A DNA stretch of 64,000 nucleotides from Amoebidium appalachense (Eukaryota > Protista > Ichthyosporea). The notes under the pieces are model-generated. The model did not search any database. It saw only the letters and a program-made list of their open reading frames with translations, and was not told where the DNA came from. Shown here piece after piece: positions 1 through 64,000 of the stretch. Location of the stretch: assembly GCA_963693365.1 (NCBI GenBank), contig CAVNZM010000013.1:1637817-1701816 (forward strand), in the 5' to 3' direction. How positions within the stretch are numbered: the first letter of the stretch is position 1; each line of letters starts with the position of its first letter. Position numbers and translations under genes: made by a program.

Positions 1-546
1 TGCGGCGCGCCGTCTCTGCCGTCGACGCGTAATTCTGGCCGGTGATCAAGCGCCCATCGACAACCGTATTTGGGGCATAAACCCCGAAAGCGATGTAATT
101 TGCGCCCATCTGTTTCAGTTTATCCTCCACCGTAAACGGGGTCTGAACGTACAGATTCCCGCGAATTTGGTCTTCGAAATTGCTCAAGCCGGTAACCCTT
201 TTCCCCTTAACAAGCATCTCGCCGTTGGACAAACGAATGCTCGTGAGCGCTCCCGACCCGTGGCACACAGAGCCAACCACGCCGCCGTTTTCGTAGACTT
301 TTGCGGAAATTCTTGCAAAAGTCGGGTTTCCGGCGACGTCAAACATTAACCCCGTACCTCCGGGGTAGAAAACGGCGTCGAAGGTTTGTGTTTCGGCCTG
401 GCTTGCGCTGATCGTAGTGCGCATGAGTTGCTGCGCCTCCGTGTCTGTTTGGAACTTTGTACAGTCGTCGTTTAGGGCGAACACCAACCTCTGAGGGCAG
501 AAATCGACGCTGAATGGCTCGACCTGTGATAAAAGAAAAAGAACAA

Positions 547-587
<41 letters not shown>

Positions 588-824
588 TAAGTGCCTGTTT
601 GGGTTATGTGCGACTTGAATGGGTTTACGGGTATTTTGTCGACAACTTGGAGATGTCTACCGGCACATACCGGTCAAAAGCCATGTGTATAAATCGTTGC
701 GGTTTGTGGTTAATGGTTGAAGGGATGTAGGATGAGTGTGTGTGTGAGATAATCTCCAGAGTTTCCTTTTTAGCCCAAATGGGCAATGGTTTGAGAACCC
801 GTGACTGAGCTAAGTGCACGGTAT

Positions 825-892
<68 letters not shown>

Positions 893-1144
893 TGGGTTGG
901 CTTCTGTGATGCTCCGTGTGTATGTGTGTATGTGCCTTTGCGCAAACATGCCTGTATATGCATTTGCGGCAAATTCGTGAGCAAGTACACATGATAACAA
1001 TGGTGTTAACAAAAAACAACAATTATACTCACGCCACCAAGAAGAACAAAAAGAGCAGCAACAACAACAACGATAAAGCCGGAAATAAAAAAAAAGAAAA
1101 GCAAGCAAAAAAAAATGATTCGAATCGTCCACTTCCCTTCCTCC

Positions 1145-1177
<33 letters not shown>

Positions 1178-1179
1178 CC

Positions 1180-1210
<31 letters not shown>

Positions 1211-1571
1211 AGGTGGAGGGGGCCGAAGGAGGTGAAGAGGAAAAAACAAGCAATAACAGATACATGTGTAAGCAGCCCCTTACCTGGCTGACACCCCCCT
1301 TTGGGCTAGCAAACACCACCTCAAATCCAGCCCTCTTGAACGGATAGTAGGCGTTGGCAACCTCAGGCAAGAAGTACCCCGTTTCTCTGGGCCCACCACG
1401 CCCATTGACCGACTTCCAATTTGTCACGGGCATGAGCACGCGCTTTTTGCGATTGGCCGCCTGGGGTGGGATAGGGGCAGGGGCCAATACAACCGGAGCC
1501 GGTGCAGCCTGAACATACGGTGCGGGGGCGGGGGCAGGAGCGACTTGCACGGGCGCCGGAGCTGGGGTTGC
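1..1571 (-). CDS. DJ-1/PfpI (Hsp31-like, class I glutamine amidotransferase fold) protein; exons 1284-1571 and 1-523; runs off the left edge, 5' exons uncertain
   Basis: Joining across a GT..AG intron (524-1283, phase 0) gives ...KKRVLMPVTN..TGYFLPEVANAYYPFKRAGFEVVFASPKGGVSQ|VEPFS...FDAVFYPGGTGLMFD...GGVVGSVCHGSGAL...VKGKRVTG...VVDGRLITGQN. The catalytic Glu and the nucleophile-elbow Cys-His (SVCHG) are present. Confidence 0.88.
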
Positions 1572-2578
1572 CTGTTGTGTAACTGTGGTGAAGTGGAGAA
1601 ATGGTGGGATTTTGGAGGGGGGGGGGGGTGGGGGGGGGGTCAGTGGTTGGAAAAAAGTACATTTTCGCGACGGAGAGCACATAGCAGATTGAAGAGCTCA
1701 CAAAAAGCTAGGTTTAGTAAACTGCGAGCAGCAGGTGAGTGAGGCAGAGTCGGCGGAAGTTGGGGGAAAGGGGAAAGGGGAGGTGGGGTGGGGTGTGTGT
1801 GTGTGGGGGGGGGGGGGGGGGGGGGGGGGATGGGGAAGAAGGAAGGGGGAGGGGGGGTGGGGGGGGGGGGGGTAAGAGGGTGTTGAAGGTGTGTTTTTTG
1901 TTATTGTTGTATTCTTTGCCTCCGGTGGGGAGAGGGGAGAGGGGGCAGTAACGAGAAGTAGTTTTGTAGTTTTGAGGCAAATGAGCGAAAAAGCGCAGAA
2001 ACTGCACGGAGCAATCTCAAAAGCCAGAAGAAAGCACGCAGGAACACGTGTGCAACCCAGGAACAAATCTTTGCAACCTACCAATGCGTAACAGACGCGA
2101 AGAACCAACATAGGGACACGTGTCTGTTCCCTCCCCATATCGCTGCAGGTTTTGGCACTTGTACGTGAGTGCAGTGCGGCTGGCCGCAAGCAACCACTTG
2201 CCGTTCTCGCATTTCAGTTGCCGTGCGAGGCCGAGTATAGGTTTTGCGCACCTGAGCAGGGGAATATGGCAGTTAGCGAGTGTAGAGGCGTGCAGACCGC
2301 TGGTAAAAAAGACTCACCTAATGGGTGGGGTTTCGTTGCTTGCGCTGGCCACTCTTTGCTTGAAAAGCACATCAACACTTCATCACAGCAGAACTTCACA
2401 AATGACAGCGACTATTAGCGATAAAAACAAAGCAAGAGGTTGACAACAGCAGAGATCAACATTCTGTTTGCCTTCTCGTGCCATGTGCCCACAGCTTCTG
2501 GAGAGCATCAGGTTAAAAAACACCAACACATCACCACAGCAGAACTTCAATGGACAACAACCATTAGCTATAAAAACA

Positions 2579-2684
2579 ATCCAAAAATTTGGAACAGTTA
2601 GAGACGATCATTCTTCTTACCTTCTCGTGCCATCCAAAAATTTGGAACAGTTAGAGACGATCATTCTTCTTACCTTCTCGTGCC
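2579..2684. repeat. 53 bp tandem duplication inside a larger degenerate duplication (~2385-2712)
   Basis: atccaaaaatttggaacagttagagacgatcattcttcttaccttctcgtgcc occurs twice head-to-tail; the flanking cacagcagaacttca...ccttctcgtgccatgtgcccaca..tctggagagcatcagg is also repeated. Confidence 0.8.
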
Positions 2685-4147
2685 ATGTGCCCACAAATTC
2701 TGGAGAGCATCAGGGCACGGTGCGTTTCCACCATCGACGGGGCACCCACACTGAGTCGCAGCCAGGTTATCCGCTGCGCCAAGAACGCAATCATCGTCCC
2801 ATTGGAGTTCAACACCAGAAACACTCGCGGGCTGGTCTATCTGTTGCGCTGTGGCAGAGAGGGAATTGGTGGCCAAAATAACGGCCGCCATGAGGCGGGT
2901 TGGGAGCAGCATCTTGAGTTTTTGACTCTTGGATTGAGAAACTGGTGAGGCTGGCTAATCAGAAGAGTGTGGGGTGCTGGCAAAACAAAGTTGTGTCCTG
3001 TGTAAAGTAGGGCCTGTCTGTTGGTTGGTTCTGCGATGGTCAATGATCATGAACCTCACAGGTTCACCTGAGAAACACCTTGCCGTCGGAGCTGACTCAG
3101 TATATCAGGCTTTCCTCAAACTGTATGTGTGCTTTCTCCTGAACGAATATATAAAGAAAAACAGTGGTGATTGTGAACTGAAAATCGTTGTATTGAATCA
3201 CGAAGGTGCACTTTCATTGGTACGGCGAAGGGTGTATAGGATCCCCCAAAACTCATATTTGTGGGGCGAGTCGTATATGTGTAACAGCGGATTTACGATT
3301 TTCCAGTTTCGACATTTAGGCCACGTGAATATCCGTTACAGACATAGGGCTGCATGAGTCCTACATATAGCAAAAATCAAAGACTTCACACTAAATATGG
3401 GTATTTTGGTATAAAGAGGCTCCATTTTCCGTAGCTACTAGCTACATACAGTTACACACATACGGAAACGGGGTCTAAATTTTCCGGGAGCGCAGATACG
3501 GACATACGATCGCCCCCCCCAGTTAGAGGTGTTGGGGGATCCATGTATAAGCCGCGTATTAAAATGGGGTGTATTCCACCAATAGGAATCTGTGTCTTTA
3601 TTCCTGGAATTTGAAAATAATAAAGTCATTCAAGAAAGTGTTGTGCGAGTGTTAAATCTGATTGGTGTGGAAGGCACCGTAAATCCGTAATCAAATCTAA
3701 TTGGTAGAAAGAGCACCCTGTGCACTTTACATACGCACAAGTTCAACTGAGCATGTGAAGTTGCACGATCATCGATGTTATTACAATTATTTTTGACACC
3801 TTTTACAAAAACATAATTTGAATAGTATATAACAATTATAAGGATGAGCCTCCTTTCCCTCCCTCCCCCCCGCGCGTGCGCCGTGATCATGGCCAGAGTA
3901 AGGCTTTAAAGCCACTCACCAAAGGTTTTATTCGTTACCAGCTTGTTTAAACATTTTTTGTTTTGTTTTGCAGATCTAGATGTTTTGGCCATCTGATCAT
4001 GATGCATGCCCCCTTCCCCCCCCATCCCCCACCCCCCCCTCCCTCCCTCCCCCGGCCCCCTTCCCCCTCCTCACTTCACACACACGCACGCACGTGCACC
4101 ACGCACACACGCACACACGCACACACGCACACGTACATGAAACGTAC

Positions 4148-4190
<43 letters not shown>

Positions 4191-4305
4191 TAAACAACTG
4201 TACACACATGTTTACTAAAGAATGTGATCTATTAGCACACGATTTGTGCTTTGTCATGAATATCACATAAATTTTATGTCCGCACCAATAGGACTCACTC
4301 TGACC

Positions 4306-4725
4306 CAGGGTTGGGCTGGGGTTCGCCAGCTTAACCGTATCGCCCTTTGGCCAATCGTAACGGACAATTTCTTAATCGTAACGGGTGGGTTCTTGGGGAG
4401 CTGCAAAGCATTATAAACGCTTAAATGTGTAATTTTCCTTAATTTTTTTCAATATTTCTGTTCAAGAACAGCAGATTCCCCCCCAAGAACTTATCTTCAG
4501 TGCTTCTCATGTGCAATATCGAGCCCCGATAAGTTTCCAGGGCTTGTAATCTTGCGGTACTCAATTTGTAAAAACACGTATTTTGAGTTTTGCGACTGGA
4601 GGGGTTTAGGCGGGGCTTGCAGCTCCCCAAGAACCCATCCGTTACGATTAAGAAATTAAGAAATTGTCCGTTACGATTGGCCAAAGGGCGATACGGTTAA
4701 GCTGGCGAACCCCAGCCCAACCCTG
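4306..4725. mobile_element. MITE / non-autonomous DNA transposon with ~100 bp terminal inverted repeats
   Basis: 4306-4406 (cagggttgggctggggttcgccagcttaaccgtatcgcc...gagctgcaa) is the near-perfect reverse complement of 4617-4725, which carries one extra 8-nt aagaaatt. CAGGG termini; no coding capacity; no TSD seen. Confidence 0.85.
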
Positions 4726-5211
4726 GAATTCAATAACCATATATGACTAGTAATGCCACGCTCTGCCGAGCTTTGGCTCAACGTCGAAGCGAGACGAGAA
4801 TATTCTGGAAGGCGCTGTGTGCGTGTGTGCCGTGTTGGAGGGAGGGCAGCAATTTGAAGGGGAAAAAAAAGGACTGTTTGGATATTTTTTTTTCTCTTTG
4901 TCTGTATCCTGCCTCCCCCCCCCCCCCCCCCCCCCCCCCCTTCCCCGCACCCCCCTTTTTTTCTCTCCCTCCCCCCTCCCCCCCCCCCTTCACTTCTGCC
5001 CCCACTCGCGGTCTTTTTCCCCTTTCTTCCCCCTCCTCCCCTTACTCTCCCTCCCCTTCCTCCCTCTGCCTTCCCATCTATTCCCCTTTTCTCCTCCTCC
5101 CCCCCCTTCCCCTCTCTCGTTTCCTCCCCCTCTGTTGGAAGATGGTATCGTTATCCAGTCCGATCGCATGAATCAGATCATGATCGGCTGGTGGCCTGCG
5201 AGATCTTAACC

Positions 5212-5284
5212 GATCTGTAGCTCAGTTGGTAGAGGCACTCGACCGGAGATAGAGGGGTCGCGGGTTCGAATCCCGTCGGGATCA
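5212..5284 (+). ncRNA. tRNA-like sequence in TRIM 5' LTR (anticodon position GGA; not a canonical tRNA)
   Basis: A box tagctcagttgg, B box ggttcgaatcc, acceptor gatct..gggatc, followed by T6. C at position 33, anticodon-stem mismatch and small indels. Confidence 0.7.
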
Positions 5285-5590
5285 TCTTTTTTCTCATCCT
5301 CTTCTCGCTGGGCCCGGGGTAAAAGCCAGCACGCCTTTACTGGCGTTACTATGATCACAACCATCGGCAGTGGTTAGGTTGTGATCTCAAGGCTAGCAAG
5401 ATCGCTAGTCTCTGCACCAGGACAAAATTCAATATGGTAGCATGAACAGGGGTTCAGTGGGGACTGAGGGGGCAGTCCACCCTAACCTGATTCTACGATT
5501 CGTCCTGAGTGGGGATGTTGGAAGATGGTATCGTTATCCAGTCCGATCGCATAGATCATGATCGGCTGGTGGCCTGCGAGGATCTTAACC

Positions 5591-5663
5591 CATCTCGTAG
5601 CTCAGTTGGTAGAGCACTCGATCGAAGATAGAGGGGTCGCGGGTTCGAATCCCGTCGGGATCA
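5591..5663 (+). ncRNA. tRNA-like sequence in TRIM 3' LTR (anticodon position GAA, Phe-like)
   Basis: catctcg tagctcagttggtagagc a ctcga tcgaaga tagag gggtc gcggg ttcgaat cccgt cgggatc a folds as a cloverleaf; T6 follows. Confidence 0.7.
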
Positions 5664-5891
5664 TCTTTTTTCTCATCCTCTTCTCGCTGGGGTAAAAGCC
5701 AGCACGCCCTTTACGTAATACTGGCGTTATCACAACCATCGGCAGTGGTTAGGTTATGATCTCAAAGCTAGCAAGATCGCTAGTCTCTGTACCAGGACAA
5801 AATCCAATACCCTCCCCCCTTTTTTTGTGTATGTATGTATGTTTGGCTGGCCCCAAATTTACCCAGAGAGAGAGAGAGAGAGAGAGAGAGT

Positions 5892-5945
<54 letters not shown>

Positions 5946-6006
5946 AAGCAACCTAAAGGTGGATGATGGTGTTAAGGTGAGGGCGGTGGCCCATGTGTGT
6001 GTGTGT

Positions 6007-6041
<35 letters not shown>

Positions 6042-6142
6042 GGGGGGAAAGTGAGTGTTGCCGGAGGAAGAAGAAGGGGCAAAAGGGGAGAAGGGGCGGG
6101 GGGGGGGGGGGGGGGGGGGGGGGGGGAGGGGGGGGGGGAGAA

Positions 6143-6255
<113 letters not shown>

Positions 6256-6371
6256 CGTGCGTGTGTGCGTGTGTGCGCGCGTGCGTGTGTGCGTGCGTGT
6301 GTGCGCGCGTGCGTGCGCGCACGCGTGTGCGCGTGCGTGTGCGCGTGCGTGTGCGCGTGCGTGTGCGTGTG

Positions 6372-6420
<49 letters not shown>

Positions 6421-6740
6421 AGCATGGGAAACAAACAAAAACGTATTTAATCGGGGGGGAGGGGGGAGGGGAGGGGAGGGTTATTTCTAGCCCTTTTTTT
6501 TTTGAGTCAGTAACTGCCTTGGGGAAGGGAAAGATGGCTGGGGGGGAGGTGCATGTGTGAGAGCTAGGACATTCAATGCAAATTCTTCTGGTCATGTTTG
6601 GACGGACGGTGGTAAGCCCCAAATGAGGGGTGTGATGAAGCTGTTGGGATCTGCTCGTCTTCTCCAGCAGTGTGTTTGAAATTGAGGGTGCTTGATGCTG
6701 TGTTTGAAATTCTCATTGATGCATCTAGTTATGGCGAATT

Positions 6741-7745
6741 ACCGCGGCATCATCCTTTGCGGCTCCCGCCAAATCTGACCACCCGCGAACCAAGGCTTGG
6801 CACGTGATCGGCGAGTTATCAGGGTTGAGTCACATCACACGATCACAAATGGTCGGGCCAAGTTTTTGTCTGAACTCATTCACCAATGGAATGACCGCGG
6901 CGTTATCCTTTGCGGCTCCCGCCAAATCTGACCACCCGCGAACCAAAGGCTTGTTACCGCGGCGTCATGCTTTGCGGCTCCCCAAATCTGACAATCCGCG
7001 AATCCCAGCCCCGGCACATGATCAGCGACTTAATATTGAAATATTTCAGTTCGCGCTGGGGAATTGCATGCGCACAGGCTAAGCGGCAATCAGCTACGCC
7101 TGACTTTTCGCAAACTGTCTGGGGTGCGCTGTAGGTCTGGTAGCCAATCACAATCACAGTAAGTTACTGCAATTACCAATGAAATTTCTGCGGTGTCATC
7201 CTTTGCGGCTCCCGCCAAATCTGACCATCCACGAACCAAAGGCCCGGCACGTGATCGGCGACTTCTCAGGGCCAAGCCATCACACGATCACCAATGGTCG
7301 GGCCAGGTTTTTGGTCTCGCTGGGGCTGTAGGATGAGAACTGCTAAGCTTCGCTTCTCCGTTGATTTAGATCGATCCAGAAGAATGTAGTTTTATCTAGA
7401 ATTCCAAAGCAGATTCCTAGGCTCGCCGCTTAAGCGATAAAACGATTGCCGCCGGCCCTGTACACCAATCGTGTGCCGACATTAAAAATGTTAAGTCCCA
7501 CAGGGCACAGAATCGCGGAAGGGATCCAAAAGCAATCCGGTTCCACAAATCGGACTGATCTGGTCCAATTAATAGGCTCAAAATCTGCGAATAATCATAA
7601 AAGGCTATTGAGCGCCCCCAATCAATCTGACGGGAAAGTGTAATCACTCATCACTCACTAACTCATCACTCATCACTCACTCACTCACAAATCCCGGCTG
7701 GGGCTGTAGGATGAGAGCTGCGAAGCCTCGCTTCTCCGTTGATTG
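6741..7745. repeat. Cluster of degenerate ~50-bp direct repeats
   Basis: cgcggcRtcatcctttgcggctcccgccaaatctgaccacccgcgaacc at ~6741, ~6894, ~6956 and ~7190. A second unit, gctggggctgtaggatgaga..cgcttctccgttgatt, at ~7319 and ~7697. Confidence 0.75.
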
Positions 7746-8066
7746 TTGCATACCACAAAAACGAAGTGGACCAATGATAGGCTTGCATAAATAGAACGAA
7801 GGTCTGACTGGCTCGGACCGCACCAGAATCACGAATTGCATGTTGCCACCCGCGCTGGCCGCGGATGAACCAATCCTGGGCCTTGATCCGAAACCTGGGG
7901 GCTATATATAACAAAGCCGTCCCAGTAAGGGGATCACTTCAGTGAAGTCTGAGACAGACTGGGTCGGCCCATAGTAAAAGCAACCTGGCCGCGTGTGCCT
8001 TTCTACCGGTTCTCTGTCTTTATTTTGATTCAGTTGTACTCCGCCTTATCCTAACCAGTCCAACTG

Positions 8067-8209
<143 letters not shown>

Positions 8210-8620
8210 CCGCCTGGGCCCACACACACGCCGCACACACCCACGCGCACGCGTGCGCGCGCGCGCTCTCTCACCGTGCACTTCCCAACCCCTTCATGCT
8301 AGTGCTCTTCTTCTGCCGGATGCATATTCTTGTGTGTTCTTTGCAAAGTCTGCTTTGTGTTGTCCACGGCAAATGTGTACTACATACCGATATACTCTTC
8401 ACATTTAAAGATTTTCTAACTACCCCACCCCCCCTCCCGCCTCACTCGGGCACCCCCCACTCTCCCCCTCCCCCCCCCCCCCCCCCTCCGTCCTCTGCAG
8501 GTTACCCTGCTCGTTCACACAAGCCTTAGGGTATATATTAATGCACGTGCACACGTGCACACGTGCACACGCGCGCACCCACACACACAACGCACACACA
8601 AACACATATACAAATACTCC

Positions 8621-8765
<145 letters not shown>

Positions 8766-9206
8766 CAACGGTCAACAATTTCTAAACTTTGATGAATTGA
8801 TGGGGGCAAGGTAATCGTGCTGACCGTGCAGTGTTCGTGTGCGCGTCTGTATGGCGGGGAATGTATGTGTGTGTTGTACATGTGGGTTTGTATGGTCTGG
8901 TTAAAGCCCTTGTACATGTGTATTATCATATTTTGTCATCGTGAGCAAACATAGGGGTATCTTACTGCCCCGGCCGCAGGAACATGTCACAGTACCAGGT
9001 CAGCGGGGGCCCGCACCAGGGAGCACTACTACATAACATAATCTGCATTGCTACTAGGATCCCTCAGATCACGTGCACAGCCTTCAAGCGACGGCCCGGG
9101 CGTACTGTAGTACTAAGGAAGGCCGGCCTCTGTTCTCAATCTGATGCAGTCTCAGTCTCCGGATACCGTGGCAAACAATTTTATAGAGACCAACCTTTCC
9201 CCCTGA

Positions 9207-9391
<185 letters not shown>

Positions 9392-9489
9392 TTTCTTCGA
9401 ACCTCGAGCTTCCCCTGAGCCAAAACCGTGGGCGGGCCACATGTGCACACCCACCGGTGAGCCCACGATGCATCTGGTGTCCTGAGGTC

Positions 9490-12248
9490 ACACACCCACC
9501 ACACCATAATGATTGACCTCGTGGCAAACCACCCCGTCGGTGCATTCCGAAGGTGGTGCAAATAGTCAAGAACGGGCAATACGAACTCAGCCAGGTGGTG
9601 GCCCACACCACCCACAACGGGGAGGCATGGGTCAAAATAGCCCACCTACGGGACAACACATAGGAGGAGGGGCTGAGATGGCACCGACCCACGTGGAACG
9701 ACCCACATGGAACAGCCCATTTCCGCTTTTGCCCCGGTGACTGCAAATACGGCCACTCCCCATGGAACCTGGCCTACACCCCGGCAACCCTCTCCCCCAG
9801 CCCCGGGTACGCAGACGGAGAGGGGGAAAGGTCAGACACGGAGCCAGAATCGGAGTCGACGGGGCCCAGCGACGACTCCGACGACTCAGAGGACTCTAGC
9901 ACCGACAGCACCAACAGCAAATACGAGCCCCCTCAGCCCCCAGCCGATAACCACACCCACAACAAGCAGTATACATGTGTGGGGTGGACCCGTGCTGTAG
10001 AGGTGATACGGGCAGACCCCTACGTGGCCTTCAAGACCCGAATCACCACCCACACGGTAGTTGTCCCGAAGTACCACAAGGACTTCATCAACACCGACAG
10101 CATCGACATCTACCAAGTCATCGCACTGAAGGATGGCTCCGATCCGGCCGAGCAGTGGTCCAGGAGGAAGATACACCATTTGCGGCGGCATCAGTTCCCC
10201 CCCACCAACAGGCATCACCCCAGATATGCTCCACCTGCAAGCCAACGAGGACGCCACACCCTTGCCGGGGGACCTCCCCGGTCCATCACCCCCCCAGCAG
10301 CCACCACCGGTAGGGTCACCACCAGGACATAAGTGCACGGCCCACCCGGCTGACCTGCCGAGCCCACCCACTCCCCGTAGGCTCACCTACACCGACTTGG
10401 TGCCCCAGGCCACCTACGACGAGTGGCAGCAGCAAATCACCCTGCTTCCCCCAGACCAACCGATCACCGTTTATACGGACGGCAGCCTCATTCACTGACC
10501 GGGCAGGAGGATAGCCCAGGCCGGAGCGGGGGCTGTGCTGGACACCCTGGACCGGAAAGCACCTCCAGTGACGGCCAAGACCAGGCTCCATACGGCCCTA
10601 TCATCCACCCAAGCCGAACTCACAGGGGTACTACTAGCCCTCCTGCTCACCCCCACCACCACCCCCGTACACATCAAGCTCGATAACTTCGGAGTAGTCG
10701 ACCGATGGAGGGGCAAACATGAACCCCACCACACCCCCTCGACGTAAGCTAAAGTTCCCCCACATAGTGGAATGGGCTCATGTACGAGACCAACTCTCCC
10801 TACGGCAACCAGGCTCCGTACAGGTATCGTGGGTGAAGGGGCACCAATCCAACACCAAAAGGTACGGTCAACAGAATAACGAGGCAGACAAGGCAGCCAA
10901 TGCAGGAAGAGCCCTCCCCCTCCCCCCCCCCCCCCCCCACCTCCGGAAGAGCCCTCCCCCTCCCCCCTCCCCCCCCCCCCCCCCACCTCCGGCCCTGGGG
11001 GGGGGGGGGGGGGGGGGAATACTTCCTACAACTACAAGGCCACCGTATCCCCGGCAATATTCCCGGTACACTGAACCGGTTGAACAAGGACTTCCTCACC
11101 GACATGGCCGGCAAGACCAAGGCTATGTCCATACAAGCCGACCCCAGACTGCTCCCAGCCGAACGGAACCCCATCAAGCTCAACAAGGGGCCCGCACAGG
11201 CAACCATCGGGGCCGTCAGAGGCAACATTCGTAGCTTGTCCCTGGCTATGGGCACCCTGCCTACCATGACACGGCTACACCGAGATCTCCCCACCGTCAT
11301 TCAATATGCACAGCCCACATGCCCCCGGTGCAGCCAGCACCCTGAGACCACCACCACCCACCTCTGGGCCTGCCCGGCCCATGCCGGGGAGGTCCCCGCC
11401 CTCAGGCTGACCACGGCCATCACAGCCTGCATCCACAACGTCCTGCACACTCGTCATCCAAACACCCCCACGGCACAGCACCACCATACGGCAGTCACGG
11501 TGGTAGACCAATGTGCATGGATAAACTGGATAGGAGGCAACGGTGACCCACCAGACCCTGAAGACATCAATTGGGTCGAACGGGGATTCTGCCCACGATC
11601 GGTGGGCCCACTACTTGCAGCCACCGGCACCACAAAGACCACCACCCGGGCCATCTTAGGAAAAATCACAGTAGAGTTGCAGTCCTTTTTCTTTTTAAAA
11701 ATTTGGCACCCACGGAACACCGGTCCCCCACACACACCCGGCCAGCCTGTCCGGACTGCCGGAACACACACAGACCCAGTGTGCCCTGTAAAATTCACCT
11801 TTTAGTTCACAAAAACTGGCATCGCCACAACATACGTACAACAACACATACTATTAGTAATGTTAGGCAGCATCCCCCCCCCCCCCCCACCACCACCACC
11901 ACACCCCATCATCCACCCATACCCACCGTAAATACTATACACAACACTTGGACTTCCCAATACTGTAGATCGACCAATGAGAGCCCTCGGTCAACGTTTA
12001 TTGTTAGGTTTTGAATGGAGGGGAGGACTGGAGCCTCCTGCCGGCGTGGCTGGGAGTAGTAGCCCTGGGCAAAGTGTGTACTTATAGTTAGGTTGTGAAG
12101 GATGGGTTAGCTTAGCTGAACTCATAGACTAGCACCTTAACTAGTGTACTGTCGGTGCTGTGTGGTAGACGGTAGTTTCCCTAGAGGGCCTGAAAAGGCC
12201 CTCCGGGAACAAAACGTGATAAAAAAAAATAAAAAAAACAAAAAAAAA
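9490..12248 (+). mobile_element. 5'-truncated, decayed non-LTR retrotransposon (LINE) retaining RNase H and C-terminal zinc finger
   Basis: RNase H motifs VYTDGS, STQAEL, IKLDN, VSWVKGH, NNEADKAA (~10470-10905) are broken by stops and frameshifts. LPTMTRLH..CPRC-x9-HLWACP zinc finger at ~11260-11380. A-rich tail 12221-12248. 16-bp direct repeat ctggtgtcctgaggtc at 9474-9489 and 12249-12264 is the likely TSD. No RT domain remains. Confidence 0.82.
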
Positions 12249-12926
12249 CTGGTGTCCTGAGGTCCCAATTACTAGTACTTCCAATTACTAAAGCCGCCCA
12301 CTACTAAGTTGTGAAGTTTAACTGCTAGGTCCACGGGGTGTGCTTTCGTCACGGTGTTGGACCATGATATTGGACCGGGGGGGGGGGGGGGGGGGGGAGG
12401 GGGGAGGGGGGACGGGGAGGGGGAGGGGGAAGGGGGGGAGGGGGTTACTGGTACTATTCAGCACTACGAATTGTAACTATAACATCCACATTTCCAGCCA
12501 CAATTCGTGGGATGCGGCTGCAAAATACTGTGCACACGTGTAAAGGCACACATATCATATCGATTTCTAGAAATAAATTAACGCACACACAACTTGAAAC
12601 ACGCACACCGTGTACACACATACTGTAACACCTACATGAATATTACCAAACTTGAAATAGCTGCATTGATGAGCTCAGTGAGTCAACACCATCTGCATTA
12701 AACAATGTACAGCACAACCAATCGTATCCACCAATAAAAGCACAAAACCGTCTGTTATGGTGTGACCAGGGTCCGATAAGCAGAGTGTAGGAGTTGTACC
12801 GCAGTGATCAGTGTGCACTCTGTACATCCGACATGTAGACTACGAGGCGGTTGTTGCGCAATGGGCTTGAAGCCGGGCGCCAAACCAATAAAATAAAAAT
12901 ATAAAAGCACAAAGACCTAATATCAG

Positions 12927-13433
12927 CTAAACTTTGCGCACGTGCAGGTGCAGTGTGCATCCACGAGACATGACATACAGCGGCGTAGGCTCCTCCAGTT
13001 CATACCCTTCCATCGTCATTGCCTTCCACTCACTCCGTTTCCCCTTCCCCTTGCCCATCCCCCCCACCACCTCCCCCTCATCCGCCTTCTCGCCCCTCTT
13101 CTCACCCGCGCTCTTCTCACTCTCCTCCGACTCGACCGGTGGTGACACTCCAAGACGAATTGTCCCCTCATTGTCATGCATAAGAACACTTTCCCCCATT
13201 GTGCTCAAAACATCGCCGACGGTGGCGCTTGGAGGGAAAAGTCTGGCATAACGTTTGTTCTTCAAATAGCCGACATGCGTGATGAACGTACGCATGACGT
13301 GGCAGCTTTTCTCTTCGTTGATGTCTCCTACGTGTTCGCTGGCGTCGCGGAGGCCCAGGGCGAATGCGCGGACGGTTTTTGTGGCTTTTGGGGCGGCTTC
13401 GAGAAGTTGGTTGGTTTCGCCGACGGACGCCAT
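12927..13433 (-). CDS. Hypothetical protein (168 aa, may be a terminal exon) with possible ubiquitin-like C-terminal region
   Basis: Non-repetitive ORF in coding-like sequence. FPPSATVGDVL and LEEPTPL..GCTLHLHVR loosely resemble ubiquitin-fold motifs. Confidence 0.5.
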   Translation of the reverse strand: MASVGETNQLLEAAPKATKTVRAFALGLRDASEHVGDINEEKSCHVMRTFITHVGYLKNKRYARLFPPSATVGDVLSTMGESVLMHDNEGTIRLGVSPPVESEESEKSAGEKRGEKADEGEVVGGMGKGKGKRSEWKAMTMEGYELEEPTPLYVMSRGCTLHLHVRKV

Positions 13434-13624
13434 TTGTGCTTGCTGTGATGAAAAGACGTACGTATGAAGTCAAGTACAGACCTGATGGAGGCATTGCTTC
13501 GGGGTTGGTTTTAACCTTTTGTGAGTGGGTGCGAGCATGCATGCATGTGTGCGTGTGGGTGTGTGCGTGAGTGTGCATGCATGCGTGTGTGTGTGCGCGT
13601 GCTTGCATGAGTGTGTTTTCCTCG

Positions 13625-13695
<71 letters not shown>

Positions 13696-13728
13696 CGCGC
13701 GCGCGCGTGTGATGTGCGCATGTGCACG

Positions 13729-13764
<36 letters not shown>

Positions 13765-14670
13765 ACACGTGCGCGTGGACTGAGTCCGTGCATGGGTGAG
13801 AGGCGAGGGTAGAGGGAGGGGCCGGGGGGGGGGGGGGGGGGGGGGAGGGGGGGGGGGGGGGTGGGGGGGGGGAGGGGGCGGAAAAATGCAGCTGCAGCTC
13901 TGTGTGCGTTGGTGTATGCCCTTTAGTGCATGCACATGTGTTAGCTGGTGTGTAGCCGTTTCCAGCAGCTCTTTCTCTCTCACTCCGAGGCTCTCTCTCC
14001 CTCGCTCTCTCTCCCTTCCTTCCTCTCTCCCTCCCTCCCTCCCTCCCTCCCTCCCTCCCTTCCCTCCGTCCCTCCGTCCCTCCCTCCCTCTCTCTCTCTC
14101 TATCCCCCCCCCTCTCCCTCTCTCAATGACATCATATCGTAGGAGCAGCTGCACATGCTCGGGCGTTTTGTGTGTGTGTGTGTGTTTTTCGGAAAAAATA
14201 AATGGTAGGTTGCACGTGACAGAAAATTTGTGCATGAGGCTTGGGCAGCACACGAAATGCTGGTGGGTGTCCCGCAGAACGCATGCATTTACACGTTGGG
14301 TGACAAGTGTTTCTTGTCATCCATTTCGTCATGCATATGTATGAGTATGTAGATATATGCCACAAAAGAGTGCAGGTTATAATTTTTCGGACTCTGAACT
14401 ATTTGTGCCCTGCATGACTCCACCTTTAAATTGCCTCTAAGTGATGTCCCGGCCCCGGGCTTGTGTTTTCCTAGCTATCAACAACCGTTTCATCTGGTTA
14501 CAATAAAGCGTTGTCACCGGTTCTGCTGTTTCCCTTAAAGTTTTTTCATTCACTTTCATTCCTTCTTCTTCTCTTTCGTTTTTCTAAACGATTTTCTATT
14601 TCTTTCCCCTTTTTCGAGCCGAGGGTGCGCGTGTGTGTTTCACGTGCACACGGCCCATTTTTCGGGTGGA

Positions 14671-14712
<42 letters not shown>

Positions 14713-14788
14713 TGTTTGTGTATGTGTGTGTGTGTGTGTGTATGTGTGTGTGTGTGTGTGTGACTGTGTGTGCGTGTGCGTGTGCGTG

Positions 14789-14890
<102 letters not shown>

Positions 14891-14926
14891 TGTGTGTGCG
14901 TGTGGTGTGTGTGTGTGCCACGGTGT

Positions 14927-14957
<31 letters not shown>

Positions 14958-16052
14958 GGGGGGAGGGGGGGGGAGGGCGGGGGGAGGGGGGAAGGGGGGG
15001 GTTACTTGTATGTGCCACTGAGGTTTTTGCAATCCGGGAAAGCAGCAAAAAATCACTGTCTCGACTAAAAAAATTGCACTGCTGAGCGAAAGACGTTGCA
15101 ACAAAACCACCTGGGATTTATACACCTTCAATAGCGAATTTATTGAAATATTGTGGCAAAATGAAGCACTTATGCAGGCTGAGAGCCTTTGTTTGACACG
15201 TTCCACCACAAACGCCGTGCTGACTCCCGAGTGACTCGATGCTGTGGTGGTGGTGTAGGAATATCGTGTTATCGTTCAAACTTTGGCGCCAAAAAGCTAG
15301 CGTTCTCATTGGTTAAGAATCTCCTATTTCAATTTCTACCAATGAACCATTTTTATAAAATCGAAGTCATGAACGATTCACGATCTGCAGCCTAAGGCAG
15401 GTTTTTACCCATGATTTGGCAGAGAAAAATAGAGGCTTTAAACTTTACAATTTAAACTTAGGTGACATTCCTCCTTTAAAATGTACGAAATGTATTTAGA
15501 AGTTTTAAATGGTAGCCGTTTACTTTCTGTCTTGATCTGGCGCCCAAGTACAAAAATCTCGTGACAGCAACGGGCGAGACATCATTTCACACAGAAACGA
15601 GAACTAAACTAAAGACAAATTAAACTAAACCCAAAAAGTGGCAGGAAATAACGTTAAGTATAAGCATCAACCGCAGGAGTAATCTCGACAAACGAAAGTG
15701 ACTGAGCTCTTTACGCTTGGAAGTTGCAGTTTGTCTTCCTATCAATCATTCATTTTCTTTCCTAACGAACGAGAAACCAAGAAACCCTAAACGGTGAGTT
15801 CTTGCACTTTCACTGGATGCACACACTTGGGTTGTCTCTTACGTCTGAATAGATATAAGCGTTTTTTTTTGTAAAAAACCTTTTTTCTTGCAAATAGCCC
15901 TTTTGCATGAGAAGGAATTCCTGCAGGCGCGCCAACACGCAGCTTATTTGTACACGCAGCTTATTTGTGCAGGGTTTCCTGTTTCACATCTTGCGCTCAC
16001 AACATACAAGCATTGAACTTACAGGCAACGTTTCTTCCTTCCACAGATTAAA

Positions 16053-20336
<4,284 letters not shown>

Positions 20337-20727
20337 GATAGATATATTATATGTGTGATGTATGGCTAGCGTATGTAGATGTGAGTATAGTGGTAATGAT
20401 AGTGATAACGCGCAAACCGCATGTGTTTGGTCAACACACGGTTGCGAACCGATGATCTATGTTGGTAGTTTTTTACACACTTAACAAGCGCAACCGTCAC
20501 AAGTTCCAACAGTAGTAACTTTCGTGAATTTCAGACGTGAGTCAGAATCCCATGAGTTTGTAATCCGCTTTATGATTGGTCGGCAGCTGCTGCACGCTGT
20601 GTCCATAGTCGAATGACCCCCCAACCAATGATCTTATTATTAAATAGCCTAAAAAGGCAAAATAAGCTTGCACATAATTGGTGCCCTGTTTCAAATTGGA
20701 GCTTAGTAGTGGAACTGCCTGCCCCCC

Positions 20728-20758
<31 letters not shown>

Positions 20759-22737
20759 GGTGGGGTAGGGGTAGAGGAGGAAACCACACAAAGTGACGAA
20801 ATCCACCCCCTTACCACACACACACACACATCTAAAGAGGGTGGGGATGAAAAATTAAATGGAGAAAACAAAGGCCAGGAATTTTAAAAAGAAGAAAGGG
20901 GGAAAAAATCATTGGACATATGGGCACAAGCACACAGGAGTCTCCTTCCCCCCACCACCACCACCACCGGAGGCCTCCCCACACACGCACGTCGTACTGT
21001 ACGTACGTACACGGGTACACCAAATATTGGCAAGAGGGACGGTGCTTGGTGATGGTGGTGGTGGTGATGGTACCGGTGTGCGTGTGTGTGTGTGTGTGTG
21101 TGTCACGGTTTGGATGGGGAGGTGGGGAGGACTCTGAGGAGGCCTAGGACGAAAAATCGGCAAACTGACATGTACATTTTTGTAAGAACTTGACGCGAAA
21201 CTTTCACCGTACGTCCCCCACCCAAAGCAGTAGCTACAACCTCCCCTCCCCCCCCCCCCCCCCCCCTTCCCCCCACCCCCCCCCCCCCCCCCCCCCCCCC
21301 CCCGCCCCCCCCCCCCTCCCCTCCGGCCCCCCCCCCCCCCCCCCCCCCCCCTTCCTCCCTCCCCCCCCCCCCCACAAACAGGCACACAATTATGTACACT
21401 GCACACGCATGCACACACACGTATACGTACACCACACATACGCACACCGGCACGTGTCCACGCACACACACGCACACATGCACACAAGCACACACACACA
21501 CGCACACACACACACACACACACACACTGGCACACACACACAGACACACAGGCACACACTCACACACACTCAAACACACGTACACACGCGCACACGCACA
21601 CACACACACACGCACACACGCGCAGTAACATGGCCATGGCGCAGCCCAGCCGGCTGCCAACCACTGGGCCCCGGGGCACTACAAAAAAAATAAATTACAA
21701 TAGCTCAGATCTAAAGCAACAAGCAACAAGCACAGCATCTGTGCTTGTTGATTGGATGCCGTTTCGGGGTGTGAAACTCTGTGAACACACATCAGAGGAT
21801 CGATTAGACCTCAACCGTTCAAACGCATTGATGTCCCTTGTATAACATCCTTACTAACTATATATGACGTGTCGCCGGATGGTCCAAGTAGAGCATTTTT
21901 TTGGATGCTTGTTGATCGCTTGCCAAAATTCTCCAGAGAAAAGTATAAAAGCAAAAATACGATCTAGCATGTGGTAGTAAACATGGTAGGCCTAGTAGTG
22001 AGACGCTAGTGCAGGCCCTGCGAGATCTAAGCAGATCTATTTGTGATATTTGATTGGTTGGTGTTTGTCATGTACTGAGATCCAGGCCAGCAGATCCCAT
22101 AGCACCACCGGTCCACGAGCACACTGAGCACGTGCAGAGAATGGTGGGGTGCTTGTGGCGGATCATTACATGTACACACCAAAAAGGAAGTAAGTTTGAG
22201 GAGGTGAAAGTAAAAAAATGAACACATAATTCTATACTTAACGCTGCAGATATGGCAAATGGAGTACATAAAATTTGGAATATAAATGGTCAAAAAGCCA
22301 CTCAGATATCCGACGGCCGTGCAAGCCATTGCGAGCTACCATGCAGTCGAATTCCACAAATTTTATGGTGGCTTCTTGTTGGTAAAGGCAGCTCGTACAT
22401 AATCTTGCGCATCTGCCGGTATATATAGGCCGGGGACCACTGGCCAAAGCTTTGGAACTGAGTTAAATTTAGGTAAAGTTCCAAACAGAGATCTCAACAA
22501 AGCAACCTAACCTGCATCAGCTGAGTAGCAAGGACGCCCACTCCTGCCTCCTTTCAGTTTGAGGTGAACCAACGTAGAAAAGTTCTTTTTCTCTCCTCTC
22601 TTCTGCAGCAAATTTGACCTTTTCTTTTTCACTTCGTTTTTTTAACACGGTAGGCTCTCCTTTCACCGTTTTGGGCGTGAAAACGCTCACTGGATTCTTG
22701 AACAACTGTCAGAGGCTCCTACAGTGAGAAATCAAAA

Positions 22738-24853
<2,116 letters not shown>

Positions 24854-24873
24854 GTCGGTCTCAAACACATATA

Positions 24874-24904
<31 letters not shown>

Positions 24905-25144
24905 CCCCCACCCCCCCCCCCCCCAACACACACGCACACACACACACACGCACGCGCGTGAATACACAAGTAAGCATGCACGAACGGCAAGCACACACAT
25001 GCACGCGTGGGCACACACACACACACACGCACACGCACACGCACACATGCACACACACACATACACAATCATAATCACACATATGCAGGCACACACACAC
25101 ACACTCATACCCACGCATATGCATGCGCGCGCACACACACACAC

Positions 25145-25176
<32 letters not shown>

Positions 25177-27554
25177 TCGGACACACGCACACTCGGACAT
25201 TTGCACAAACACACCAAGAACACACACATAGTTGCACCTGCGCATGCACATATGTGTACACATGCACAAATAAACAACATACATGCATGTACACACCAAG
25301 ACAAGAACACTCTTATCCCCGCTGCCTGTTTCAGTGAGTACATCCACATTCAGTGTTTGTAAGCAAAGTAACATTGTCCCGTCATGATAACCTTCCCCCC
25401 CCCCCCCCCCCCCCCCCGCCCCACACACACACACACACACACACATACAAACACACACACATACACACACATACACACACCGTGGCACACACACACACAC
25501 ACACACACACACTAACCAACAGGCAACCCCCCCTTCCCCTGCCCGCTCCCCCCCCCATCCCCCTCCCCACTCCCACCCAAACCCACCCACCGCCTGCCAT
25601 CAACCTCCACGACCATCTGACTCACCACCCCACACTTTACCCGGTCGTTACCATAAGGACACATGCATACACATTCTAGATCTATAGCACATGCATTGCC
25701 AACTCGTACACCCCCGCCTGCAATGAGACCCCCCCCTCCCCTTCCCCCTTCTCTCTCTCTCTCTCCCCCCCCCCCCCCCCCCCCAAAAAAAAAAATAAAA
25801 ATAAAAATAAAAACCACCCACCCACAGACACGTATATGACACGTGCAATGTAAGAAAGAAAAAAAAAAAAAAAAAAAGTGCTCTAGACACCATGGAAAGA
25901 AACCATATGCAGCAGATACTATAATTTCCCTCTCAGCCCGATGGAGACTTCGTTTGCCCCCCACAACACTGCAGATGCAAGAACGAATGCAACGAACCCC
26001 CCTCGAAAAACACCAAAAACCCCGGCCGGTGCGAAGTGGAATGGTTTGACCGGTTCGGAAACGGGAAAAACGGATTCGACTTCAAGTCGTGCTCTAAGTG
26101 GGTGGCAAATCCCGGTACAATTGGTATATATTATTGATATAAGTTACGCATTTAGCAGAAGCTTTTTTTTTCTTTTTTTTTCTTTCTTTTTTTTTTGAAT
26201 ACCCGCCGGGGGGAAGGAAGAGAGAAGGGACAAACGGGTGGGTGGGGAGGGGGGGGGGGGGGGGGGGGGGGGGAGTTGGAGGGAGTGGTGAGGGAGGGGG
26301 AGGGGGGGGGGGGGGGGGGGGGGGGGGAGGGGGAGTCCGGGAGGCTTGGGAATGGAGCATTATTTTGTTCGGATCCTGAGTCGGACGTCTCTAGTCAGCG
26401 ACTATGTAATCAAACGTGGAGAGATTATACGGCCGTAGGCTGCCAGTAGTAGTAATTTGCAAATAAGAGTTACGATACGCGTGGTAGTCTTAACGGATTT
26501 AGACTAGGGGTGCAGGGTTTTTAAATGCTTTTTCACAAGATAACATCATCAGGAGCCTTACATGTTGCGAAAAGAAAAGACGTGAAGTATACAAAAAAAA
26601 AAAAAAAAAAAGCATGCCGGGGGTGCAGCGCTTCGAGTTGAGTGACGTCATCGATTTGATTATAACAATATACCACCAGTTATTAATGAAAACAAACTAA
26701 ATAAATATTGTCTAGACGAGAGTATTTTACTCTATAAAAAAAAAGGTTACAGTGACACTATGAGTTGGATGGCTTCGTTCAGTTACTGTAGTTTTGGAAC
26801 CGTTGAATCATCAATAATAGACCCGGGACTCGAAATGATCTTGTTGAACAAGTGCATTCCGTTTCTCAGATAAATTTTTCTTGTTGAATGGTGTGGGCCA
26901 GTGTGTGCTGCGTTTCTCAGATAATAATTTTTTTGTTATATGGTGTGGGCCAGTGAGTCCTGGTGAAGGGTAGAGGTAAGAGTAGAAGGAAGGGGAATTT
27001 GGGAGGCCGGGGGGAGTGGGGGGGGGGGGGGGGGGGGGGAGGGGGGAGGGGGGATGTAACTGAAAGCAATCCGAGGCCCTCTTAATAATGAATGGTGAGG
27101 GGCGGGGGGGGGGGGGGGGGGGGGGGGGGAGCGGGGAGGAAGGAGAAGCCAGTCACTTGTTTACCTTTTTATTTTTTCAAGGGAGTAGGGTGTGTGTGCG
27201 TGTGGTGGTGGTGGTGGGGGGGGGGGGGGGGGGAGGGGGGGGGAGGGGTCAGAAGTAGTCACCTTTTCCTTTTTTTTCTTTTAGAAAGAGGGGAGGAAGG
27301 AGGAGGGGGGGGGGAGGGGGGGGGGGGGGGCTCCCCACTGGGCCCGACAGGTGCCCCACCCCCACCCCCTCCCCTCCCCCCTCCCCCTCCCCCTTCTTCC
27401 AACACCCCCCCCCCCCCCCCCTTCCCCACGGTCTCCTCTTTTTCGACACACCTTAATGTCTCTCTCCATGTCTTTCTCCCCATCCACCCCTCTTTCCCCC
27501 CCCCCCATCCGTCCCCCCCCTCCCCCCCCACGGGTCCCCCCCCCTTTTCTCTCT

Positions 27555-27735
<181 letters not shown>

Positions 27736-28338
27736 GCTCTCTCTGTGTCTCTCTCCCCCCCCCCCCCCCTCCCCCTCCCCCTCCCCCCGCAGAGCGGAGA
27801 GGTGGAGGACGGCAAGGCAGAGGGCAGGGAATATCATGTTGTGCTTGGAGCGCGTCATGTTTTTTTGGTTTCAGCCAGGTGGCACTGCTCGACCATGATC
27901 CTAAATGTTAACGTTATAACAGTACACGGACCGTATGATGCGGTCACTATGCCGGAGGATAAATTTCTGACCGAGAGGCTGACACACAGAAGATTTTTAC
28001 ACGTGATCTTTGTCCAATGATATGGTCCAAGCGCCGGCTGGGCTGGCCAATCGAAATCATATTACCTCCTCCTTCTCCTCCCCCCCCCCCCCCCCCGCCC
28101 CTGGCGGGCCCCTTCCCCTCCACCCCTCCCCCTTCTCAACACAAACATAAACACACATATACACACACACACGCACACAGACACTCACACTCACACACAC
28201 ACACAGGCACACACACATGCACACGCACACGCACACACACGAATACACCCACACACACATGCAAGTACACAAGCGCACACACACACGAACACGCACACAC
28301 ACAGACACACACACACACACACACACACGTGCACACAA

Positions 28339-28401
<63 letters not shown>

Positions 28402-28419
28402 CGCACACACGCACACACA

Positions 28420-28559
<140 letters not shown>

Positions 28560-28800
28560 TCTTTTTTCCCTATCTCTGTTTCCCCGTCGTGCTTTTTACC
28601 TTACGGCTTTAATACTCTTTTCCACTGTGTTGGACGGTGGTAAACCCTGCCATGGCTAATGCTCCTGTGGGTTGGCCTTAGCATATATTACTTAAACCAT
28701 GGTTGGTTTAAGTTAGAGGGGTCCCAAAGGGGTTTGGTGGGAGACCCTCGCAGTACTGTTGATTATAAATTTCAACAAGCCTTTAAAATTTCTGAATGAG

Positions 28801-28833
<33 letters not shown>

Positions 28834-29421
28834 CTGAGCTAAAATTGCATCCACCGTACAGGGGCCTTTCTTGTTCATCCGGAAGTCAAATTCAAAGGAG
28901 AACACCTACTCTGGGCATTTAAATTTTTTATTAACGCAGTTTTTAAATTTTAATACTACAGTCACATGGCCGCAGCCTGTGCCTTGGTCTGTATTACTTA
29001 ACAAGAATATCGATCGAATCCCATTCCCCCCCCCCCCCCCCCCCCCCCCCCCCTTCTTTCTTTTCTTCTCAGTTTATTTGCCCCCCGGCCCCCCCACCCC
29101 GCCCCCCTCCCCTTCTAGATCTCCCCCTTCCCTCTGGGGCCCTCCCCCCCCCTCCCCCCTCCCCTAAAAAGCTCCCCCAGCCCCCCCCCTCCCCCCCCCC
29201 CCCCCCCCCTTTCTTTTATTAATTTTTATTCCATGCCTCCGTCCCTTGGGTGGGTGCCGGCCTAGGAGAGCGGACCCTATCAACTGTACAGACTCGTGCC
29301 CGTATACGTTAAGACCTTCCCGAGCCTTCTCTTCAGCCTGAATAGTATATAGTATGCATTGCGATCAGTTAAACTGAGCACAAACGCTGATACGCTTGCA
29401 ATAGTGGACTTAAAGTGTCAT

Positions 29422-29556
<135 letters not shown>

Positions 29557-29734
29557 GTGGCACGTGCACAAGCACTGTGACATCCATAGGCAATGGCAGG
29601 CAGGCAGAAACGAACACACTCAGTCGGACACACTAACATATTCCAAATATCATGATGGTCGTTCGCCCGCACACACACCAGCACACATACACACAAACAC
29701 ACAAACACACACACACACACACAAACACCCACAC

Positions 29735-29787
<53 letters not shown>

Positions 29788-29802
29788 CGCGAAAACACAC
29801 AC

Positions 29803-29969
<167 letters not shown>

Positions 29970-30282
29970 TAAAAAAGCTCATCTCCGCCCCCCCTCCCCC
30001 CCCCCCCCCCCCCCTGGCCCCCCCACACCCACACCCACACGTGCACAGACACACACACTCCTCCTTACCCCCCCACCCCCCCCCTGCCCCACCCCCCCCC
30101 CATCCCCCCTACCCTTCCCGCAGCACTTCACCTTTCTCCGCTTTCCCTTCCCTCCCCCCCCCCCCCTCCCCTTCCCCTTCCCCCTCCCCCCTACACCACC
30201 ACCACCACCACCACACACACACACACAGTGTCACCCACAAAGCTCATCCCCCCTCGAGCTCCGGATCCCCCCCCAACTCCCC

Positions 30283-30313
<31 letters not shown>

Positions 30314-30455
30314 AACATACAAACACTGCCCGCTCACCCTTTCCCGGACCCCTATTCCCCTTTCCCTTCCCGACACCCTTCACTCTTCCTCACCCTCCCC
30401 ACCCCCAAATACGGGGTGCTATGGAAGTTGTCACACGTGCATGCATGTTTCTGTG

Positions 30456-30569
<114 letters not shown>

Positions 30570-31283
30570 CGTGCGTGTGTGTGTGTGTGTGTGTGTGCGT
30601 GCGCGCGCGTCACGGCGTGTGCGTGTGAGTTTGTGCGTGTGTGCGTGCCAGCAAAATTTATTATAGTGTAAATCCCACCCGACGTCCCACCGGTGGTTGG
30701 CCCCATGAATTGTCCCCCCCTCCCCCCCTCCCCCGGGCCCTCGCCCCTCGTTCCTCTTTTTCATGCATATGACCAGCATGCGCATTCCTCCCCCCCGAGC
30801 CCACCCCATCCGCATTGTAATCCCCCAGCTACATGTACCTTCTGAGGTAGCTCATATTTTTCAAGGGCCGCGGACGACCCGGAGAGGGGCTGATCACGTG
30901 ACTCACCTACTCTTGAAAAATACTCTGCCTGGTAAATGTGGTAATCCCCCCTTCCGGAAGTCCTCTCTCTAAACTCTCTTTGTCGACTCAGCCTTGTCAG
31001 TCATCAATGATCATGATCAGTGAGTCACGGACCCCTCAGGTGCTGGCACTGCACGTCACGTGTGCCCCTCGCAAATATTTATTGACGATTTCCAAAACCA
31101 TATATTGCTGATAAATATAAAAACCAAGTATGCAGAACTCATAAGAACTTGAAGCCTTCTCTCCCGGAATTGCAACCTATGTAGGCCCCAGGAAACAACG
31201 AAAAGGCAGTGAAATGATTACACAGAACTCCCCCACGCGTGCGTGGCGAGTGTGTTTTGGATTTTTTATTCTATTTTATTCTA

Positions 31284-31314
<31 letters not shown>

Positions 31315-31667
31315 GGGGGGATTAAATTTAGGGTTGGTATGTAGCCTAAGGGTCTATTACGTAATTTTTGAGAAAATTAGTACTATTGATCTTAAATTCA
31401 AGTTATCTTAATGCCAGCTATCCCTGTACCATCTTCCACTAAGCATCGCCCGTACCCTAGCTAGGTTGCCATATTAAAAGACTCAAGCAGCCAATCTGAC
31501 ACACCTTTACAAATTCTACATAAGCTCTGCAGAGCCAAGTGGAGGCCAGCCTCTAGATCTGTGAGGTGAAACGGCATCGAAAAAGAAATTGACTGCTAAA
31601 TAAAATCAATCAAAAAATTAAATTAAAATAAGCGCTTTACTGATCTGGTGATGAACGTTGGACTTAT

Positions 31668-33301
31668 CAGGACAGTTTGCTGTGTTGCAAGCCTCCGCAG
31701 TCGTGCCGCTCCTGGGACAGCTTATACCCCCATTGCACATGCGCGTGCCTGTGCGGTTACCGCCCCCACACGATGCACTGCACAAACTGAAGGTCCAATC
31801 ACTCCACGAGGCTGGAATCAATTAATCACGGGGTGATCAGTGAATGGTGTTGTAAGGCGACTCATGGGGCAGGATATGTATATAAGTTACGGTATAGAAC
31901 TTTCTATCAGTTACGTCATCTATATTCCCTGAATGTGAGATTAGTGATCAAGTTGGCAACTTAGCCGTTCGGAACGTGTACATGTATGTTGGTAATTTTG
32001 TTTTATGATGTCACATTATATCATCCTGCCTGAGGATAACGGCAGAGCCAAGTGGAAGATCGTAGCTGTCGTCTATGATGTTAAACTGGATAAAACAAAT
32101 AAAATTAAATTCAATACCAAATTAAACTTTTAAGCCAAGATTAATTAATATTGACTTACGGCCCGGGCACGAGTTTGTGCCGCAAGTCTCCAACGCTGAG
32201 CCGTTCCCAGGGCAGGTTGTCCCCCCAAGGCACATGCATGTGCCTGTGCGGTTACCGCCCCCACACGCTGCGCTGCACGAACTGAAGGTCCAATCACTCC
32301 ACGAGGCTGGAAGAAACACGTGACATTAGGCCAATCAGTGAGTCAGTTTTAATCATTGCCATAATTTTTAATACTATAGCCCCCACTCGCTCCAGAACAT
32401 TGCTGGGGAAAAAACATGTGACGATTGACCGATTAGTGGGTCAGTTTTAATTGCAACGGCCATGCAGATTCGAAAATGAATATTCCCATGTATACAGCCT
32501 AGCCTAGGGGTAGGCGTAATCTATAGTATTGCTATTACTAAGTTAATGGGTAAAGATACTCCCAACTAGTAGGATTGTATACAGAAGACGGTTTCAAAGT
32601 TGTTAGCCGAAAATCTGGGCCCACAGTACACTAGGTTTAGTCGTTTTGTGAATCATGCGCTACCCGGGGGGGGGGGGGGGGGGGGGGTTCAATTCCAGTT
32701 GGCTACATGCAGAATTTGCGTAACCTAGGCCTTGTATTTGGTCACAATGTGTTGGGTCGTGAAATCCATCAAAATAGGCTTTAAGGACGGCGTTTTCAAA
32801 AATGAGTTTAAACTAAAAGAAAGAAAAAGAAAAAAAAATAACTGGTTGCCAAAGTTTGTTTGGGGGGAGGGGGGAGGAGGGGGGGGAGGGGGGGTGGGGA
32901 GGGGGAGGGGGGGAGGTAAGTTTTTTTCACATTCGTGTTGGCTTACGTGAAGGAGAGCATGCGTTTTTGCTGCACTGTTCAATGGTGCTGGCGTTCCCTC
33001 CGGGGGCAGTTTGTACCCCCCGGGCACATGCGTGAGCCTGTACGTGTACCCCCACCGCACGTCGCGCTGCACGAACCGAAGCTCCAATCGCTCCACATTG
33101 CTGGAATTTTGTGGGGGTAAGAGGGGTTTTTGCAATTTGATGACCCATTCAAAATGCAACTTGTAATATGGGTCACTAATACTGATCCAGTCATAAAAGT
33201 GACCAATCGAATCGCACAATAGATCAGTGGTGGCAAATAGTGGGCGGCACATATGGTGTTGACCGTGTGGGTGGGTGGGTGGGTCGGGTTTTTTTTTTTT
33301 T

Positions 33302-33351
<50 letters not shown>

Positions 33352-33923
33352 CTGTCCCACGCGTGGAAGACTCTAGTAGCTGTGAAGCGCATTGAACGAG
33401 TGCGAAACAAAACTCATGCTAGTGATCCAAACTTATGGCCACTCGAAAATAGGATCTGCTGCTAGGGGCACAAAAAAAAAAAAAAAAAAAAAAAAAAAGC
33501 TGATGTTTCGCCATAGTAAGATGGTGTATAGAGTCTTATCTTCCAATCAGTAAAAACAAGTGGATACTATCGGGCCAGGTGTGCCAGTGTACCCGGAGGG
33601 GGGGGGGGGGGGGGAGGGGTGTGTGCGTGCCCGTTTGTGTCAGGGTATGTCTTTCTCTATGTCTTGCTCTCTTTATGTGTGTGTGGGTATATGTTTGTGT
33701 GTACATGTGTGTGTGTCTGTGTGTTCGTCTGTGTGTGTTTAGCTGCTACGGTTTGTCGCGGCGTGTTCTATACGAGACTTAGGACATGCCGCCGTGTTGC
33801 AATCCTCCTTCATCGAGCTGCTCCCAGGACAACTTCCACCCCCCGTGCACGTGCGTGTGCCTGTGCGCACACCTACCCCACACGTCTTACTGCACAAACC
33901 GAAGCTCCAGGCACTCCAAAAAC
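31668..33923 (-). CDS. Four tandem thrombospondin type-1 (TSP1) repeat exons: 33774-33923, 32947-33100, 32160-32306, 31668-31811; possibly pseudogenising
   Basis: Each exon encodes WS(D/A)W(T/S)F..CS..CG.G.RTG..(M/T)C.GG..CP......E.C....C. All are phase 1-1. The exon at 32947-33100 has a +1 C in a C run; the last exon has ATAAGT where a GTAAGT donor is expected. Confidence 0.8.
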
Positions 33924-34038
33924 CTTGTTTAGCTTTGGAACAAGTGGATGGGTTAGTGACTATAACAATGCGGTAACCGTTGGGGGGTAGAAAGAGAGAG
34001 AGAGGTAGAGAGAGAGAGATAGAGAGAGAGAGAGAAAG

Positions 34039-34231
<193 letters not shown>

Positions 34232-34530
34232 GAGGGAGGGGAGGGAGAGAGAGAGAGAGAGGGAGGGAGGGAGGGGGGGGGGGGGGAAGAGAGAGAGAGA
34301 GAGAGAAAGGTATAAGAGATTACGATAATAGCCAAAACGGCCATCGACCATGAATTTAGGCAGTGTGTGGGGAGGCAAGCCTTAGTATTGAAGTCGGCGA
34401 CATTAATGATGCTTTAAAACACGGTAACCGAAAATCATTGGCTGGCAAAATCTTAAGATTCTAAACCGTTGAACCTGACACAGGATAGTATTACAGTGAT
34501 AGGCGGCCAAGCATATGTAAACGCGTGCGC

Positions 34531-34625
<95 letters not shown>

Positions 34626-34696
34626 CCTCATCACGGACAAAACGGGATATAAGATATAAAAAATAACTAAAAAAAACCCAAACATACTCCATACAG

Positions 34697-34820
34697 GGGA
34701 CTTGGGAACATGCACATACCAAGGCACCTACACGGCCTGGAGTGATTGGTCCCCTTGCTGTGAGAACACCCGCGGGAGGGTGAGAAAGTGCAGCGTTCTC
34801 TACGCTACGACAGGACAGGG
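34697..34820 (+). CDS. TSP1-like exon on the opposite strand
   Basis: tacag|gg gac ttg gga aca tgc... encodes GDLGTCTYQGTYTAWSDWSPCCENTRGRVRKCSV (WSxWSxC..RxRxC motif). 3' boundary uncertain. Confidence 0.5.
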
Positions 34821-35013
34821 TTTTTTTTGTTTTTTTTTTCTTTTCCAGACGGCGTTGTTGTAGCAAGTGCATGTCGCTGACATAGTCAAGGCAACTGTGA
34901 GATTTTTTTTTTTTTTTTTTTCCCCGCTGTTGTTGAAACTAGAAGCTAGCGTTGCTAGACTCCCCCGTCCCTCCCTCCCCCCCCCCCCCTCCTTCTTCTT
35001 CTTCTTCTTTACC

Positions 35014-35046
<33 letters not shown>

Positions 35047-35533
35047 CATAAGTACGGTACTAGTATTATTATTATTAGCATTATCATTAACTGGTTTTTT
35101 CCCTCCCGCACAACCTGTTTTAGGGCTGTACCAAACACCAGGTGTGTTACAAGGTTGCTGACGAGTTTATACAAACGCTGCTGTGATTCGTTAATTTTCA
35201 TAGTTTTCTGTTGGCAATGTTTTGGGGCGAAGGTTAAAGAAAATCGATGCATAGTCTTTACTGAATAGCTTTCATGTTAAGGTTGAATGTAGAATACACA
35301 CTGTCCGACGTAATGGAATTATTGGATGTGGAGCTTGTTTGGGCGTGCATGAGTAGGCTCTGGATTTAGGTGTTTTTTTTTTTGTTTTTTTTTTAAAATG
35401 AAAAAAAAAAAGAAAAGAAAATTTAAACTCGGCAACGGATAATAATATTAGTGTTTGTTTTTAAATAAAATTTCCGCGCTTGAGATTCCGATACCTTGTG
35501 TGACCCATCATGGACCGAAATTCGTTCGCAGAG

Positions 35534-35792
<259 letters not shown>

Positions 35793-35955
35793 TCTCTCCC
35801 TCCCCCCCCCCCCCCTCCCTCCCTCCCCCCTTTCGGTCCTCTATTTCGAAAATATATTCTATCTCTCTGTTGGTTGAAGTTTCACACACACCACACGCCC
35901 GCGCGCACACACACACACGCATGCGCGCGCACACACACACACACATAGGCACAGA

Positions 35956-36057
<102 letters not shown>

Positions 36058-36263
36058 ACACACACTGGCACACAGTGCTACATAATACACACCCTCTCTA
36101 CCTCTCCGAGGTTCCTCCCTTGCTCTCTGCCCCCCCCCCCCCCCCCCCCCCCTTATTTTCCTGTTGTCTTACGCTTCTGTACTTGAAAGGCGTCTGCTCT
36201 GTGTGGCATACAAGTTGCTTATGTCTGTACATGTATCATGCGGCTTGTGTGGTTCCGGGTACG

Positions 36264-36340
<77 letters not shown>

Positions 36341-36616
36341 CGTGTGTGCATGTGCATGTGTGTGAGTTTGTGTGTGTATGCACGTGTGCGTGTGTATGTG
36401 TTTGTGTGTTTCGTGTGTGGGTGTGTGTGGCGGGCCGGCGGGGGCTGGCGGCGGCGGGGGGCGGGGGGGGGGGGGGGGGGGGGAGGAGGTTATTTGCTCA
36501 TTTTTGGGATACTTTTTTCCTGGTTACATTATTTGTTTGTTTCTTACCTTCGTGTGTGTAGATGTGTGGATTTTGTCTTTTATATGCCAAGGTGACTCGG
36601 TGGTGGTGCTGGTGGT

Positions 36617-36678
<62 letters not shown>

Positions 36679-37267
36679 GGTAGGAGGCTTTTGTGTGCAG
36701 CTGGTACGTGACAGTTTGTGTTGTGTGAACTCGTGTGCCACGTGTATGCGATTCACCTCACACAGGGTGTGTGTAAGCACGCTCTCTTTGCATGCGATGC
36801 ATGTGTGCATGGGCGGTTACCGCTACCCTGTTGTGACTGTGCCTGAGGTGGGTGGTTGTTGTGGTTGAGCTTTGTGTGTGCGTGGATGTGTGCGCGAGCG
36901 CGTGTAGGAGTGGGGAACCAATAGGTGTGCGTGACACTGTGTGTACATGTACGTGAGTATTAAAACGCATGAAAGCTTGACTCTTTGTGTATGTGTGCCG
37001 GTTAAAGGTCATATGGAACAAGGCTCGTTTATGTTCCATGTGTGATGTGTATGTGCTTGCGCATCTCGTGGTGTGTGCATGTGCCAGTTGAATTACAATA
37101 GATGCGTGTGCTTTTTTTTTTTATATATCATGATTTTTATATATTTTGTATGCATATGTAGCCTACGAATTAAGGTGACGGTTGGTGCACACACATGTTT
37201 GTGTGGAAGGAAGGGTGTGTTGAAGAGGGGTGGGGTGGGGTATGGGGTGGTGTGTGTGTGTTTGTGA

Positions 37268-37376
<109 letters not shown>

Positions 37377-37672
37377 CGTGAGGAGGGGGGGGGGGGGGGG
37401 GGAGGGGGCAATCATTCACCCATCACTGCATTCATCAATCATGGCCGGCGAGAGTTTTACCTCTGTCACTTTAATTACTATGTTAAAGAACTCATCCTTA
37501 TTTGTCGATTAGTTTATTGTTTTGGGTGAGCCATCGATACAATCGACATGGCCGGTGTGACCTTTAACACCCATTACATTAATGTTTACCAAGTATAAAA
37601 ACTAATATCATTCATTCTAGTGGCCGTCACCACACCAACAACCTTACACTCTCCCTTCTATCATAGTTAAAA

Positions 37673-38521
37673 TTATGCAGCGTGCTCCTTTGTAATAGAA
37701 GCCATAAGCACGCTTGGGTTAAACTTAGACACAGCCACCAAGCCGTTTGAATAAAGCGTGCGGCTGAGGGCGCGGGGACGACGACCCATGGTCTTTTTCT
37801 GCTCGTCGGCGAAAATATACGGGTCGGCAAGCATAACGAGCGAGTGAGCAACATTTGCCAAACACCAGATGGAGGCATGGCTGTCAGAGAGAAGACCCAC
37901 GGTCCACGTCGTGGTAAGCACGGCAGAGTGCACGATTCCGGGGAGGAGGTGGCGCGGGGCAGTCATGTATGGGTAGACCATGCCGAGAAGGAAAAACACG
38001 CGAAGGGAGAGCGGGATTTCGGTCTGGGCCTCGCCAAAAAAGTGGTGTTTCATCCAGCACGCGTGGTTTCCGTTGCTACCGTGCCCGGCAGTAATCATAA
38101 GATGCCCGGCGGGGGTAATGATAGTGCACGCCGGAGAGTCACACATGGAACCCATCAGACCGAAGACCTTGTTGGGAATGCCCGGGAGCATCGCAAACGT
38201 GAAAATGTAGACGGCAATCTCGCGCCACGAAGGCATCTGTCTTTCTGCGAGCGCCCGCCCGGCCAGGGCGCCCATGGGCTCTAGCGCGATGATTGTAAGG
38301 CCCCACCGGCTGAGCCACTTGTTCGTGGACGAACATGTGTACATGTCTTCGTGTGTGGAGAGGAGCCAGAGGGAGGCGTCCACCCACTGCATCGTGCCGA
38401 AAACAGCGAGGAAAACGGCGTTCCAGCGGTCACGGGGTGTCTTGTTGCGCCTCCAGAGAAGAGGAACGATCATGTAGACCATGGTGCCAGTGGCAAGGGA
38501 AACTTCGAGCGACCAGCACAT
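37673..38521 (-). CDS. Intronless multi-pass membrane protein (282 aa), DUF5765-like
   Basis: Long clean ORF with several hydrophobic helices. MCWS..VS start, MQWVDA.LW, C...N...S, LEP and SIWC motifs resemble a family I recall from giant viruses and bacteria; assignment is from memory. Confidence 0.7.
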   Translation of the reverse strand: MCWSLEVSLATGTMVYMIVPLLWRRNKTPRDRWNAVFLAVFGTMQWVDASLWLLSTHEDMYTCSSTNKWLSRWGLTIIALEPMGALAGRALAERQMPSWREIAVYIFTFAMLPGIPNKVFGLMGSMCDSPACTIITPAGHLMITAGHGSNGNHACWMKHHFFGEAQTEIPLSLRVFFLLGMVYPYMTAPRHLLPGIVHSAVLTTTWTVGLLSDSHASIWCLANVAHSLVMLADPYIFADEQKKTMGRRPRALSRTLYSNGLVAVSKFNPSVLMASITKEHAA

Positions 38522-39598
38522 TTTTGGGGGAGTAAATGAAACTACAACTTAGTATGTGTATTACAACAGGAAAGGTGAACGGATGTTGACAACAGGAAAG
38601 GTGACCGGATGTTGATGATAGGTGAGAAGCAAACTGACTGATGATTCGAATGCGAGAAGACGCTATATGTACTCTTGTCTGGAACGCAAGGTATGCGAAT
38701 GTAACGATCGTTGCCCACAGGGCTCTAAATTGAGTGAGCATAACAATCCGCGGAAGCGAGGCATTTAGGTCGCCAAAAATGTCCTTTTGACTTACTAGTA
38801 TTTACGTAAAACCCTATATTTACAGCGTTTTGGTGTGTGTTCATGTTTATTGACATATGCTGTGTTTTGCTGCCTCATTTGTGGTACTCTTCGTGGGTTT
38901 GATGGCTTGTCAAACCCTACAAAGCTAAACGTTGATTGGCGGTGCTTATTTGTTGCTATTGCTGTTTCCATTGGTATTCAAATGTGATTGGATTTATTTA
39001 TTGCTTGTCCAGTCTCCTGAAACTCCTGCTGTACATAAGCGGCTGAGCCTGAGCGAACCTGGTTACTGTATCCTGCTAATATATTCAGACTGATTATACG
39101 CACACACTTGGCTTATGAAGTAAGAAAATCTTTATCCTTGATATTTCCTTTTTCCTACTAGCCTTTGTCTCTAATCATGCCTCTGAGTCTACGCGTAGAG
39201 GCCTTATTTCACACCTCGGATAGTGATCGGTTTAGGAGGACTGAAAAAAGATACGAACCTCGCTTCCCATTGGCTGTTCCCTATACAATGCAATTTCAAA
39301 TTATCCAATCTGATGCCGGGTGCTTGTCTTTTCCGCCACTCACAGGTGGCCAAGGAGTGCCAAAGGCCAATCGATATCCGTGCTGCCCGCACGTTCGGTA
39401 ACGAAAAGTTAAGACACCGAATCACAATATCATACTGTGCAGCTGTAGAATAGGTCGTTATTCAAGTGGTCGCGATCGAGTGTGGCACAGGGGTTTCAAT
39501 ATCGGACCAATCGAACATCAGATACGGAAAGGTAGCCCTACGTAAACAAACCGTCAGCACAACAGTGACAACACACATGCACACACGCACGCAGACGC

Positions 39599-39748
<150 letters not shown>

Positions 39749-39863
39749 TAACACACGCACACACACACGCCCACTGGCAGATGCGTACACACACATACGC
39801 AAAAATACACATACACACACACACACACACACAAACACATAAACACGTGCACAATATCATAAT

Positions 39864-39902
<39 letters not shown>

Positions 39903-40063
39903 TACACACACACACAAACACACACACACAAACACACACGGACACGCGCCCACGTGCGCCGCACGCAAACACACAATCCGTCGGCAGCGCACGCACAAAC
40001 ACAAAGTTTAACACACATAAGCACACACACTTACGCACACACATCACACACACACACACATGT

Positions 40064-40124
<61 letters not shown>

Positions 40125-40152
40125 AACATACACAGGGGATGTATATGCCGGG

Positions 40153-40197
<45 letters not shown>

Positions 40198-40285
40198 ACA
40201 CACACACGCACACACACACAAACATACAAATCACGACCCCCCCCCTCCCCCCCCCCCCCCCCCCCCCCCCACACACACACCCCAG

Positions 40286-40894
40286 TGTGGTATATTATAC
40301 CGGATATCTAGTATGGATGTACACAGGTTGAGATATACGCACACGTGTACATGTATATATACCACTGTGTTTGATCTTAGGTAGGCCAGTATGCATGTCT
40401 CCCCCCAGTCTTGTGCGCATGAGCAAGAAGTTAAACATATGTGCACGTGCAGCTTGCAGAACTATTCATGGGAAAACAGATATAATAGTCACATGGGACC
40501 GACACGTAGTAGAGGAACCATGAGCGTTAAGTTATAGTTTTATCATGGGAAAATATGCAAGTAGCCGTGAGGTATGACTGTGGAATGCATCGATAGTCAA
40601 GTACTGTCACCCGATTGGCTCACTAAGTTTATTGGAACCGTGATAGCCATGGGACAGAACCGTGAACCGTATGTGATTGGCTCGTAGCCAAAAAGCACAT
40701 ACCGATGCGCATGTCTGAGCCGCTGTGCGAGCTCCGATATAAGGGCATGTCGGGGGCTTCAGAGCTCACTCAGTGTGCTCGGCTTACTAGGTGTAAGTAG
40801 GACTAGCACGTAACTAAGCAAAGCGTGGTCTAATCAACCCCGTTCATTTATAAACATATTGTTTGTCACAGACACACGATCATATTATACAACA
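40286..40894 (+). repeat. 5' LTR of chromovirus (TATA-like tataag at ~40738)
   Basis: Identical to 47403-48011 except for two substitutions seen by eye (taatc/tagtc and cattat-type atatta/atagta). Confidence 0.95.
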
Positions 40895-40910
40895 GCTGAG
40901 CTACACCCCC
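40895..40910 (+). promoter_or_regulatory. Atypical primer-binding site
   Basis: gctgagctacaccccc directly follows the LTR. It lacks the TGG start; its reverse complement gggggtgtagctcagc is a tRNA-Ala-type 5' end. Confidence 0.7.
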
Positions 40911-41690
40911 TGCAGCGCTAGTTCTTGCGCTGCAAGTGTGCTCGTATCAAGCAAGTACTATGTTTTTAGTTGTTTGGGTTCTAACATGTCTAACCACCTT
41001 GGTGACGACAATGCCGGCCCTAGCGGCCTGCATGGGGGGGAAGCTAGAAACGCCGACCTCATTTTCCTTGAAGAACTCGGCTATAATGTTCCCCTCTCCC
41101 CCCCCCGGCGCTTCACCGTGGCACCCTCCTGGAGCAGACATTCCGTTGCTCGACCGTGTCTACTTTCGTTCACACGACTTGCAACACGACAATCAATACT
41201 GCTTCTCTTTTCGTTCAGGGGAAACCGACTACGGCCAATCATTTGACCCCGAAGACCTGCCACCTGAGGACAATCGACATTCATCAGTCGACCTTCTCCA
41301 CGGGCTGGAAGTCGAGGTCAACGCGAACGCAAGCAGAGGCACCAGACGCCCTGGTACGCGCCCTAACGGAGTATGCAAATTTGCACAACAAGACGGGCGT
41401 GAGCCTGGCAGCTTGGTGCTGGTGCGTTCTTGGGTGTCTCCTTCTGTTCATGCTGCTGGCATTGTTGGTATCGAAGTTTGCCAGCTGTACAGCGCGCACG
41501 GCACTGTACCGTTCGTCGTCGGCACTCACCATGCTCCACCAACAACTACTCGCCCTCGCGAATGTATTCACTTCCAGGCAAAACTACGCGTGCCTTTCAG
41601 GGCAGTCTTCCCACATCACTAAGTCACATGAATTTATCAATCAGTTAGTGGCTCTTAGTCGTGGTGAGCTCGACCTAGTGGTTACTTATT

Positions 41691-42866
41691 ATGGTAACCG
41701 GGGCCCTCGAAAATTTCATCCAAGCATGCTCCCCTCGTGGGTTCGTGCCGGACGGGGCCCCCGTAAGAACTCTGGCCGAGGTGGTAGGGGTGGGCGTGGT
41801 GGTGGCCGGGGGGGGGCATAACAACCCCCCTCCTGCTGCCAACGAAAATGGGGATGGTAATTCAGGTGGCGGCGCCCCCCCACCTCCCCCGGACGGTGGT
41901 GCTGACGGTGGTGCCGGTGGTGCTAATGGTGCCGGAGGTGCTAACGGTGCTGGTGGTGCCGGTGGTGGTGGTGGTGATGGCGGTGGCGACGGCGGTGACG
42001 GTGGTGATGACGGTGACGGTAACGACGGCAACGGTGACGACCGGGAGGGGAAGGAAAAGATTCAACACATCCCCTCAGCAGCAATTCAGTCCCGTCCTAT
42101 GCTCGAGGCAGATGCCGATATCGACGAATTCTACAAACAACTCCAACATCATTTGATTTTCTTTTGTATTATGGAGTTGGTGGGCTTAAATCGCACATTG
42201 ATGTTTATTCGTATGTGCATGGGCCCCGGGGACCCCCGAGATGCTGCCGATAACGTCGACCTTTCCACGTGCACCGGCATCGACGATTTTTGGGCTAAGT
42301 TCCTTGAGAAGTATTTAGACAAGGAACGTAAGGAGGAGCATTTAGACGAGCTGAACAAGCTTCGTTTTATGCACACTCGGGCCTCGATAAAGACATTCCA
42401 CAAGAAATTTAATCGCATCGTCTCCAACACGGGTCTCAAGAACATGCCCGAGGTTGTGCTTCATCATTACCAACGTACCCTCAACGACTACCCGGACCTT
42501 TGTTCGGAGGCCCGGGCTGCCACCACCCTCAAGCAAGCCATGGCCCGTGTCATCCGACGGTATGAGGCTGATGTGGGTGCTCACAATTTAAAATGTAACC
42601 GTAATGTGGGTGCTGTAGATGAGATGGGTGGTGGTAGTGGGGGGCATGGTGGTGGTGGTGGTGGTCACGGGGGTGGCCACGGAGGTAGTGGGGGTAATGT
42701 TGGTGGTAAGGGTAAATCTAATGGGGGAGGTAAATGGGCTAAGGAAGATAAAAAGAAAGATAAGAGGGGGCCCAATTGTTGGGCATGCAAGCAGCCGGGG
42801 CATCGTTTTAAAGATTGCCCCACCCGAGCTGCCAAGAAGAACAAGGGCAAGCAAAGTGAAAAATAG
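41691..42866 (+). CDS. gag: Gag (capsid-like region plus CCHC zinc knuckle); true start may be upstream at ~40987 via frameshifts
   Basis: CWACKQPGHRFKDC knuckle; DDFWAKFLEKY and SIKTFHKKFNRIV resemble retrotransposon gag motifs; Gly-rich linkers. Confidence 0.85.
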   Translation: MVTGALENFIQACSPRGFVPDGAPVRTLAEVVGVGVVVAGGGHNNPPPAANENGDGNSGGGAPPPPPDGGADGGAGGANGAGGANGAGGAGGGGGDGGGDGGDGGDDGDGNDGNGDDREGKEKIQHIPSAAIQSRPMLEADADIDEFYKQLQHHLIFFCIMELVGLNRTLMFIRMCMGPGDPRDAADNVDLSTCTGIDDFWAKFLEKYLDKERKEEHLDELNKLRFMHTRASIKTFHKKFNRIVSNTGLKNMPEVVLHHYQRTLNDYPDLCSEARAATTLKQAMARVIRRYEADVGAHNLKCNRNVGAVDEMGGGSGGHGGGGGGHGGGHGGSGGNVGGKGKSNGGGKWAKEDKKKDKRGPNCWACKQPGHRFKDCPTRAAKKNKGKQSEK

Positions 42867-45800
42867 GTAATTGCCGGTGCTGAATGCACGGATACGGCAT
42901 GTATTGCACATTGTGACCCAGTGGGTCACGAAAAAGTAATTAAAAATGTGCCTATACCACGTGCTTCTGCCCCGGCTTCTTCCGATATTCCCCCCTCCGA
43001 GCCCCCTTCCCCCGACCCCCGACCCCCCACCCCCCCACACCTATCCCCCCCCACAAAGAAACTTCGAACACTCGATAGAATAAGAAAAGTGTTCGATATA
43101 AGTGCCATATGCAATGCAGGAAGACGTATCTATGTTAATGTTACGTTGAGTAATGAAAAATACTTTGCATTGTTTGACACTGGGGCATCATTCACGGTGG
43201 TTAGTGAAGCTGTTTTTTCCCGACACATGCAGGAGTTTGCTTTGCAACCCTCGGATGTGATTGTTACTTCTGTAAGGAAAAACGATAAAGCTCTAGCTGT
43301 GAGTGGTGAAGTAATGCTCCCGTTATGCCTCGGTTCTCAAACATTCATGTGGCCTTGCTTAGTAATTAAAAATATTAAGCATGACATGATTATTGGGAAC
43401 GATTTTGCCAACAAACACATTGCCACCACTAATCATCAAGCACACTCACTAACACTGGTGTCGGCAATGGTGGTGCCGACGTCATCTTTGCACACCCCCT
43501 ACACAATGTGTCCTGTTACCGTCAAGCACGACACCACCGTCAAATCTGGCTTTGGATGTGTATTACGTGCAACGGTGCAAGTGACTGCTGCTGCTGCTGC
43601 TGCTGGCACCCTCGGTATCTTCGAGCCTACTCGTGAATTTCGAGATAAGTTCCCCCCCACCATCTGTGAAATTAGTGTGGATAAATCTATTGCTGTTGTG
43701 TGCGAAAATGGTGTGGGTCCGGATTTGAACGTGTTCGGTACCATCGGTCATTTCGTTCCTACGAGCCGACATGAGTACATACACGAACTGAGTGTTTTGC
43801 AAGCCGAACCCCACCCCAGTCGTACACAAACCGTCGTTGGTGCAATAGCGCAGTGCATCAGGTGGGCAACGGGGGGTGGAGAAGGTTGCCTACCCAATTC
43901 ACCTCCGGCCGTGCCACCGGGCCGGGTGCCTACCGATAACATGTGTGGGCACAAAGGGCATGTAAGTGGGACACGAGGCGGTCCGATACACTCACCGATC
44001 GACCAATCAATGTGTGCCGTTGATCATGAAAAACCCCCCCGCGAAAAATTTCGGAAATTTCGGGTGGGGGTGCACACGATGCCGGCCAGGCTCCCCACGG
44101 TTTTGATTGGAATAGGGTGCCTCAGAGTATGCTTCCGGATGTCAAGAAACTATTAGAAGCACACGCTCGTTGCTTCATCACTACGGACCCCGACGAATTT
44201 CCTCAGATTAAAGGATTCACCATGCACATAGACACGGGAGATAACCCACCGATTCGATTAAAACAGTGGAGGTTGGAACAAGTGAAAGAGCAGGCTGCAA
44301 AGGAGATCGTGGAGGATATGTGTCGTAGAGGGCAGATGGAACAAGCACACAGTCAGTATAATTCACCCACCTTCGTAATACGAAAACCAAACGGAAAATA
44401 CCGTCTCCTGACTGATTTTCGTGCTCTTAACAAGCAAATTCGAAAATCTGCCTGGCCCATGCCCAACTTGCAACAACAAATAGAGAAGTTGGCTGGGTAT
44501 AAGTATTTCTGTAAAGCTGATATGTCGGGTGCCTTTTACCAAATACTGCTAGACGCTGAGTCACGTGAAAAAACAGGATTTTCTGTGGCTGGTGTGCAGT
44601 ATCGTTATTGTGTGGCACCACAGGGGCTAAGTACTTCCCCGTCCCAGCTAGCATCTATCATGACACAGATTTTGGCCCCTCTGGCCGATGACGTGGTGGT
44701 ATATGCCGATGATTTAGCTGTGGGTGCACACACCGAAAAAGAATTAATACAGAAGCTTGACCGACTTTTCACCCGTCTCGGTGAATATGGAGTTAAGCTC
44801 GATGGGGCAAAGACATACATTGGGCTCACGGAAATACCGTTTTTGGGTTGGATTGTAGGTGTGAATGGCATTCGGCCCGACCCGAAAAAGGTTCAGGCAG
44901 TGAAAGATTGGCCGATACCAAACACACTACATCAACTCCGGGGTTTTCTGGGTATTACTTCGTATCTCCGCCGTCACATTTTAAATTATGCAGAGCGAGC
45001 CCGGCCCATGAATGCCGAGTGTTACGGAGAAAAACACCGACGGTTAAAATGGACGGACGAATTAGATCGCTCGTTTAAAGATTTAAAATCGGCGTTATCA
45101 GAGGAAGTGCTTGCCCTGCCCGATCTTTCCCCCACGGGGGGCCAGTTTCTTATTCGTTGTGATGCTAGTCGGTTCTCGGAAGGGGCTTGCCTGTATCAAA
45201 AACAAAAAGATGGCAAGTTCCGCACGGTGGCATATGCCTCCCGGATGTTTCAACCTACCGAACGTAGGTGGAGCAACATCGAACGAGAAACGCATGCAAT
45301 CTATTGGGCACTGAAAGAGTTTAGGGTGTACGTGTATGGTCGAGTGAATACTATTGTGGAAAGTGACCATAAGCCCTGTCTTTCTCTTAAAGGTGTCAAA
45401 CGGATAGCAAACGAACGGATGCAACGGTGGGCTTTGGAAATGCAGGAGTATGATTTCGATCTATACTACCGTCCTGGCCCTACCATGCACGATGCTGATG
45501 GGTTAAGCCGTATAGGATATATTCTGCATGAGAACGAAAACATACCACTGGAAAAGTGGGATGTGAAAAAGGAATTACAAGAGGTTCTCACAGCAGATTT
45601 ATCCGAGCTTAGCTCGAAACCAGCCGAAGTGTTTGTTGATTGGGGTGATGCACTCGAATTCACACATATTTTCGATCCAGACCGCTTGAAATGTGCACAA
45701 ATTTCTGCACTCAGTCAAGCCGGCCTGCCCTCCCTTTCTGCACTCGGTGGTGCCGGCTACCAGAAGGAAGCAATTATGATGGCACAGGGGGGGGACAAAA

Positions 45801-47362
45801 TGTGTAAGGATATAATCACGTGGCTCCGGTGGCTTGCCTCCCTCGATGCCGAGGCCAAACGGGAATGGCAGGCAGGGGGGGGACGAGCTGCACACGGTCT
45901 TAATCTTGAGTATTTCGGATACAAAAAGGTTAAGAAAATAGCACAAATGTGTGTGATAGAGGATGACGTGCTTTATCATGTGGCTAAGGATGGTCGTCGT
46001 TGCCTGTATGTGCCCGAAATTCTTCGTGCTGATTTATTAAGAAGTGTGCACAACGGGGGGGCTCATACTGGCATTGAACGAACTTACGAAAGATTATACA
46101 ATTACTTATTGGCCACGCATGCACAAAGATATCACTGCTTATGTGAATGCCTGCACACAGTGCCAAGGCCGTAACGATAACCCACACTTGAGAAGTAGGC
46201 CATTTGAACAGAGATACGAAAATTTAAAAATGTTCTCTCGTGTTTCTGTTGACCTTATGGGTCCGTTCACAGAAACGAAAAATGGTAATACTTTCATTTG
46301 TGTGTTTATGGATATGGCAACGAAGTCTTTAATCACTGTGCCCATCCAATCTAAGCATGCCGTTAATGTTGCACATGCACTCATGAATGTAATTTGCTAT
46401 ATACACGGCCCCCCTCGTACACTCTTGAGTGATCAAGGATCAGAATTTCTCAATGAGCTAATTGTTGAGATTTGCCGTATAGCAAATATTGCACAAGTGA
46501 GCACCTCTGCATATCACCCACAAAGCAACGGTTCCAATGAACGGTCTCATAGATTTATTAATAATGCACTCTCAAAGTACGTTAATTATGAGCACACTAA
46601 TTGGGACACTCTGTTGCCGATGGTTACACATGCATACAACACAACAACACACAAAATTTTGCAATGTACACCGTATTATCTTGTGTACGGGCAAGAAGCA
46701 ACACAATTCCCTGACGTTGCCCTTCTTAGCAGTAACCACCCGGCACTCAAGGACCCAGAGTGGAAGGCATACCGGCGAGAGTTACTAGCCCGTCTGCCTC
46801 TGCTCCGTGCTGTGGTCGGCAGCAACGTGCCGTACGAGAGCCCCCAGGCCCCTCGGTGGCTCGTGAATTTAAGAAGGGTGCACGGATTCGTGTTCGGAAT
46901 CAAGCCAAAAATATCGGTGCCTGGGATGTACGGTGGATTACGGGTTACGAAATCGTCAAAAGGGTCGGCCCGGTCACGTACGAGATCCGAAGCTTAGCAA
47001 CTATGAAGAAATCTAAGTGGCACGTGGACGATATTCAGCTTGAATTGAGTGAGCAAAATAGAATTCGGCCTCAAGATCTCTCTCACCTCCCGGACACGGG
47101 CGATAGTCACAATTTCAACAAGGTTCTGCCGGACGAGTGGGTGGTGGAAAAGGTGCTTGACGTAAGAATTCAGAAACGGCGCAAGCAATCCACCCCTTAC
47201 AAGTGGTACCAGATCAAGTGGGCAGGCAAAGATGAATCATTCACCTCTTGGGAGTGTGAGAAAGACTTAGCCTGCCCGGACAAGATCCGAGAGTTCCACC
47301 AACGCAGAGGTGACCTTGCATCGTTCCACGGATACATTGACTCATTGTGTGGAGCATGGTGA
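42867..47362 (+). CDS. pol: Pol polyprotein (protease, RT, RNase H, integrase, chromodomain), split by ~3 frameshifts (~44035, ~46100, ~46820)
   Basis: PR ALFDTGAS and IIGNDF; RT YRLLTDFRALN, APQGL, YADD; RH CDAS, ERETHAI, ESDHKP; IN H-H-CC, SVDLMGP, SDQGSEF, YHPQSNGSNER; chromodomain EWVVEKVLDVR..YQIKWAG.DESFTSWECEKDL. Confidence 0.93.
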
Positions 47363-47402
47363 CGTATGTCGAGGACGACATACTTCTTTTTACGGTGGGG
47401 CG

Positions 47403-48011
47403 TGTGGTATATTATACCGGATATCTAGTATGGATGTACACAGGTTGAGATATACGCACACGTGTACATGTATATATACCACTGTGTTTGATCTTAGGTA
47501 GGCCAGTATGCATGTCTCCCCCCAGTCTTGTGCGCATGAGCAAGAAGTTAAACATATGTGCACGTGCAGCTTGCAGAACTATTCATGGGAAAACAGATAT
47601 AATAGTCACATGGGACCGACACGTAGTAGAGGAACCATGAGCGTTAAGTTATAGTTTTATCATGGGAAAATATGCAAGTAGCCGTGAGGTATGACTGTGG
47701 AATGCATCGATAGTCAAGTACTGTCACCCGATTGGCTCACTAAGTTTATTGGAACCGTGATAGCCATGGGACAGAACCGTGAACCGTATGTGATTGGCTC
47801 GTAGCCAAAAAGCACATACCGATGCGCATGTCTGAGCCGCTGTGCGAGCTCCGATATAAGGGCATGTCGGGGGCTTCAGAGCTCACTCAGTGTGCTCGGC
47901 TTACTAGGTGTAAGTAGGACTAGCACGTAACTAAGCAAAGCGTGGTCTAGTCAACCCCGTTCATTTATAAACATATTGTTTGTCACAGACACACGATCAT
48001 AGTATACAACA
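47403..48011 (+). repeat. 3' LTR of chromovirus
   Basis: Direct repeat of 40286-40894, followed by the TSD CCCAG. Confidence 0.95.
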
Positions 48012-49357
48012 CCCAGCGCCACACAAATCACAACCCCCCCCCCCCCCCCCCCCCCCTATCCCTGCTGCCGCCGCCGCCTCCAACCACACACGCGCACGTA
48101 CGCCCCGAGACTCCGAGGTTCATGGTTTTTTGTTCTCGAATGCACAATCAAAGTTTGCACTTCTTCCTTTCCCAACAACACCACCAGTAATGTGTGACCG
48201 CTTCCCATTCTGGCACGTTATTGTGCTCAGCCTGTTTTTGCACACAGAAGTAGCTTCTCTACCATTCCGCCAAAGACTAATACGTCACGCACCGCTCTCT
48301 TCTGCTCGTACTCGTCAATATAATAATACGTCATGACTGCTTCTCACCACCTACACCATTTTTTATTCCCTCGGATTGACAACTCCCAATATGCTTGCCA
48401 CTTGGTTTTTTAAACAATTTATTACTGAGCGCGAGCCCCCCTCCCCCCTTCCCCGTCTCCACGGCTGCTCTTTTTTTTCCCCAAAGCTATTTTATCTTTT
48501 TTATTTTTTTATTTTTTTTGCGTGTGTGCGTTGGGGGGGGGGGGGGGGGGGGGGGTTGCCTCTTGAGTATTATTAGTGGCGGGGATCTTATTGACGGATG
48601 GTACATGTGGCTGTCCTTTTCGCTGCAGCTGTTCTTTTCTCTATTTCGGGAAAGTTACTTTTTTTTAGGGTTTGCCATATTCGGGTAATTCATAGCACTG
48701 TGGACAGATATCTAGATGTGTGCGAGCGAAAATTGTACCATTCCTTTCCTGTTCCGGAATCTATTTTTTTTGAGTGGGTATTTCCCTTTCTAAAAGGAGC
48801 AGGGTGTACGCTGTCACATAAATAAACCATAGTGGCACTCGAAAACCCTCTGAGTGTATGCCTTAACTTAGTAATAACACAATGCAATATTTCACAGTGT
48901 ACCAAGTATGCAAGGCCGCTTCTGAAACAACTGGGAGCTGGTTGCCTACCGATGATCAGCTGCATAGTAAACCGACAAGTGTGTGCACATGTGTACTCAA
49001 TAAATTTTGCTGCACTACAAGCATGTTTCTCTCTGTTCTGTAGTTTCAGTGACCGTAAAAAAAAAAAAAGCCACTCCTCTCTTGTCGTCTGTGTTGAAAG
49101 GACAAAAAGGATGCCGGCCGTGCTCAACTTTTTTACTTTTTGATATGTATACCTGCATGTGTGCGAGTGTGCGCCCGTCAGCTTGTGTGTGTGTGTGATG
49201 TCTATACATATGTGCGTTCATGCGCGTGTGGTCGGGCGTTAACTCGTTAACTTTTAAATATGCAGTTTTGCGGGTGCATGTGTGTGTGTCTTCTATCCAT
49301 CGTGTGTGTGAGTACCAGCCTGGATCACCTACATGCATATTATGTTTGTCCTCTGCA

Positions 49358-49411
<54 letters not shown>

Positions 49412-49546
49412 CCTCCTCCTCATCCTCCACCTCCTAACTCCTACACTCCTCCTCCGGACATGTACAGTCCTAATGAAACCGCTCGGACTAACAAGACCTT
49501 CCAATAAACGCTTAAACTCCACCGACACCAGGGTATAGACATGATG

Positions 49547-49620
49547 GGCCGCGTGGCCAAATTGGATAAGGCACCTGACTACGGATCAGGAGATTGCAGG
49601 TTCGAGTCCTGCCGCGGTCG
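49547..49620 (+). tRNA. tRNA-Arg(ACG)
   Basis: ggccgcg tg gcc aaattggataa ggc a cctga ct ACG ga tcagg agatt gcagg ttcgagt cctgc cgcggtc g forms a full cloverleaf; T5 terminator immediately downstream. Confidence 0.96.
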
Positions 49621-50147
49621 ACTTTTTGTCCTTTTGTCCTCCACGCCACTGAACAACGCAATAAACGTGGCTTGGCCTGCCACAGTACGTGCGTGTGTGT
49701 GGAAGGAGGGGGGAGGGGGAAGGGAGGGAGGAGGAAGGAGGGGAGAGTGGGGAGAGAGGAAGGGGGTGGCCCGGGGTGGGGCGCAAGTTTGCCCTTGAAG
49801 GGTCGGATCAACTTGAGTATGATCATGATGGAGAAGGGGAGGGGTCTCGGATCTAGATGGGGACAAAATCATTGTCAAAATGCCTGGTATATCAAAATTC
49901 CAACGGCATGTCATTGAGGTGTGTTGAATATGTGCGCAAAGAAAATATGTGCAGTCGTTTCCTTGACTTGCATGTACATGTGTGTACGCACTTGAAAACG
50001 TGTGCATGTTTGTGTGTGTGCGCGCGCCCTCGCGCGAGTTTTTTGGGGAGGAGGGGAGCCTCGGTAGGGGGTGGGGGGGTTAGTGATCGAAGTTGGTAAC
50101 ATGAATGCGAAGCAATTGTCGGGGTTTTCAGAAGCCTTCGACGAAAA

Positions 50148-50190
<43 letters not shown>

Positions 50191-50705
50191 TGTGTTTCAT
50201 ATGGTTGTGTGCTGGAACAAACATGGAGTTGGTGGCTGCGTTCATGCAGGTATTGATGTTCTGTATGTGTGTGTGTGTGTGTGTGTTCTGTATGTGTGTG
50301 TGTTTGGATGCACGTGTGTTTAGTTGGGTTGTGTTGGGGGGTGGGGGGGTGGGGTTGGGGTTTGGTGGCCCGGGGGGATGGGGGGGGGGGGGGATGACAG
50401 GCCCGAAAAGCAAACATTTGCACAAATGGCTTTATTTCATACCCCGTGCTAAATCGCGCAAAAACACAACAAGGGCTCAGCCTATTGCAGTGTGCTGTTT
50501 GTGCGTGTCTCCCTCGGTCCGGGAACACACCCCCACACATTTCACTATCCTTTACACTGCCCTCTTTCCTAGCTCCTTACCAAAAAACACCCAAAATTAC
50601 ACAAATGGCGCATATTGGTGGTATTGGCGGCATGAACTTGAAGACGATTGGACGAGCCCAAGCATTTTAGCCATATATGGTTATTGGTGAAAAATATTGA
50701 TTGGT

Positions 50706-51507
50706 TTAGAGCTGGGTGAGTGCGAGGGCGGAGACCACGGACACGCCCATCATGACGTAGCCGGTCTTGTAGAGGCCGGGAAGGGTCATGAAGATCACGC
50801 GGTCCTGGAACTGTGTGTGTGTGTGTGTGTGTGTGTGACGGGAGAGGGGAAGGGGGGAGGGGGTGTTGTTGTTGTTGTCAGTAACTGTCAAAAAAAACCG
50901 TTGGACAAATTAACGGATAAAGTAACACAAGCCTCTTCAGCTTGACACTTGAACCCAAGGCAAGATAGCTCGCCCACCCGAAAGAAACGACGTAGAGGTA
51001 GGGGCGAGGGGCGAGGGGGGGGGGGGGGGGGGGGGGGGGGGTCCCACTGACGGGACCCGGCCACGGCAAAAAAAAAAGCCAGCAGAAAGATATACCCCAA
51101 TAAGAAAATCACATACCTGACCCATTTACCCATCATGCACCCCCCCCCCCCCCCCCCCTCACCCCCTTCTCTTCTGCGGGAAAAGGAAAATCCACACACA
51201 TCTTTATGTATACACACAAGCCCCCCCCCCCCCCCCCCCCCCCCCGGGGAACCCACACACAAATCTACAAATTCATAAATACCAAACCTCTAGACAACCC
51301 ACCCACCCACATCCATCCGCATCTATCACTCATGGAGAGGCGAATGGCATTAATGACATCTAACGTGAGGTCGGTCAAGGAGAGAGCAGAATAAAAGAGG
51401 AAAAAAACCTCCACAACACACACAAACAGACACACAGTCACACGACCCCCCCCCCCCCCCCCCCCCTGGGCGCCCTGCCACAAACACACAAATCCACGTA
51501 ACACACA

Positions 51508-51556
<49 letters not shown>

Positions 51557-52350
51557 ACCACACACACACACACACACTACTCACCAAGTGGCGAATGCCG
51601 TTGGCCGTGTGGTAGGTGAAGGGAAGAGCAAAAAAGAACTTTCCAGCGGTGGTGATCTCGGGGCTAAGGTTCGTCTCCTGGATAGAGGCACACACATCCT
51701 CCCACTTGGTGCCAGTGGCAACAACACCAATCGTCACACCGGAAATCACTGGAAAATGGGGACGAAAGGTGTAAGCAAAATAATACAAAACGATGAAAAC
51801 GGGGACAAAAGGGGTAAGCAAACCAATAAAACGTTGGAAATGAGGGGGAAAAAGGTAATCAAACCAATCAAACGTTGAAGATGCGAACAAAGGCAAACAG
51901 GCAAAAGTTCAAAATAGGGACACAAAAGAAGTAGACGTTGAAAATGGGACACGTCTATCAGTCACCCACAATCACCAAAAGACATCCTGGGAGGCGAAAA
52001 AAGAGAGGGGGGGGGGGAGGGGGGGGGGGGGGGGGGGGGGGGGGAGGGGGGGGGGGATCTATTATAGAGTACGAAGCACACATCCATAACGGACAACACA
52101 AAGCAGAGTGCAAATAACACAGACAGGAGTATGCATAGTAAGCAGCGCCCGTCCTCAGGCGGAGAGAGCGGGAGGGGAGGAGGAGGGGGAGAGGGGGCAG
52201 GGATTATGCATAGTTGATTTGTCATAAAATGTTTGGAGGCCGAACACCACTATTGAGTAGAGACACACTTAAAACAGTCACCATCCCACACAAGTCACAA
52301 AGGTAAGGAAAGAATATACGGACTACGGACCAACCGTTGTATGCCAATCA

Positions 52351-52383
<33 letters not shown>

Positions 52384-52592
52384 GCCCCCGTTAATAAAAA
52401 CGAATGTAATACGTGCACGATTGTAGCGTGTATTTGCTTTCTTATGCATGCAATGGCATGCACGCACAACATATAGCCATGCTCAGGGAGTCTTCCCAGC
52501 CCCCCCCCTCCCCCCTCCCCATCCCCTCGCAGAATTAGCCAATGCCAGAAAGTAGTAAGGAGAGGGAAACAGATGATAGATTAGCGTCAAAG

Positions 52593-52641
<49 letters not shown>

Positions 52642-55517
52642 ACCCATTCACCCAAAAAAAAAAACCCCCACTTCCCAGCTACAATATCACATCTCCAATG
52701 GGCACTTCGTACAATGACGGTTATGCAAGAGTCATAATAGGCACACATTCAGACAGGGCTAAGAAGTCTATGTGACACTATGTCCAATTGAAAACTCCAT
52801 CTCCTCCCCAATCCCCACCACACGCACACAGCACGGATAGAGATCCCTTTAAATGAAGTGACCTTAGAAAGGGAAGGGGATTGAGCCAATCTTACAATAT
52901 CCGTGTGCATGTGCATGTGCATGTGCATTCAAGATGACAACGCGAAAGATCCCAAGGAATGTGCATCAGCATTTAAAAGGGCCTATGTGAGCAATATGAG
53001 TGAAGTCACTCGTGTGTGTGTGCAGAGTGCATGTGCATGTGTGTGTGAAAGAGAGAGTAGTTGTGTTCATGTGTGCACCGGACTCACGGCATCACTTAAC
53101 CCAGATACACTCACGTGTCACCAGCCAAAAAGGTTGTCGTTGGTGGAAGAGAAGGGGGGGGGGGGGGGGGGGGGGGGAGGGGGGGGGGGAGGTAAAGAAT
53201 GTGTTGCAACTTCCGCTGTACACAATCACGACGCAAAAGACAACAAAACAGACTTTGGACAGTACACCGGGGGGGAGGATGGGGGGGGAGGGGGATGCAT
53301 ACGAAGGCCGAAACCGACGCCACTGATGCGGTGGCAAATGGAGAGCAGAGAGCTGATCTGGGGGGCATAGATGGACAGGTGGGGGGACATGGGCCGGTTG
53401 AGCCGGGCCTGCTTGGCAAAGAAGTTCTCCTTGGCTGCAGCCGTGCTCTGCCACTGCCTGTGTGTGTACGTGTACGTGTGAATGCACACATGTGTGTGTT
53501 TGTGTTTGTGCTTTCATGTTCGTGCGCGCGTGTGTTTGTTTGCTTGTTCTTTTTTCTTGTGTGCGTGTGTGTGTGCGTGTGTGTTTGTGTGCTTGCTCCT
53601 GGTGATGGCGGGTTTAGCATGTGTGGTGGTGGTGGTGGTGTGTTTGGTGGCGGAGGGGGGTATGTATGTGTGCGAGCAAAGGGGAGGGTGGTCAGCAATG
53701 GGTAAACACCTTGCGTGTGTGTGGCCTAAGCCTTGATGGGGAGGGGGGGGGGGGGGGGGGGGGGCTGCATAAGAGTGGCAAACACATGGAAGCAAGAATG
53801 TAACAACCACTAAACAAACAAGACAAAACGGAATCAGTACAGACGACAACGGAGGGGGGTGATTTGGGTGTGGGGTATTTCTTTTTTTGGGATTGGGCTG
53901 CACTTGAAGAAATTAACTATTTAGCCCCTCTGTATTTGAAAGAGCGGACGTGCCAATAGAAAGACAAGTAGTGTTATCGTAAATACTTTCCTCTTGATAT
54001 ATCTAAATGTGTTCATGCCACGGTGTTGAATAAGGTTTCACATTTTGCTCCGACCTTGGTTTGAGAATAAATCACAAGACCAGTAAGCGAAAGCAAGCAC
54101 ACAGCATGCACCAGAAACAAAGCCATCCTCTGGGGCGCAAGTGATCCACAGTTCGGACATCAGTGGAGTGGAACGAAGATTTCGAATGTGTTAAAGAGGG
54201 TCGAGGGCCGGGGGGGGCGGGGCAGAGAGAGGGGGAGAGAGAGAGGGAGGGAGAAGGGGCGGATGGGGGGAAGCGAGAGAAAGGGATGAGTGCGGGGCCT
54301 TCAGTCATGAACGTGAAAGGAAGGAAAAATGCCTGGAATGCGCGTATGTGATTAGGGCGAGAACGGGATGATGCCGTAGTAGAGTGTGTGTTCAGAGCCT
54401 CCATGGAAAAATAAGTGGCCAGAAAGCGTGCTGGACGACGGGGGGCTGACACAAGAGGAAAGGCGAAGATGATAAACACCCACACAAACGACATGCACAA
54501 GTGCAAATAACAGAGACATCAAAGGGAGAGACATAGGCCGAAGAATGACCGAAAGGAACGACAGGGGATATCACATTCAGCCACATTAGTGACATATGAG
54601 TTGTGTGTTACAGAAGCTACATAGAAGGGAGAGAGAAAAGGGGGTTAGAGAGACAGGGCTTCCGGAAGAAAAAAAAAACGCAGGGAAAAGAATAAAACGG
54701 GGGGGAAAAGGAAGTGTAAGAAACGTACTTGGGAACGACGGCCCTGCAGGAGAGGCGGGCACCTGCACCGAGGTTCAGGGCACCAACCCTGTCCAACCCC
54801 AGAACATGAGACGACATTCAGCATCATGAGCGAAACATGAAAGATTCATGTCAGGTCGGCTACAACCAGCTACCAACCTAAGTGCTTTAGCTCAAGAGTT
54901 CTTCGGTCTCCATTATTGCTAGTGGGTCACAACAAAAGGCCTCCCTACGTCTTACTCAGCGACCAAACCCCGTTCACGTGCACGCCAGGACAGAATAAAT
55001 GACCCACAATCCTGAAAATAGCCCCTTGCCCCCTCGCTCCCAGCCCCCAGCCCCCAAGGCATTCTTCAGTTGCCCCACATCCCTGCCGTCACAACACCAC
55101 CTTTGTACTACCGTGATAACAGAGAAAGTAGCACACGGATAGATGTTAAACGTCGTTTCCTCTTCCATACTCTAGTTTTCTTCCGTTAACACCTTGCGTC
55201 TCAATAACTGCCCAGATTGCTCGACCTCAATGTGCTCTATGATGGTTTACGTGATAAAAAATGGCGTGTAATAATAGAGCTGTCAGCTCTATAGTATATC
55301 CAATGAAAAAATGAATGCAGAGGGAGCTCATCGGAGTGTAATCGGCTGCTTTAGCCTTCACCTAGGCGTTTGTCCTTCTCTCGTGGACCATCACTGCTCT
55401 AGAATCTGCTGCATCAACTCCTTCATCCTCCGAAAAAAAAAACGCCTAAACCGCTATCATGTTCCGAGGTTTCTCTTGTGTAACTTGCCTGCTTGCGAGT
55501 CTCCCAGAGGCGAACAT
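50706..55517 (-). CDS. SDHC: Succinate dehydrogenase cytochrome b560 subunit (170 aa); exons 55489-55517, 54729-54788, 53303-53457, 51585-51748, 50706-50810
   Basis: Spliced CDS is 513 nt in frame: MFASGRLASRVGALNLGAGARLSCRAVVPK (mitochondrial presequence-like) ...LNRPMSPHLSIYAPQISSLLSICHRISG...PFTYHTANGIRHLFQD...LYKTGY. The first exon uses a GC donor and is the least certain. Confidence 0.92.
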
Positions 55518-56385
55518 TCTCGTATATAATGGTGGAGGGATGAGCCCAAAAAACGAAGAAAGGAGAACGAAACGTAGGCCGCAGGGAGGACTGAGGCAAC
55601 TGGAACGGACCGCGCCGCATTTGGACCGCATGTAAAAGCGACACTAGAGGGTATAAACCAATAGGAATCGCGTTTTAAGTTTTCAAAACTCCTTTCCGGG
55701 TGGTTTTTGAACCGGGCGCGTTTCGATTGGGCGACGATTCGTCAATTCGGAATTTGAAGTCTGTAAATAGTCTAACATGTTGATGACGTAGACAGGAACG
55801 GCTTTTCCGTATGTTGTTTGTAGAATAACACTATAAATATTTCGTGTAAAGGTGTATAGGTAGACTAACGGTAAAAAGCCACAACATGAAACGGTGAGAG
55901 CTTCCGGGAGGTGTCACTGAGCAGTCTGTTTGTTTCATGTTCATTGTTAGCCGAGGGATCACATGTTCTCGGAGCGCCTGAGTTGCCACATCTCCACGTG
56001 TAGAAGAGCATGAGGGAACGCATAATTATGTGTGTGACACTGTATGTGCGGTCGGCTGGCTGGGAGGAGAGGGAGGGGGGAGGGGAGGGGGGGGGGGAGG
56101 AGAGAGAAAGATAGAGGGGGGGGGGGGGGGGGGGGGGGATGCACGTGGAAGATTCAGCCTGCCTATGTAGTCAACTACGGACGGATCGGCGAGCACTGGG
56201 AAACCAGCTGAGCAACATAAAAAGCACCTACGATCTGCTTTCCGACCTGTGTAGACCGTTGTTTGCCTGTGCATGCCGTAAATGAGTGAGCGTGCAGATC
56301 CTCCCCCCCCCCCCCCCCTCTTCCCCCCCCCCCCGATTCTCCTCCTCCTCCCCCCCCCCCCCCTCCCTCCGCCTCCCCATCCCCC

Positions 56386-56431
<46 letters not shown>

Positions 56432-56666
56432 ACACACACATGGGCACAGCTTGCAAGCCGTCGTAATCGTTAAACCTGAACAAGCTCTTAAGTTTCTTTT
56501 TTTTCCCCTCTTTCCTCCTCAGACACATACACACACAAAAAAAACGGGGGGGAAAGGCTATGAGCGCGAGAGAGGTTGAGGGCCCGGGGGGGGGGGGGGG
56601 GGGGCTGGATGAGGGGAGGAGTGGGAAGGGGAGGGGGGAGGGGGAGGAGGGAGGAGGGCTTCTTGA

Positions 56667-57614
56667 GGACAACCATCTCCGATAGCATTTGGCGATGTGA
56701 CTGTGACATTACATTGCGGCCCCACGTCAAGACACAGTAAGGTTGAAAATGAAAAATTGGAACGAGAGCGAATGATGGCGTAACCAGTAGAAGAGAAAGC
56801 TGAAGCGAATGGCAAAATATCTGTGTATGTGCGCCTGTGCTGGGGTTGGTTGGGGGGGGGGGAGGAGGGGTGGGAGGGCGGGGAAGGGAGGGGTAGGAGG
56901 TTTACGGACTGGGTAGAGGCTTCAAGTATGTATTGGCCCAATGGCTCGTTTTACTGTATGGCTTCTTGTGGGCCTGGTGCCCACCTATTGGCCACAGTGC
57001 AGAATAAGAAACTGAATAAAATAAAAAGAACGGAGAAAAACTATATGGCTATGTCTGTGTGTGTGTGGGGGGGGGGGGGGGGGGGGGGGGGGGAGGGCAG
57101 AGGTAATTTTTTTAAGAAAACCACACGGCCATCTAGAGAGTACACGGCCATCTAGAGACTCTCTAGATGGCCGTGGACAACCATCTCCGATAGCATTTGG
57201 CGATGTGACTGTCACATTACATTGCGGCCCCTCGTCAACACACAGTAAGGTTGAAAAATGAGAAAATGGAACGAGAGTGAATGGTGGCGTAACCAGTAGA
57301 AGAGAAAGCTGAAGCGAATGGCAAAATATCTGTGTATGTGCGCCTGTGCTGGGGTTGGTTGGGGGGGGAGGAGGGGTGGGAGGGCGGGGAAGGGAGGGGT
57401 AGGAGGTTTGCGGACTGGGTAGAGGCTTCAAGTATGTATTGGCCCAATGGCTCGTTTTACTGTATGGCTTCTTGTGGGCCTGGTGCCCACCTATTGGCCA
57501 CAGTGCAGAATAAGAAACTGAATAAAATAAAAAAAAACGGAGAAAAACTATATGGCTATGTCTGTGTGTGTGTGGGGGGGGGGGGGGAGGGGGGAGGGCA
57601 GAGGTAATTTTTTT
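56667..57614. repeat. ~445-bp tandem duplication (56667-57113 and 57175-57614) with a palindromic junction
   Basis: Near-identical copies beginning ggacaaccatctccgatagc; the spacer contains cacggccatctagaga-c-tctctagatggccgtg. Confidence 0.9.
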
Positions 57615-58073
57615 GAGTCCCGACAGCCGGGGCGGGGGGGGGAGAGGGCGCTGAGTTGCCATTGGGGGGTTGTGGAAGGGGGGGAGGGGTTCGAAGTAAA
57701 ATAAGTTTCTCGAAAATCCCATCCTCCCCCCCCCCCCCCCCTCCCTCCCCCATTATATAATCGCCTTCTTACAACAGTGCTACGTTATGGTGATCCCTCT
57801 GTAATCCCTCCCAGGAGCTTTGAAAAAGGCTGTGTGTATGTTTCTCTTATCGGTATGCCCGTGCAAGGTGTGAGTTTGTGTTGTGTCTTTTGTCCCTTTC
57901 GCTCTCGTGTGTGGGTGTGGGTGTGGCTGTTGTGTGTGTGTGTGTGTGCGTGTGTGTGTGTGTGTGCGTGTGTGTGCGTGCGTGTGTGTGTGCGTGTGCT
58001 TGTGCTTGTGCTTGTGCGTGTGTGTGTGTGTTTGTGTGTTGGGGGCAAAAGCCTGGGAGGAAGGGGGCAGGAA

Positions 58074-58114
<41 letters not shown>

Positions 58115-58390
58115 GGAGAGGCTTCTACGTATATTCAGGAGTACGGCACTGCAGGGTCAAACACCAAAGATCACGTAGTGTAAATATACATCATCTAACT
58201 ATAGCACTAGGCCCGATCAGCACACACGTATCCATTTTTAGTAGGTTTGAACTGAAAACTAAGCGCACAAGGTTTGCATATGCAAAAACACATCTTTCCG
58301 GGGGGGGGGGGGGGGGGGGGGGGGGGGAATTCGAGGATACACGAGTCCGCGCACCATATGCATAGCCACTGTACCGGAAATCACACACTG

Positions 58391-58428
<38 letters not shown>

Positions 58429-58825
58429 CCGCCGCCCGCCCGCCCCCTTCCATACAGGCTTTTGCCCCCGACACACACACACACACACACTCAGACAGAC
58501 GGAGACACACACACCAGACACACACACACGATGACATGCTGTACACACACACATGCGGAGCCACCGCGGTGGAACACACAGGTACGCCGGGATACCCCTA
58601 GACGATCGATTTGTGGTTGTGCCATCAATTGAGAGTAATGTGTCTTTTCATAGTTGAAATTTCGAAATTGCATGTGATTGAGCATAAGTAAGGACCCCAG
58701 CCCATGAATCTTTAGCCCTCAACCCTGCCACCAAGGCCCAGGCCCACAGGGCCATTGTGCTTAACGAATAAGAAAAAAATAAAATCGAAAACAGTACTAT
58801 GAGCCAAATGTGTGCTAGGGAGCCG

Positions 58826-58867
<42 letters not shown>

Positions 58868-58952
58868 AACATGTTTGGAGAGAAGTGCAATCGTTAACCC
58901 TGGGAAATAAGATTAGTGGCGAGCCACTCGTGGATGATGAGAGGAAGAGGGG

Positions 58953-59010
<58 letters not shown>

Positions 59011-59467
59011 CGCACGGCTAGTATATTGCCAAACCTTGACTTCAGTGTACTCACAATGATTAATATTGATCTACGTATACGAATCGATACTGGAATTTCA
59101 TTACTGTATATTGAAAAACACCTTCACGTGAGTTATGTCGGAGCATTCGATGTGAGTAATTTCTCGGGGACAACATTTAACATACAGTATCCTTGTTGTC
59201 TATACATGAGCTATGGGTATAGTCTTGTTATCTTACCCGTCCTATCATATTCTCTGTCTCTCTATCCCTATCTCCCCTCCCCCCCTCCCCCCCCTCTCTC
59301 TCTCTCTCTCCCCTGCCCCTCCCTCCCCCCCCCTCTCCCCTTCTCTCCACCCCCCCCCCCCCTCCCCTTTGAACCCTCCCCCCCCCCCCCCCCCCCCCGG
59401 AAAAAAATCCCTCCCTTTCTCTCATGATGCTTTCATTTTTAAAACATGATTTTGGCATCGTGCTCTT

Positions 59468-59498
<31 letters not shown>

Positions 59499-59510
59499 TC
59501 TCTCTTTTCT

Positions 59511-59543
<33 letters not shown>

Positions 59544-59842
59544 ACACACACACTCTCTCTCTCTCTAGAGATCTCTTTCTCTAGATCTCATTCTCTCTTC
59601 ATCTCTCTCTCTCAAAGACCAAATATAGACCCCCCTGCCAGAGTACACTACACGTAGCAAATTGCGTTTAAATCATGCGCTGGTACGTGTGGTTTCGCTT
59701 TCGCGCCTGCTTTGTCCAGTGTGTGTGTGTACGTGTGTGGTGATGGGTAACGTTGATGTGTGTGTGTGTGTGTGTGACACAGTGACTGTGTGTGTATGTA
59801 TGTGTGTGGGTGCGGGCGCGGTGGTGGTGGTGGTGGCGGCGG

Positions 59843-59890
<48 letters not shown>

Positions 59891-60414
59891 GGGGGAGGGG
59901 GAGAAAGGGAGATATAACCGTATGCATCGATTTCAAGCCAGTGGCAAGCTCTAAAAATCCGTCTGTAGCTCCCAGAATAAACATACACATGTACACTTCA
60001 TTTTCTTACATCCCATGGTTGCGACAGGATTGCACCGGTGCCTGCGTAAACAGATTTTTACACGTTCCGTAAAAAATATCCAGGTTTGCACACACTGTTT
60101 GATACGGCCATGATGTCATTTACAGAACGCAAAGTTTACCGAATATCAAATCCGATTCGGAAGAATCATCATCACAACATACCTACTCCTCAAGACCCAG
60201 CCGATATCACGTAACCTGTTACGTAGTCTCACCCCCCCCCCCCCAAAAAAAAAAAAAAGAAAAAAAAAAACACCACCACCATACATGTACACTCCTCTTG
60301 TTCTCTCTAGCTTTTGCCAGTGCATGTAATGTGCATTTGAGGTTCTTTACACGCACACACACACACAGACACATGAATCACCTATCGCAAAACACGATTG
60401 AAAAACTCAAAACA

Positions 60415-60536
60415 TCACGAAGACTCTTCCTTGCTTGCTGCTGTGGCGTCGACCTGAGCATCGCGGAATACGGGTGCTCTCTTTTCCCGGATTGCGGCGA
60501 CACCCTCCAAAACGTGGCCACTGGCATACGCAATGG

Positions 60537-60610
<74 letters not shown>

Positions 60611-61029
60611 CGTGCGTGGGTGCGTGTCTTGTGTGTGCATGCATGTTCGCCCACGGTTGAGGGAGGTTAGATATCAGAGCACGGGGGAGGGGGGAGGGGA
60701 GGGGGGGGGGGGGGGGGTTTGAATGCGGAACACGGTACGAAATACGCATACACGACGAGAGGCATGGTGCAGGACACATGCAAAGGCAAACATTCAAGTA
60801 TGCAACATCAGCCATGTGCACAGTATGCGTCATAAGCAGAGCCCATCCTCAGGGAGGACCCAAGTCATCAATTGCGTCTGAGTTTCGACCCCTTAGCCCG
60901 CGTAAATACGACGCTCCAACTCAGACAGCAGCATCAACTGAACTTGGGCGGGTCAACCCGTCTTGATCAAAGACGAGCAGGGTTGCTTATGCAAGCAAGG
61001 TGAGCAAAACGGTGAAGATGTGTGTGCAA

Positions 61030-61061
<32 letters not shown>

Positions 61062-61106
61062 TGAGAGCTATTTTACTTGTGCCTATGCCTCCACATACAC
61101 AGTATT

Positions 61107-61163
<57 letters not shown>

Positions 61164-61211
61164 GGGGGGCGCGGTAACATTTTGAGCGTAAGGTGCGTAA
61201 ATTTAAAGGCA

Positions 61212-61256
<45 letters not shown>

Positions 61257-62464
61257 GCGCATGCATGCATGCATTCATATGTGCGCGTATGCGAGGTGTG
61301 CGCATGCAAATGCCTGTTTCTGTTTTTTTTTGTAGGCCTGTACGTATGCGCATATGCATTTGCATATCTTACCTGTGCGCACATACATGTGTATTTCTGC
61401 CTGTGTGCATGTGAATACATGTAATGTATGCTTGTACTTGCATATGTGTGTGCATCGGCTGTGCACACACCTTCTGTTCCACCTCTCTATCCAAGTCCAT
61501 GCTCAGGCCCATATCCCCCTGCAGTCTAAGTGATTGCCTCCCTCTCACGATGTGTTTGTGTACGTGTGCATGTGTGTGTAATGTGTGTGCATATTTGCCC
61601 GTGTGAACATGTGTAATCTGCTTAAGCACAAGGGAACAAAAGTGTGTATCTATATGTACATACATGTACATATATCCAAATAGTATCAGTGCACCCACCT
61701 GTTGCTCTGCCTCTCTATTCAAGTCATTGCTCAACATATCCCCCTGCAATCTCTGTGTCTGCATATGTGCATGTTTGTATCTGCCTGTGTCTGTATGTGT
61801 GCACATCTGTCCGCATATCTGACCGATATGCACATGTACGTGCGTGTGCATAGATGATGCAATTGCACGTGCAAAAACTAATAGTAGCAGTACACCCACC
61901 TGTTGTTCTGCCTCTCTATCCAAGTCCTTGCTCAGGCCCATATCCCCCTGCAGTCTCAGTGTCTGCACCACACTCCTCACAGCCACGGGAGATGCTTGTG
62001 CAATCTTGCGTGCCATCTTGAGCGCAGCACCAAGAAGCTCGGCCGGTGGGTGCACGGAGAGAACAGCTCCTAGTTGTTGCATTTCCTCAGCCCTACGTGT
62101 ACGTGTGTGTGTGTGTGTGGGAGGTGAGTGGGTGGGGGGATAGTGGGGGAGGGGGAGGGGGGAATAGCTGGCGGGGGAGGGGGGGGGGGGGGGGGGGGGG
62201 GTAAAGGAGGGGCAGGGGGGAGTTTTGGAGGGATGAGGTGCAAGGGGGGAGGGTGTGTGTTTTGAGCATGGGCATGGGTGGGTCGGTTGGTGGTGGTGGG
62301 GTAGGGTTGGGGTTTGAGGGGGGGGGGGGGGAGGGGGGGGAGGGAGGGGGGGGGGGGGGGGGGGGGGGGGGGTTAGAATGTGGAATACGGTACGAAGTAC
62401 AACCACATGATGAAAGACACGGTGCAGGACACATGCAAAGGCAAACATCAAAGTATGCAACATC

Positions 62465-62525
<61 letters not shown>

Positions 62526-63282
62526 AGGGGAGTCCGTATGTGTGTGTGTATGTTTAGAGGAAGGGGGAGGGGGGAGGGGAGAAGGGGGGAGGGAGGGAGG
62601 GGGGGGGGGGGGGGGGGGGGGGGGAGGGGGTGCTCAGGCAGTATGAGGTGGCTCTCTGGGTGGGTGGGCATTTCAGAGTGGGATTGGCGTTGGCGTTGGT
62701 CGTGGTGGTGGTGGCAGTGGCAGGTGGTGGTGGTGGTGGGGTGGGGGGGGGGGGGGGGGGGGGGGGGGGGTTGTGTGTGTTATAAGGTACGAAGTACACA
62801 ATCATAATGGAAAATATGATGCAGAATGCAAACCACACAAGGAGTATGCATCATAGGCGGAGTCCATGCTCAGAGATGGGCCAGGTCATCCACAGAACCC
62901 GAATTGGGGACGGGGGCCGGGGGGGGGGGGGGGGAGAAAGGGGAGTGGAGAGGGGGAGGGGGCGGGGAGGAAGGGAGGGGGGGGGATTGTGTTGCTTTGT
63001 GCCAAGAAACCACTCGAGCCAGGCGCGCCGGGGTGGGGTTGAGTATTTAGAATTTATTATAGAGTACGAAGTACAGATTCATAATGGACAACACAATGCA
63101 AATTGCCGTGCACACAAAAAGAGTAAGTGCATAATAAGCAGAGCCCATGAAGGGGAAAGAGCTAAGGGGAGGTTGGGGGGGGGGGGGGGGGGAATGATAC
63201 TTCAGAATGTCGCCTGTGAGGAAAAGGCGGGCAGCCACTTGATGATTGGTCAGTAGGGGGACAAAGTGGGACCCACCCATGC
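60415..63282 (-). CDS. Enoyl-CoA hydratase/isomerase (crotonase) family protein, 3' part; exons 63201-63282, 61900-62092, 60415-60537; 5' exons lie beyond the window
   Basis: GMGGSHFVPLLTNHQVAARLFLTGDILKAEEMQQLGAV...LLGAALKMARKIAQASPVAVRSVVQTLR...LDREAEQQAIAYASGHVLEGVAAIREKRAPVF is a typical crotonase C-terminal half; splice phases are consistent. Confidence 0.9.
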
Positions 63283-63286
63283 CTGT

Positions 63287-63400
<114 letters not shown>

Positions 63401-63814
63401 GAACGTGATGTCTGTGTAAGAAGGTGTTTGCATCTATGTGCAAGAGAGTGTGTATGTGAGTGTAGGTAGATGTGTGTAAGCATTCGTGCGTGTGTATGTG
63501 TAGGTTGTGTCTGTGTGTTCATTCTCCTGTGAGAAAGAGCGAGAGAGAGAGAGAAAGAGTAACTGGTTGTAAGTGGTGTGCAGGGGGGGGGGGGAGGGGG
63601 GGAGGGAGGGAGGAGAGAGAGAGCGAGCGAACGAGAGAGAGGGGAGGGAAGATGTAGCAGAAAGCAAGGGAGGGGAAATTAGGTTGGGATGGGGTTGGGG
63701 AGAAGATGTCCGTGCAACTCATAAACCCTTCCAGCAAAGGGAGATAGGGAGAGAGATACAGAGAGAGATGGGGGGGGGGGGGGGGGGGGGGGGGGAGGGG
63801 GGGGGAGGGGGGGG

Positions 63815-63904
<90 letters not shown>

Positions 63905-64000
63905 GAGAGAAAGAGAGAGGACAGGGACACACAGAGAGAGGGGGAGACCAGGGGGGTTTTGAATGCGGAACACGGTACGAAGTAAACATACACGATGAGA

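What the first reader, a model, noticed from the sequence alone, without database searches (positions are those of the whole stretch)
5133..5809. Miniature LTR retrotransposon whose LTRs each carry a tRNA-like gene
Seen: two ~300-bp LTRs (TGTTGGA...CAATA), a PBS starting TGGTAGCA, an 81-bp internal region with a ggactg/cagtcc hairpin, a PPT, a 5-bp TSD CCCTC, and a cloverleaf with A and B boxes inside each LTR. Known: Cassandra TRIMs carry 5S rRNA, and I recall tRNA-bearing TRIMs (Helenus) described from fungi, animals and plants. TGGTAGCA matches the initiator-tRNA 3' end. Inference: a SINE/LTR hybrid using an internal Pol III promoter and a helper (TGTTG ends and an iMet primer suggest copia-type), possibly a new or independent lineage in this host group. 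It would be misannotated as two tRNA pseudogenes.
Basis: partly seen in the sequence, partly recalled or inferred. Interest (0 to 1): 0.85.

Follow-up and report, generated by a model that had tools for sequence, protein, structure and literature searches.

The report
tRNA-bearing mini retrotransposon in Amoebidium
A 677-base, gene-less jumping element in Amoebidium, a single-celled relative of animals, carries a tRNA look-alike in each end repeat and is likely copied with enzymes borrowed from another retrotransposon; it is a new host for a kind described in 2024 (Helenus), not a new kind.

Summary
Observation confirmed: LTRs 5133-5434 and 5516-5809 (277/284 identical), 81-bp interior, iMet-type PBS, short PPT, TSD CCCTC, and a tRNA-like unit in each LTR. 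The window's RAD51 exons match Amoebidium (Ichthyosporea). Runs of three coded organisms hold a homogeneous multi-copy family with other flanks, and joints skipping exactly element plus one TSD, so this is no simple duplication. It meets the structural definition of Helenus TRIMs (PMC10886601), whose host table lists only fungi, animals and one plant. This scan has noted the kind in at least 13 other genomes, none naming Amoebidium. The cloverleaf keeps its acceptor, D and T stems and a T-run, but has a broken anticodon arm. It likely serves as both Pol III promoter and leaky terminator, so it would define the repeated RNA ends. A Copia helper is likely; the neighbouring Gypsy has a different primer site. 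Transcription, primer and helper are untested. Verdict: new member of a known kind; interest 0.4.

The parts
5128..5132 (+). left target-site duplication CCCTC
   Evidence: empty-site joints skipping 682 bases in runs X1 and X5
5133..5434 (+). 5' LTR, 302 bp (family majority about 289 bp)
   Evidence: collapsed unitigs
5133..5211 (+). predicted U3: hairpin-forming stretch upstream of the tRNA-like unit
   Evidence: fold (z -1.08, not significant); the U3 label is inferred from the Pol III model
5212..5284 (+). tRNA-like unit of the 5' LTR (A box 5218-5229, B box 5263-5273, anticodon loop CCGGAGA)
   Evidence: Rfam RF00005 33.3 bits; boxes
5287..5292 (+). T6 run, Pol III terminator-like (T5 in the collapsed family unitigs)
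   Evidence: one T left out in X17, X7 and X12
5293..5434 (+). predicted U5, about 140 bp with several short hairpins
   Evidence: folds (z -0.44 and -1.17, not significant); label inferred
5435..5442 (+). primer-binding site TGGTAGCA, abutting the LTR; complement of the last 8 nt of animal-type tRNA-iMet
   Evidence: published PBS
5461..5478 (+). interior hairpin GGACTG/CAGTCC (packaging or dimer signal not shown)
5507..5515 (+). short polypurine tract
5516..5809 (+). 3' LTR, 294 bp
   Evidence: its private variants and right junction are read without a difference in X1 (5776-5856) and X5 (5719-5838)
5591..5663 (+). tRNA-like unit of the 3' LTR (A box 5598-5609, B box 5642-5652); ARAGORN calls it tRNA-Phe(GAA)
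5666..5671 (+). T6 run of the 3' LTR, predicted end of the full-length RNA
   Evidence: role inferred
5810..5814 (+). right target-site duplication CCCTC

Best explanation
This is one copy of a multi-copy, gene-less miniature LTR retrotransposon of the Helenus type in Amoebidium, likely transcribed by RNA polymerase III from the tRNA-like unit in its 5' LTR and likely copied and inserted by the enzymes of a Copia-type helper. Shown: the anatomy, the family, other insertion flanks and the 5-bp duplication. The inferred steps are these. (1) TFIIIC binds the A and B boxes, and Pol III starts just upstream of the cloverleaf (about 5205-5212). (2) The T5-T6 run behind the cloverleaf is the terminator, helped by the acceptor stem folding next to it. 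Most transcripts would stop in the 5' LTR as 80-90 nt tRNA-like RNAs. A fraction would read through and stop at the same run in the 3' LTR, giving an RNA of about 450 nt whose repeated ends (R) are the cloverleaf plus oligo-U. (3) Host tRNA-iMet primes at the 8-nt PBS, the strong-stop DNA jumps via R, and the PPT primes the second strand. (4) A helper integrase inserts the DNA with a 5-bp duplication. The tRNA-like unit is unlikely to decode (C at position 33, a G-A mismatch in the anticodon stem, a Ser anticodon on a short-arm body), and it is not the primer.
For: Anatomy. Family: 20 of 24 listed runs, 3 coded organisms, 4 studies. Collapsed unitigs that run LTR-interior-LTR in X17, X7, X12 and X5; the same 7 listed substitutions against the 3' LTR in all 4 runs; other flanks at the LTR start (5511, 5515, 5516) and end (5807, 5818). 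Empty-site joints in X1 and X5. Rough depth ratios, which the tool says are no copy number, suggest tens of LTRs in X5 (945-1085 against 19 at this junction) and about 200 in X1 (6000 against 31). Stems in the 3' copy: acceptor 6/7 (7/7 with the majority G at 5591), D 4/4, T 5/5, anticodon 4/5; T8-A14, G15-C48, G18-T55, G19-C56 and T54-A58 present. The host tRNA-Arg gene is followed by T5, then T4. By eye, 26 of the 26 complete rust-fungal Helenus LTRs in supplement part 1 of 11 have exactly T4 right behind the tRNA-like unit. In yeast, T4 is weak unless a hairpin such as the acceptor stem lies next to it, and T6 does not pause every polymerase. Neither TATA nor AATAAA occurs in the TRIM LTR, whereas the neighbouring Gypsy LTR has a TATAA motif. 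Helper: a PBS abutting the LTR, an iMet primer and a 5-bp TSD describe GalEa Copia elements. Of 71 metagenome loci with a CAACA end abutting the full iMet PBS, 37 had an ORF of 200 aa or more to scan; 8 of 37 (about 6 distinct) were Copia-type and 0 were Gypsy-type.
Against: No transcript start, end or polymerase was observed; no listed run is RNA on record. T6 (this copy) or T5 (majority) should stop most polymerases in the 5' LTR, so the model needs read-through that is not shown for this host. T4+ runs are not significantly scarce in the unit (1 observed, 1.1 expected). The family is so homogeneous that it shows no covariation, so the intact stems may only reflect recent capture of a tRNA gene. 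The 26 fungal LTRs are related and were counted by eye; 2 wasp LTRs (Helenus-2_SyJa, -2_SyUm) lack the T-run. The PBS match is only 8 nt (8 of the 12 GalEa bases) and rests on human and fly tRNA, not the host's. iMet is also used by most plant chromoviruses, so PBS and TSD do not exclude a Gypsy helper, and no Copia was shown in Amoebidium. 29 of the 37 scanned loci were unrelated, mostly bacterial genes.
Confidence: 0.68

Rival explanations
1. An ordinary Pol II-transcribed TRIM. The tRNA-like unit is a passenger (a captured tRNA gene or SINE head) or binds TFIIIC only as an insulator, and the RNA ends are set elsewhere in the LTR.
For: A T5-T6 run directly behind the promoter would end most Pol III transcripts within the 5' LTR. 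About 140 bp of LTR lie behind the cloverleaf, room for a Pol II R/U5. Kojima states that Pol III function is unvalidated for Helenus.
Against: No TATA or AATAAA in the LTR. Boxes and stems are intact in the family majority of three organisms. The whole element fits the size limit argued for Pol III units. Cassandra is transcribed from 5S in one LTR to 5S in the other.
Confidence: 0.17
2. The cloverleaf is a processing signal. Host RNase P (and RNase Z) cut at both copies and release a unit-length RNA of about 370 nt, perhaps circularised, which is then reverse-transcribed. This is the retrozyme route with tRNA enzymes in place of a hammerhead.
For: The acceptor and T stems, which these enzymes read (recalled), are kept while the anticodon arm decays. 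Diverged fungal Helenus also keep 6-7 of 7 acceptor pairs with different sequences (by eye). Retrozymes use a cleavage motif in each LTR and accumulate circles (abstract).
Against: The circular unitigs occur in runs guessed to be DNA or of unrecorded kind (X5, X12, X7) as well as in the run guessed to be RNA (X17), so collapse of identical LTRs explains them. A hairpin-assisted terminator explains the acceptor stem with no extra step. RNase Z cutting at the inner copy would destroy the repeat.
Confidence: 0.1
3. The LTRs supply a working tRNA or the element's own primer.
For: ARAGORN calls the 3' copy tRNA-Phe(GAA). All four arms can pair.
Against: The GAA loop is private to this copy; the majority loop is CCGGAGA with C33 and a G-A stem mismatch. 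The cloverleaf's 3' end shares only TGGT with the PBS, and the best match to the PBS complement inside the LTR has 2 mismatches in 8.
Confidence: 0.03
4. A local tandem duplication of a tRNA pseudogene, or an assembly artefact.
For: Low-complexity flanks and a high indel-to-substitution ratio between the repeats (8 to 7).
Against: Other flanks, empty-site joints, and independent contigs that read this copy's right junction without a difference. PBS and PPT lie exactly at the repeat borders.
Confidence: 0.02

Closest known systems
Helenus (TRIMp3 with tRNA-derived LTR sequence), Kojima 2024, PMC10886601; closest in anatomy are the rust-fungal families primed by the iMet 3' end, such as Helenus-4_PSt and Helenus-5_PSt
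   Same: Under 1 kb, two LTRs each with a tRNA-like unit and A/B boxes, PBS starting TGGTAGC at the LTR edge, PPT, 5-bp TSD, TGTT start, tens to hundreds of copies, discordant anticodon, no self-priming.
   Different: The host is an ichthyosporean; Table S1 lists Basidiomycota, six animal phyla and Selaginella only. Animal Helenus have 4-bp TSDs and Gypsy-type PBSs, so this animal relative follows the fungal/plant pattern. The cloverleaf sits in the first half of the LTR with about 140 bp behind it, whereas in the rust-fungal LTRs read it lies near the 3' end. No sequence match outside the generic A-box motif.
Cassandra (plants) and Ajax (nemerteans), TRIMp3 with 5S rRNA-derived LTRs (PMC10886601, PMC7215508)
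   Same: A Pol III promoter module inside each LTR; Cassandra has an iMet PBS, and its RNA runs from one module to the other.
   Different: The module here is tRNA-type; Rfam finds no 5S match.
GalEa clade of Copia LTR retrotransposons (PMC5445492, PMC3587641), as the candidate helper type
   Same: TGT start, iMet PBS directly behind the LTR, 5-bp TSD; proposed to date back to the opisthokont ancestor.
   Different: Autonomous, 5-7 kb; the PBS match here stops after 8 of 12 bases; no such element was shown in this host.
LTR retrozymes (PMC4918200)
   Same: Non-autonomous, about 300-bp LTRs, each with a structured RNA motif.
   Different: No hammerhead here (Rfam to E=1); the interior is 81 bp, not 600-1000 bp.

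Membership tests
Helenus | TRIM: under 1000 bp, two LTRs, no coding capacity | tested here: met
   677 bp, LTRs of 302 and 294 bp, 81-bp interior
Helenus | [quoted passage not shown] | tested here: met
   Rfam 33.3 and 50.5 bits; motifs present in both copies (definition)
Helenus | PBS complementary to a tRNA behind the 5' LTR | tested here: met
   8 nt match the iMet-type PBS in print; the host's own tRNA-iMet was not available
Helenus | PPT before the 3' LTR | tested here: met
   8 of 9 purines at 5507-5515; short, like those in the supplement
Helenus | 4-6 bp target-site duplication | tested here: met
   5 bp for this copy, with empty-site joints in 2 of 4 runs; TSDs of other copies could not be paired
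Helenus | interspersed multi-copy family | tested here: met
   other flanks and high-depth collapsed unitigs
A catalogued Helenus family | sequence homology to a Repbase or Data S1 consensus | tested here: inconclusive
   1 of 6 exact motifs hit, once, and that was the generic A-box stretch; line breaks can hide hits; no alignment search of Repbase or Dfam was possible
TRIMp3 | transcribed by RNA polymerase III | not testable with these tools
   only contigs were available; no starts, ends or strand
Cassandra / Ajax | 5S rRNA-derived sequence in the LTR | tested here: not met
   no 5S hit at E up to 1
LTR retrozyme | hammerhead ribozyme in each LTR | tested here: not met
   no hammerhead family hit at E up to 1
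tRNA-derived SINE (SINE2) | single 5' tRNA head and a LINE-type 3' tail | tested here: not met
   the tRNA units are internal and doubled, and the ends are LTR termini
Copia (GalEa)-dependent element | an autonomous partner in the host sharing PBS, termini or interior sequence | not testable with these tools
   no host genome held; the window's Gypsy shares no sequence (best E 2.2) and has another primer site

The most novel reading that the evidence does not exclude
The tRNA mimic is the cutting signal, not just the promoter. Host RNase P/Z cut at the two cloverleafs and release a unit-length, possibly circular, 370-nt RNA that the helper reverse-transcribes, so Helenus elements would be retrozymes that outsource cleavage to the tRNA-maturation machinery. 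This would explain why acceptor and T stems are kept across Helenus while the anticodon arm decays.
Probability: 0.1. Interest if true: 0.8.

Novelty: new member of a known kind. Interest (0 to 1): 0.4.

Why it matters
It extends tRNA-bearing TRIMs to the unicellular relatives of animals. The element has the fungal/plant signature (5-bp TSD, iMet primer) rather than the animal one, which supports repeated independent origins. Pol III transcription has never been validated for any Helenus (PMC10886601), and Amoebidium grows axenically and has a mapped methylome (PMC11244446), so the promoter and terminator model can be tested directly here. The T-run and paired acceptor stem behind the promoter, which that paper does not discuss for Helenus, give a concrete prediction for where the RNA starts and ends. 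In practice, tens to hundreds of these LTRs will inflate tRNA gene counts in this host.

Tried and rejected
No host genome was held, so genome-wide BLAST, solo-LTR and TSD counts, the host tRNA-iMet and the helper search could not be run. No second copy lies in the window. An exact 24-nt LTR pattern found 0 loci in metagenome contigs. An 18-nt pattern gave 5 viral loci, none extending beyond 18-21 nt, so chance. No RNA holder listed; X17 is only guessed to be RNA, and its circular unitig is matched in X5, X7 and X12, so it was not used as evidence of expression or of circles. An intronless ORF (37676-38521, minus strand) gave 5 unnamed homologues and no Pfam family, so it did not identify the host; RAD51 did. 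Self-priming by the cloverleaf or a Tf1-type fold-back: rejected. The neighbouring chromodomain Gypsy as helper: no shared sequence, different primer site. Folding z-scores of the LTR parts and the interior were not significant; the predicted 471-nt transcript had z -2.3 with 1 of 100 shuffles as stable, too weak to build on. Scarcity of T-runs: not significant. A methylation signature in the LTR changes: by eye the differing bases are mostly transitions but not at CG, so not pursued. The joint in X3 (5123 to 5820 with 18 other letters) does not fit the empty site and was set aside as a paralogous flank.

Full report
Observation. The element spans 5133-5809. The LTRs (302 and 294 bp) share 277 of 284 aligned bases, with 7 substitutions and 8 indel events. 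The interior is 81 bp, and CCCTC lies on both sides. Rfam places a tRNA at 5212-5284 (33.3 bits) and 5591-5663 (50.5 bits), both above the gathering score; ARAGORN accepts only the second, as Phe(GAA). A regular expression for A and B boxes finds 3 sites in the 64 kb: these two and a true tRNA-Arg gene at 49547-49620. Each cloverleaf is followed after two bases by T6, the only T4+ runs on the element's + strand. The interior hairpin forms but is not unusually stable. The TSD lies in a C/T-rich flank (4 of 96 five-mers on the left), so it needed outside support.

Host. A RAD51 exon (17013-17159) gave 2 hits among 5 candidates, the best 100% identical. Its accession is EukProt Amoebidium parasiticum. 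That protein tiles the window in 9 pieces between 16053 and 20333, three of them fully identical and the rest with mismatches that probably come mostly from overrun into introns. I take the host to be Amoebidium (Ichthyosporea), at genus level.

Family. No genome was held. 20 of 24 listed sequencing runs, of three coded organisms and four studies, hold part of the element. I laid 6 of the 24. In X17, X7 and X12 the family collapses into one unitig running LTR-interior-LTR, with a unit of about 370 bp (LTR about 289, interior 81), and X5 shows the same joint. The 7 listed substitutions against the 3' LTR are the same in all 4 runs, so the family is homogeneous. Loose ends show other flanks at the LTR start (5511, 5515, 5516) and end (5807, 5818); one flank is shared by X1 and X7. 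Contigs in X1 and X5 join 5129 to 5812, skipping 682 bases, exactly the element plus one TSD. The X1 piece has many gaps in low-complexity sequence and may come from a paralogous flank. A different joint in X3 does not fit and was set aside. Other contigs in X1 and X5 read this copy's right junction without a difference, so the copy is not an assembly artefact. Depth is no copy number, but single-unitig depths against this junction suggest tens of LTRs in X5 (945-1085 and 354 for the interior, against 19) and about 200 in X1 (6000 against 31). Family alignments stop at 5807, so the majority differs at 5808. A C there would give a TG...CA element with a 6-bp inverted terminus; this is inferred, not read. 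With 7 of 284 substitutions this copy is older than the neighbouring Gypsy (99.7% over 610 bp).

The tRNA-like unit. In the 3' copy the acceptor stem pairs 6 of 7 (7 of 7 with the majority G at 5591), D 4/4, T 5/5 and anticodon 4/5, and the usual tertiary bases are present. The majority loop is that of the 5' LTR, CCGGAGA: C at position 33 and a Ser anticodon on a short variable arm. The Phe call is therefore an accident of this copy, and decoding is unlikely. The unit's 3' end shares only TGGT with the PBS, so it is not the primer, as Kojima found for Helenus. The collapsed unitigs have T5 instead of T6; the host tRNA-Arg gene has T5, then T4.

Mechanism. I propose that the unit is a whole Pol III gene, promoter plus terminator. 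Most transcripts would end in the 5' LTR. Those reading through would end at the twin run in the 3' LTR and carry the cloverleaf at both ends as R, as Cassandra does with its 5S unit. The support is indirect. By eye, 26 of the 26 complete rust-fungal Helenus LTRs in supplement part 1 have exactly T4 behind the tRNA-like unit and mostly paired acceptor stems of differing sequence. Most wasp and plant LTRs in part 9 have a T-run too, but two do not. In yeast, T4 terminates only with an adjacent hairpin such as the acceptor stem, and T6 does not pause every polymerase. The Helenus paper uses 'terminat' only for Cassandra. Against the model: T5-T6 is a fairly strong stop, T-runs are not significantly scarce elsewhere, the fungal LTRs are related, and no RNA end was seen.

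Primer and helper. TGGTAGCA equals the first 8 bases of the iMet PBS printed for human tRNA and for GalEa Copia elements, which also have the PBS directly at the LTR, a TGT start and 5-bp TSDs. As a general test, 71 metagenome loci carried a CAACA end abutting the full PBS. 34 had no ORF of 200 aa or more downstream and were dropped; of 37 scanned, 8 (about 6 distinct) had Copia domains, none had Gypsy RT, and the rest were unrelated genes. This favours Copia but does not locate the helper in Amoebidium, and most plant chromoviruses also use iMet. The intact-looking chromodomain Gypsy in the window shares no sequence with the TRIM and has another primer site.

Comparison with what is known. 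The element meets each structural criterion of Helenus. Table S1 lists Basidiomycota, six animal phyla and Selaginella, and no protist. Helenus is defined by structure and thought to be polyphyletic, so membership implies no common descent. Of six exact motifs searched in the supplement, only the generic A-box stretch hit, once. Searches for a prior report: Helenus+Ajax+LTR retrotransposons+tRNA (4 papers, 3 listed), Amoebidium+transposable elements+LTR (10), Ichthyosporea+copia+retrotransposon (6) and TRIMp3 (only Kojima relevant). The Amoebidium genome paper has no 'tRNA', 'SINE' or 'copia' in its text or its two held supplements, and no 'TRIM' in those supplements. Its RepeatModeler library, Repbase and Dfam were not visible and may hold the family unlabelled. 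Earlier notes of this scan report the kind in 31 findings from at least 13 other genomes, diatoms among them, and none holds the word Amoebidium; these notes are unchecked.

What I saw of each paper. PMC10886601: main text parts 1-4 of 6, passages, supplement parts 1, 9, 10 and 11 of 11, and a term search of the whole supplement. bioRxiv 2021.08.27.457903: abstract and sections 12 and 17. PMC4918200: abstract. PMC7215508, PMC11244446 (plus a supplement term search), PMC13570524, PMC5445492, PMC3587641, PMC1797187, PMC6317226 and bioRxiv 2026.05.21.726589: passages only. Recalled, from no call: that U33 is nearly invariant and Ser tRNAs have a long variable arm; that RNase P and RNase Z read the acceptor and T stems; standard tRNA numbering; the steps of LTR reverse transcription beyond those given.

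Verdict. A real, multi-copy Helenus-type TRIM in a new host lineage, with a testable promoter-terminator model. New member of a known kind; interest 0.4.

Noticed in passing
window 40286-48011 (+), primer-site region 40895-40910: Young chromodomain Gypsy element (LTRs 609 bp, 99.7% identical, TSD CCCAG; protease, RT, RNase H, integrase and chromodomain). The 16 bases behind its 5' LTR are complementary not to a CCA end but to what looks like the first 16 nt of tRNA-Ala(UGC): in 6 of 99 viral loci with that motif ARAGORN finds a tRNA starting there, all Ala. No good self-priming match in its LTR (2 mismatches in 10). PMC6317226 lists only whole tRNA, half tRNA and self primers, so priming by a short 5' tRNA fragment would be unusual and deserves its own follow-up.
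   Followed up: partly
window 4305-4726: MITE-like 422-bp stretch with inverted ends of about 105 bp, 92% alike; no TSD looked for systematically.
   Followed up: no
window 4745-4880 and 5028-5132: The flanks left of the TRIM are themselves repeated in the sequencing runs (many contigs with loose ends), so the TRIM probably sits in another repeat.
   Followed up: no
window 16053-20333 (+): RAD51 gene in nine tblastn pieces matching the Amoebidium protein; the intron positions look like those of human RAD51 (recalled, not tested).
   Followed up: partly
window 37676-38521 (-): Intronless 282-aa hydrophobic ORF with no Pfam family and five unnamed homologues at 37-79% identity; odd in an intron-rich genome, possibly of viral or lateral origin.
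   Followed up: partly
window 9664-11805 (+): Fragmented ORFs with an RNase H hit (E 1.4e-4), probably a decayed non-LTR retroelement.
   Followed up: no
window 49547-49620 (+): tRNA-Arg(ACG) gene with T5 and T4 runs downstream.
   Followed up: partly
window 56667-57617: Tandem duplication of about 450 bp at 95% identity.
   Followed up: no
PMC10886601 Data S1, Helenus-2_SyJa-LTR and Helenus-2_SyUm-LTR: By eye these two wasp LTRs lack the T-run behind the tRNA-like unit and carry a hammerhead-like core instead, which would make them tRNA-promoter retrozymes; not run through any tool.
   Followed up: no
L015, L026, L038, L048, L063, L066, L068, L073: Copia elements in metagenome contigs with an iMet PBS abutting the LTR end; L068 is complete with its second LTR.
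   Followed up: partly

Follow-up and report, generated by a model that had tools for sequence, protein, structure and literature searches.

A putative primer-binding site complementary to the 5' end of tRNA-Ala in a chromodomain-bearing Ty3/gypsy retrotransposon

The element and its surroundings

The window (the whole stretch of DNA analysed, 64 kb) contains a complete Ty3/gypsy LTR retrotransposon of 7.7 kb, whose coding part follows the order Gag-PR-RT-RH-IN-chromodomain (Table 1). It shows characters by which the group is recognized: LTRs with TG...CA ends, a target-site duplication, the order PR-RT-RH-IN, and a Ty3-like reverse transcriptase, for which the closest solved structure is that of Ty3 (E 4e-52). 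The two LTRs are identical in 608 of 610 aligned bases, differing only at 40833 and 40885; from this near-identity, the TG/CA ends, and the CCCAG found on both flanks, the insertion appears to be young and its edges exact. Within these edges lie five overlapping frames (Gag-like, protease, RT-RNase H, integrase, and a C-terminal part carrying the chromodomain). The Gag-like frame (41679-42866) has no match in Pfam; its look-alikes in a protein atlas are Gag/zf-CCHC clusters (0.93-0.94), which provide a lead only. Upstream of Gag, the leader (40900-41821) holds two open frames of about 240 codons each, with no match in Pfam.

Table 1. Features of the element, in window coordinates.
Feature	Position	Strand	Remarks
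Left target-site duplication CCCAG	40281..40285	+	same 5 bases at 48012-48016
5' LTR, 609 bp, TG...CA	40286..40894	+	two differences from 3' LTR
TATA-like TATAAG, predicted promoter element	40738..40743	+	sequence; function inferred
Initiator-like TCAGT, predicted transcript start A40772	40770..40774	+	sequence, initiator consensus
Candidate self-primer or occluder	40772..40784	+	pairs with 40894-40906, one bulge, one G-U
Primer-binding site (putative)	40895..40910	+	40896-40910 = exact complement of tRNA-Ala nt 1-15
Perfect 8-bp hairpin, 8-nt loop, directly 3' of primer site	40911..40934	+	
10-nt direct repeat of 40772-40781	40935..40944	+	second, downstream pairing partner for primer site
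Gag-like frame with CCHC knuckle	41679..42866	+	
Aspartic protease frame	42867..44156	+	PF13650 E 2.7e-5
Reverse transcriptase + RNase H frame	44030..46174	+	PF00078, PF17917, PF17919
Integrase core frame	46041..46997	+	PF00665, PF17921
Integrase C-terminus with chromodomain	46736..47362	+	PF00385 E 1.6e-9
Short G-rich candidate polypurine tract before 3' LTR	47392..47402	+	sequence; function inferred
3' LTR	47403..48011	+	identity with 5' LTR stops at CAACA 40894/48011
Right target-site duplication CCCAG	48012..48016	+	

The sequence-only reading of this locus had called the element a chromovirus. The label holds for the domain content, given the clear match to PF00385, and finds no support in the reverse transcriptase: in an RT-RH FastTree of 121 rows, which includes no named reference elements, the element occupies a long terminal branch (1.12) and falls outside the supported clade in which seven of the eight chromodomain-bearing matches are found; the best identity in the tree is 38%. 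The nearest proteins, among the matches listed, are 28-37% identical. The element is thus a chromodomain-bearing Ty3/gypsy whose RT this tree does not place in a clade, which weakens a claim of descent from Tf1/sushi. At what we take to be the aromatic-cage positions, by comparison to HP1, the chromodomain (46736-47362) has W in the first and the second, and apparently K in the third.

The sequence around the element is microsatellite-rich eukaryote DNA with GT-AG introns. At its left end (2-376, minus strand) is a fragment of a DJ-1/PfpI-family gene; the window protein, at 418 aa, is nearly twice the usual length, and its relatives, among the matches listed, come mostly from bacteria or metagenomes, the chytrid ones being at 46-50%; the nearest that carry a name are chytrid and bacterial proteins (45-50%). 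An intron-split nuclear gene for succinate dehydrogenase subunit C (PF01127) occupies about 52000-55700 (minus strand); a search with its exon sequence returned no match. Furthermore, a direct repeat of about 450 bp (56667-57113 and 57175-57614; 95% identical, 61 bp apart) lies beyond it. A tandem repeat of about 300 bp (5133-5434 and 5516-5809; 90% identical) carries one tRNA-like unit per copy, followed by a T run; one of the units is called as tRNA-Phe(GAA), with a poorly paired acceptor stem, and the repeat possibly represents a SINE derived from a tRNA, or else an array of decayed tRNAs. A tRNA-Arg(ACG) gene is found at 49547-49620, 1.5 kb from the right end of the element, which is too distant to suggest targeting of tRNA genes. 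Insertion of the element into a tRNA gene was considered as well and rejected, the primer site being located inside the target-site duplication.

The primer site and its match to tRNA-Ala

Directly 3' of the left LTR, with zero spacer and at an edge fixed by the second LTR, lies GCTGAGCTACACCCCC (40895-40910). TGG is absent after the left LTR, so that this is not a canonical site for the 3' end (CCA) of a tRNA; as the sequence-only reading had proposed, the site is instead complementary to the 5' end of tRNA-Ala, 40896-40910 being the exact complement of nucleotides 1-15 of human tRNA-Ala(AGC). The reverse complement of these 15 bases, GGGGGTGTAGCTCAG, has a single occurrence in the 64-kb window, on the minus strand; none of 100 shuffles contains it. 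It is listed as the start of human tRNA-Ala(AGC) in a published table of tRNA fragments (tRFs; PMC6237853), and in human it is reported as common to Ala(CGC), Ala(TGC), and single Cys and Val isodecoders (PMC5318995). The match terminates exactly at tRNA nucleotide 1. Calculated from the base composition of the element, for 50-300 tRNAs and offsets of 0-3, the chance of such a match beside the LTR is 1.3e-7 to 7.9e-7 where a start at nucleotide 1 is required, and up to 4.9e-5 in any register.

Position 16 of tRNAs is usually a pyrimidine; G40895, which faces it, could pair with it as G-C or G-U. With a spacer of 0-2 bases, the primer would have a length of 14-16 nt and its 3' end in the D-loop. 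The site differs in this from those of half-tRNA elements (copia/Ty5), as the match covers nucleotides 1-15 and not the anticodon arm, in an element with the gypsy domain order; nor is it a polypyrimidine site of the Skipper type, being of mixed sequence with only five C's. The perfect 8-bp hairpin that had been reported directly downstream (40911-40934) is present, with a pair probability of 1.0, and is one of two perfect hairpins of at least 8 bp in the element (loops of 3-12).

The window itself contains no tRNA-Ala gene; the tRNA genes called over its 64 kb are Phe and Arg only, and a relaxed ARAGORN run gave mostly spurious calls. As stand-ins for host tRNAs, which they are not, we used 83 loci from viral contigs that carry the motif extended by a D-loop tail: at 72 of them the motif falls inside a called tRNA, and 62 of these 72 are tRNA-Ala with the motif at nucleotide 1. 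Pairing of a stand-in tRNA to the site can extend into the terminal CA of the LTR, to a total of 18 pairs.

These data also bear on the identity of the partner. The 15-mer is shared by human Cys and Val isodecoders, 10 of the 72 viral-contig tRNAs are not plain Ala, and the tRNA-like tandem repeat in the window has 9-10 bases in common with it, so a different host RNA with the 3' end ...GUGUAGCUCAGC could be the partner, such as the transcript of a tRNA-derived repeat or a tRNA of another isotype; else the match could be coincidental. We consider this very improbable: coincidence amounts to at most about 5e-5, another isotype would change the name of the tRNA and leave the mechanism the same, and an Rfam search over LTR and leader (40200-41300) returned no structured RNA (best E 0.21).

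Contigs from four public sequencing runs show that the element belongs to a multi-copy family with diverged subfamilies; some of the runs are possibly the source of the window itself, and do not count as independent support. The only change inside the site, among 40 listed of 163 substitution rows, is 40906 C>T, found in two of the four runs. With it, the site becomes complementary to GGGGATGTAGCTCAG, with which human tRNA-Ala(CGC) starts according to the published tRF table (PMC6237853). The change strengthens pairing with a tRNA of this GGGGA type (from -29.2 to -33.9 kcal/mol) and slightly weakens the self-pairing, where it is tolerated as a G-U (from -18.4 to -16.8 kcal/mol). As judged from sequence, the variant thus appears to track the other common 5' end of tRNA-Ala; it is one event, and lends modest support to a tRNA primer. 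The listed changes near the site comprise 40922 and a one-base gap at 40920, both in the loop of the hairpin, and 40935, beside its stem; the stem is spared. One run (X2) additionally yields loose ends that point to an internally deleted copy, in which 40911 is joined to about 43501 via a 9-nt microhomology; this copy has kept the LTR and the whole primer site and has lost the hairpin, and it is possibly a non-autonomous derivative of the family.

Pairing of the site with the element's own RNA

The sequence-only reading had also put forward, as a weaker option, that the element primes itself. The pairing invoked is there: GTGTGCTCGGC at 40773-40783, 35 nt after the TATAAG at 40738, is complementary to the site apart from one bulge and one G-U. 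The label 'weaker' undersells it, as it lies at the predicted transcript start and in the exact register of Tf1, and beats 1986 of 2000 shuffles. When the RNA is folded from 40772, GUGUGCUCGGCU pairs with the site and with the last base of the LTR, again with one bulge and one G-U, giving a duplex of 11-12 pairs at the predicted transcript start. By this reading, which follows Tf1, about 12 bases at the 5' end of the transcript (40772-40783) would fold onto the site and be cut off by RNase H, the resulting piece would act as primer, and the match to tRNA-Ala would be a relic, left either from an earlier, tRNA-primed stage or from a captured tRNA copy.

Several observations agree with self-priming. 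No segment of the LTR pairs better with the site than 40771-40785, and TCAGT, which conforms to the initiator consensus, is found at 40770, 34 nt after TATAAG. The 3' end of the self-primer faces the first base after the LTR, as it does in Tf1, where bases 1-11 of the transcript anneal to the site and RNase H cleaves between 11 and 12 (PMC7175516). The energy of the self-pairing, -17.7 kcal/mol, is equalled by only 14 of 2000 shuffled sites; its pair probability is 0.93-0.97 in folds that end at 40915-40960; and the element carries a chromodomain, as do Tf1/sushi elements. Against this, the pairing is interrupted by a bulge, includes a G-U, and does not account for four conserved-looking C's (C40907-C40910, which are paired by the tRNA and unpaired by the self-primer). 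The duplex is half as strong as the one with tRNA-Ala (-16.7 to -18.4 versus -32.5 to -35.9 kcal/mol), its pair probability falls to 0.13-0.17 once the fold reaches 41010, and five other places in the element pair with the site equally strongly. Tf1 is reported to require a 'pretzel' of three duplexes, two of them flanking helices (10.1101/2022.12.06.519325); here the flanking helices are absent, 75 to 237 of 500 shuffles being as good in six tests. The transcript start, furthermore, is predicted only, with TATAAA at 40849 as an alternative reading of the promoter; the reverse transcriptase does not group with the chromodomain-bearing matches; and a relic would not be expected to remain a perfect 15-mer. 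Taken together, these points make self-priming unlikely, though a rival of some weight.

A feature that had been overlooked is a repeat of the transcript's predicted first bases: AGTGTGCTCG at 40772-40781 recurs at 40935-40944, just past the hairpin. The site can pair with the upstream or with the downstream copy at near-equal energy, the differences being 1.1-3.1 kcal/mol, which in this folding model suggests a leader with two states, in which either copy of the repeat would mask the site.

On energetic grounds a tRNA should be able to take the site. Opening nucleotides 1-16 of the 48 stand-in tRNAs from viral contigs costs about 10 kcal/mol, and net of this cost their 5' ends pair at -26.1 kcal/mol, versus -24.0 for a canonical primer from the 3' end; modified bases and tertiary structure lie outside the model, and the 4-9 kcal/mol needed to free the primer site from the leader fold are not included in the net -26.

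A leader that can switch between two folds that mask the site would also be compatible with a role of the tRNA, or of its 5' tRF, other than priming: it could bind the site for packaging, dimerisation, or host silencing, with another RNA or the self-primer providing the 3' end. In Arabidopsis, Gypsy transcripts are targeted by 5' tRFs, and a 19-nt tRF of Ala(AGC) builds up in pollen (10.1101/085043). The plant target described in that source, however, was not a primer site, and the match here sits exactly where a primer must end in order to set the LTR edge; a perfect silencing target, moreover, would presumably bring the element no gain unless the pairing were needed. A purely non-priming role therefore strikes us as improbable.

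Proposed priming and comparison with known systems

The most plausible account, in our view, is that minus-strand DNA is primed by a 5' piece of host tRNA-Ala, 14-16 nt long and cut in the D-loop; we regard this as probable. It is preferred for a match that goes far beyond chance and a natural variant that matches a second tRNA-Ala 5' end. The original proposal of such a fragment is thereby supported in part, as a reading of sequence. A review notes for Ty1 and Ty3 that the site is inherited from the template and not from the primer (PMC7472051); if this applies here, re-copying from the tRNA does not by itself account for the perfect match, which would then indicate selection on the pairing and would still speak for a functional tRNA partner.

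In the proposed mechanism, the host would carry a tRNA-Ala with a matching 5' end, whose 5' strand would invade the site as the acceptor and D stems open, and would oust the element's own RNA, which pairs there less strongly. The 3'-OH for extension would then come from a cut in the D-loop. This cut could be made beforehand by a host nuclease, yielding a ready-made 5' tRF (5' tRFs of Ala exist in plants; 10.1101/085043), or it could be made by the element's RNase H acting on the template-bound tRNA; the latter is slightly favoured, since an RNA paired at its 5' end and trailing a 3' tail is the type of substrate used by the RNase H of Tf1, and since the element bears, at its predicted start, an imperfect mimic of the tRNA 5' end. 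The self-pairing would be either a remnant of self-priming or a reserve for it, or would mask the site and keep it closed before the tRNA binds. By analogy, the system might be understood as Tf1 priming in trans, in which tRNA-Ala would dock intact, with its 5' end, and be cut in the D-loop by the element's RNase H; the imperfect self-primer would then mimic the tRNA 5' end, and the element would be a living intermediate between tRNA priming and self-priming. This last notion is a tentative one, possible and somewhat doubtful.

A second family with this site was not found in viral contigs and metagenomes when these were scanned for a pattern of LTR end plus site that excludes ordinary D-loops. 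The scan returned 129 loci (11 viral, 118 metagenomic), of which many are tRNA genes or coding DNA of bacteria; none of the 129 has a retroelement frame, as judged by comparison with the five proteins of the element and with 60 of its 120 listed homologs, for a scope of 32 of the 64 metagenome parts and with 49 of the 129 loci represented by 300-base flanks only. The element's reverse transcriptase, used as query, retrieved no relative from the viral contigs. In the literature searched, outside of which lie subscription papers and Repbase reports, priming from the first 15-16 bases of a tRNA or from the D-loop is not described; nothing on priming by the 5' end was found in a tRNA review (PMC7773854). 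Primer sites are not mentioned in the main texts on Capsaspora and Salpingoeca elements, and the site motif is absent from the searched supplement files of these papers, in which line breaks could hide it. For Cryptococcus Tcn2-5, 'potentially novel mechanisms of priming' have been noted.

A survey of plant elements recognizes three types of primer, namely the 3' end of a whole tRNA, a half tRNA cut in the anticodon, and a self-primer, with truncated tRNAs occurring in Ty1/copia lineages only (PMC6317226). If our reading is true, Ty3/gypsy priming by the initial 14-16 bases of tRNA-Ala would represent an additional mode beyond these three, and 5' tRFs would gain a role as replication primers. 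Annotation that checks the 3' ends of tRNAs only would miss such a site, so that elements recorded as lacking a primer site may include some of this sort. The sequence evidence, in sum, describes a real and unusual primer site in a young element of one family, which, if confirmed, would be a new variant of priming by tRNA fragments.

Among microbial eukaryotes, the elements Sroscv1-5 of Salpingoeca rosetta are likewise chromodomain-bearing Ty3/gypsy elements; unlike the present one, all five have TGGTAGCG within two bases of the LTR, a canonical 3'-CCA site (PMC6875170). Skipper of dictyostelids shares with the element the chromodomain, the absence of TGG, and a priming mechanism described as unsettled, but its site is a degenerate polypyrimidine tract with no known partner, whereas the site here has an exact partner in a tRNA (PMC5006619).

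Further parallels exist in two groups. Half-tRNA priming, as in Drosophila copia, yeast Ty5, the plant elements Osser, Bryco, and Bianca, and fungal Copia and Helenus, employs, as is proposed here, a 3'-truncated tRNA and likewise dispenses with TGG (PMC6317226, PMC10886601). In these systems, however, the cut falls in the anticodon arm, the tRNAs are those for Met, Ile, Tyr, Asp, or Asn (Kojima, 2024, describes sites in fungal Copia and Helenus that match the anticodon loops of Tyr, Ile, Asp, and Asn tRNAs; PMC10886601), and the elements belong to Ty1/copia; the element described here would differ in a D-loop cut, in the pairing of the whole primer from nucleotide 1, in the use of Ala, and in belonging to Ty3/gypsy.

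The self-priming chromoviruses of the Tf1/sushi type, with Tf1/Tf2 and also Tj1, for which self-priming has been proposed (PMC4600332), resemble the element in being chromodomain-bearing Ty3/gypsy elements in which the site adjoins the LTR and lacks TGG. The likeness to Tf1/sushi would extend to the primer, which in both cases is the 5'-terminal segment of an RNA that needs a cut to obtain its 3'-OH, and in both a complement to the site lies near the (here predicted) transcript start. The element differs in that its perfect partner is the 5' end of a host-type tRNA, the self-complement being imperfect and the pretzel helices missing, and in that its RT finds no support for a place in that clade. 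Since a tRNA 5' end and the element's own 5' end can both pair with one and the same site, transitions between self-priming and tRNA priming, in either direction, can be tested on it directly.
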